A DNA stretch of 64,000 bases from Pelomyxa schiedti (GCA_020536535.1 JAHLWZ010000790.1:248001-312000); one strand, 5' to 3'; shown: positions 1 to 64,000, counted from the stretch's first letter. Translations and numbers: made by a program. Notes: generated by a model not told the origin, from the letters alone.

Positions 1-83
1 TTGTGACCCTCCAGATATTATCCAACCATGGGCACCCTTACACTTGCCTCTACAGTTTCCAAGTTTATGGAACACAACAATAA
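1..83 (+). CDS. 3' end of a SUN-domain protein (partial, gene starts before the window)
   Basis: The frame starting at nt 3 reads VTLQILSNHGHPYTCLYSFQVYGTQQ*. This matches the SUN C-terminal motif (ILSNWGHPEYTCIYRFRVHG). Confidence 0.75.
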   Translation, partial: VTLQILSNHGHPYTCLYSFQVYGTQQ

Positions 84-122
84 AAGTAGAATATATAATT
101 TTGCTTTCTTCTTCTTTCGTCA

Positions 123-2370
123 TTACAAAATCCTAACAGGGAATGTAAGAATCACATCCCTGTGCACCCCTGCCACCACAGCCCTGGGGAGATAGTGAAA
201 ATTTCGAGCATAAAGAAGGGACTTACCTAACCATGAATTCATAACTTCTGGAGAAGTTAATGTCCTCCTGTTGGCTGGGTTGTGTTGTCTCTGGAATCTT
301 GTATGTCAGCTGTTGCCTCATGATCCCGGAAGTCTGTTTGTTGTGAGGGTTTAATACTATTCTTTCTTGTATCACACCATTGGGAGAGAACCCCCCATTG
401 TGGATTCCAGTATTGCCACTTTCTTCTCTTTAATATCCGACTGTGTGTGGTCAGCAACATGGTGATGTAGACAAGGGACACACTCTTAACTCACCACTGA
501 CAGTTTTTTCTTGATTGCTCTCTGTTTGCGTGAGGTATGATTGAATTGATGTAACTTTTTTATTTGCGGTGTTTTCCAACTAGGGAAAGGTGAGTAGAAG
601 TAAAAAGTACTTGAGGCTTACAAGTACTGAGTAGGAGAACACTTCGCCACTTTTAAACACTCTTTTCGGTATAGAGACTTTTACAAAAAGAGAACCCTCA
701 GAGAGAAAAAATTTACGAGTTTCTTCTTGTTCGAGACCTAGTAGCTTTTAGGAAATTCGAGCAATAAGAAGCTCACCAACTACATCAAAAAAGCATTTGG
801 GATGGTAAGGAATGTTATTCTGCAGCTTGTATGTGAGATTAAGGAGAGTGAAATCTTGTCCACACAAGCCACATTTCACCTGTTTCTGGTCAAAAAAAGA
901 AAGAAGTATAAATGGTTCCTACTGTTTTTATAAAACAAGCGGGATGCCATTCCTTTTCAAGTGCAAAGATACTTTCTTGCATAGGCATTCCGCATCCAGC
1001 ACATTGCTATTAACAGAGAGTAAATAAGGGGAAAGGGGATCGGAGGTAAACATTCAAAGAAAAAGAGCCTTCTGCTGGGTCACTCGATAAAACCTCATTA
1101 CCCCGCATGTTGCTAGCAGGAAGAGGAGGAAGAACAAATGGAAAGGCACCGGGTTGAGTTTGCGGTGTCGATAAAGTTTCGTTGCCCCGTCTGTTGCTAG
1201 CAGGAAGAGGGGGAAGTACAAAAAAGGCACCAGGCTGAGTTTGAGGAGGTGGAAAAGGGGTAGATGGGGAAATCCCTGACGTCGGGGGAAAGGGGGAACT
1301 TACATATGATTGAAAGGGGGGCTGCAAAGGAGTGGGTGGAATAACTTGTTCAGTGGGACTGGGCGAGAACTGGGGCTGTGGGAACTGTGAGTGTTGGATT
1401 GTTGATGCCATTGATTGCATTCTTCGCGCTTGCTGTTGTTGAGCACGTGCTGTTTCTTTGGCTGCTATCTCCTGCTGCTGTGCGATGTAGGATTTGATCT
1501 GAGAAACTCTCTCTTGGTAGGCATTCAATTGTTGCTTTGTTTTATTTCGCACATCGATGCTTAGGGATTCATCTTGCGATGGAGTTGATGTTGTTCACTT
1601 TGAGTTGTAGGCATACCTGTGGCTACACGAGACAAATATGGAAGTGCAGTTTCATAAAGATTGACTGCTTGTGGATAATCTCTTTGTGCATCAGCCTGCT
1701 TAGCTTGTTCAAGAAAACCGTTTGCTGTTGCCCATGCTCTGTGAAGTGGAATAAAGTAAATAGGACGAAACGAGTATCAGAAAGCAAATGCTGCCGTGAC
1801 TACAACAAGTAGTGAGATGTGGGGGTTAGTGGTCACACTCTGCAGCAGTCATTTGCTCAGCAGACTTGACTCCAATCCTCTTCTCAACCACTTGCACAGG
1901 TGCAACAATAGCCACGTTTGGAGGAGGTGAAGAAGTGCTAACAACTGAAGGTATTTGAGTGGCGCCAGTTGGTACTGTTGGAAACTGTTGTATATTGGGT
2001 TGAGCTTCTGCTTGCTGTGCCTGAATTAGGGCTTGCTTGATTGTAGTCAGTCTGTTCTGGTATTCTGTCATTTTTTTCCCAATTGTGTCCCTCATTTGCA
2101 AATCCTGTTCTTCTACAAAAAACTTAGTTAGTAATACTATATATAGTTAATTTGGAACCATATACAACATTGAGAGTGTGTCATACTGCAACCAAGAAAC
2201 GTATTAAGCTTATATTTATTCTATTCCCAATTGAGGGATGATGAACCAGTGAGAGCAAGTCTGAATTCAGAAATGGCAGTCTCATACATCCCATAAGCCG
2301 CTCTCCAGTCCCCCGCTGCGTCACGTCTTACAGCCTCCCCCACAGTGGCCAGCCCCCGTTGAAGCGCCAT
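123..2370 (-). CDS. Multi-exon protein: two MIT domains, Pro/Gln-rich linker, LIM domain and arrestin-C-like domain (amoebozoan Adc-like)
   Basis: MIT1: EAVRRDAAGDWRAAYGMYETAISEF...KMTEYQNR. MIT2: AKQADAQRDYPQAVNLYETAL...LNAYQERVSQIK. LIM: CAGCGMPM...EWHPACF..VKCGLC...YHPKCF. Arrestin-C-like: VSIPKRVFKSGE..LENTANKKV...SRSYEF...LTFPVRIL*. Stop TAA at 125-123. Confidence 0.75.
1086..1246. repeat. Two-copy tandem duplication (~82 bp unit) inside the Pro-rich linker
   Basis: The two copies encode PQTQPGAFFVLPPLPASNRRGNETLS and PQTQPGAFPFVLPPLPASNMRGNEVLS. The DNA copies are visibly similar (tgttgctagcaggaagag occurs in both). Confidence 0.85.
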
Positions 2371-2761
2371 TTTCTCTTTTTTTTTGTTGTGTTTTTGTTG
2401 TGATTGAGTCGCGGACATGATCGGTTCTCATGTCTCTGGGCACATACACTGCACTTTCGTTGATGCACGAAAGTGAACAGAGGCTCAGGAGAACCTCACT
2501 GAGGAACTGGCTGGGAATTTCAGGGAACGTTTTTTGTTTCATTTGCAGTTGCCTGCTTTAATTTCGCGCTGATCATTTGCAACGTTTAGCGTGGCGCCGT
2601 AACCTGTCACTTCTGCGGAGGAAGATCGCTAATAACGCAAGAGTGCTTGGATCTCCGCTGTGGTAGAGCCGACGAAAGCGCCATTTTCCTTCAACGTGCA
2701 GATCTCTCGGCTGTATTCAAGTGGTGTTGGTGCGTGAGGGAAGATAAGAAAACAAGAGGAA

Positions 2762-5371
2762 ATGATCGACAACGCACTTTTGGCGAGTGTGGCGCAGCCT
2801 CTATTGCCGCGAAGAATTGAGTTTGTGCGTGCCAGTGTTACGGGGAGCGAATTTGAGGGAGGTGCTTCTTGGGACCCGCAGGCGGCGACTGTAGCACCAG
2901 TGAGGCCAGTGAAAAAGGCCTCTTTATTCCCCAAGGTTTTCCCACCATTTTTCTTGTGTTTCCCTTCTCACAGTAGTAGGAAGCTATGGGGGAGATATTG
3001 CAATGGAAAACGATGGTGAAAGTAGGTGGTGGCTTGGGTAATATGGGCAACACCTGCTTCCTCAATGCAATTTTGCAGTGTTTGATTTACACTCCACCAA
3101 TCGCAAATTACCTGGCCCTGACAAAATTCTCCTGTCCATGTATTGGAGACGTTTTATTTGGTCCTTACTAAGAACAAACAGGTAGAGGACAAAATTTTTG
3201 CATGTTATGTGAACTTCATACACTGATTCTCAAAGTATTAAATTCTAATGGCCACACTGTAGTACCGGCTCGAATAGCAAAAAACATAAGACGTTGTTTG
3301 TGACCCTTCAATCTTTGTCTAACTCCCTGCAGGAATTGCACCCCACTTCATCCCAGGACGAGAAGAGGACTCGCATGAATTTCTTCGTTATGTGTTGACA
3401 GCACTCCAAAAGGCATTTCTTAAGAAATACGTTGGGTGCGTTTTTTCCAACTTTTTTTTCCCATTTCTAATACAGCCAAGAATGAAACTTCCAAAAGAAA
3501 TTGAGAATACTACCTTTATCGACTGCGTTTATACTGGCACACTTGTAAGTAAGGCAGGTTTATACCCCTCTTCAACAGGCATCAGTTGGTGATCCAATAT
3601 CTCAATATTAATTTCAAGTAACATAAGATAACCTGCCGGGAGTGCTACTATGAATCTCGTACCTATGACCCGTTCATGGATTTGAGCCTAGAAATCAAAT
3701 ACTCTACTACCCTAGACTCAGCAATTTCCTGGTTTCAGCGTGTTGAAGTCCTGGATAATGACAATAAATTCAAATGCCCAAAGTTTGATCTTTCTGACTG
3801 TGCGAACTTCTAATCGTCTTAGATGCAAGGCCCTTGTAAGAGCAAACAAGCAGTTCCAAATACACGAGGCACCCCCCATTCTCACAATCCACTTAAAGCG
3901 ATTCTTATATGTGGGTCGCCTGTATCAAAAAATTGATAAGCCACTGGCTTTCTCTCAAAACCTCAACCTCGAATTGGCTAATGGAAAGGTAGTTACCAAA
4001 ATTTGCTAACTTTTAAATTAATTTTTATGCAGTGTGTCCACTATAGTCTCTTTTCTGTCCTTGTTCATAAAGGTGGATCAGCACATTCTGGCCACTATTA
4101 TTCTTTTGTAAAAGCGGCAAATTCTGTGTGGTATTGCATGAATGACGATTTGGTAGGTGGAACACTGGGGAATCAATACTCATGACTAAACTGTAGGTTC
4201 AACAAGTATCCGCTGATACAGTAACAAAACAATCGGCATATCTTTTGTTCTATGCAGCTGATCCTGGTTATTTTACTTCACCTGAGATCCCTAGTAGAAG
4301 CACCCTTCAGTTTTTGTTTTTCTAATTGGGGGGTAAAAAAACCGTTCAGAGAAGTCTGTCGAGACACCCGAAAGTGAACCTGTTGGAACACCCCCAAGAA
4401 AGAAAGCCCGAGTAGACACAAGTTCTCAAAAGTTATCTTCAGTCAATAAAGTACAACAATCTCCACCCACTCCTGTGGTCAAGTTAGAAACCGAAAGCCC
4501 CACAACCCCCACGACAGGCGACATTCCCTCCAATGCCCCCCAAGTGGAACTGTCCCCAGACCTACCACCATTGAGCAAACTTGGAACTAGTGAAATTCAC
4601 CTCTCAGAAATGGATTCAATTGCCACTCAGGAGCAACCGTCAAAAACTACAGTAAGGTTCCATCTGAGGCCAAGCTTAAAGATACAAGCCCAAAAACTAA
4701 ACGAGATGGATGAAAGCCAAAAAGTACCGCTCTTTATCCTGCCAATCCACTTTTCTCCTCACTCTTTTCCAGATAGCTGTAAATCAACATCTGACACGGA
4801 AAACTGATGCTACGTCTCTTTATACACACAATGGTGATATCAAACATATGTTTTCGTTTTCTCACCTAAATTAGTTGGTGAGTGGGCAGAAAACCAACAA
4901 CTCCATGAACAGAGAAAGGAGTCCCTGTGGCGGCAGGCCAAAGAAGCCAATGAAAAAAAGGTTTCAACCCACCCAAGCAATATTGGGTAACATGAGACAG
5001 ATTGGCTACCAAGCAGACTGGTGGGACCAGTCAATAGATCTTCCAAGGATTCCCCGACACAAGAGAGAAAGTGTTGCGCGCCCAGAAGTGCGAGCCCCCA
5101 CGTGGGCACAGAGGTGGAGCAGTGAAAAGCGTCATGAAGTGAGGAGGGAGGCAGCAGGCAGGACCGCAACTTCTGGCGGTCCTCCTGAGGCGAGCTGGTA
5201 TTACCAAAGAGACTCTAATCCCAGGAAGCAAAGTAAAAGGGCTTCCCGGCTTGTCCCTCAGCAAGGAATACCAACTTCAGCAAGAGGGAAGAAGCTACCA
5301 ATGTATGTACAGCTGCAATATAACTCCACACTCACTGGGGCAAAAGGAAAAGGTTCAATAAACGAAGGTGA
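2762..5371 (+). CDS. Ubiquitin-specific protease, USP36/USP42 family (multi-exon)
   Basis: Cys box [39 protein letters not shown], and His box [26 protein letters not shown]. The C-terminus has [13 protein letters not shown] and a basic tail MKRFNKRR* after removing intron 5303-5346. Confidence 0.9.
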
Positions 5372-5413
5372 TGGATTCGTTCATTCGTTTTCACAAATGC
5401 AGGAAAAAAAAAG

Positions 5414-6594
5414 CTACGGGAGGGACTTCACTTTTCCTTTTTTGAGTATAAAAACCAACAAAATGGAACACAAAAACACCAACACTGCCACAATCAAAAG
5501 GCACATTCCTTCCCTTTCATCCGCGACATCGTCGGGTGAAAAGGGGTCTGTGTGCTTTGCCGCATTGTAACCACTTGCATTTGGAGGATAAACATGCCCG
5601 GCAATAGGCGGGTACTTGCCGTAGAATTCCACCTGGTTGGTGTTGTGAAGTACGGACTGGGCGGCTTTGAGAGGAATGAAAGCCTCGTTTCTGTAGGAGC
5701 AGTAGTTGGACTCTATTCCAGAGTCGAGCACGAGTCGGCGGTCTCCTTGAGCAAGGCCGGCTGGTTTGATGGAGTTTTCTGTGAGGCGGGTCTCACACTC
5801 TTGAGCGAATTGCAGCCAAAATCGAGGGCTTTGCTCGTATTCGTCAGAGAGTGTGAGGTGTTTGGGTGGTGTTGTTGGTGTGGTTGGTGTTGAGGTTGAG
5901 GGGGGTGAAGGAAGCTGTGGGTGGTTGTCTGAATCGTCATCAAGGTGTGTGAACCTGGCGCCGGCATAGGCTTTGCTGTAGCGGTATATGTAGACAGTGA
6001 TTTCTCTTCCTCGTTGGAATTCAGGGCGCGCTTTCCCTATTTCCGCCTGTACAAGGTTATTGACAATTATTCAAAGGAAAATTTTTTGCCAGGAAGCAAG
6101 AACCTTCATCCCAGAAAGGCACCCTTTTGTAATAAACACTTCAGCAATAATCTCCCATGCCTTTGGGATATCGTCAAAGAGGACTGAAAAGTGTAGTTTC
6201 CAATCTATTTTCATTCAAACATCAGCACTTCCTAAGCAGTAACAACAAATAACAACACCATAGAAAGAGCAATAGCAACAGCCAAAATCCCCACACCCAA
6301 CCGAGCCTCTAGATTTTTTGCAACACGCAGACTTACAGACTTATGGGAAGCAAAACGAAACGGACCTGGGGTGCGGTACATAGCATTTGCCTGCGCTATC
6401 CAGTAACGGTGCCCCATGCCCGTGTACAACCTCACAAAAGCCTCGTCACATGCAACCTGGTACGTGGTCCACGTGCACTCCGCACCGGTCCCATAATGCA
6501 TCTTCAACTGCCTCACATTCTTGTCGCCAGCCTGCCACCTCCGCGCCAAACTGAACGACACGAAATCACGCGCTTTCGTACCCTCTTCCACCAT
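5414..6594 (-). CDS. OspF/SpvC (VRP3-family) phosphothreonine lyase-like protein with a C-terminal transmembrane anchor
   Basis: Exons 6594-6366, 6204-6104 and 6046-5414, with a possible 12-nt exon at 6308-6297. Spliced protein: DWKLHFSV..DIPKAW..GMK|..QRGREITVY..QFAQECETRLTEN..QGD..YCSYRNE..DPF..LLIVAVLVFLCSILLVFILKKGK*. These motifs are colinear with SpvC as I recall it (GDKFHISV..KWK..QFTLY..QFIECLESRLSEN..ESD..YLSYRNE..EEPF). Confidence 0.75.
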
Positions 6595-6842
6595 TTGGTT
6601 TGAGTTTTTTTTCTTGGGCTTTCATTTTCTCCAGCACCCTTGGACCTTTCACTGTTCCCTCGATGCACCAGTATTCTGGTCCCGGTTGGTTCAGTCCAAA
6701 GGTATCGGGAAGAGTCACCCATGACAAGTTGTACTGAGATGGCACAGTGTCTCTCTGGAGGTTTTCTAGTCCTCAGTGTGACGTTGACTCAATACCTTGG
6801 CACCAGAGGGATGGGATACATTTTGGAAGCGGGATTCAATAT

Positions 6843-7672
6843 TCACGCACTACAATTACAGCGGCAGCAGCAAGAAGCCAAAATCGGGCACTTCAGTAAC
6901 AAGATCAAACCCAGTAGTTTGGCCAACAATTAATTACACTCACTTTGCTTGATATCTAGGCCGTTTCCAGAGCACTCTCAGTCCCAGCGGGGGACAAAAT
7001 GGGGAAGGAGCTTTGGGGATGTAACCCTTGACCAAATAAAAAAAAAACTTTTTTTTTCCTCATCAACCACATGATCTTCATAGTGCTTTTTGTGGATGGT
7101 GGTGCTTTTACTGTTGCTTTCGGGTGTGGGTTGTTTCTAATGAATGGGTGGAATAGTGTGGTTCTGTGGACAAAGAATGAATAAGTCACTGCCGTGGGTT
7201 GTTACTAACCGTGACTAAACAATCTCGTCTCGGTGAAGCTTGTTGCATGCATAGAATTAGGGGTGTTGTGATCGTGGCTTGCTTGAATATGGAGGGAATT
7301 GATTTATCACTTACCGCTTTGCTGAGGCAACCTGTCAGGTTTGCCAATGGCCAAAGAGTAGTATAGAAAGCGCACGATTCATGGCAGTACTCTGAAAGGA
7401 ATGGCAGTTGTGCTACTACAAGCGACGGTTGATGTGAATGCCATACGAGTTGGGCGAATTTTTTGTAGCCAAACGGTCATTTCCTGCCCCATAAGGAGGC
7501 AAGCGAGGATAAACAAAATTGATTTTGGAACATAGTCCTGGTTTTCTGCACTTGGCGGTCGGTTTGTTGTCACCACTCCATATATGAAGTCCTGCACCTT
7601 TGACAATGTAGTCCAGGCATTGGCCTCTGTTTGTGTGTCTCGGCTGCCACTGCCAAACGTTGGAGATAACAT
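6843..7672 (-). CDS. Possible short multi-exon hypothetical protein
   Basis: Open frame MLSPTFGSGSRDTQTEANAW..., followed by several short GT..AG intron-like segments. No recognisable domain; boundaries uncertain. Confidence 0.25.
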
Positions 7673-7784
7673 GCACCCTGTCGCGAACTCCAGAAGACTT
7701 TTGATGGGAAGCTCTTCGTATTTCTTTTTACTGATCAAAAAAAAAAGAAAGATCGTGCCCAAGGAATCGGTTAATTGTATCCCC

Positions 7785-9062
7785 ATGCAAGTCCCCGCAG
7801 CACAACTGGGTGAAGTGAGCAGCAACTGCACTTGTGGGTCCTCTTCTTCTTCTGTGTCATCGTCGACGACGGTGTCTGCGGGCGTGGTGGTCCCGGTCGA
7901 ATCGACGGTGGTGTTCCCGCCCTGGGCTGAGCTGGAAGACTTCCTCCTCTGCATCATTTTGTACCAGTTGCCCCATAAGTGGATGTTTGTTACCCCCACT
8001 CCTTTATTTAACACTTTACTCCCTTTTCCACGTTAGTTTCTGTTTAGAAGCAGTTTAGCTAAATGGCCCTGAACCGAATCGCCACTAGGTTTAGAGCTGG
8101 GAGTGTGTGCAGGCGCTGGAATTCGATTGTCAATAAACTGAACGAGAATGATGAGTATTGGCGTATTCTATGTGATGCAAGGGCAACTGACGTCAAAACA
8201 CTGGAGTTACCCTGTGAGGGCGTAGCGCAGAACAAACTCTATAAATATTATTACCTGGTGCGACTCTGCCGCTTCTAAGTCACTATGATATCAACACGTT
8301 GTGGTGTGAGGTAACTGACTTTTTGTAGACTTACTTGCGTGGAATACAACGTGGTGTGAAACTGTTGAAGGATCCGTATGTAGGCGCACCTTATTTCACT
8401 CATGAATGGTCCTGCAATGTATGCAATGCAAGTGGATCACATGCCGTTTATCATTGTGCTATGTACTCTCTTTTTCTGGAAGAATCACCTGGATAATCAA
8501 CTTACAAGTTGCGGTGTCTACGATATGTGCCGTGATTGTTACTCAAATGGCCGCAGATGCAGGCATGACTGTGTGAAGATGACCAGCTGGTAGTTTCTTT
8601 CCGGTTCTATTTTTATCCTTAGAATCCAACCAAAACCACAGGTGGATGACAAATTACCGCTTTTTCACTGCAACACGCCCAGCACCTGTAGACACCAAAA
8701 AGCTGCTTGCTATAAAGGCCTCGGCCGCTCACACTGCAGCAGAAGGTATTGTCTCCCCCACTCACCAAAAAACCTCATCCTCTTTTTCGTTTTTTTTTTT
8801 TTTTTTGTTTTTGGTCACTTCATAAACAGACTTCCCAATACAAATATGCATGAACTTTGACGAACCCGATGGACCAATTAGTGACGAGGACAACGTACTA
8901 CGAGCTCCGCGTCCTTCAGTTTTCTTCCTGTTTGGTGGTCCCCCGGCTCACCTCCACAACGCAGCTGGTGCCGACGGCGAGCCTGTGGAGGAAGATGATG
9001 AAGACGAAGACGAAGAAGTAGAAGGAGAAGGACCACAGTCATCAGATGAAGATGCGGAGTGA
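7785..9062 (+). CDS. F-box protein with a ZZ-type zinc finger and acidic C-terminal tail
   Basis: Spliced F-box WAELEDFLLCIILYQLPHKWM|FRAGSVCRRWNSIV..DEYWRILC. ZZ-like WSCNVC...YHC..CGVYDMCRDCY. The last exon is the acidic ORF 8850-9062. Confidence 0.75.
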
Positions 9063-9159
9063 GGCTAAAGGGGAAAGAAAGACACAACACAAAACAAAAC
9101 AAAAAAAAAAAAAAGAGGAGAAAGAGGGTGAAAGAAAACATCCTTTGGATGGTGCCCAT

Positions 9160-12100
9160 CTAGGGATGACTGTTTTTATATTCCTCAAACTTTGTTTTAT
9201 CCCCACCCCAGTCGTTACTTGTTGATTGCTTTAGGGAATTTAGGTTAGAAAGGTACCTGTTTTTGAAGCTGGTCATAATTTAGTCGCAATGTTGCTGTGT
9301 GCATCTCGGTTGATCTTTTTTCCCTTGAAAGGGTAACTGCTGATTCAGTTTCTAGCTTGTAATACCACGACATGTGGTAATTGTGCCAATGGCGCAGTGT
9401 TTTTATTGATGAGTCTGGGTATAATACAGTGGGTTCTGCATTATGTAAAAAGAGTGAAGGCAAAGGGATCATCATCATACCGGGAGTGTAGAAAGGGTTT
9501 ATGTATTTATCCAACTGTGAATTCAAGTATGACCACAAACTGATGGTCCTAGTTTGGATGTTTGCTTCAACTCGTTCCTTTTCAGAATTCGATAGAAAAG
9601 TACCTAGAGAAGTGAGCCAAAGAAGAACCCTTGCGTAATACCAAATTGGCACGAGTAAATGTTATCCATTATAGCCATCAAAAAAGTTTCATTGAATTGA
9701 AAGCAGAATGGGTACTGGCATATCAACTGGTAGACACACTCAATAAACTGCGGGAAAATTGGTGAACGCTGATCAGAGGGTTTTGCTTCTCCATGAGCTG
9801 GGAATTTCTTAGGTAAATAGAGGTGGAAATGGACACACCACAGCGATATCCAAACTTGTGGCCAAAAGAAAGCCACTCCTTTTCAATGAGGATTTCAAAG
9901 CCAATTATTGATCTGATAAGGTAAATTCCACGAAAAGAAAGTTTCTCAACCTGTAATAGGGATCCAGGCACAGCATTGCCAAAGATGTACATTGTGCAGT
10001 GCGATCCCATCTAAATACCATAAGGAGGGAAATTATTCAAGGACTATACCCTACCACAGTGTTAGTGGATAAACAAAGAGAACTATAGGCAAACAATCAC
10101 TAACCATCACTACAATGAAGCAGTACAGACATTTGGAGTTTTTCTATTATATGAACTGTCTTGGTTACACTAGCGAGTATGGCCTGTTTTTGGTCTTGAG
10201 AGGGGAGAAATAAACCATTCACCAAAGAACCTGTTGCAAGTTTAACCACCGGCTTTGCTCAAGCTGCAGATACCACATTTCTTCCCCAACAGCTGGTGCG
10301 TACTGATCACGGAATTTTTGATATGCGTCTCTTACGCCATGGATATTCGCTCTTAACACTAATTTAGTATTTAGCCAGCAAATGAAGAGTTCATACATTT
10401 CCTCAAATTCGAGTTTACACTGTGGATAAAATGCAAGTTCTTCATAGCCTCCTCCTCTAGCTCTGTTTGCCATGGCAGATGATTTAGATCTGGCATCCTG
10501 AAAGTTTTATCCAAATAGAACCACGAAACTTGTAAGGCATACCAAAATATAGAGGAAGTTTGGGTTCGTGTGGTTTGTATTCATGATGAGCTGTATGTAT
10601 TCCTCATCAGTAAAGGACCTTGACCCTTTCAAACCAACACAGGGTTGTGCACAGCGTGTTATGGTAGCACCAGTTGTCGAATGCCTCCAACTTTGGACGT
10701 AAAAATATGAAAGAAAGTTTTAATGATACCTTAGAACTGCTATCCTTTGTTTGCTCCGGAAATTACCCACAGATGCAAGTAAATCATCAGAAGCAGAGTC
10801 GGGTACAACAAAGACAGAGGGATAGGTATCGCAGAATTGATAGTTTTGGTTCACATTTGATATTCGCCAACCTGACTGGAAGTTGTTAGATTTTTCCATT
10901 TATGCCTGTGTTTCTTCTTACCGAAGCTCCAATTCTTTGTCGTTGATACTCCATGGCTGGTTTGTAAATCGACCACCCACTGTTTGGGTAACTTGGCCGG
11001 TAGGAAAAGGCAAAAAACTTGTCTGGATTGAAGCAAATATCGCTCTTTTTGTGGTTACTCACGTAAATGGGGAGCAAGACATACAATAGTTTTAATCAAT
11101 TGAGAGCGTCTTATGGACTTCTTAGGAAACCCGAATCTCACTGTCCTTCCCTCTTTACACGTTATATCAAGATAATATCGGCCAGTTGGGCCTTTCTTAT
11201 TGACCATAGATTTGTCTATCTTAAGAATGGTGTTGAGCGGGATTTTGATTTCATCTTTCTGTATGTGGTGAATTGGAGTTTCCTTGGCATGTCAATACCT
11301 GTGTGTTATGAAAGCTCTTGAAAACGAACTGAAAGTTGCTGATGTAGACGTAGCCAATAGTGATTGTAGGAGAGGAGAATTGATTTGCAGGAGGAGAAAC
11401 AAAAACATGTCGGACATCATTTATCCCATCTAGTACGAGAGTCTCCCCTTCAAAATCAATGCCCACTGAAGAAGTTATGCATAACTTTATAAATTCTTTG
11501 TACCATACTTTGAATTGCAGAGTGATTTTTTGAGAACATTGTAGTTGGAGAATAAGAGACAAGAAATTGAATAGAATTTTCTCCCATTCGTAACGTTAAA
11601 ACATCCTGCAGAATTTAAGAAAATTCTCATCATGTCTATTGTATACTTAAGGATATACTCACGCCAGAATTCCATTCTTGTTCTCCCATGTCTTGTGTTA
11701 CATCCAAAGGATGACCTTGCAATAATAGTTGAAACTCCTCAGTGGCTTCAAGAAAATGAAAAGTGATTCAGGTTAGTTGACTCGACGAACCTTGTGATTC
11801 CGCCTCTGAAGTAAATCAAAAATGGGGGAAAAAAAGATGGAAAAAGGTTACCTGAGTTCCAATTATCTTCGTCCTGTTCAGGGTCCTCTATCAGAACATT
11901 AGAAAAGTTTGGTTTGCTGTAGGGTATACGTGAAGTATGACTAAGTACAGCCTGTATTCAAAAGTTAATAAAATTATAAAAAAAAAAAAAAAAAGGTTTC
12001 CTTACCTCTCGAAATTGCGCCAATTTACTTTCAGTTTCTTGAGTTTATTAGTTTGAATTAAGAAACCACCCTTTCTATTAACAAGATTTACTTGGTTTTG

Positions 12101-14231
12101 TTTTGGAGGTCCAAGATATTGAACCAAACCTTTAAAGAGGAAAAATTATAAACCAGATGAATGATTCAAAAAAGTTGTACATTTGTTCTGTCCATTTAAT
12201 AAGACTACACATCACCTCGCCCATAGTTTGCTCAGTTGAGAGAGTTATTTTATATTGCCCTGGTTGTGTGGCTACAGTGGAACTGTAGTTTTATTTGTTT
12301 TCATTTTATTTTTGGGGATACAAACTTGATAGACTTTTCAATTGATCCAGATGCATTTTCAAACTTCACCGCAATAAGAGGCTTTCTTTTCAAACATACA
12401 ATTGACTAGGAATGGCATGTTTGTATTGAAAATCCAGAAAGAGAAAGAGAGGGATCTATACAAGTTTAGGAAGATGGTTGCTTGCCAGTGTACTTGACTC
12501 AGATAGTTGTAGCCACCCTTGTGTGGACGACAGGAAAAATAGTGCATAATATTGCAGGTGCTTTTCTGAAATGGGGCAAAATCTCACATCAATAGCTCCC
12601 CACGAGTATTGGTTGATGAGCTAGGATTATGAGTCAGGGGTTGGTTATAGTTTGTTGTGGAAGAGACTCTCATGACTGCCAAAACAGTTGTGGCAGGGTC
12701 AACACGGAGGGTTGTAGTGGCGTGCTGTTCAGGTACAAATACTTTTAGTAGGGATATTTCTTCAGGTGCCTCTTTCTTCGGTCTAATTTCCACCAGGTCC
12801 TTTGTAACAGTTAATAGGTACAGAAGCCTACCAAAAGGCATACTTGAGGTCCAATGAAAAACATCCACATTGGAGCTTCATCTATCAACCAGTATGAATC
12901 AACCAAACTGCACATACAGTCACTCAGTAACCACATCAAGAGTGCCATCCATGTAACAAGGGGAAGGAATTGGCAAAGTACCTCTGACTTGAGTTCGCTC
13001 TTAGAAAGAGACCATAGGAAGTTGACTCGCTTTCGGCCCCTTTTCTCTCAAAATCTTTTAGAGCCTACAGAACTGTTAGTCAGTCCAAAAAGATCTGTAC
13101 ATGCACTTGTTACCTGGCATAACACATCTGACACGGAATGCTTTAAATCAAATTTCATTACCCGTGTCATTGAGTTACGTGCGAAATACATTGTGATAGA
13201 AACTGGTCCAGATGTTTGCACGTTACAACATGCATGTTGTTGCCACAGTTGAGCCGACAACTGAGAAGAAGTCAAATTAAGTTTTGGGGCTATAGTGTTG
13301 CAGGTACCTGCAAATAATAACCATCATAGTCGGGTCTTGGAGGGGTTGCTCCAGAGACATGGTGAGTACGCTGGGGTACTATGGAATCGTGCCCAGGTGA
13401 AGGTGAAGGAGCATTGTGTATTGTGTGGTTTGTGCGTTCTCTGGTCTGCAAAACAGATGAAAATACACTACTAGTTACAAGTGAATGAACTGCAGCTGTT
13501 ATAGTTCCTGATGCTGAATGTAACACATCAACTGTACGAGGCTGTATCAATTGGGCAGCTGTCTGTGATGTATTTGATGATGGCACAGGTGGAGATGTTG
13601 AAGGGGGAGGTGGCATTGAGCTTGAGGGAGGTGTAAGTGCCAGGAAGGGTGGAGGGGAAGGTGAGGTAGGGGGTGTAGGGTCCAAAGGGGGTGATACTGA
13701 ACTTCTATCCCTCCCTGGTGAGGTCGGATAAGAAAGAGATGGAGATGAGGATGGAGGAAGAGAAAATTTATCAGGTGGGGCAGAAGTGTGCCGGAGGTGA
13801 ATCTTAGTGGGAAGTATTGCTGAGGGTAATATTGATGTTATTGGTGGAGTGGGAGATGGCGGTGGTGGCGGTGGAGCACGAGAAGGAGGTGGCGGTGGTT
13901 TGTTGGATGGGGGAACTTTGGGAACGGCCAAAAGTGGGGAGGAGTGGGGTGGTGAGGAGGGTGATACAGTAGCAGCAGTAACAGAAGTAACAGCAGAATG
14001 TTGCTCGAAAGAGGTGTTTCTGCTGCCCATCAAGATTCCAGATCTCGACATCGCCACAACCGGGTTGCCTTGGTCTGGTGTCATAGGTGTCACAATGGGT
14101 GTAGTGCATCTTGGACTCTCAACACTCACAATCGTATTGCAAACGCCATTTACAGGTTGAGATCTGTGAGGTGCCACAGGGGGAGGAGTCGGCGGAGGCG
14201 GTTTTCCGGGGGGCACGTGGCCGGTGCTCAT
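9160..14231 (-). CDS. Myotubularin-family phosphoinositide 3-phosphatase with Pro-rich N-terminus, tandem ubiquitin-like (talin F0/F1-like) domains and a PH/GRAM region
   Basis: Motifs: DARSKSSAMANRARGGGYE, NIHGVRDAY, catalytic [76 protein letters not shown] and TISLWSY. Confidence 0.92.
10050..10050 (-). other. Single-nucleotide microexon (G) between introns 10104-10051 and 10049-10011
   Basis: Minus strand: CAT TGT AGT GAT G|gttagt...cactaacactgtggtag|G|gtatag...ggtatttag|A TGG GAT CGC. This is the only canonical splicing solution I found that restores HCSDGWDRT. Confidence 0.8.
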
Positions 14232-14348
14232 CCAAAGCGTGTAATATAATACGAAAAAGTGATTATTTTTCGCGTTCGAAACGGTGAGTAGGACTACCCC
14301 TGCGCATCTCGATTCGAGAAACGGAGATCCAAAACAAGAAAAAAAAAA

Positions 14349-17300
14349 GATGTTACTTTGGCGCATTGATTCCCCTGCGACACCAGGTGACATTTTTAGG
14401 AGTTGCTCTCGCCAGAAAAATAAAAAAAATTATAAAAGGAGATCTTTTCCCCGCATCGGTGATGTCCGCTGGAGGTACGTTGTGTTCTTGTTATTTTTTT
14501 TTTACTCTTGGTGTGGTGTTACATGTGTGTACTTTGGCCTTTGTTTGTTGTTCACATAGTGTTCGTTCAGCCCCTCGAAGTCGGTCCGGATTTTCTTTTG
14601 CACTTCAACCTCGATGTGCATCTCCTTGTTTATTAAAACCATGCAACGAAGTTCAGGTGGCTGTGTTTTTTTTTTTTTTACCAACTTGAATCAGTCATGT
14701 GGCCTGGAAAAAGACTTTGTTATAACAGTCACACCATGTGACAAGACGAGTTGTCAAGTATCCAGAGAGTCACTATCCCCACAACCAGTGCGTGACACCC
14801 CTGCATCAAATTCATCCAAGGGGCGTGGTCGTGGGCCAAAAAAAAGAAGGCAAGGTGATTACATTGAGGTGGATGAACAACTGTTGGTTCTCTCTCCAAG
14901 AAACAACCCAAACAACTTGATCTTGGAAGACTTGCCTGTACGTTAACTGCTTCCCCAATTTCCCTCATGTACACTGTAACCAGGTCACTATTGCACCTAG
15001 AGCCGTACAAGTAGACCATGCTTCCCTTCCTAAAGTGTCTGTGAGAGTTGTTCCTGATGAACTCCTTGAAGACGGGACCATACTTCCCTCACTCTCCCCT
15101 CCTCCCTGGCTCACTGCAGCTGCCAGTAATCACAAGTCACCCACAACAAATATTTCCTCGCCACATACGGAAGAAGCCTCTGTGTTGTCTGAAACGGACA
15201 CAATTTCAAATTCGGCAACAGCTGACCCAGGAGAAAACAAATTGCCTGTTCTCTCACATGACATGCAACATCTTTTGAAAAAAAAGACAACACGCCCCCC
15301 ATTTGAAGTATGTTTCCCACCACCCAAACAATTAACACCTCTCTCAGTTACCAACGTTTTACTTGAAATTCATACAAGATGATGATGACCTTTATGGAAC
15401 AGGTAGAGAAACATGTTTGTAAACAATACTGAAAGAGATTTATAGTTGACTATGACCTGGATTCTGAGGATGAATGTTTCGTTGAGACCTACAATAAGCA
15501 AGTTCCTTATTCTTTCTTACTACAACCTCTGCCAGCATAAAATAATATATGGCCCAGAGGAAAACTGCGAGACAGTCAGATGAAAGAAGAACAATTCGAG
15601 TTCATCATGGATAGATTTGAGAAGGAGTCGTTCCGTTCCTCCTCTTTTTTCCAACCCGAAAACCCCCAAAGTGCTGACGATGTTTGTTGTATATGTTTCG
15701 ATGGTGTGCCAGTCCTTTCTGCTCGTGTCTCCTAATCGCGATAGGTACTTCTGTCGATGCAAATCAGATCGTGTATTGTGATGGATGTGATATTGCAGCT
15801 CACCAAGGTGAGCACTTATTTAATAAACTTACTCCTTGCTTCACTTAATTATTCAACTGAGTGCTATGGAATCAAGTACATACCTCAAGGGTCCTGGAAG
15901 TGTCGCGCATGCCAAGCAACTGATGGAGGTGATAAGGTAGTGGCCACTCCAGTGACTTCTTCCTCCTAAATTTTCTTAGTCTTGCCATTTTTGCCACAAG
16001 AAAGGCGGAGCACTGTGTAGATCAACCACTGGACAGTGGGTACACATGATTTGCGCCATTTCAGTTAAAGCAACCAAATTAATTTACAGTTTGTCTCCTA
16101 TTTTCTTTTTTTTTTCCCTGTCTTACCCATTATTAGGTCCTGCCCCTCTTTGTGTCTTCCGTCTTGTCGAATCTATTGATATCTCTGCCGTTACTGACAA
16201 ACACATAAGAGTTTGTTGCATTTGAGATCTTTTCTAACCTAACATATGCCCCCAAACAGACGTGTTCTATCTGCCAGAAAGAGGGCATTTGCACAAGTTG
16301 TCTCTCTCTTTCTTGCGTTCCTGTTAACAAAAATTTTCCCCAGCTTGTTCAACTAAAGGTTGCCATACTGCTTTCCACATTCTGTGTGCTAGGGCAGCAC
16401 AGTACAAAATCACTGTTACCTTCCCCCGTGCAAAAGTTAAATGCCCTGTCCATAGCAAGCTCAAACATCCACCGTTGTTGAAGAAGCCACCTTCTCCCTC
16501 CTTGGAAGAAGCTCCACGTAAACTTGCGCTTGACTGTGGTCCACAGATCTCTGGACAGACGTATGCAGAGTACACCTGGGGTAACTTAACTTACAATCTG
16601 AAGAGATTCTGGAGAAGCTTTCCTTGGCGTGCGGTTAAAGAAGATGCAAGTTACCCTGCGCACAGGTTTCTGTTCCATTAAAAGGTGTATTCCTGATCAA
16701 ACATGCAACCTTTAGTTCCATCTCAGTTTGTGGAGACTATATTCAAGCATTGGATACAAAAGCGACAGGCCCGAAAGAATGAACCTCTTTTAAAACGCTT
16801 TGAAGTAATGCCATCTTTTTTCCTTAAGACTAAGATTTGCTTTAAAGCCGTCAATTGTACAAATAGCACATAAGGCTCTCCCAGGAGACTTTCATCCCCC
16901 TGTATGTAGAACTTGTGCCAAACTCCCCCTTTTCTCAATCTAGTAAATTGCAGAACACAGTAGAAAATTTTCACAAAATGTGCAACATAAGGTAATAGCA
17001 TCCATCAACCAATTGATTTTAATCCCATGCAGGCGTGACCTTGAAACGGCTAGGACGCTCCTCTCACTTATTCTGGTAGCGATCCTCACTAAAATAACTG
17101 GCTAATTAAAGCAGGCTCGAGAACGAGAGAAAAGATTGGCAGTTAACACTCTGGTGGGGGTTCTCAATTGTGTCTCCCTCACACCTCTCAGTAAACAACT
17201 GTTGACCCTCCTTGAAACATTGATGAGGTAATTCCACACTCCATTATTAGTTTCTAATTTCCCCATTAGCTTAGACCCAAATCATCTTTTTAGTGTGTCT

Positions 17301-19590
17301 GCCTGCAAAACAATACAGGGCATGAAAATGGATTGGACAACTTTCATGCAGAACATAGAATCAAATCATTATACTAACGGGCAAGATTTTTATGTACCTA
17401 TTGATAAGAGTTTTTCTACTGTTTGAATGCGGATACCAGGAGCATTTTGAGTCTATGTGCAAGCAAGCACTTGCAGCCAGTCACCCGAAATCAATATATC
17501 ACAAACTAGCAAAAAAACTTCTTTCTCGTGGATCTGAACTGATAAAAAAGACACTCGAAATACTATCGGATGAGAGCGCTTTTGTTTCCACAAAAAAACC
17601 CAGTAAGTCTTTGACATTAGAAAGTGGAGTTATAACACAAAACAGAAAAAAAGAAACCTGCGAGTATGCACCCCTTAGATAGGGCGAAGAGATTGAAGGC
17701 AGCAGAACAAAATGGCGTATTTACTAGCATAGTCCGCACTCGAACTGGTTGTACTGGTGACGCCTCACTGTTACGACCTGTTCTTGCCAAATTACTTGCT
17801 AAACTCCGCACGTATGCTTTTGGGTCTGTCTTCTATGTTCATACAGCCTTAGATATGATAGCAACGATTTTCTGTGTAGTACCACGAGGTTTGCTGGAGA
17901 GTCACTGCTACTAAGATAACTTACATAATTCACAGCTCTGACTTGGACAAGATATCACAGAAACTGAATGGCTTGCAATATAGTAGCGTTGATGAATTCA
18001 AGGCAAAAAAAATTTCTGGTTTTCTCATAAATAATTAACTGTCATTTTAGAAGGACTTTTGTGCTATATGTAATAATGCGATGAGATCTTGTAGTGGAGA
18101 TGAAGCCAAGTACGCAGAACTGAAATTACTACTGCAGAAGGGAATAACAGCCATTAACAAAGTCTCGAAGTCAAATGACCAGAAAAACCATAGAGGAGAA
18201 AATGGGGAAAATGGCATTGAAGACACTGGCAGTATCAATCCCAATACAGCCGGAACTGTGGAATACGACACAGACATTGATTATGGACCTGAATTTTCTT
18301 TGGAGAAAGGGGAATGTCAACCGCCTTCATTGGTTGTGAGACTCCCGTTTTCCAAGCCACAAAACCAACCTATCTCCAATCCGGAACATGAGATTACATT
18401 GGGCCTCTCCCAAGAAATTTCGTCTCCAATCACCTGTCTGATAGACTCTTTAAGTAGTGACGCTTCACAAGAGAAAACATCAGTAAAAAATCTGGATTCA
18501 GATGGCATTCTTTCTGCCCCTCTTTCTCCTTCAAATAAGCTAGACAATGTGGCTTCAACTCCAACCTCATTTTCTGTTGTGGCTTCTACTTTTCTACCCA
18601 CACTCTCGAAGTCAAAGTCCCCTACTATGGATTCACCCCCAGTCAAAATATCTGTTAAATCAGCGTTGGTCACCTCTTCACAGAAGTTATCTAAGGCTAC
18701 ATCCGCTCCAAAGAAAGTTGTTGTGGTCAACGTCTTAGGCACTTCAAAGAACGATAAACCAACACAGCGCAACAGCCTGTCGCCTGTTCAGGATCTAGAA
18801 TTAGTCAGCACTCCAGAAAGTCACATGAGTATGCATTGTGGCTAGTACCCTAGATACAGTATTCACTTAATCACATTTAGATAGTGCAACGACAAACTTA
18901 ACTGATAAGTTTCCTGCCTCTAGCAACGAAACTGTCAAGTGTGTGGAGACATCAGTGCCAAACTCAACCGCCAATGAAGAACACACCCTTTCCGCGAATA
19001 ACCCAGAACAACATGGCGGACAGGAAGAAATAGTAAATATCGACAACCAAAACCTGCAACCACCACCGAAGCGACCAAGGATCGCCACCAAAAACGGAGA
19101 GCAGACGGACCAAGCGCTTCCAACACTAAACGACACCCACAATGGTGAAGAGGGAAGCTTTGGGCCTGACCAAAGTGAAAGCACCAACAACCAAGCAGAC
19201 GGTAGCCACTCACCTCCTTTAGCCAACACACCACAACAGCTCCAGGCCCCACCCAGTCCCCACACCATACACCTCAACAAACCGCCCACACCACCTCTAC
19301 AACAACAAGCCGCCCTATCCTCTACCACAACTTCCTCCACCTCCCCTAGCCCCAACACATCGCCCGCAACGGTACCCTCACCAGACGCACTCACCGTCAA
19401 TGATGCAGAGCTCTCACCCCAACCACAACAACACACCAACAGCACAACAACTCCACACAGCAGTGACCCAGCCTCATCCTATGCCCAAGGAACACCAGAC
19501 CCACCCACACATCACGACCCAACTGATGAAACCCAACCCCACCTTCCCATGAAAAGGCCCTCTTGGTCCAGTCGCAGAGTCCGGATATGA
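14349..19590 (+). CDS. BRPF/Jade-like chromatin protein (EPc/EPL1 region, PHD-ZnK-PHD, degenerate bromodomains, long S/T/P tail)
   Basis: Motifs: VDYDLDSEDE, FEFIMDRFEKES, CCICFDG..NQIVYCDGCDIAAHQ|ECYGIKYIPQGSWKCRAC, CHFC..GGAL..WVHMICA, CSIC..C..KGCHTAFHILCA, and bromo-like DLDKISQKLNGLQYSSVDEF. Start codon uncertain. Confidence 0.85.
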
Positions 19591-19683
19591 CCCATGTTGA
19601 TTTACCCTTTGAATATAATCACCACAACAAACAGTCCCATAGAATATTGTCGCTTTTTTTTTTTTTTTGGAGTCAAGGTTTCC

Positions 19684-22600
19684 TCAATGGCTACTTTCAC
19701 AGAGTAAGGACATTTCTCGTAGTTTCTGTTGGTGGTGTTGGCAATTGATTTGTTATGTGAGAATGTACCTCTGGTGGCAGAGAAGTGGCGTTTTTGATGT
19801 AGTCTTGCACTTGCATTTGTGGTTTGAGTTTGTATTTGCACGACTGCAGATAATACAGTTGTTTAAATATTGTGGCTAAAAGCCGCATTTTTCCCCAGTT
19901 GACTTGCTCCTCGGTGGTGTAATCTGAGTTCCCGTCTGCAGTGAGATGAGTCCATAACTCTGAGATGAAGAAAGAATAATGCTAATAATGCTACCTTCGA
20001 TAAACGTTAAATCCTTCAACCACATCGCTGAGGTGAAATGAGAAATAACTACGGCATAACAAGATCAGATTACCCAAGTGAGGTATGGCAGGTAAACCAC
20101 AAGAGGACAAATGTTTTCTGTATGTGTGCATGTTGGCTTGCACAAGCTCCTCAATGGTATTGTCGAAAAACTGCTTCTCGGATCGTGAAATAGCCTGCGA
20201 TGGCCCAATCAACAATAGGTTACAAAACGAAATGAAAAACCTGCCAGGTTTTGGCCAATCTGCTTATAGCAAACGAGCTCAACCCAAGGGATATAGCGTA
20301 CATGCTGCTCCAATTATTTAGCACTCGGCATTGCTGTCTAGTACTCAGTAGGAAAAATTGGACCAAGATATAAACCTGGGCTGTTTGGATGAAACGTCTG
20401 ACAATGCAGACCCTTTGCTTAAAGTTGGGGGTTAACACTATCTCTGACGCTACCCATAAAGAGACCTAGTCCCTACTATTACAGGAAGTGTAGAATACCG
20501 ACCATTACATACAAAATTTACATGATCAATGATGCGGCATACATTCGGAGCCAAACGGCGTTGCTCATTAACAACTTTATGGTTCCACACCTAAGTCAGA
20601 TAAGAGTAGGCAAAAAATGATAATTAGTATCACTTGTCGGGTAAGTTCTGGTGGGGTGACCGCCATGAAAAGCTTTGATTCAATAATCGTAAGTTGTCTT
20701 GCTAGCTCCTTAAAAAAATTTAGGAATTGACAGAAATGGTCACTTACCACAGGGTGGAGATCTGTGAATCTTATGTGCTGCACAGTTTGAGTAAAGGGAG
20801 GATAAGGTAGTGCGTACTTGAGCCTTCGGAGCAATGGGCTTGGGGTAGTCTGACTTGTGGGTCTGGAAAGTGTGTTACTCGGAATTGAGAATCATAAATT
20901 CACCTTGAGGAAGGAATATAGGATAGGTCTGTCAAGAAATTGGTTTGAGGAAGAGGTGTTTGATTGAGGTGACATATTTGGGACTGATGCTTGGCGTGTA
21001 AGACATGGAGGGTTATCGGCGGTGTGGATTTGCTCTTTGGAGAAAAAAACTGAAGGTCTCCGTTGCGGAGATGGTAAGGGGGGAATTTTCTTTGGTGTGG
21101 TAGTTTGAAGCAAAGGCAAGGATGTTGAGGTTGTTGTCTCCGCGTCGAGAAGAAGACCAGAAGCTGGTCCGGATTCTGATTTACGATTTGAAGTCAGCGC
21201 TTTGTCTCTGCACTTGATAATGCGGCGTTCGGCTAAAAGATTGCCAAGTGATACAATATCCTCCCGTGTTAGCCAGGGGAAGTGAGTCAATGTGTATGTA
21301 ATTATCTCATCCGCTGGGGAATATTACTAGTGAACATTTTAGGGATTGACTACCATAAAAAGCTCTTTTAATGGATTTGAGATTTTTCTTTTTTGTGTGA
21401 ATAAGGGGACTAGATCTCCACAAAGAAATAACTGCTTCTTCGAAGTCGCTACTTTCTACAATCTGTAGGTATGGTTTATTTCATTTTGCGATGAAAACAA
21501 AAGAACTCACCTTCCACAAGGGAGAGGAAAGTAACGACTTTTGTTCTTGTATCAACTAATTGGGAATAAGTACAGAATAAATTATCTCAGTAAGAGTATT
21601 ACCGCAGTTCTGGCCAAATTCTTCTTGAAGGAATTAAGACAGTCATTACCCCATTCCTTGTGTTGTGGTTCCAGCTCTCTTGAAATAAATTCCAGCACCC
21701 TTTCTCCAGCACAAATTATACTGTTATAATTTTCAACCCAGTGTTTGATTATATCCAAGGTTCTTGAAGAGGTAAGAGTTCATTGGAGGGCACATACAGA
21801 AATGGACCGTTGTTGCCTGTCGGCAGCTGTGTGGTCACCCAGCGAAAAATACCTGGTGAAGATGTAAACTTTCGTTTAGGAGACCAGTCTTTTACATGTT
21901 GATAAGCATTGATAGTAATTCGGCTGTAGGAATGAAATACTGATGAGTGAGTAGCAAAGTGTCAACAGATTCGCTTTCTATTTCGGTTTGCAGGTGGCAA
22001 TAAAGATGGTGAGGACAAATACCGAACGGTGTCTGTGTTAAATGTTCAATGTATGCAGTTACGGTTGAAGAATGAATTGAACTAGGGTCTTCTCTTAAAG
22101 GGAAAATTAGAGGGACAAATAGACAGTATGATTTACGGTTTCAATTCTGCCACTATCTAAAAGTATCTTCGTAAGAGGAAGCAATATTTTTTAAAAGGGG
22201 AGAGCTTACTGGAAAGAGGGCACTCTCTGGTTTGGGGGTCTTAATTTCGGGGCTTGAGAGAAGGCTTGCATCGTTTTCTGTGCATTTTCAGGTTTCTTTA
22301 ATTTTTTTAAAACATAAATACCCATTAAAAACATAGAATATTCCCAGGAGGGCCAGGATGGTTCACTAAATGCGCGCTCTCTTACACGGGCAAGTGCCTC
22401 TGCTTCAAACTGAGCAGCTTGCATGGCTGCCTGCAATTGAATCCTAACTTCTGGTGGACTGTAAAAAAAATGGTTTTTTAACAAAAAACAAAAAAGGGAG
22501 AAGAAAAGGAATTCGTGCCACACCATAATTGTTGCCGCGAGAGCCCACTTGTTAATTTCGTTGTACTGAGATGCATAAACTGTGCGCCCTCGCTTCGTTG

Positions 22601-22930
22601 CCTCCAAGAAGGCTGCGCAAACGAATTCATCATCACAGGAGAAAAACTTCTGAAACTTCCGGCATGAGAGTGAGGTAGCGGCGACGTCGTGCCTATATTT
22701 GGAGCAGAATAGTGCATCGGAGAAGCGAGGCCGCTTGGAGACAGCGAGCACGGCGGCGTGCCCGTGCTCACGGGCGTGGCCCTTACAAGGTCTCCTTCCC
22801 CGGATCCAGAACCAGTTGGGAGAGACGTGCTCAGAGAAGCAGCCGATTGCGAAGATATCACGATCGGCGGGGAACTTGAGAGCCGCAGAGCAACTGCGGC
22901 TCGGCCTCGCAGCAATTGATGCGGCTGCAT
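19684..22930 (-). CDS. Ras guanine-nucleotide exchange factor (REM - DEP - CDC25)
   Basis: REM: FLLTHQYFIPTAELL. DEP: ADEII..HFPWLTREDIVSLGNLL. CDC25: ELARQLTIIESKLF, RVCIVRRFIQTA, LNNWSSMYAISLGL, PAIPHL..WLKDLTFIE|DGNSD..VNWGKMRLL. Start could alternatively be near 23020. Confidence 0.88.
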
Positions 22931-23549
22931 AATTTGCGTGGAAGAACGTGGGAGTGACGAGAGCGCACCGGGCCGCTCTGCGAAACGAAAAGGAAAACCC
23001 CATTTTGGACTTAGAGCCATTAACGTAGAGAAAGGTTTGCTTACGCATCGAGTCGCGACGGTTTTTTTGTTTTTCGTAAGCTTGATGAGTGTTTGGAATC
23101 TGATAAATCGTAGTTTCAAGGAAGTGATACCAAAAGAAAAAAGAACCAGAGAATGTAAGATACAGTGTACAGTGCTTTGAAATTTCGTGCCTTCTACTTC
23201 GTGTGTGTGACTTGTGCACGCCACAACCAGAAAAAACCGTGTTTATGTTGTAGTTGTGAGTCGCATGTGACTGACCCAGAAATGATAGCTTGAGCCATTT
23301 TGCCGATGGTAATTGGAGAATCTAGTTGGTAGACAAAAGACACAAGAGTATCCCTTATGTCTCAGCAGAGCTAACTTTTTCGTAGAATTTGATGATGAAG
23401 TTATGAACGGGACTTGGTGTTGGGCAAAAAAAAAATTAGCCAGGATACACAATGCTTTTCTATTTTGTGTGCCTTTTGCAAACCAACAAGCACAAAAATG
23501 TATTTATATAATTGTAAGCGTGCTAGTGACCAGACCAGAAAGTATAGCT

Positions 23550-25942
23550 TTACAGAACAGGGAGTGCACTTCGGCATGTTGGGCACTCTAATTTGTACTC
23601 CATCCACTGCATAAGGCATTCAGTGTGGAACATGTGGTTGCATGGGGTGATCATATATGTTCCCCGCTGCATTTCTTGCCTTGCTCTGGTGTTGTGGTTA
23701 CAACATGAAAGATGAACTTTTGTGTGTCACAAGGCAAACAAACCTTTCAGCAAGTGGAGAATTGGCTGGAATAACGGGAGCTCCTCCGGTTTCAATGTCA
23801 GCCGCGTCCGGTTGCAGTTTGCACATGCAGATAACGCAGTCCGATTCCCGCAGCTCCGTTGCAGGAACAGGACGGTGATAGTTATATTTTGGGGGAAGGC
23901 ACTGTGAAAATGAGTGGAGATTATCGAGAAGTTGATATCCTTACTTTGGCAGGGATAAAGAACCTTGGGCCAAGCAAATCCTGTGAGTAGAGAACTATAA
24001 ATTGAAACACCACATATCTGTTCAACAATGGTAAGTGAAGAGCCGAGAAATCCTACGCACCCTACAAAGAGTAAAGCAACATTGTGCTGTGGCTCAAACC
24101 GCATAAAATTGTTGTTGTATCCAGTGAAATCTAGTTGTTGGTAAACAAAAGGAACCAAAGAGGTCTTCTGTGCATACAAACAGGAATAAAGAGACGACAA
24201 ATACTTGTTGCAAGTGTGAATGTGCTGTGAGGAGGTATTCAATAAAAAGCAGAAGTTTTTTTTTTGCATGCGTTAATAGGGACTGTGAGTGGCCATAATA
24301 CGCATTTGAGGCAATCTGTGGGATCCAAAACGAATACAGTGCTGCCACAATGAACATGAAGATACTTTGGAAATAATAAAAAAGCAGTAATCCACCAAAA
24401 AGCATTGCGTCTGCTGGGTTTCAGGTCGCAGTTATATACACTAAACATTACATAGTTTCCAATACATAAGTGAGACTTCTGTTCTCACAGTTTCTGCATT
24501 GCTTTTGAGCAACCCACAACTTAATGATATCCTACCTATTCCTTGTGCAAATAGTGCAGGGTTCCTGGCTTTCCTGACTGCCAATAACAGCCTCATTTCA
24601 AATAAGCTGAACTTCACAAATTGTATGAAAGAAGCTATTGCAAATGGATAGAAAAGAGGTTCTTTTGGAGAGAAGTCAATTGTGGGAGGACTTTGAAATT
24701 AATTAAACTAACTAAATACAAATGAAGCAGCGAGATGTAAGAAGCATAGGTAGGAGTCCAAGAGAGCATTGAGGTTGATAGTCCACTCTGATATTTTTAC
24801 TGCTGTCTGAAAGGAAGTGAGTACATCAGCAGAGAGTGATTTGATACCGCTTGCGTAGAGGCAGCATCCATTTGCTTTGCCAGAAAGTATGTCTCCACAA
24901 ATGAAACGATATACAGTACTATCAAGTAGTTCATCAACGGCCTGAAATACGCTGATTCAAGGAGTTCAGCTGCCTCAGCATCCAGATAGAACTCACAATT
25001 CTGACTGGAAATGGTCAGTAGTTGGTTGAGAGTGCTTTGCGCCACCTTGCAATGTACCCTCTCCAAACAATCAAAGTTGCTGCATCTTTATCATCAACAT
25101 CCCAATCAGGTTCGACTGTACAGTGGTTGATATAGAACGGGGGAGTGTTGTGCACTCACGGTGTGAGAGAAAGTTTTCATTTGGATCATAGAATCGAACA
25201 GAAAATCCCAGTTTAAGAAGGCACTTGGTGTTTGAGGAATTCACAGATGTGGGCAACATGGATTCCAAAAAAAGCTTTAAAATAGACTCGACGTTATTCC
25301 CCCCAATTGAGTCACTACTATACTCCAATGGAATACTGATGTTGGTGAACTCCACACTGGAGAGGAAGGAAAATTAACAATGACAATTACATAACAGTGG
25401 GAGTGTGAACCTATTCTCAGGTATACCAATGAGTAAAAGAGCACCAGGTTTTTGTAGATATATTCCTTGTAGATGATACTTGGTTGTAGTGTCTGACGAG
25501 TATATTCCATCTCTGAATGTGAGCATGGCCTTAAGAAAGGGTTATATCCAACTTCTCCCATTATAGATTTGGTTTTTGCCAGAGAGGGGGAAAAAAAGAG
25601 ACACCTCAACAGATGCAATTCCATCCACCTGGGTGGGTAAAACTACAATTTTATCAACCAAGAAATTCCCAGTAATATGATTGAAGGTTCCTCCTTCTCT
25701 CAAATTCACCCAAGGACCTAGTTGATTTTTTTGTTTCCAATGCAATTGAGCCATGACATCCCACAATTGCAAGGTTTCTCCAAAACAGCAAACAACCAAC
25801 CTTTGAAGAGGTCGGTGAGGTTTGTTGGCCTCTGGTCGCCCCCTGAGATCCCCAGGCCCGTCCGATCTGCTGCCGTGCTCGTCCCCACCAACAACGCAAC
25901 GACAACAACGAATGCACTCCACCCACATCGAGGTCGTGTCAT
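23550..25942 (-). CDS. Multi-pass membrane RING-H2 E3 ubiquitin ligase, Tul1/Dsc1/FLY1 family
   Basis: Signal peptide MTRPRCGWSAFVVVVALLVG, multiple TM segments, SFWIPQI motif, and C-terminal RING CAICM...YMITPCNHMFHTECLMQWMEYKLECPTCRSALP*. Confidence 0.88.
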
Positions 25943-26392
25943 TTCGTGTCGCATTGAGGCTGGTTTGATTGTGATGTGCCAGAAGAGTCATTCACGCTCT
26001 TTCAGAAAGTCCCTCAGAGGGGTTCATTTGTACAAACTGGGCTGTTCATTGGAACAGGTAAGAAATCGGGATTTATCCCAGCTGCTTGTGCCATCTCAGA
26101 GTTTTCTAGATTTGGATCATTTATTGGCCAATTACTTTCCTGTATAACGAGACGGTGCCCGGTTGAGTTGTCAAAAGGCAAATACATACACCCTCGCGAC
26201 ACTGAGAATTCATTAATTGTCAAAAAAAAAAAATACAACTGCAAATCCTACGCACCTCACGAAAACGAATAACTACAAAGAACGCCAACAACGAGGGAGC
26301 GAGTGTTGTTTTTATTACTGGGATTACGCATTACTCAACACCGACTTAACGTGCTCAAATTACAAAGGACACAAACGTGAAACTCAGCCGCC

Positions 26393-29300
26393 ATGAGTTA
26401 CAACTTCAAAGCCGTGGAAAACGAAGTTCGCGAGTTCTGGAATGCACATGACATTGTGGCCAAAGCCAAGCACTTGGCACATTCGGGGCCACGTGGCAAA
26501 TGCTATTTCCTGGATGGTCCTCCTTACACAAGTGGGCACGTTCACATTGGCACTGCCTGGAACAAGAGTCTCAAGGATGCTTATATAAGGTAGGACTGAA
26601 GTGCCATATGATTTTCCCCAACTGCAATTCCTACTTACACTTGAAGGTTCAAGCGAATGAGTGGATGGGATATCTGGGATCGAGCTGGGTACGATATGCA
26701 CGGTCTCCCAACAGAACGAGCGACTGAAAAAGCACTCAATATCTTTGGAAAGATAGCCATTATGAAATATGGTGCAGAGCAATTTGTGGCTCAGTGCAAA
26801 AAAACCTGCATTGACAATGCTCGAGATATGAGTGCCACTTTTTCCTTCATGGGGGTGTGGATGGACTTCGAGAAAGCTTACATGACAGTAGACAAAGAGT
26901 ATATCGAAGGTTGAAATTCATGCACCCCTTGGTGTTCGTTTTCTTAATCCATGTTAGGAGTTTGGTGGTTTGTGCACCGAGCATTTGAGGAGGGTCGCCT
27001 CTACGAAGCTGAGAAAACAATGACATGGGACGCTGTTAATTCTACAGCACTTGCTAAGCATGAATTGGAGTATCACAATATTACTGACTCAGCAATCTAC
27101 GTCAAATTTGCCGTTAAACCCGCCCCAACAGACCCAGCAGAACCCAAAACCTACTTTGTCATTTGGACCACCACGCCTTGGACTATTCCTTTCAATTTGG
27201 CCGTAATGGCTGGCCCAGATATTGACTACGTTCGTATTCAAGTAGTACACAAGGGTGTATTACAAGTATGGGTAATTGCACAAGCCCGTCTAGAGGATTT
27301 TGTTGTTCAAGAGCTTGGAATTACAGAGTACAAAGTTCTCTGGTCGGGCAAAGGAAAAGATTTGTGTGGAATGGAATACGAGCACCCGTTCGCAACAATT
27401 AATGGAGTGTACGCGAAATTGAAAGCTTCCATGCCCAAAATCCACACTGTCCTAATGAGTGCGGAGTATGTAGACACAAAGACTGGTACGGGTTTGGTAC
27501 ATTGCGCTCCAGGTATTTTGTTCGCCTCTTACTACTGTTCTGTTCATCTTTCTTTCCAGGATGTGGTCCTGAGGATTATGTTGTTGGTCAAGAAAACGGG
27601 ATTGCTCCCTTCAATACAGTAGATGAAAACGGGTTCTTTACTAACCTTGAACCAATGACTGGACTACGGGCAAAGCTGGATGATCCAGACTTCATCAACC
27701 TCATTGACAAACAGGGCGCACTTGTGCACAAAGGTACCGTGGACCATGACTATGCTTTTGGCGAGAGGAGTAAAGCCCCAGTTATATTCCGTACTACAAG
27801 GCAATGGTTTTTGCGTGTAGAGGACCTAAAGCAGAAATTACTTGATGCCAACTCAGGAGTAACTTGGTACCCACAAGCTGCAAAGAATGCGTTTACAGCT
27901 TGGTTGAGTGGACTCCGGGATAATAGTATCAGCAAACAGCGGTTCTGGGGAACCCCCCTTCCCATTTGGAGAAGTGTTGATGATGCTTCCGATTGGGTTG
28001 TTGTTAAATCTGCAGAGGAGTTGTGTTCTCTAGCAGGACTGCCTCAGGGGTCTCTTGTCGATCTTCATCCACCAGTTGTAGATAAGGTAAACGCTCTTTC
28101 ATTGTGCCCAACTGACACTGTCAATCAAGATCGAGTTCACACGTGTAAGCCCAAAGGACTCGAAGCCCCATATTTATCACAGGGTTCCAGATATTCTTGA
28201 TGTGTGGGTGGATGCTGGTGCTGCTTTTTTCAATTGCTTGCAGATGCCTGGGGAACCTCCACGTGATCACCGTGCTAACTTCCTTCCAGCGGAATTTATT
28301 TTGGAGGGCAGAGACCAAATCCGTGGCTGGTTTAATTTGCTTCATCTGGAAAGCATGGTAGCCTTTGGAAAACCTTGCTTTGAACATGTATACATGCATG
28401 GCTTCGTGAACGATTCCCAGGGCAGGAAGATGAGTAAAACACAAGGAAATTACATTTTGCCACAGGAAGTGTGGGACAAGTATGGTGTAGACACTCTCAG
28501 GTACTATCTGACTGGTGCTGCTAATCCCGGTGAAGACATGAGCTACAACATGCTAGATGTAGAGCAGAAATTTAAGAATCTGGGAGTTTTCTGGAATATT
28601 CACCGTTATCTTCTTACAACATGCACAACCCTGGCAGATGTTGCTTTCCCTGTTCCCCTTGCCAAATTGGATCCCGCAACTCTCGGGATCGAAGATCGCT
28701 ATATTTTATCACGGCTCAACGCCACAATTCGGGATGCCACTCAAACATACGAGCAGCACAACATGCACAAAGTTCCCGTAATTGTAGAAGATTTTCTCAT
28801 GGAGTTGAGCCATGTTTACATCCAATTAATTTGGGAGAAAAAGGATAATGGGTCCCCTGCTGAAAAACAGGCTCTTCTCAGCACTCTCACATATTGTGTA
28901 ATCAACGCATTTGTAATGCTTTCTACTTTTGCACCATTCATTGCAGAGAAGATTTACCAGGTAACTTGTTAATTACGTACTTTCCCCAATGAACCAAAAA
29001 ATAGAACCTGCGTACAAGCAACCTTCCAGGAATGGCTGATTTTACTCCCGCGGAGTCCATTCACCATCTACCATGGCCCACATGTGACGCTAGAATGATT
29101 GATACACAACTTGAAGTTGACGTGAACGTGGCAAAGGATGCCATTGCAGCACTTCTTGTTGCTCGCGAAAAGGTCACTCTTCCTGTGAAGCAACCTTCAA
29201 GAGAGGTTAGAACTTGAATACTTGCCGTTTTCCTAACATTTCTTGTGTGTGTAGGCACGATTGGACTGCCCCACAAAATTAAAAGCATCCTTACAACGGA

Positions 29301-30023
29301 CTTCAGATCTCATTTCTTTGCGCACGGTATGTTGGTTTTTTAAATAGATAGTGCATCATTAATCACTCGTAGAACGTGAAAGCCCTCATTCTAGATCCTC
29401 CGGAAGCCACTATTACAGTCTCACCCAATAACAAAACAATCGGAAAGCAGTTTGGCCGCAATAGGCAACAGTTGTGTTCCTACATCGAAAAGAATGCAGC
29501 GGAAATTGGGGCCTCCCTCTGCAAAAGAACACCAACAACAGCTTCCGCATCCGCCAGTGCCTCAGCAACCTGGTCACTGAGTGTGGACCTAGCACTGCCC
29601 AGTGGCCCAATTGTGCTTACCGAGGAGCACATATCAGTTACACACGCAGTTCCGAAGCACTGGGCTGTTGGCAAGAATGGCGATTTGACTGCATTCGTGG
29701 ATACTACCAGGACTGACGAGCTAGAGTGGGAGGGCCGAGTGCGTGAGCTTGCACACAAAATCCAGCTGCTCCGTAAGAAAGGCGGGATGCAGAGGAACGA
29801 CAAGGCCCGCGTGCGGGTTCTGGTGCCCGGCAACGCCCCACAATTGGTTGCAGCCATTACCTCCAACGCCGTATTTCTTGCCGAGCGAACCGGCAGCCTT
29901 GAAGTAGCCGTTGCCGCTGTCGACGACCCCGCCGCCACCCTCGCAATCGAGGCTCCAACCGCCAGAGTCTCTTCAATTGACAAGGTGGCCTCGCACCCAA
30001 TTGCCTTGATCATACTCCCCTGA
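26393..30023 (+). CDS. ileS: Isoleucyl-tRNA synthetase of archaeal type, with about 7 introns
   Basis: Motifs: FLDGPPYTSGHVHIGTAWNKSLKD, GYDMHGLPTE, WTTTPWTIPFNLA, GTGLVHCAPGCG, ISKQRFWGTPLPIW, DVWVDAG, EGRDQIRGWF, GRKMSKTQGN, and type-2 C-terminus EGRVRELAHKIQLLRK. Confidence 0.95.
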
Positions 30024-30147
30024 AGCCCATAAACGCCAATCCGAGCACACAAAAACAAAATAAATCTCGTATCTCTTGGACCTTCGTCTTTGAGCGAAAA
30101 GCCATTAGATTACAACAAATTAAAAAAAAAAAACAAAGCCCAAGGGA

Positions 30148-33100
30148 ATGAGCAGTAATAATAATGCAGTGACGCCTAAGAAGAAGCACCACAGGCATTC
30201 GTTGGTCAAAGTAAGATCGTTTATACCGTGTGGGTAGTTGTGGGGATCTAAGTGCGCGTGGTAAAAGGTGAGTAAGACGGCGCCTACTACGTCGGCACTG
30301 CACGTTATTACTACGCAGTTGGATATGATACAAAGGAGCCCGGCAGCTCCGGACGCTACCGTACTTGACGCGTGCGGGAGGGAAATGGTGAAAGCGTTTT
30401 GGGCTGATACGGAGGAATTCACTCGCTCCCTTATAAGTGTCACAGACAGGCAACCTTTTATTTCAAATACAATTCTCTAATAATCTTTTGCTTTCCAGAA
30501 TCTTGCTTGTAGCAGATCAAGAGATCACAGCTAGGAAGGTTATTCTTGGCATAGCATCATTCTTCAAAAAAGTCTACTCCAACACAACCCCTTCACTGGA
30601 TTCCTCCACGACCGCGAGTAGCATTGAATCTCAACCCCACAAGAAGCTTGATGAAATAACATCAACATATCTGAGACATGTGGTGGAACGCTCTGGTGTG
30701 GCAAATAAATCCGTTAGGTTACGGACTTGCCAAATAGTGGAAGCAGTTTTGGCCCATCTTGGTACTGATGTGGACTTACCGTATGTATGACTTCTTGATT
30801 TAGAGGTTTTTACCATGTTAGAAATGATCTGTGGAATTTGTTGGAAGAGTCAATGCTGCCTCGGACCACTGACAAAATTGCAGCCGTTCGTGAGCAGGCT
30901 ATCTCTGCAATTAAACGGTGGGTATGTTCGTTTGGTATTATAGCCAACTTGTGCAGATTGCAGGATACAAGCACGAACGATAACCCTGTGGTCCAACGAT
31001 TTTTAAATATGATTGGGGTCGATCCATCCTGGTACCTTTTCTTCATCCAACTTCAACTTATTTGTTCGTTTAGCAAAGTTAGATGCTCGGTTCTTCATTC
31101 TATAGTCATATCACCTATTACTATACCTTCGATAATTCTCCGGACAAGGTTCCTTCCCCTTCAACCCTATTTTCTTTTAAAGACTTTCCACTTCCACACT
31201 CTTTATTTCTCTTGCATCCCAACTACAACCTGAAGCACAGGGACACCAAAGAAGATGTTCGAAAACTGGCTTATGAGATTATTGGGTCAAAGATAGATAT
31301 TCACCTGCTCACTTTGAAACAACGTGCTTTTCTTGTTCATGAAGGACTTGGGGATAGGTCTCTTGCTGTTCAACAGGCCTGCAAAGAAATGGTCACTGGG
31401 CCATGGCTAGTTTCCAGCAAGTCGGATCCAATTCTGGTACAAAGATCACGCATTGATTTCCTTTGACCATAGTGAAATACAAAAGCTCATTCAAAGACTA
31501 CATTTCAGTGAGAACCCAGAAGAAACTGAGATGGTTGCAAATTGCCTTGCTTTAGCTCACGCCTCTCCGCCACCTCCGCCCGGGGTTACTGGAAAGGGTG
31601 TCAAGTTGTCCGTAGAATACATTCTATTCCTCCGATCTATTTTAAAAACTGCTACTCCTGAGGAGTTACAGGTTTGTGATTACTGTAAGATCCTGAATTA
31701 ATTTTATGTAGACAGCGGAATCTGTTTTTCCTGAGATACTGTTGCTGTGCGGGGCAATCACGCATATCACAGGCAACAACAATCCAAACGTGAAGTTGGC
31801 TGTACAAATTCTCCTTCTAATACAGGAAATGATCACACATTCTATGTGTGAGGAGGGTGGAAAAACCGTCGTCTTAAATATGACTGGTGTGTTAGTACTG
31901 TCCTGTTGGCACAATCTTACTTCCTTGTAGGTCACCTGTTCACAATCTCAAATTTAGATCAGGAAATCATAGAAGCAGCTGTACCACCATTTGTCTTGCT
32001 CCATGAAGACCAATCCGCTTGTGACAAGTACCTCTATTAGTCAATACAACTGCTTAATAGTGTAGGGTACTTGTCAGAACATTGAATGAAATGCAGAATA
32101 AAGCACACAAAGCTGCTCTTTTGCATCAAATGGCTCTTCTTGTCTGTTGTGATTTCTTCTTCCAAGTAGTGACAGTGATTAGGACCCAGCAGATCGAAAA
32201 TTACTTCCTCTTATTGAGTCTGTTGTACTTCCGTGTATTCAGAATGCTGACTCCAAACTTCGTCTATTGGGCGTCAAGTGCCTGTCCGTCCTGTGCTTGA
32301 CTTCGGAACCAGTTGCAAGAGATCACATTACATTGCTATCACAAATAGCAAGACATGATACAGCAGAAATTAGGTTAATTGCCATAAAGGTATTCGCGAG
32401 AAAATCAGCTTTTCATGACCATGCTTAATAGGCGCTTTTCGATTTGGCTTTCGCACACGGAATTAATCATTTCGTTATACACCTTTCCAGTAACACAGCA
32501 GCAGTTGAATCTTCTAGTACTGCCGCAGTTGGTGCGAACCAAACTGAGGCCTTATGCGATGTTCTACGCGAATTCGTGGCCAGTGACGAACCAGCTGTGC
32601 AAGATACTGCAGCTGAAGGATTTGCTAAGCTTATGTATAACGACTTGATAGATGACGCAACTGTAATTTTTTTTCTTAATCTTTAATCACTCATAAGTTC
32701 GCATCAGGTGCTTGGGGTTCTAGTGATAATATTCTTCAGCCCTGATACCGCAAACTCAGCCAGACTACAACAATGCCTTTCAGTCTTTTTTGACACCTAC
32801 ACAAAAGAGCACCCTAATAGTATCTACTCCTATTCAATTCTTCACCTCATCAAATGGTAAGAGTTTTTGCATCGAAAGATGATAGAAGACTGCTTCTTCC
32901 AAGTTGTAATGATGTTACTTGCAGCAAAATCTGGAAGTGGCCTATCAACTGTAGATGCTATGTCAGTAGTTCGGTTTTTACTTGATCTTATTTCTCCTCT
33001 GTCACTTCCTGATGACTCCCCGTATGCCAAGCTGATAAAGCACAGAAAATATATTTAATACCGCAATTTTAGGGCTTGTGAGGAAGTGAAAACAGCACAT

Positions 33101-33871
33101 TTATCACACAACCGCATGGCCATATCATTGATAAACAATATTATTCTATGCAAAGATCAGGAAGGTGAGTTTTGATTCGTTGGAACATTAAAATCTGACT
33201 GCCGATGCCAGGGCCTTCAATTAATGTGTTTAGTAAAGCTCTGGGCTTTCTCCAACTTGTTTCCACTGATCAAGATAGCATCAAGCACATCCGTGCCCTT
33301 GTTGCAGTTGCACAAGAGTGCATAGGCAACAAGCAGGCACTGCAGGAGCTGTCTAAGTTCGTATCCACGGTTGTTACCTTGGATAGTACTCCAGAAGATC
33401 ACGTTCCAATCGATGCGTTTATTCAGCAGGTCAAAAAGTCTCCTGCGATTGCCAAAGCACTTCTAGGTAACATCTCCTCACTTCCCAGTAGCTATTTAAC
33501 CTCTCCTTTCAGGCTCGAAGTCCTCAAACCGCACAGCACCGAACAATGCAACAAGGAACACCACAAGGAAGGCGCCTGCCAAAAGAAGCTCCGTTTCCTC
33601 AAGTGAAGAATCCAGCCAAAGTAGCAGCGGGGAAAGTGCAAGTAGTAGCAGCAGTGATAGTGATAGTGATAGTGACAGTGACAGTGAGAGTGGAAGTAGT
33701 AGTAGTTCTAGTGGCAGTAGTAGCAGTGAACATGACTCTGACTCCAATTACTCCAATTCAGATGGCGAATCTCAGCACAGATCAACCCCGAAATCCAAAA
33801 TCCCCTCAACTTCACAAACATCAACGGCCTCCAACAAGCCCACCAAGAGTATTGCAACCAAGAAACCGTGA
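30148..33871 (+). CDS. NCAPG: Condensin I HEAT subunit CAP-G (Ycg1/Cnd3)
   Basis: Motifs: ANKSVRLRTCQIV, RTTDKIAAVREQAISAIKRLQD, DPS|KVR, ILRTR|DTKEDVRKLAY, EGLGDRSLAVQQAC, TAAEGFAKLM, RLQQCLSVFF. Ser/Asp-rich tail. Confidence 0.9.
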
Positions 33872-34222
33872 GAGAAAAACAAACAGATTCTAGGATTTTG
33901 TTAAATCTGCCAGAAAAAAATTGTCACATCATTACCCGGCAAGATCTGACCTGTTGAAAGAATATTATTTCAAAAATAAATAAAACATACAGAGGCGATG
34001 ATGGAGATACTGCCAAGTCGAAGTGCCGAAGATTCGAACGAAACTAGACATGAGGAGTCAGTATCTTTCTTATCGTGACTGTGGGTAGTAATTTCGGCAC
34101 AACAAGGTTCGTACAGAGAATATGGGAAATTTTGGTGACGGAGCCTTTGAGGTGCATCGCCATTGGTACCAGACTCACTCTCTATTCTTTTTCCAACAAA
34201 ATCTCGAGGTGTACACAATAAA

Positions 34223-34881
34223 ATGACGGAGGACCCACTGGTTAATCCAAGATGGTGGCTTCTTCATGTGGGCATTTCCGGCTTAAAACCACATCTAACT
34301 TATGGCAGGGAACTGGTAACAGCCAAAAAAGTTGATACCTGTTAACTGCACTGCAGTGGGCACCAAACCAGATATAATAAATGTGGAAAGTTCATCAATC
34401 TCAGTATTTAAGAAGGTAATCACACCCTCTACCGGATTTCAATCTCACGCTGGCGTAGTGGCCGTTTTCTCTACGAGGTTTTATTATAAAATCTCCCTTT
34501 TTGTAACAGTTTTCAGGAACAGCTGGAATCCTATGCTTCAATATTGGTGATAGTGGTTTGCGTTTATGCATCTTATGGTTTTCAGCTTCTCTTCCTTCTG
34601 TTACTTACCAATTTTTACAGGCAACTCCACTACTGGTGGTACTCAGAGGACATCTTCTCTGTTTTTGTTGTACATTCGGATGTAATGCAGTACAAATGTA
34701 AGCTGTTACTCAATTCCTCACAGGAAAGTGAGAAAGCTCTCTTTGAAATGAATGTGCATTGTGCAACGAAGCGAGAAAGCCCTGACTTGCTGTGGAAGCA
34801 GGACAGCAAACTGGGGATTGATTACAAGGTATCTAGGACCCAAAAAATAGAAGAACTAACTCCGCGAAGGCGAAAATGGTA
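34223..34881 (+). CDS. Small multi-exon hypothetical protein
   Basis: A string of short exons separated by about 40-nt GT-AG introns can be joined into an open frame (MTEDPL|GT|VGTKPDII...RQLHYWWYSEDIF...). No homology recognised. Confidence 0.35.
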
Positions 34882-35025
34882 GAGATGGATTACGGACGTG
34901 TAGCACTAGTTTGTAGTGTAAGAAATTTTGAAGACTGAACAACTTTTTAAAAAAGTCTTCTTGTGACTCTTTTCTTTCTCCAAAATTGAGAGGATGAGGG
35001 CTATGTACAAGCCATGGCTTTCCAA

Positions 35026-35979
35026 TCACACCAAATCGCCCTCTTCGCAATCATTGAAGTCCCAGTGCCTTTGTTCACCCCCAGGAAGGAAATCACTGCA
35101 GCCATTCTTCTCCAACACCCACGAGTTTGACTTTCCAAACAGAACATGTGACACACTGCAGACTCCACAATGCACAGGGCACACCTGATGCACAGCGGCC
35201 CTCACAGCAGCTATTACAGTGGCCGCATGCCCAACAAACATGACAGACTTGCCTTCACATCCACACCCGCAAAGCCTGGATGAAAAGCCATGCTTTGAGC
35301 TGACACTTGCGGCCGGTGTTCCCTTGGGGCAAAGTACATTGTAGTGGCGTAGTATCTCGGCCACCAAATGGGCACAGCGGTCGTGGAGTTGCTGCACAGT
35401 CTCGGGTGTTGTGGGAACGCGGACAAGTGTGGTGTATGACAGGTCTAGGGCCCCGGGGAATTCTTTATCCAACAACTCCACACTGGGAACCTCTAGTGCT
35501 GGCCATTCACACAGTCCCTCCTCTATCTTGATTTTCAGACCCAATGGCTTTTTCCCAAGTTAGACACATAGTAATAAATATTGCAACCCAGAATGAAATA
35601 AATAACAATAAGAGAATATATCGAGATACCGGGCGGGAAAAAAAAAAAAAACAAAAAACAAAAAAATAAAAACACACCCTGGCAACTTCTAGAGCGGTTC
35701 GAACGCACCTGACGAAAGGAGAACATAGGATGAACCCCACGGTGGGCACGCCAGACCGAGGCGTGTCCCTCACGAACGCCGACATCATCGCAGCTTGCTG
35801 TATTCCATGCTCGGAAAGTGGGGGATCGTACGCCCGTTCCGGGGACGGGGGCACCCACTCCTCAACAAAGTCCTGCCTTGTTGTTGTTGTTGTGTTTGTT
35901 TGGTATCGTGGTTTGTTGACGAAGGAGCTAACCTCTCGCCGTGCCGCACGAAAACGAGATCCGGCAGGTGGAACATCAT
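35026..35979 (-). CDS. Histidine phosphatase / phosphoglycerate mutase family protein
   Basis: Motifs: LVFVRHGER|QDF, DPPLSEHGIQQA, CSPFVRCVRTA, IKIEEGLCEW, VMFVGHAA. Confidence 0.9.
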
Positions 35980-36236
35980 TTGTTGGGATGAGATGGAGTG
36001 ATTTGACAGTGTGGGTGGAACCTGGAGGATGTGGTAGCAACGAAACGATATTCATGGCCTTGGCAACCTGATCTAAGGGTTCCTTTGAGAAGGCAAGGAA
36101 GAACCTCCCTTCAACTGTGTTGTCCATCATCAATCTGGCATTCAGCGAAAGTCAAGTTCGGAGTTTGATCATTTTTCGGTACTTGCATTAGAGACGAAGC
36201 AGGGAACGCGGGTCGTTGGTGGATAACTTCGCAATA

Positions 36237-38620
36237 ATGAGTGGCCTGCTGGGATTGGTGAGATCGACTTTCTCGGCGGATATTGTGCGGTTCAGGGATG
36301 GCAAGTTCGATCTAGACTTGACTTACATAACAAATGACATGAGGGTAATTGGTATGGCCTCTCTTCCGGGTTTTTGGTTTTTTTTATTTCTTTGAAGCTA
36401 TGGGATTTCCTGCTGATGGAATCGAGAGTGCATTTCGCAATAACATATTTGAACTGAGTAAGATGCTCAAGGTACCAAATACCAATTTGAATTATATCTT
36501 CTATCTGTACACCTTAAGCAAGAACATCCACAGGAAAGACATGGAGCCCACTTCATGATATGGAATTTAAGTGGGCGCAAGTATGACTATGACCTGTTTG
36601 ACAACCAGGTTCTCCTTTCCCTTGCAAGTCAACTGTCTCAGTGCAGAATTTATCAAAGATTCTTGAATTCCCCTTCCCTGATCACCACAATCCACCACTG
36701 GAAAAACTTTTCAAAATTGTCAAGAGTATGGATTCTTGGATCAAAGCTGACTATCAAAATACTTGTGTAGTGCATTGCTTGGTATATTTAGAGTACACCT
36801 TCTTCCTATTAGGTCATTTTTCACTAGGCAGGAAGAGGAAGGACTGGTACTGTCATAAGTTGTTACCTTAACTACTCCGGGATGTTCACCAATGCTGTGG
36901 ACGCACTAGCTTATTTTGGAAAGAAACGATCCATGACTGAAACGGGTGTTTCTCAGCCATCTCAAATCAGGTAGGAAGACCTCATTCACGTTGCACTTAT
37001 ACGAAGAAGATATGTGGAGTACTTCACACACTGCCTCAAGGGCTTCATGCCATTTCCTCGTAAAAAAATCCTCAGGATGGTGAAATTTGGACCCCTTCCT
37101 CCTTTTCTCTGCACTCAGCCTCTGCCAGTCATAGATGTAGTTTTACTTTAGAGGAATGGTTGTATTTTGAATACCTTATACCAGATTTATGATATGTCAA
37201 CATATCCAGCTCGTCTTTTAAGATCTACAAGCAGTCTTGCGAGTAATAGTGCCACGTAAATTTCCCATTTTCTTTTCCTTTTTCACCTCCTGTAGTTCAG
37301 AAATTTTCTCGTTCACCAACGGGAAATTGATCTTTCGACTCAATGATGTTGTTCAAGGGGATGTTATGGTCACTTTATCTAGTCCTACTTGGTTTGGAGC
37401 TGTACGATTTACACATACTCACCACTACTAGGAGCGGACAACTAAAGGTTGTAGCTAGATCATCTTTCAATACATTCTTTGTAGAGCCAAGTAGACTGAA
37501 ATATACCAAACCTGAAATCGACAAAGCAAATGTAGACAAACGGTAAATGTCTCTCCTGACCGTTGTGTGTCTAATACAACACAGATTTACTTCTGATTTT
37601 TCACTTGTTCTAAAATTTGATCCACGTGCAACTGAAGGGGTACATTCTGATCCAGATTTCTGCGCGTTTTTCACAGACTTCATCAAAGTGGTAAAGGCCT
37701 TTATCTCTATTGCCCAATAAAAACTGCAAGTACATTTCTAAACAATGTATTTGATTTCCCACAAACAGGGGCGCATGAACCTCACCAACCACAAACTACT
37801 GAACCCATCAGAGGACGAGAGGCTCCTCCCAGTCCTCTCATCCACCCCACCATCCCCTCAGCTCAGCAAGCCATCACGTCCACCCCCCATGCCTCGCCCA
37901 AGCCACCCTGCATCTGTCCCGCCGTCCACCTCCCCGCCTCACCCGCCATTCACTGTTCTGACTCAGTCGGCCTCTTTCTCAACACTGCCCACCACAGTAG
38001 TATCATCGACGACCTCCTCATCCCAATCCGCAGCCACCGTTCCCATTCCAGCCTTGCATGCTTCAGCGCCGCTCATATTCTCATCCCGTACTCCCAGCCC
38101 CCCGCAAAACATTCCACCACAACCGCCACAACAACAACAAATCACCTCCTCAACACCCTCAATCGAAACTCTACAAACCAACCCAATTCCCATCATTTTG
38201 ACTCCCTCATCTTCCCCATCACCATTAATTGAGCCCAGTGCAACCACTCCACCACCCTACTCCTCCGAATCCCCTACCACATCCAACACCATACTTCTCT
38301 CAACCACTCCCAATAATAACAGCACCACTACAATCACAGTCACAAAAACATCCTCGTCCCCTCCCGTCACCATCATTGACAACACAGAATCCATAACAGA
38401 GTCCATATCCACACCACTACCACACAGCCCAGAGCCAGTCCACTCCCTACACACAAGCTCAGCCGGTGAGAGCAGGTTGCACTGGAGCTGGTCATCAGCT
38501 CAGATGAACAACACACTACAGTTGAAAGAGAAGAGACTGAGCTCACATAAGGTGAAGTCTGGGCCTGCAATTACACAACCATTGGTAGAGCCCAATACTG
38601 GGACTGGAGAGGATTTGTAA
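36237..38620 (+). CDS. PTEN-like phosphatase (CnrN/LPTEN-like) with C2 domain and Pro/Ser/Thr-rich tail
   Basis: Motifs: FDLDLTYIT..AMGFPA, FRNN, FPDHHNPPL, P-loop VVHCL|AGRGRTG, GVSQPSQIR|YV, VQGDV, SFNTFF. Confidence 0.92.
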
Positions 38621-38668
38621 AATGAATTTTGTTTATTATTTTTTCCTCTTTCTCTTTGAATTTGTGGG

Positions 38669-40518
<1,850 letters not shown>

Positions 40519-40760
40519 GTCGTTTTGGTTTTTGAAAGAGATTCCGGGAACCGCGATAAGCATCCGAGGAACCAAGTGGCACTCAGAGAATCGATTACGG
40601 GAATCCCCTCTGATAGGAAGGTGCGGACTTGGATTTCGGTCCTGAGGTAACTTGTTGGTCCATACCACGAAACTCCTTGATGTGCCTCTAATCAGGCCCT
40701 TATAAGTTCGAATGATCTCAAAAAACATAACCAAAAAAGAAGCCCAAGACAGTGAAAAAA

Positions 40761-42742
40761 ATGTCGGCACAGCCACCGACCACCACGACCGCAGCAGCTA
40801 CATCCTCAGTGAGTGACACAAGATCTGGGTGGAACTCGTGTTCATGTGCCTGGCACCTGGTACGCATCCCGCCGTTACTGCTGCCACCCGGATCTGCGAC
40901 AGTCGGCGGTGTTAACAATGGTGGCGGTGTTGGCGGCGGCGGCGAGGGGAACGTCGCGCCGTGCGAAGTGCCTGCGATGATACACCTCGCGAATGGCGAC
41001 GTCACTGTGGGCAGGCTGGTGACGAACACTGTCATGATTAACAGCCCCGTCATTTCTCGAAACCACGCGATTTTCCGCCCTGTGGTACTTATTCCGTACA
41101 TAACTTTTTTTTCCCCTTCTGCAGTTCTTTCTTTGTTTAACAAGCCTCTTGTGCTTCCTCTTAGCCGAGTGCTGATGGTACAATCACTTGGAGAGTAACT
41201 GACCTCAAAAGTTCGAACGGCATTCATGTCAATGAGACGAAGATCGCTAAAGAGACGCCACTTCACGCCGGGGATGTTGTAGCTCTTGGAATGGATGATC
41301 AGTACAAGTATCGGCTTACCAGAAGGCCTAGTTCAGCAGTTATTTCCTCTGCAGCTGTTCCTCATTCAGGTGAAGCTGTGGGCACTGATAATGAAGGTAC
41401 AACACTGTATGCTGATTCCCATTAACCGTTTACAAGATGCCAAACCACATCAACCTGTAACCAAAAGACCTCGATGTCAAGTTTTGAACGAGGCACCACC
41501 TCTACAACACCCCCAAAACTACCAACAGCAACCCCCACCGCAACCAGCATTTCCACCCCTCCAGCGAGTATATTTCCCACCTCCACAACCTTCACCTTCA
41601 CCACTCGTACAACCTACACCTCCGACTAATACGTTCAAAATAGCACCACCAGCATTCTGGGTACCCCCCAAAGATCCCCCTCTACCATACCACCCCCCAA
41701 GAGAACCAATTGTTCCCCCACCTATTTCCACTACACCCATGAATAGTTTACCTCCAGTTTTCAGCACCATAAATTGTATACCTTCTACGTCCACACCTAA
41801 ACCTGACGTTCCTATGCCAGTAGCACAACCTTCCACACACTCCGCTTGTGCACCTCAATCTTCATCAAATCATACATCCACATTGCCAAACGCTGTCCAA
41901 GAAGAGTTTACATGTACAATCTGCCAGCAAATTTTCGATGATCCCTGCACTCTCGAGTGTGGTCATAGGTAAGACGTTTCTAACTTTTGTACATATGAAG
42001 TCTTTCGCTGGTTCTCATAACTAATAGCTTTTGCATGAAATGCATCACCACATGGAAAAGAAAGCAGCCACTGTGTCCCATGTGCAGAACCAAAGTAGTT
42101 ACAGCACACCATTTGAAATACTCACTACAAACTAGATAACAACGAAACTTAGGCAAACAATTGCCCTTAAGAATACTATTGAGCTTCTAAGAAAAACAGG
42201 CCAACTCCCACGTATTTCTTACATAAGATTGGCAGTCGAATTTACCTGCACAATAGCAAAAAATGAACCTGCTACAACGTGGGAATTTTCTCTTGAAAGT
42301 CCTTATACAAAACCAAGCATGGTGAAAGGCACCATTGTTTTTGGGGAACCTCACAATCCTCTCCCACTTCGTATTGTTTTGGATAACCGAGTTGCTACTG
42401 CATCACTTCTTACGTAAATTGCATTCATCTCAAGTAAAGAATTAATCAGCTGTCAAGTTACTTTCAACAAGTGCTTGGGCAGGCCACGCAAAAATTATCT
42501 GTCTGGAATCTACTTCCACTGACTGCCCCAGAGGAGGAGCATTTCCAGGATTTAATGGCATATTACTGTTCTCTAAACAGGTACTTCACACGTGGCTCTT
42601 GCCTTTTTTTAAAAAAAACCAAACAACCAGGTCGGCGTGTGTCAAAATTCTACAAACGGACTTTTATGTTGTACCGTTCTTGGACCTGGGAAATGATTGG
42701 TACAAGTTCTTTGTTTCTCTGGACCAGAGGTGGTTGTGCTAA
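40761..42742 (+). CDS. FHA + RING E3 ligase (CHFR/RNF8-like) with a possible C-terminal SPOC-like domain
   Basis: FHA: VTVGR..ISRNHA..DLKSSNGIHVN..LHAGDVV. RING: CTICQQIFDDPCTLECGH|SFCMKC..CPMCR. C-terminus: LPLRIVLDNRV..HFQDLMAYY..RVGV..DFYVVP. 3' end approximate. Confidence 0.8.
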
Positions 42743-42937
42743 TCTTTTTATCGCACCTGACCTTCTCACAAAAACTAAAGACTGGAGAAGTTCCGCGCTC
42801 CTGCTATCTTCCTCTTTGTGATAAGCCCAGCAACCCCGTGATACTCGCCCTAAAACCAAGACACACATTAATAAAGAAGAATCCTTCCTTCTCTTTGCCT
42901 TATATTTCTTGTTCCTATTTTCTGGTATGTCACAGTG

Positions 42938-44131
42938 TCAATCAAACATAGCTACAGCCCCACCGAGAGGAATGACGTTAAGCAGAACCAGACATGGTGG
43001 CACACAGTGCACACCCACAGACCAAACTCCCAGAGCGGCTTCGCAGCCAACCTTTGACACACCCACATCACCCTTTCCCCTCTGCTGAGCCGGTTCAGGG
43101 TCCCCGGTATTTAGCAGGAGAACCAGCCGGTTTGGTTCTGGCAGGCAAGCGTAGGCAATGTGGTACTTGGTCCAGTCGATTCCAGGCAGCCTGTGGAGCG
43201 CCAGCTTCCATTGGAGGGACTCGGTGTTGCCTAGGTGGTGCAGGAAGAAGCAGCCGGGAGTTTTGGTGCAGGAAAGCAGCAGCCTCCCGCGGCACCCCCT
43301 GATGCTATCATCTTCTTCTTCGTGGGAGGAATGGGGGTGGAGCTTGGAAGAAGAATCCCATAGGAGGAGAGGAGAGGTGGAAGACAGGGACGGCGGGGTG
43401 GTTGTGACAAAGTCCCACAGATGTAAGCTGCCTTTTTCTATCAGCAGGAGGTGTTTGGGTTCCAGGAGGGAGAAAGCAGAGAGTGGCCTCGAGCTGCGGA
43501 TGTGCCAGAGTGGGTTGGCCTCTCCTTCCTCGCTCAGGTCAATGCACACAACGCCGATTTTGGAGAGTACAAGGCATTGGGAGTTGCGGCACAGTAATAG
43601 TTGTTGTATGGTACTACTAGAGGAAGAAGGCACCTCGATGCTCTTTGATACTTTTGGATTCTTGAGGCGGCACCATGTCAGCTGAGCCCCGCTCTTACAG
43701 CATAATACTGTGTCCTGGTTGCAAGCCAGCAGGAGTATTGTGTGTGCTTTGATCAATTCTACATATGCTCCGCTCGAGGTGTTCAGTGCTCCTACGGAAT
43801 TCATGGAGCCAGCATGTACAATCAATGTTTGTTCATTGAGGAATCTGGCAAGAGAAATTTTCCCAAGTTGTGGAACGTGCACGACATGCACTATTCTGCA
43901 TTGTGCTATGTTCAGTATCTGTATACTTGTGCCTTTGTGTGTGTGGACAAGAACTGCCACAAGTGAACTGGGCAGATAAAAATAGATTCTACGGAGATCA
44001 TTCTGTGTTAGGTGTTGCACGGGACTTGATGCACCAATTCGTGGATGGAGACCCAATGCCAAAGTTTTAATTTCTTCAGTACCATGTGAAATGGGAAGTG
44101 GGTAATAGAGGGGTGTACTCTGACGAGACAT
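42938..44131 (-). CDS. Intronless hypothetical protein with an N-terminal 'LGLHPRIGASSP..L..I' F-box-like motif and a probable beta-propeller
   Basis: Uninterrupted 397-aa ORF. Beta-strand-rich repeats with LHLWDF and LLLWD. Confidence 0.7.
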   Translation of the reverse strand: MSRQSTPLYYPLPISHGTEEIKTLALGLHPRIGASSPVQHLTQNDLRRIYFYLPSSLVAVLVHTHKGTSIQILNIAQCRIVHVVHVPQLGKISLARFLNEQTLIVHAGSMNSVGALNTSSGAYVELIKAHTILLLACNQDTVLCCKSGAQLTWCRLKNPKVSKSIEVPSSSSSTIQQLLLCRNSQCLVLSKIGVVCIDLSEEGEANPLWHIRSSRPLSAFSLLEPKHLLLIEKGSLHLWDFVTTTPPSLSSTSPLLLWDSSSKLHPHSSHEEEDDSIRGCRGRLLLSCTKTPGCFFLHHLGNTESLQWKLALHRLPGIDWTKYHIAYACLPEPNRLVLLLNTGDPEPAQQRGKGDVGVSKVGCEAALGVWSVGVHCVPPCLVLLNVIPLGGAVAMFD

Positions 44132-44171
44132 TATGTTCCTTATCTATAGTTAGAAGAGTAAGAGTTAAGGC

Positions 44172-44830
44172 TCAAGCTTCTGGGCATTCTACGCACACAA
44201 TCGGGTAAGGGACAAGTTTTTCCTGTAGGAAATGTGTCTTTGTTTGCAAGCCAAAAATAATATGGCCTGTTAAACCGCAGTGGCTGTGGGTGGCTGGAGT
44301 TTGACAGAATTGCAACAACACAGAACTGGCCAACTGAAAGTAGCTGTTAAGCACCAGTTAGGCAGAGAAGGAAATTGGTGTTGACTGGGTACCACATATC
44401 CTAATACAGAATTCAAAAAAGTTCGATGTATGTTTCTCCCTTGAATAAATAAATAAATAAATTAAAAAAAAACCCCCAGTCAGTACAATCACAGTGTTGT
44501 GGGAAGTACATACCATTTAACGACGAAATGCCACTGGGCCAATTATATTCCCACGCATAGAACATGACATCCTACGGAATCATTTAACGAGAGAATAAAA
44601 GCACTGCGCACTTGTCACATGGCACGGTCTCAAAAAACACGCGTATAGAACCTGAGCGACACTGTACGAGTACGCAGACATAAGAGCTGTGAAGTCGTCA
44701 TCTGCCACACCTCGTGTGGAGTAGAGCCCCTGAGTCCTCATCGTGACCTCGACCAGCTCCATCCTTAAATCAACGAAAGTTGGTTGTTGAGCCAGAGGAC
44801 AAAACGGAAGTCACCCCTTTTCCAGCATGG
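44172..44830 (-). CDS. Possible small multi-exon hypothetical protein
   Basis: Exon-like segments MELVEVTMRTQG...SVAQ|DVMFYAWEYNWPSG bounded by GT/AG. No homology recognised. Confidence 0.3.
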
Positions 44831-44962
44831 TGGAGAGGAGTGAGCCTGACAGCAACAACCCCACCTCTGCCTCTTTCAGCTGGATGGTTTTATTCTCAGC
44901 GGGACTGAAGCAGCAAGCAGAACTGTGTCGCAATTTTCTGCTCAACAGGAAAAACCGGCGAA

Positions 44963-45278
44963 ATGAGTAACGCCGAAACCAGCGCGGCCACGGCCAACGA
45001 GACGGGGTCGCCGTCTACGCCGAACTCGGACGCGTCACACACCAGCAGGAAGCACAGGCACTCCACGTCTCCACATCGGCACCGCCACTCGCCCTCCCCC
45101 CCGTCAGCCACAACCACGACCAGCACAGCGCAAGACGACGAGGCCACCGCCGCAGCAGCAGCTGTGGCTCTGACCCTGACCCTGGGCGACGCCGCGCAGC
45201 CGAAGATATCGACGGCAGCGGCCACAGACGACACAGCCACCACCACCACAAACACGGGGGCAGCGGCGTCGTCTCCGC

Positions 45279-45324
<46 letters not shown>

Positions 45325-48300
45325 GCACCGGCACCGGCACAGCCACCACCACAAACACAGCGGGAACCAGGAGGGCGAGGGACTGGTTGGGGAAGAGAAA
45401 AACAGCAGCGGGGCAGGGGCAGGGGCTGGGACTGGGACTGGGACTGGAACTGGGACGGGGGCAGAGGAGCCCGCCGCTGGGCCTGGGGGGGTGAAGAAGG
45501 TGGATGGGGGGAGGCAATCTCCTTCTCATGGTAATGCGAATTCCGCGACAGAGGCTTCTTCTGTCTCTGGCGTTGTTTTGTCATCGGCGAGTGCTGCATC
45601 TGCTCCCGCGCCACAATCTACGACTCCGACTCCGACTCCGGCCACTGCTTCTGCTGCTTCATCACCTACGCCTGATCGCATAGCAGATTCAGACAGCAAG
45701 GCAGGCGTTGCTTGTGATAGCCCAAAGTCGAAATCTTCCACCAAGAGTAGCAGCGCTGATTTGGCGAAGTCTTCCCCAGTGGCTTCACCTGCAGTATCAC
45801 CCAAAGCAAATAATGGGACAGCCTCTAAGGCTCACTCGGCTGCTGCCCTGAAGTCTCCCGTTGTACCTCGCATTGAGACACTCAGTGGGGCCTTTACTGT
45901 CACAGTTGTTGAAGCCCGCGACCTAGGAATACTCACGAGAAAACCTGTCACTGGTTCGAGTAGCCCCGCCCAAAAATTTAGTGCCTTCTGTGATGTTCTC
46001 CTTCTTGACGAAAAAGGGTGCAAAATTAGAAAGAAATCAACGAAAGTCAACAAGGTACATGGTACCACAACACATTGATACTTACCTCTAAAGTCCGCGA
46101 CCCCAAATTGGTCTGAAACGGTATCTTTTGCTGTACATGGCTCTGCAGAAGCTGGTATTTCTGTTGTGTGCTGGGATCACCACAACTTTCACAGAAACAA
46201 TAATATTGGCATTGTTACCCTCAAATTTTCGATAGCAAAGTGACTTCTATTTTAGCTTCGATTAATGTACTCATTCATACAAAAATAGGCTAATTGGGAG
46301 CCCAATTGATAATTGGTTTCAATTAAAATCTAGACAAGATCTCACTGCTGTGAATGGAGAAGTCCACCTTTTAATCAAATTTACACCACGTGCAGTGAAG
46401 TCCTCAAGCACAACACCCACTCCAGTAAGTACTTCTTCAACAACTGCTTCATCCATTCCGAACCACACACCAGAGCAAGGCAGGCCCTCTGAGCATTGCT
46501 CAGGTTGGAAACCTTTACCTCTTTTGTTTTAGTATTCTTCTAATGAGAGAAAGCTCTCAAGGCATCATCACATTGGGCTGCAAAAGACCATCAATTACAG
46601 GTATTTTTTCTCGTTGTACTCTCTTTTTTTAATATTCCAGCCAGGATTCTCCCTTTGTTGTCGTTGATGAAGATGAAGTGACAGAAGATGACGATGAGGA
46701 GAATGGCACTGAATTTCAGCCGTCCTTGACCTCACCAACCACAACCACTGCAGCTTCCATTCCAACCCAACCTCAGCGTACTTCTGTTGTCCCAATATTA
46801 CGTCAGCAGATGTCAGAGATTTCAGAGATTAGCCGCAAAACCAAGAATTCGTTAATAAAGGGAATTGAGAGGGAAGACCAGAACATTGTACTCACTTTGG
46901 GTTTGCCAGGTCAGTTTATTTCCACCAGTAGCACATCTCACTATTCAACTAGGGACAAAGGTCTCTGAATCAGCAACTATAATTATACCTGATGACTTTC
47001 CAAAGGGTGAGTGTTATTTATTTGGCTCCGATGGTTGCAAGTAAGAACAGCAAGCGCGCAACAACAGCTAATTTCCTCTAAGGTCCCTTGGTTCCGGGAG
47101 TCTCTTTGTGATACTTAACAGAATTCTCCATGTTTGGGCAAGGGTAAGCACTATGACCACTGCTTCTTTCTCGTAACACCATCAGGCAAATGGAGTGGAG
47201 CCATCACCTATGTTTTCCTCGCAAGCGTCATTAAAACTCTCTGTACTTAACCTGAAAGACTCTGTAGATATGGGGGCTGGTATCTAGTTTGGTTTGCTAC
47301 ATTGATCTAATACTCTCAGTTGAGGGTGTTTCATATGATGAAATTTTCGCTGAAGAATCTTTCCAAGATGCCCTAGACTATCTTGCTTTGGTGGAGCATT
47401 CTCTCCCAGCATCCATCACTTTTGCTTCCCATGTTATTGACACTTCAATCTTTGGTATGCTTAGTCTTTCTTCCATAGTTTCTCCCGCAAACATCACTGA
47501 AGTTAGGTGTGGATTTGATCCATCTTTTCTTGACCACTCTACTGCCAGTGCTTGGGGGATCATCTATTCTAAACTAATTGTTATTGAACTACAACTTCAA
47601 CCTCCGCTGTACTTTAACACCACTGCAGTTCCACGCTATCAAGTTGCGTTAGCATAGTCTTTCACTCTGGACTTACTTCATTTAGGAGTACCAATCGTCA
47701 CTGGCCAACAAATCAGCCTCCAGAATTGATGATGTTTGCAGTTTTGGTCTAAAATGGTGTGCGGAAGCATCACTCATCCCTCTATGAACTAATTCATCTT
47801 AGGTTCTTGCACAACAGACTCGAAGCTTTCTTCGTGAGCCCAAACTGGCCCACAAGCAAGAGACCAACATTTTTTGTTGATTTAGTGGAATTTTGTACTG
47901 ATAAGATTAAGAATTGTATGTATCCTTTCAGTTGTAACTTTCTTACAGAATGGAAGGTACTGAGAATTGCATGATATGTAACAAGCCTTTACCAATGCAA
48001 ATGTTAAAACCATCTGTATGTAGTAGCAATTTGTATGTAAACGTTGTAACACATCATGGGAGTGGGATGGAGGTGGCATGTAAATTCTTTCCATTTCTCA
48101 AAGTCGTTAGATGCACTTTCAGCCACATGCAGTACGGTCTGGGTGAGGACTGTGCTGCTGAAGTAAAGTAGCAATGCACTTTTCAACCTTTAACCGTTGC
48201 TTTCAGATACAGCACCATCCAGTAGAAACTGATCTACTAATAACCCTCACTTCGGCTGTTGCCATGGGCAGCGATCCAAAGGTTGTATAAGAGGATGTGC

Positions 48301-49672
48301 AATAGAAAATAAAGACCCTTACCCGATTCAGAGATTCATGCCATTCCCAACAGCCATTGAAGTGAATGTTATTGAAGATGGGGCAAAAAAGAAGTTGACA
48401 TTCCTGAATAGCTCTGGGGCCAATGATATTACACTGGTAAGGCAAGTAATTGAACTCATCCCACCAGTTGCAGACATGGCAAAATACCCCGATTCGGCAT
48501 CACTCAAAAAATTTTTGGATTTGTAAGTCCATAGAAACTAAGGAATTTTGCCAATTCATCAATAGAAAGCATCCACTGTGCTACTCATTACTTCAGTGGA
48601 TTTTAACGAGTAATTTATCCCATGTGCGCCTGATGTCAGATGAACAGATGGATCCCGCTCTGAAAACACCCTACCAATTCTTGCTTTTATCTGCACCACC
48701 AGGTTGATGAAAATTCGGATGCATCATACCAACTCTAACCCCATACACCTAGACCGAGAAAAGGAATTTAGAACCCTGGCAAAACAGCATGGATCTTTTT
48801 TTACTTTTCATGGTTCCATTGGCTTTTTCTAGCACCTTCTTTTGTTTATTTTTACTTAGGAAGTGGCTTGCTTAATTGGCATTCCATTCTTCGGTTTACA
48901 AAATTCTTTATTCCTTCTTACTTCCTAACTAAAAAACACAGAAATGGCCTGAAAAACTTTTCCAACACAGCATTTATGTCCACAGGGGCCGTGCATGGGT
49001 CGGGAATATACATGGTAGTGTATTCACATTGCCCACTCCAACACCTCCTGCTAACCAGTTCCCAGGGTTGTGACTGGAAAACAGCCAAGCAGTATTGCAA
49101 AGATGGTCCCGCCTGGTCCAACACAATGTTTTCACACCTCCCCACTGGCTCTTTGGTTTCGTCATTCACGGATTTCATAGACCCCTCATTGCGGGTTTCA
49201 GCTCACACTCCCCCCACAACCACAACTACAACTACAGCTTCTTCATCATCAACACCAACAGCATCCTCAACAACATCTCCAACTCCCTCTTCTTCTACTA
49301 CTGCACACGTGGCACCTCCTCCCCCAAAACCGGCAGTCAAAGTCAAAGTTGGTGGCAAAACCGATAAGTCTCCTTCTCCTGGGAAATACACCTGTTTGTG
49401 TATATGTGAAGTCATTGACAAGGGATACAAGCCGAAGGTACCTATTCTCACACTACCTCTCAGCCCTTCTCTGCAACTAACCAACCACTCTCTTTTTCAG
49501 CCCTTCTATGTTGTACCTGAAGGCAAGTACAAAAGACCTGTTATCCTTTTTCCTAAAACCCACTACAGAGAAACATGTTATGACAAGGGCGTTTTTATTG
49601 TATGGACCAGGAACTGCGTTCCCTACAAATGCACAGGCTTCTAATGTTAAACTAAAAAAAAGTGGGGTATAG
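44963..49672 (+). CDS. C2-domain-containing mono-ADP-ribosyltransferase of the PARP6/8/16 clade
   Basis: C2: FTVTVVEARDL..PNWSE..VVCWDH..IG..DNWFQL..GEVHLLI. Cys cluster CMICNKP..KPSVC..C. HPLCYSLLQWIL. Catalytic domain: FHG|SGLLNWHSILR|NGL..GAVHGSGIY..CICEVI..FYVVPE..VMTRAFL. Confidence 0.88.
45281..45322 (+). repeat. (GAGCAC)7 coding microsatellite encoding a His-Glu repeat, followed by His-Arg and Gly-Thr repeats
   Basis: Directly visible hexamer tandem; translates as EHEHEHEHEHEHEH then GHRHRHSHHH. Confidence 0.9.
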
Positions 49673-49711
49673 TACTGAACAACAGTTTGTTTAGTTTTCT
49701 TTTTAAGCTTC

Positions 49712-51068
49712 TCAAGGCTTTTTTTGTCTGAGGGCAACAACAGGCCACATAATTGGCCTTCTTTGTTGCAGTGCTGTATCGCACATCGCATCTAGTGTCT
49801 GTTGGAGTAGGTTGATTACAGTCTGCCGTGTGCCTCCATAAGGAGGGTGTTCTCTGGTGCCTGGGTGGGGTGAAGCCTCTGTTTTAGTTGTCTCGGTTGA
49901 AGTCTTGGTTGTTGGGTGATGTGGTAATGTAGTGTGGGATGGAAGAGAGTCCTGTGCAAATTCTTCCTCGTCCTCCATACTCAGTGGTTCTTGAAAACGA
50001 TGATAAGCTAAAAAAAAGAAAAAAAAAGCTTGGATGACAAACCTGTTGGGGGACCACATAATAGTACTGCTGCCTCTTCAGACAACTCTAATGTACACTC
50101 TTCGTCCTCCCCGCCCTCGCCTTCTTCCTCTTCCTCCCATTGCTCAGTTCCACAGTCTTCCCGTATGCCGCTTTCATCACCTTCGGCAGTGGCTGTATAG
50201 TTGTATCCATAACTCCCCCCTGTGTCAACAAAGGTAAGGTTATTTTCGGGGATTGGTTTGAAGCGTCGTTGTGTCGCCGTGGGGGGTCGATGACCACACC
50301 AGGAAGCGCCCATTGCGCAGCAGCCTGAGCCCAGCCCCCCTCCGCATTCCCCCCACTTGCACCACCACCACCACCTCCCCAGTAAGGCTCACTCCCCCAA
50401 TAATAAGGTGTCGGCGGCGACAACATCCACGGCGTGGCACCCAACTGCTGCTGCTGCTGCTGCTGCGGCGGCGGCGGCGGCGGCGGCTGGTTCCGCTGCA
50501 GCCACTCGAAATACGGTGGCGGGGCCGACGCGGGGGTGCAGCCACAGCCCCAGCCCCCACATCCACATCCACATCCCCCGCCCAAGCCGTGCCCCCCGAC
50601 GCTCCCCGTGCCGCTGCAGCACCGGGGGAGTGCCGCCCGCCCCCACCCCCCGCACGCGCACTCGCGCCCCCCTGTGGGTGCGGCACCACCGCCACTGCAC
50701 ACGCAGGGCGGCGGGCCCCTGCGCGCCTCGCAGCCGCACGCTTGGGGGGGTGGGAGAGGCTGGGGTGGCTGTTGTCGTTTTTGTAGTTGCTGGCGGCGCT
50801 TGGAGGGAGAGGACTGGCTGCGTTTGGTGTTGTCGTTGGGCTGGTGCTGGAAGTGAAGATTCCGGTGCGCTGTTGTTGGGGCGAGATTGTTGCTGCTGCT
50901 ATTGTTGTTGTTGCGTAGCCTGAGGCGTTTGTGGTGGTGTTGTGGTCGCTGCCGTTGACGCGACTGAAGCTCGTCGTCGTCCGGTATGTTGGTGTTGCCT
51001 GCGCGAGAACAGAGCCACGCACGAGCAAGCGACAAGGCGGCGCTGTCGTCGAAGTTTGATGAACACAT
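49712..51068 (-). CDS. Low-complexity protein with a Gemin8-like C-terminus
   Basis: Acidic tract, then LELSEEA, then C-terminal PYGG..VINLLQQTLDAMCD..RRPIMWPVVAL. This resembles the Gemin8 tail (LYG..IQAMEAA..FD..QPKYWPVIPL). Confidence 0.45.
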
Positions 51069-51717
51069 TTTTTCGTAATGTCTTCATCGCCCCTCTGAGA
51101 ATCCGTTGGAAGTCACACCCCTCGGAGAGGTTGCAAATGGGAGTAGGTCCACAAACGAACCCACCCACGAAGTGGGTCACTTTTGTTAAGACTCATCATT
51201 GGGTAGTACAAGTCCATTTTTGATCATAATTTCCGGATCTGGCTGTTGAATAAAATTATCAACAGACCGGAACGTTTTTTTATGTTCGCTGAGGATAGGA
51301 ATTTCTTATTCCCAGTGCCACTGGGGATAGAGGTGTTTTCTCTTCTTACAACCAGCAGACATGGACAAGGTATTCTTGGATACATACCTTGTTGAGTGTA
51401 ATGGTTTTCCATGGTATGATTTATCATGTGTATAATCCGGTTGTTTTCAGCAGTGATAAGTGTACAGTCAAATTGGAAGTGCAACCACTTTGAGTTTTTC
51501 GTGATGTTAGCAACTAGATCGTGATTAGAATTTTAGCTTCAGCCATCATTTCTTGAGTGGCTCAACCTCTTTATGACCAACAGCTCTCCAATGAAGAAAC
51601 TACAAATTACTGAACGGAAATTGGAAACCCACTTCGTTAAGAACTATCAAAAAAAAAGTCTATTTCTCTGAATTGACGAAGAAACAAAGACACCAGGGGA
51701 ACTTGTGTGGGTTTTAT

Positions 51718-54538
51718 TTACTCAAGCAGCCACCTTTGGAGCCAAGCGAGTACTTGCTCGTGCCAGTAAAGGCTGTTGTTGGGATCCTGAACCCAGTGGT
51801 TTTCGTCAGGGAAGCGGATGAGCACTGAAGGTATTCCCTTGCGTTGAAGAACAGTGAACGCGGAAATGCCGGAAACATCGGGAATACGGAAGTCCATCCC
51901 ACCGTGGAATGTGAGTTGCGGTGTTACCATGTTGGCAGCATAGGCCATTGGTGACCACTGAAATACCAAAGTCAGAGACATGTGAATAGGGTTTGGAACT
52001 GTACCTTGTCGTAGTATGTTCGGTCAATGTAGGGAGCACCCTAAGAGTGGGAAATAAATTAGATGCCGCGGAAAAAAAAGGGGGGTCATACTCCGAATTC
52101 CATTTCATCAAAGTACAATTCATCTGTGTAGTAGTACTCGCTGAGAGGATCGAAGACACCATCGTGGCAAATTAAACACTTGTACCTGTCAGTCTTCCGG
52201 AGTTAGTTTTTCGTTCTCACAACCAAGTGGCTTACTTGGCTGTTAAGCCAGTTAATCATGAACCCTCCATAGGATGCGCCCATAGCACCAGCATTATTTA
52301 TGTCTATCCATGAGAAAGATGTACCAACAGCATCCAGTCCCAGCATAACGTCTTGGTATGGCTTTCCTCCCCACTCCTTCAAGATAGCTTGTTCAAAGGC
52401 ATCACCAAAGGAGGAGCTTCCGTGGGGGTTCACAGCAAATACAGCGTAGCCTAATGGTGAGGTTAATTGGATTTATCACTTTCTAGTGAAGAAACCTGCG
52501 CCGGCAATTGTTTGTGGGTTCCACCTGTAATGGAATTCATCAAGCCAAGAATCTTCAGGACCACCATGAATGTACATGACAAGAGGGTATTGGGTTCCCT
52601 CAACCCATCCATAGGGCTAAAGACCCTTAGAAAAGGAAAAGGAGTATCACGTGCGAACCTTGAAGACCCACCCCTGGACGTCATCACCATCAGCTCCTGT
52701 AAAGTGGTACTCAATTGGGTCACTGAATTCTTGGCGGGCGTTAGAAAGGGTGTAGAAGAAACTGAAACACACCGATTTCACTTAGGGCCTCTGTGTTGAA
52801 ACTAGTAAGTTGAGTAAGGCTTCCAGACTAAAAAGAGGTTAACAATTGACAAGAGTTGTGTGTAGGCGTACAGAAGAGGTAATGTAGATTTCAGTTGGGT
52901 GAGTCAAACTGTGCATAGCGAAGAGGAAGCATGTGGCTGCTGGCTTGTCCAGGCAAGGAAGAACCTCGAAACCCTGCTAGATGGTTAATTAACTGTAATG
53001 TATTTAGAAACCAAAGAACCTCATTGAAATGGTCGGAAATGAGTGTTGTAACTGTGCCAGTGGGAACGAGAATCGAGAAGATTTGCTGGCGTGCGTGATA
53101 TTGTCCTGTAGCGTAAATATACTTGCTGTCTGTACTCCACACAAGGCTGCTGGGAGAAACACCATCCCATGCCTCAGTAATTGTGGTGAAGGTCTTGGAG
53201 GTTCGGTCATAAAGTGTCACACGAAGTCTAGATTTACTGTGAAATTCGGGTGGCTACACTGCTTTAAAATACCGGTCACTCTCATATTGTGGAATGACCA
53301 TCGCTCCATAGGCCAAATATTTACCATCTGGAGAATAGCTTGGCATGGTGTCGGAGGCGGTGTTGCTGCATGTGAGGCACTGCAGGAGTGAGACATAGGA
53401 TGATGATTGCCAGCTTACCGTATAGGAAAGAGAACTTAGTTGCATGATATAAACATTCAGATCTGTTGACCAGGCAATATCATCACCAACCTGGGAGGTG
53501 AAAGCAATCTCCTTCTTATCTGGGCTGAAACTAAACTCCTCGGAGCCACCTGGAACTTCCGTCAACGAAGATACAAAGGAGGACTTCTGAGAACCAAATG
53601 GGCGAGATGGGCAGTCACTTGCCCAGTTCAACATCAAGTCTGTAGCAGTACCAATTTGCCATTGGCTGAGGCCGGAGTTATAGCTTAGCTAGGAAAAGAG
53701 TCAGTTTCAACTCAGTAGTTTAAAAAAAGCATACAGCCGCAACGAACACGTGGTTATACTTGCCCTCCCACCAGGTGTCCCACCGTCGGATAAAGAGCTT
53801 GTCCCAATATTGAGCATTAACGCGAGAGGCAGCTACTGCGGCATCTTGTGCAGCAGTCTCCTTCATTGAAAGACCGGGGTAGATTTGTGCTGAAAAGCCA
53901 ATCATGCTGCTGTCTACGTTCAACTTGGCATTATCGATACTAACAGGGAAGCTGCTGATCTAAAGGGATCACCACAGTCAGACCAGACTTATCTAAAAAT
54001 GCACATGCCTGGTAAGGGGTACCAACAACTTTGTTCTTCAGAGATACACCCCACAATTGGACTGATCCACTGCGGTCAGACAAGAACAGCAAGTGGGATT
54101 GAGTTGTGGTGAACATGTAGTTGTAGTCCTTTGGAAGTGGAAGAAAAAAAGAGTTAAATGGTAAGCATTAAAAAAAAAATAATCACTTACAGTGACACCG
54201 TCCATGGGGATCAGGGGAGTTACTGCACCACCAGAGGTTGCTCCAAAATACAGGTTGTATGTAATCACGTTGGTAGTTTCATTCCACGTCCTCAAGTTAA
54301 ACGCATAGGTATTGCCTTTCAAAGTTGTGAGGGTTATTTTCACGGTTTTGTAATCGCTTTTAAACGCAGTGGCATTCCAAAGAATTCCCACCAACAAAGA
54401 TGATTATGGGAGAAAACACGCACTGGATGGGTCGAGGGCGGGATCGCCGACTCGCTCCATGGTGACCAAGTCATCGGGCGTGAAATTGCGTGCAGCAACT
54501 AGGCACAATGCCACAGACAAAAGCAACAAAAACCGCAT
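51718..54538 (-). CDS. Secreted S9-family peptidase (dipeptidyl-peptidase V / prolyl oligopeptidase)
   Basis: Signal peptide MRFLLLLSVALCLVAA. Motifs: LFIRRWDTW, VHGGPE, NPHGSSSFG, nucleophile GASYGG, FHGGMDFRIP, FPDENHWV. Confidence 0.93.
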
Positions 54539-54940
54539 TCTACAGTGAACCAACTCCCTTGGGGTGTTCTCTGATTGATTTTTCTTGGTAGAAGGAAAGG
54601 AAAATACCCTTTTTCAGTGGCCACTGGTTATTTTTTTGGGGGCCCCCAAAAGGGTCAAATGTGCCCGAGATTTCTCACAGAAACAAGCATAGAACCAGAC
54701 GGGTCTGTCCGGCGGTTCTAAAAAATTTACATCCAGAACACTTGAACTGAAATCTCTCAAACTTTTTTGGAGAAGTTTCTCCCGGCGAACTATTGCCTGA
54801 TGAAGTAACACCACAAAAAGGTGCATTCGGTGTTCTCTCCAAAAGAGTCTCTGCTGTCAAACATCTAGGCGAAGAGACCGTAAAACTGTTGAAAGAAAAA
54901 GAGAAAAAAAAACAAAAACAAGAGGGCAGATCTCGGCAAA

Positions 54941-57342
54941 ATGCAGCAGCCGTTCCTGGACGCTTATCACCTGGGCTGTGCAATACCATCCCAATGCAAC
55001 TATATTGTGAGGACAGTGACTCCGCATTCATCCGAAGAAGTGTGTACTTTTTCCTCTTGGTTTGGGTGTTTTCCTCACAGAACCACCTCTAAACCGCCCT
55101 ATCAGCGCAAAAGAGTTCAAGAGGAAACCGACTACAACGTATTCAATTTCCCCAGTGATTTGCTCATTTGTGATTTCCTGACTGACAGTGGAGTCACAGC
55201 AATGACTGATGTCCAATGGGCTTCCCTCTTCCGAGGGTACTACAAACTCACGACACAAAAATCCCATCTCTTAATCTTTTTTTCCGCAGAGATGAGGCCT
55301 ATGGTATCTCACTGCTTATCTTGACTATGTGTATTTGACATACCCACCTTCAGGGAGAAATCACGGCTACTTCGCCCTCCTTGCTGCAGTCAGAGACGTT
55401 TTTGAAAGGGGGACGGAAAACCCCAACAAGCTTGTTAGTAACTTGACTATTGACGAGCCAACGTAAGAGCGCCAACAAAGGCAACTACTTTTAACTTTTT
55501 TTTCCCCACAGTGCAATTGCTGCAATTATGGACGAGGTTTCAAATCCTCCTAGTGGGGGATTCGTAAATGGTACTTTGTGCAATGTGCTTTGAATAGACC
55601 CAAATGTATAAAAAGGTGGAGTACACCAACTCGTGAGGCCAAACTTCTTCCTTGTACCCCAAGCAAGGTGTGCTGAAGCTATCATATTCCCAACTATCAA
55701 GGACATTGTCACACAAGTGGGAATAAAGGTTCCCAAAACCATGCTCTCTTCCCCTGAGGCAGTGTCTTGGAAGGTACCTCTTCCATCTAAAAATTGCCTG
55801 CCCATTTGAAGTAACCTTGAACCTTTTTTTTTGGTAGGCAGAGAGTTTCGCTTATTCTGGACCCACCTATTGTATAGCCAGCAATGGGTTCTTTGATACA
55901 ACTGCAGCTCATGTGTCTGCTGCTGGATTCGAAGCTATAAACCTGGTCACACCGAACATACTGCAACAACTAGAAGGCACTCCCTCTGGGAAAAATCACT
56001 TTTTGGTAAATAAAATGCTCCTCTAGCTTTAACACTTTAACACAAGACAGGGTAATTTGGACCTTAACCTTATGCAAGATTTGATTGCCAAAAGAGGACC
56101 CGAGTTGGTGATGGTAATACTTACTATCACAAATAATACTTCTGCTGGCCAACCCGTTTCCATGAAAAATATCCGGCTCACTTCTGAATTGTGCCACAGA
56201 CATAACGTACCACTTATTTTCGATGCTGGCCGATTTGCTGAAAATATCTACTTCATTAGAAAGGTAAGATGCCCGAAGGTCTTTCACAACAAATGAAACT
56301 TTCTATAGTACGAGCCTGGGTACTCGACCTGCTCTACGTACCAAATTGCTCGTGAAATGTTTTCTTATTGCGATGGGTAACATTGATTCTCTTCCTCCTA
56401 GCATCTCATCGAGGCAATTTCTCCTTTTTTTGGCGGGGTGTAAAATTAGGTTCATTTTTGGAGCGAAGAGAGACGCTCTTTCCAATATCGGAGGATTCTT
56501 CTGTTTCCGCGATAAGGGGTTGTTTCATCAGAAGTTCTCCGTAGGTGGAAAAGATGTTGGTGTAATCCTGAAGGAGAAACAAATTCTGAATTATGGAAAT
56601 GACAGGTACTTCTCCAAGGTATTCATCTTTATCCTAATTTTTATCAGTTATGGTGGCGTAAGTGGTCGTGAGATTATGGCCATTGCAAGTGGTTTGTATC
56701 AGGTGATGCAGCCTGACTACCTTGAGCGTCGTGTCGAACAAGTTGGGGGTCTTGCACTTGGAATGAAGAATGCCGGTGTTGCTGGCGTCATAATGCCTAC
56801 TGCTGGTCATGCAGTATATTTGGATATGAACAAGTTCTTTGAGGGTACCGGAAGAGAGGTCTCAGAATTTGGAGGATTAGGATTTGTTATAGAACTTATC
56901 AGGCTCTATGGCATAAGGTACCAGCTTCCAACGAGTTACGGTATTCACCTCACACAGGGCCTGTGAACTCGGTCCCTTCGCGTTTGAGTGGGACTTGAAG
57001 CCAGAAGCCGAACAGGCAAACATGTTCAACTTTGTCAGGTTGTCTGATGGCTATCTTCCAAAGCTCCAACTAAACATTTCTTCAGATTTGCCATCCCAAG
57101 GAACATGTACAATGAAGAACACATACAATACACCATCTCCTGCGTTTCTGAGCTGTACCGTAACAGGGAACGCATCCCCAAGGTCTGTCTCTGAGCAATA
57201 GCATAACAAAAAAAAAAAAAAAGCACCTTACACCTTCCAGGTGGCGCTGTCGTACGGCAAGAATTTAAGGCTCAGACACATGCACTGTGGTATCAAGCCC
57301 ACCTACCACAATGGAGAACTGCACTCAGACCTAGCACTATAA
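54941..57342 (+). CDS. Tryptophanase / tyrosine phenol-lyase family protein with a substituted PLP lysine (AKRD)
   Basis: Motifs: DFLTDSG, G|DEAYG, FFDTT, TITNNTSAGQPVSM, DAGRFAEN, YGGVSGRE, GHAVYLD, YGIR.CELG, VRFAIPR. The canonical S(A/G)KKD motif reads GAKRD. Confidence 0.88.
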
Positions 57343-57451
57343 ACACCAGGCTTGACAACTTTTTTTGAAAAACCCAACGGGGAATTCTCAACATTTTTGT
57401 ACCCAAACTATTACATTCCTTTTATTGTTGCGTAAAAACTGCTTTGGCATG

Positions 57452-60400
57452 CTACAGAGCAGACAACACAACCAGGCCTAGCAGAAGAACAGGGGATAAA
57501 GTTAACAAGCAGGAGGAAGTGGAAGTCTCTGATGTGCTGGTCTTGTGCCCACCAGAGTCGCTTTCAGTGTAGCTCACAATGGTGCTGATGCTTTGTTGTG
57601 ATGAGCACTTGTTTGTGGGGTCGTACTCAAAAGGCCCAAGGTCATAGTTGGTGCCATACTTGGGGTCACAGACCTGGTTCCAGGTTTTGAGGATAGTAGG
57701 AACGGAACCGCTGGGACATACACTAAACAAGTTGAGCAGAGTCACAAGCCCACTGGGAAGACTGGAAGTTCCTTGGTCAATCAAGGCAGTAGTGACTTCA
57801 AACGCGGAAGCATCAAACTGCCTTACGCGGTAGAGGGCATCTTGAGTGAATAAATTTTAGGTCAGAGAGACCGGGAGGGTGTAGAACTACCGCCTGAAGT
57901 GTTGCATGTGGTATCGTAAGGTCCATAGCCAGGGTTAAATGATAACGCCGTTGTCTCCCAAGCAGGGAAGTCAACATGGAGGTCGTTGAATGTGGGGTAC
58001 GGAACCCACCCATTTGAATCTTGTACAACAACTACACCCGGCTTCCACACCTTTGAGCATTTGTCAGGGAAAGTTTAAGTGCTGTGAGAGTACGGTGCGA
58101 TTCCAGCCCGCATGCCAGTATAGGTTATTATCCAAAAATATGAAATTTGGTTCCACTTCACCCACCTGGGCACTTTCAGAAAATGCATAAAACTCAGAAT
58201 CAAGAAAAACATCTGGGTTCCGGCTTCAGTGAAAATTGTGTGATGGGTACACACTATTCTTAATGAAAGTATCGCCGGATTGAGAACTCCGTTTTCCACC
58301 AAGGGAGTAACCAGTCAAAGACCCAATTATGAGATTGTTGTATATATAATTGTCTGTAGAGCATTGAAAAAGAAAAAATACTGTGAGGAAGAAAGAATAC
58401 CACTATCTTCCCATAGCATGTACATTGTCACACCAACATCTTGATTATTGTAAGCAATGTTGCGATACCAGGCAACGCCGCCGACGTGGTCAGTATACCA
58501 TCCAAACCCTGCACACAAGATGAAAACCAAAGAAAGGTATTAAGTATCTTCATACCACCATAACCACGCCCACCCCATAGTTTTCTGTTGAAACTGGGAT
58601 ATGTCCATCCAAAACTGTGAAATGTTAGTTGACAGGGAAATCCCCATGTCTTCACACCTGTTCAAACAAGTGTTTTCTGTAATCAAAATATCTCGCCAAA
58701 CGTGGCTCTCAGATGGACTCCAGAACTTTAGGCACCCACAGTCCGCATTGGAACAACAAGGTTGGTTCCATGTATTTCCTCGTACTAATACTTGTCCTGT
58801 TGTTATCTTCACAAATTAAACTAAGACAAAAAAAAAAAAAAAAAAAGAAAACCCAAACCTCAGAGCCAGAAGATGCAGAGTAAGAAATTTGAAACCCATT
58901 GTGAGACACTCTCGTTATGTTATTGTCCAGAATATAAAGGTACTTTATTTTGCTTAGTGTGGGGGGAAAAAAATAAGCCAACCTTGGGGTTAGAAAATGC
59001 AGATCCGACCCGATTTTCACCATCGCAGTTGAAGCCCATATCATGAAAGTTAGATCTCTGAACAATGAAGTTTTTAATTCCCACCCTGTAGAACTGAGCA
59101 ATGGGAAAATCAAGGAGACGAAACCTTGGGAAAGTAGCTGGATTGTAAAGAGAAATGCCTTGTGAGTCAATGTTTCCCACCTCACAATCTCTGAAGTCAG
59201 TTGGTAAGTGGGATTCCCTCAACATTTTGTTAATACGTAAATGTCCAGTGCTCCATGTAGTTTGTGTCAGTTGCACAGCCGTGGGATACTGCAAGCCCAA
59301 AATTGCAATACTGTATATTGCAATTGCTAACAAGAACTAAGAGTGTACAAAAAACTCACACAATCACCTAATAGTAACATAGCCGGAATAGCCAGAGCCA
59401 ACGTTCCATCCTCCATTCTCGGATATGCCACTATCCTCAAATAACATGATGTTAAAGCCTTGAATTTTGATATAGGAATGCCCAGATAAAATAAAGCCCT
59501 TCTTGGTGCTGTTTGATACAGATATCTCCTCAACTTAGATCGAGAAATTCTTACGAAAACTACTTCAATTTTGCTCCAATCTATCGATCCAGAAATCTTG
59601 AAGTAAAGCTTTTTTGCCACGGCATCAAAGAAGTATTCACCTAGAAAGTGTCATCCAAAAAAGAAAAGTTTGTGTAGAGGGTATACCATTAGTGTCAAGA
59701 TACTCTAGCTTGTCTTCCACATACCTGCATATTGTTAGGTACTTCTTAAAAAGCTAACTCCCTACCATGCAGAGTACAACCCAAGAGTCGGAGTTTCTCC
59801 ATCAAATAAGCAATCCCTGGCAAATTGTCGATTGAAAATGCGACAGTGGTAAAACGGTACTTATTTACAGTAATGGACTGTGTTGCGATGTTTCGACTTA
59901 CAATTTTCCTCTTGTATATGTAGTGCCCGCTGTTGCAGTCTTGTTTGTGTGTTATTTTGGCAATAGAGAAAAAATCATACCAGAGACATAAATCGTGGAG
60001 TTAATCGGGTCAGAGTATGTGTTAAACCGAGGATCAATCAACTGGGTTGCGGACCTGCAATTGCTTGGCAAAACAAAGAGAATTACCGCCAGTACCTGGT
60101 GGCTAGGTCACATGAACTTCCATTTACTGCAGGAATACAGGTAGGAATTGAGGACCCACCATTAGCTTGCTCCCAATACTCTGTAAACCTCCAAATTTCA
60201 TCGACTTTATAGTTTGGATCACGTGCAATGTGATATCTCTGAGTAACAGTATGGTGGCCTGATGCTGAAGAGCCTGAAACAGCCACCATAAACCGCGGTG
60301 TGGTAGAAAAATAGTTGGAAGTATCAGCAACATATACATCAGAAGCGAAACTCTGTAGAAATTTGTTGAAGGAAACGTGAAATATGACACATACCCCTCC

Positions 60401-61663
60401 AGCCTGTGTCCAAGTCAGAGTAGAGGCAGCAATTGAACCAAGCAAGAAGACATTTGAACCTGAGGCCGTAATAGTGACATCTTTTGCATTTTGCCCAGAC
60501 GGCGGTGTCAAACTAAATTCTCGATAAATACCATCTGAAACGTGTACAGCAGTTCCTGTTGAATGGAGTGAATAGCAGAACTTGTATTCGCATAGAAACC
60601 TGGTACACAACGATAGAGAGCTTCTGTAATTGTTTTCAGTTGAGCATCTAGAGATGTTCCGCTGTTTGCATCATTTCCAGATGCTGCAGATACAAACAAA
60701 TCTGATACAAAAGGAAGTATCACAGAGCAGGTGCTGCAAGACCACATGAACAAACAACTGGGAAAAAAAAAAGAAAGTACTAAAGCTTAAATGATCCAGA
60801 TGACGATGTGATTCCATCACTTTCTCCAAGTACTCCACAGCTAAAGTACAGGGCATACCTGCATCGCACATCATACTTGGAACCAAGTAGAAAATCAATT
60901 ACGGTTCAGAGTGTGTGACAGTTTTGTTGTGAACCAGGGTACCATCCACCCAGGTCTGGATGTTTGTGTCCTCCACGAATCCCAATGCTAATGTGTGGCT
61001 TCCCGTTGAAGGTATGGAAAAAGCAGATTGGTCAAAAAGCCAATTTCCTGGATATAAAATATATCTTTATATTTTTTTATGTTAAAAAGAAACGGTAAAG
61101 ACAGTCCTTGTTCTATACCCTGATCAGCCCACCTCAACATGGCCTTCAGTGAGCCGTCCACATCTTTGAATATACTCATCATGGCCAGTATACCCCAAGT
61201 GGGTCCCGAAATTTGTGCAATATTCACGCAAACGGCAGCTTGGTCCCACCAGTTGGCACTACTCGAGGCAGGCAAGTCCAAAGAAGACAAGTCAACGAGC
61301 TTTCAAGGAGTTGGAAAAAACCGCGTGGTGTGTGACAAAGACAGACAGCAGGCTATATATAGACATAGATGGAGATTTAGATACCATTTCCAAGTAAGCT
61401 TCCTTTGCGTGGGTGCCAATGTTGTTTGACGAGTAGTAAGCCGACGCGTCTCCCGACACGTCCAACTCCACGTTGGACCCTGCGTGCAACGTGGTGTACG
61501 TCGACTGTCCGCCAAAGGACCAAGGAGTAGGGGGCGAAGAGGCCGAGCTCAACGTGGAAAGATCCAAAGTGAGCACCGAGGTGTCTGGCCCCAGTCCTCC
61601 GTTGGAGTACGTGAAACAGTCAACAACGCTCGCCGCTAGACACAACACCCACAACAACCGCAT
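57452..61663 (-). CDS. Large secreted or GPI-anchored right-handed parallel beta-helix (pectin-lyase-like) protein
   Basis: Signal peptide MRLLWVLCLAA. DLFVSAASGNDANSGTS..LKTI (DUF1565-like), VHVSDGIYRE, beta-helix repeats (ILDNNI, VRGNT, ITENT, YRNIAYNN), IDQG..DLGPFEY, S/T-rich spacer and hydrophobic C-terminus. Confidence 0.8.
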
Positions 61664-61929
61664 CCGCCGAATCGGGATTGTAATGATGTTATGGGAAACC
61701 ACCTGGAGCAGAAGCCTCTTTTCGAGATGGTTTCTCTGCCCCTGAACTCGAGCTGCCTGCGATGATGCGTTCCTGAAACTAGTAAACACTACCTCATGTG
61801 ATTGGAACGTTTGATTAGAGTTCATTCCTTGGGGTGACAGGCCCAACTTAAAACTCCTACGATCACTTCTGCAGCTTTTTTCCATAAAAAAACCTTTCCT
61901 TTTTAAAAAATAAACTGCCTTGATTCGGC

Positions 61930-64000
61930 ATGTCACACTTCGAGGTTGGAAGCCGTACATTACAATACAAATCATAGGCTGTTGTTTGAATACTCAAACG
62001 TGGTTTTTGGTTTTATTTTTCCAGAGTGATTACGCCGATGACGAAAACCTCGAAGCCACTATAGCTGTTGGCAATTCCTCCTTTTTTGGGCGGGTCTTCA
62101 TACGTTACCTGGTCCAATCCTTCTAACACGAGATGTTAACAGAGAATAGCCGAACTGGAAATACTTGAGGCAGCAACAACCCGCACCCAAACAGAACCCG
62201 ATTCGGCCGATTTCGCTGATTTCCCAGAGCCAACTCAGGCGACCACAACTTCCTCTTCGTTGTCTACAGCAATTTTGAATACCACTGAACCACTTCCGGA
62301 AATTGAGATACACTTTGACACGACAGACGACACCCCCCCTCCTTTGCCTCCTCCACTTCATCGGACCAGCTCTTTAGTGGCCACGGCCCCTCCTCTCAAT
62401 CAATCAACACGAAGACCTCCCCCGCCGGTACCGGATGAGGCTCCTTTCGATATTACATCGGATGTCTCTTCTTCGGAGGTTCCCAGTGAGGATGAACCTT
62501 TGACATTAAAAGAAATGACCTCTCGGCTAGCAAGCTTCAAGGATCTCTTGTGTGTTATTTTCCTCCAAAACTGTCTGTAGAAAAGCTTACACGTACAAAG
62601 AAATGCCCCTTCAACAGCAGAAACTGAGAGGGCTCTTACAGAACTCTATGAAAACGGTATTTCCAAGCTTCAAGAGCGTGTAACTGTGCTTATAAATCAA
62701 GTATGTTAACTTATTGTAGCCTTTGCCATCCTCACCCCCTTCAGTATGTTGACAGTCCTACAATGCTTCAAGACTTGATGCTACTTTATGAGCAAGTTGA
62801 TGTGATACAAACCCAGTGGCAGAACAGGCAGCAGCAAGGGGAAACAGCAAGTGAAGTGATTCGCTCTTCCATCCACATGGTCAGCTTATTTTTTCTTTTT
62901 CCATAAACAAGCACTCACAAAAATTAGGTGGAAACACAACCACTCATCGACCTCCCTGAACAAAATTCAACTGCCTATATAACTACTCCGTTTTCTGGAA
63001 CTTCTTCGACATCATCTTCATCCACAACTTCATCTTCATCTGCAGCTGTATCTACACCCCCAGGCACTAGTACAAGAAGTTCTTCTCTTCTCAAGCAAGT
63101 GCAAATCAATGATGCAGAACCGGAAGAACCTGTATTAAATCCCTTTCTTGCATTTCAGCTCACTCGAGAAGCTACCAGATATATCCTGTCCAATTTGTAT
63201 GGACGATGTGAAAGGATCTCTCTGCTACAGGCTTCGAGAGTGCAAACATCAGTACTGTGTAAATGTAAAAGTCTACTTCCATGAACCACCCCAACTTTTA
63301 CTCAGTGCTTTGATGACTACTTGTCAACCTTGATAAAAGATGGTAAAGTTTTGGATATTAAGTGTCCCAACCCCACGTGTACTGCTGTTGTCAGCTACCA
63401 TGATGTATGCCAAAAAAAAAAGTTTCAGTGCCAATAAAACTCTGGATACAGGTCTCTGTGCTCATTGAAAATGATGAGCTATTTGCAAAATATGAAGAGT
63501 TTTTGTTCCTCGCTGCTCTAAAAGCTGAGCCAGGCCTTCGTTGGTGTCCAAAGTGTGTGCCCTGGTTTCTTTCTTTTTAATTACTCTTTCAAGACCGGGT
63601 TGTGGAAATGCCATGATTGGTTCTGAAGATGATCCACGCATGGTTTGCAACAAGCCTGGGTGTGGCTACGAGTTCTGTTTCAAATGCAATGAAGAGGCAT
63701 TCCCTCATCACTGATGTTCTTGTTTTGTCATGACTTTCCCTTAGTGGCATACTGGAACTTGTGAAGATCTCCAGAAATGGAAACTTGAGAACGGCACGGC
63801 AGATAAAAAGTAAACCCATTTGGCATGTGGCGTTCGGTTTAATTCCTTTAAAGGTATGCAGAATGGGCCAAACAACATACTAAGGCTTGTCCGAAGTGCA
63901 AAGCGAAAATAGAAAAGAATGCTGGTTGCAACCATATGTTCTCTTCCATTCTTAGGTCTATTCTTTCTGAAACCATTAGGACCTGTGTCAACTGCCATTA
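61930..64000 (+). CDS. RBR (RING-IBR-RING) E3 ubiquitin ligase with N-terminal UIM-like and GAT-like regions (runs off the window)
   Basis: RING1: [25 protein letters not shown]: LRWCPK|[19 protein letters not shown]2: [20 protein letters not shown]|TC. Confidence 0.9.

Follow-up and report, generated by a model that had tools for sequence, protein, structure and literature searches.

Andersson et al. are said to have traced, in 2005, the ProRS and AlaRS of diplomonads and parabasalids to Nanoarchaeota. The isoleucyl-tRNA synthetase (IleRS) gene of Pelomyxa schiedti described here would represent the same kind of event, a DPANN-to-protist transfer of an aminoacyl-tRNA synthetase, but with a different enzyme, a different host group (Amoebozoa, among them aerobic protosteloids) and a different donor subgroup.

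The closest described enzymes are the IleRS-A. In the portions of PMC13752280 available, IleRS-A is defined as archaeal, and the eukaryotic IleRS1 and IleRS2 are both derived from bacteria. Sensitivity to mupirocin and intolerance of the GIHH swap are biochemical characters for which variation within the IleRS-A clade is stated there, and the characterised IleRS-A of a Woesearchaeota archaeon (WaIleRS-A) is implied by its GIHT mutant to carry the HIGT form of the HIGH motif. The Pelomyxa enzyme shares with IleRS-A, as those portions describe it, the canonical HIGH motif (HIGT), a type-2 C-terminus with INS and ARD3, and the absence of a zinc-binding domain; in the trees its neighbours are Woesearchaeota and other archaeal enzymes, and it belongs to neither IleRS1 nor IleRS2. 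It differs in that the gene is eukaryotic and has introns, and in that a Trp replaces R721, a residue termed 'strictly conserved' in the same source. The eukaryotic cytosolic IleRS2 (yeast, 8WND; cytoplasmic, 9W01) has the same fold, domain order and N34 pocket arginine (yeast R999), but it belongs to another clade, shares only about 25-29% identity with the Pelomyxa enzyme in structural alignments, and has the residues R736 and R739 (yeast numbering), neither of which is found in Pelomyxa.

The string 'Amoeb' does not occur in the main text of PMC13752280, nor do Pelomyxa, Mastigamoeba, Protostelium or Amoebozoa in four supplementary files of that paper; EukProt was used in the study, so its data may include these amoebal sequences without comment. 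The available part of the Mastigamoeba genome paper (PMC8136499) does not mention the gene, although m51a1_g596 may be among the entries of its LGT table S12, and the supplements of the Pelomyxa genome paper do not mention IleRS. In the literature searched, outside of which most subscription papers lie, neither the occurrence of an archaeal IleRS in amoebae nor the Trp substitution is reported. As far as this literature goes, a eukaryotic IleRS-A is new, and so is one without the anticodon-reading arginine, whereas DPANN-to-protist transfer of a synthetase already has a precedent.

Structure and expression of the gene

The gene lies in a window of 64,000 nucleotides of the P. schiedti genome (the whole stretch of DNA that was analysed). 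The positions of its features, counted from the first nucleotide of the window, are collected in Table 1.

Table 1. Features of the P. schiedti IleRS gene, in window coordinates.
Feature	Position	Strand	Remarks
IleRS gene, ATG to TGA	26393..30023	+	8 exons, 1098 aa (KAH3758278.1)
Exon 1	26393..26589	+	holds the HIGH-type motif; no presequence, register same as in archaeal proteins
HIGH motif (HIGT)	26543..26554	+	residues 51-54
Intron 1	26590..26646	+	57 nt, GT-AG; joined in one RNA contig
Intron 2	26910..26957	+	48 nt, GT-AG; deduced from reading frame and homology, outside RNA contig coverage
Intron 3	27513..27559	+	47 nt; joined in RNA contigs
Intron 4	28087..28129	+	43 nt; joined in RNA contigs
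KMSK motif	28427..28438	+	residues 614-617
Trp749 (TGG)	28832..28834	+	replaces the arginine that reads A35/U36 (R721 in P. megaterium, R739 in yeast)
Intron 5	28961..29004	+	44 nt; joined in RNA contigs
Intron 6	29206..29254	+	49 nt; joined in RNA contigs
Arg881	29321..29323	+	in ARD2; candidate compensating residue, common to 8/8 clade rows
Intron 7	29327..29372	+	46 nt; joined in RNA contigs
Exon 8	29373..30023	+	type-2 C-terminus (INS + ARD3, PF19302), without zinc-binding domain
N34 wobble-base pocket, Gln1013 + Arg1016	29763..29774	+	motif match to P. megaterium Q961/R964, yeast Q996/R999

The spliced product of 1098 residues has no internal stop and is letter for letter the protein deposited as 'Isoleucyl-tRNA synthetase [Pelomyxa schiedti]' (KAH3758278.1). 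A sequence-only reading of the locus had counted about seven short introns and quoted four protein motifs; there are exactly seven, all GT-AG and 43-57 nt long, and the spliced frame contains the four motifs, which lie at residues 39, 76, 183 and 573. Such a number of introns is typical for the Pelomyxa genome, for which the available part of PMC8887013 gives 7.43 introns per gene. In contigs of the RNA runs X3 and X4, introns 1 and 3-7 (six of the seven) are skipped at the predicted sites, and in the DNA runs X1 and X2 a single contig spans the whole 4.8 kb and reaches into the beginning of the next gene. All four runs, DNA and RNA, come from one study, possibly the source of the assembly, and the RNA contigs are therefore not independent support. 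Relative to the archaeal proteins, the Pelomyxa IleRS has no N-terminal extension. In sum, this is a transcribed, spliced and intact gene of the IleRS-A type.

One RNA contig of X3 has an A-to-G difference at 27104, which may be an allele or an error. The next gene downstream, which is intron-rich (30149-32700, + strand) and starts about 125 nt past the IleRS stop, matches Cnd3 (condensin subunit G). Elsewhere in the window there are fragments of the histidine phosphatase superfamily (35029-36151, - strand), the start of an adenylosuccinate lyase (40042-40797, - strand; best match PRK09285), and a fragment matching tryptophanase and tyrosine phenol-lyase models (56268-56963, + strand), possibly a bacterial-type gene in this anaerobe. 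No tRNA genes were found within the window.

Identity of the enzyme

The Pelomyxa protein scores 705.6 bits with TIGR00392 (ileS), for which the cut-off is 621.4 bits, and ValRS models remain under their cut-offs. The HIGT, KMSK and editing motifs are kept, the HIGH motif being canonical and not GIHH. A match to PF19302, together with the lack of any CxxC in the protein, identifies a type-2 C-terminus from which the zinc-binding domain is absent. The predicted structure (pLDDT 93) is that of a complete IleRS with a type-2 C-terminus and aligns over residues 1-1098 with 8c8v (Z 40.3, rmsd 4.2, 949 residues aligned); matches in the ESM Atlas were generic IleRS clusters only. The mitochondrial and bacterial type, IleRS1, was ruled out, as the C-terminal zinc-binding domain is missing and the sequence falls outside the IleRS1 clade. 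In a tree of the HUP domain only (79 rows x 344 columns), the Pelomyxa IleRS falls in a clade (SH-aLRT 88) whose other members are archaeal, Methanobacteriaceae among them, with IleRS1 (99) and IleRS2 (100) separate. A small, quick tree rooted with ValRS left IleRS1 alone and joined IleRS-A to IleRS2 (99), unlike PMC13752280, in which the HUP domain of IleRS-A is nearer to that of IleRS1 (HUP-1), and this was true for all archaeal rows. The Pelomyxa enzyme is a eukaryotic member of IleRS-A, a group described in 2026 as archaeal.

A further sequence character concerns residues 175-190 (about 27020-27070), where a zinc-type CxxC precedes the TALAKHE motif in 64 of the 84 other rows having that motif. 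It is absent from all 8 amoebal and all 13 sister rows (P0006-P0050), and a loss common to both would be consistent with the donor group.

Relatives and phylogenetic position

In a search with the full-length protein, 7998 candidates were scored and the best 120 listed. Among these, the amoebal matches are Mastigella eilhardi (64% identity) and Mastigamoeba balamuthi (60%), accompanied by the metagenomic clusters P0003 (62%) and P0004 (59%); an archaeal group at about 46-51% comes next, then Planoprotostelium fungivorum (45%) and Protostelium nocturnum (44%). A further EukProt cluster, P0110/P0136, was also found in the search. The best non-amoebal match among the 120 is archaeal (P0006; 51% identity, 1213 bits), compared with 409 and 386 bits for the structures of cytoplasmic eukaryotic IleRS. 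All named archaeal matches listed are Woesearchaeota, Nanoarchaeota or DPANN, except one named 'archaeon'. P0006 is identical to a gene of G210, a genome of our 401-genome sample from the Nanobdellota (the phylum of a Nanoarchaeota MAG), and the contig carrying it also encodes an archaeal TFIIB and a homologue of ZPR1, together with a TFE-like gene that scores below cut-off. The cluster of the sister sequence P0013 includes HIH23983.1 of a Woesearchaeota archaeon. P0006 had no match in viral contigs, nor P0001 in genome contigs.

Five amoebal species are named in the best-120 lists, and a profile search with the amoebal rows added no named eukaryote to its best 120; among the matches listed there is no Entamoeba, dictyostelid or other variosean, and each named species has one cluster of this IleRS type. 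According to the NCBI taxonomy four of the hosts belong to Evosea, Pelomyxa and Mastigella being Archamoebae and the two protosteloids Variosea; Mastigamoeba is an archamoeba in the available text of PMC8318970. P0003 and P0004 are assigned to the amoebal clade by tree position only. Against metagenome contigs, P0003 gave 27 loci at 38-54% identity, its own gene not among them. The P0003 and P0004 clusters (P0122-P0135) consist of uninterrupted 1101-aa ORFs on metagenomic contigs of up to 40.8 kb, which suggests intron-poor uncultured Archamoebae as their hosts. Four short identical pieces in runs X5 and X6 were rejected as evidence of habitat, being short and of low depth.

Trees were built from 341 rows (FastTree; rows under 880-900 aa were left out), from 77 hand-picked rows and from 42 rows. 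The sets contained neither true eukaryotic IleRS2 nor Asgard IleRS, and IleRS2 was represented by giant-virus enzymes as stand-ins; one of these, L138, scores 987 and 968 bits against the cytoplasmic IleRS structures, and viral IleRS were grouped with eukaryotic IleRS in the part of PMC11304981 available. Pelomyxa, Mastigella, Mastigamoeba, the two protosteloids and three more sequences form an amoebal clade of 8 rows, which in the LG+C20+F+G4 PMSF tree (42 rows x 891 columns) has support of 98/93. It is nested first with 6 archaeal rows (98/97), then with 8 (100/99), and lies beneath further supported Nanobdellota nodes; LG+G4 (42 rows) gives 100/97 and 100/99. Within the amoebal clade Pelomyxa pairs with Mastigella, the Archamoebae are together and the protosteloids lie outside, in agreement with the NCBI taxonomy. 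The amoebal stem is short (0.07 in the PMSF tree) and lies beneath three long branches.

In AU tests under LG+G4, for which the first two constrained trees were obtained by fast searches alone, both a grouping with the viral IleRS2 stand-ins L138 and L146, i.e., with the eukaryotic cytosolic type (delta lnL 456, p=3e-5), and an origin outside, with Nanobdellota held together without the amoebae (delta lnL 252, p=1.5e-4), were rejected, as were two trees with separate transfers (p=0.019 and 0.027). A position of the amoebae as sister to the 8-row archaeal group is not separated from one within it (p=0.51). The 16-row clade of amoebae and Woesearchaeota keeps a support of 99.8 without the three trait columns, 92/93 after SR4 recoding, and 96-99.8 after removal of the fastest 10-40% of sites. 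The amoebal clade itself has 96.6 without the trait columns and 93.6/97 after SR4 recoding, and after removal of the fastest 10-40% of sites it falls to 54-68 and is lost at 30%. The donor is therefore firm, and a single origin is likely but softer.

The lateral transfer from a Woesearchaeota-like archaeon proposed in the sequence-only reading is thus borne out by similarity, trees and AU tests, with the amoebal clade nested in Woesearchaeota (100/99); the maximum-likelihood phylogeny, in which giant-virus IleRS2 stood in for the eukaryotic enzyme, did not place the gene within eukaryotic IleRS. An origin of the gene in Woesearchaeota is very probable. The transfer is older than Pelomyxa, as it is common to other Archamoebae and Variosea. 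The GTDB family of G210 is split up in the IleRS tree, from which it follows that the IleRS gene also moves among these archaea and that the donor family is not nameable. L002, the IleRS of a MAG titled Methanosarcinales, also branches among Nanobdellota, by inter-archaeal transfer or as a mis-binned contig.

The anticodon-binding site

In the portions of PMC13752280 available, R721 of P. megaterium IleRS2 is described as critical for A35 and U36, and its replacement by alanine abolished aminoacylation (R721A, < 0.001 per second). The available text of PMC11685878 reports for the yeast enzyme that R739 makes six hydrogen bonds in the anticodon loop, and that R739A is inactive in aminoacylation and keeps tRNA-independent editing. 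A HMMER alignment, ungapped in this region, places S713 and R721 of the P. megaterium enzyme at S741 and W749 of Pelomyxa; yeast R739 falls at the same position, five residues past a conserved Tyr. Counted over the 341-row alignment, from which the duplicate L108 was dropped, position 749 is Trp in 8/8 amoebal rows and Arg in 13/13 sister rows, and among the 319 others it is Arg in 302 and Lys in 17. The basic residue of ARD1 that reads A35/U36 (R721/R739; Lys in IleRS1) is absent from the Pelomyxa IleRS. Three extra fragments join the clade: P0197 has Trp749 and Arg881, P0204 has Gln749 and Arg881, and P0202 ends short of the site. The arginine is accordingly missing in every member that covers the site, and the Trp is not universal.

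Position 881, which is Arg in all 8 amoebal rows, is occupied by Gln or Leu in the archaeal sister rows; Arg881 also occurs together with Arg749 in 6 distant archaeal-type rows. We put forward the hypothesis that Arg881 lies near Trp749 and takes over the lost contacts. The position of yeast R736 is Gln in the Pelomyxa IleRS, likewise in the archaeal donors. Since the alanine mutants are inactive and R736 is replaced by Gln, activity on tRNA-Ile cannot be assumed; Trp749 weakens the case for conventional anticodon reading but not for homology with IleRS. The other residues of ARD1 (N670, Y674, and S741) are kept, as are Q1013, R1016, and K1017 of the N34 pocket. The N34 arginine is argued, in the available part of PMC11685878, to read I34 and pseudouridine-34 in the way it does G34, and the kept pocket would therefore suit eukaryotic tRNAs.

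A motif in the Trp form had 5 matches in the 401 genomes of the order of G210 (some of them marked unpublished), none in an IleRS gene, and the Arg form matches 41 of the 47 stored archaeal loci; a short search, used for presence counts only, gave 312 of the 401. A reading of TGG as Arg was rejected, because 19 of 23 TGG codons fall in columns where Trp is conserved, and RNA editing was rejected as well, positions 28832-28834 being unchanged in the RNA contigs. Reassignment of a codon to Ile was not seen: ATH codons occupy 15 of the 21 conserved-Ile columns, and the rest are scattered.

Proposed history and alternatives

The history that we favour, and regard as somewhat probable, is a single transfer from Woesearchaeota to early Evosea, giving a cytosolic housekeeping IleRS with a remodelled anticodon site that has probably replaced the native enzyme. 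The gene would have come from a Woesearchaeota cell shortly before the split of the Archamoebae and protosteloid lineages, as suggested by the short stem, and would have gained its introns after the transfer. Trp749 and Arg881 would have been fixed on the amoebal stem as an adaptation to eukaryotic tRNA-Ile, Trp749 perhaps stacking on the anticodon loop and Arg881 assuming the lost contacts. The product would then be cytosolic and charge tRNA-Ile via the remodelled site, and the native IleRS2 would have been lost. With the patchy distribution observed, a single early gain requires that the acquired and the native enzyme coexisted for a long time and that losses were numerous.

That distribution and the lost arginine make a serious, if tentative, case for a second specialised IleRS of the same Woesearchaeota origin, acting beside the native one on one isoacceptor, in editing or as a back-up against natural inhibitors of eukaryotic IleRS, with the Arg-to-Trp change marking the change of role. 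Presence is patchy across Evosea, the residue lost is essential elsewhere, and the corresponding yeast mutant retains its editing without tRNA in what is available of PMC11685878. The retention of the N34 pocket, N670, Y674, S741, INS and ARD3, however, points to continued binding of tRNA-Ile, and only one such cluster per named species is found among the matches listed.

Unlikely, by comparison, is a more complex route, with either entry into one amoebal lineage followed by spread from eukaryote to eukaryote, or two to three separate acquisitions from related Woesearchaeota. Both Trp749 and Arg881 are found in 8/8 members and in 0/13 sister rows, the amoebal clade is kept without the trait columns and under SR4 recoding, and the AU tests reject the two-transfer trees, although transfer from eukaryote to eukaryote lies outside these tests. 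The patchy distribution would nevertheless fit such a route, as would the short amoebal stem under three long branches and the drop in clade support when fast sites are removed.

More doubtful still is a switch of tRNA specificity after the transfer, whereby the enzyme, with Trp in place of the A35/U36-reading arginine, would activate Ile and put it on, or edit, a tRNA whose anticodon is different or specially modified, beside a native IleRS. Wholesale codon reassignment is not seen in the IleRS gene, so that this role would be partial or conditional. If true, deep amoebal lineages would have conserved a class I synthetase whose specificity had been switched in nature.

It is very improbable that the gene descends from an archaeal IleRS of the eukaryotic ancestor, which these amoebae would have retained and other eukaryotes replaced. 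The available portions of PMC13752280 trace the cytosolic IleRS of other eukaryotes to bacteria, which leaves room for an archaeal enzyme before it, and the trees contained no Asgard sequence; but the clade lies beneath several well-supported Nanobdellota nodes, and a position outside Nanobdellota is rejected. Contamination by an archaeon in the culture, for which the archaeal nearest prokaryotic matches might speak, is in effect excluded by the splicing of seven spliceosomal introns (six joined in RNA contigs), the argument already made in the sequence-only reading, and also faces the one contig that extends into the condensin gene and the orthologues in four other named amoebae.

Significance

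The gene adds a third and directly archaeal source of eukaryotic IleRS to the bacteria-only model of 2026. It suggests gene flow from Woesearchaeota, which are uncultured archaea with small genomes, into an early amoebal lineage, and hence close contact between the two. It further provides a natural variant without a residue that two structural studies held to be indispensable for anticodon reading, through which the adaptation of class I synthetases to a foreign tRNA pool becomes testable by a few point mutants.
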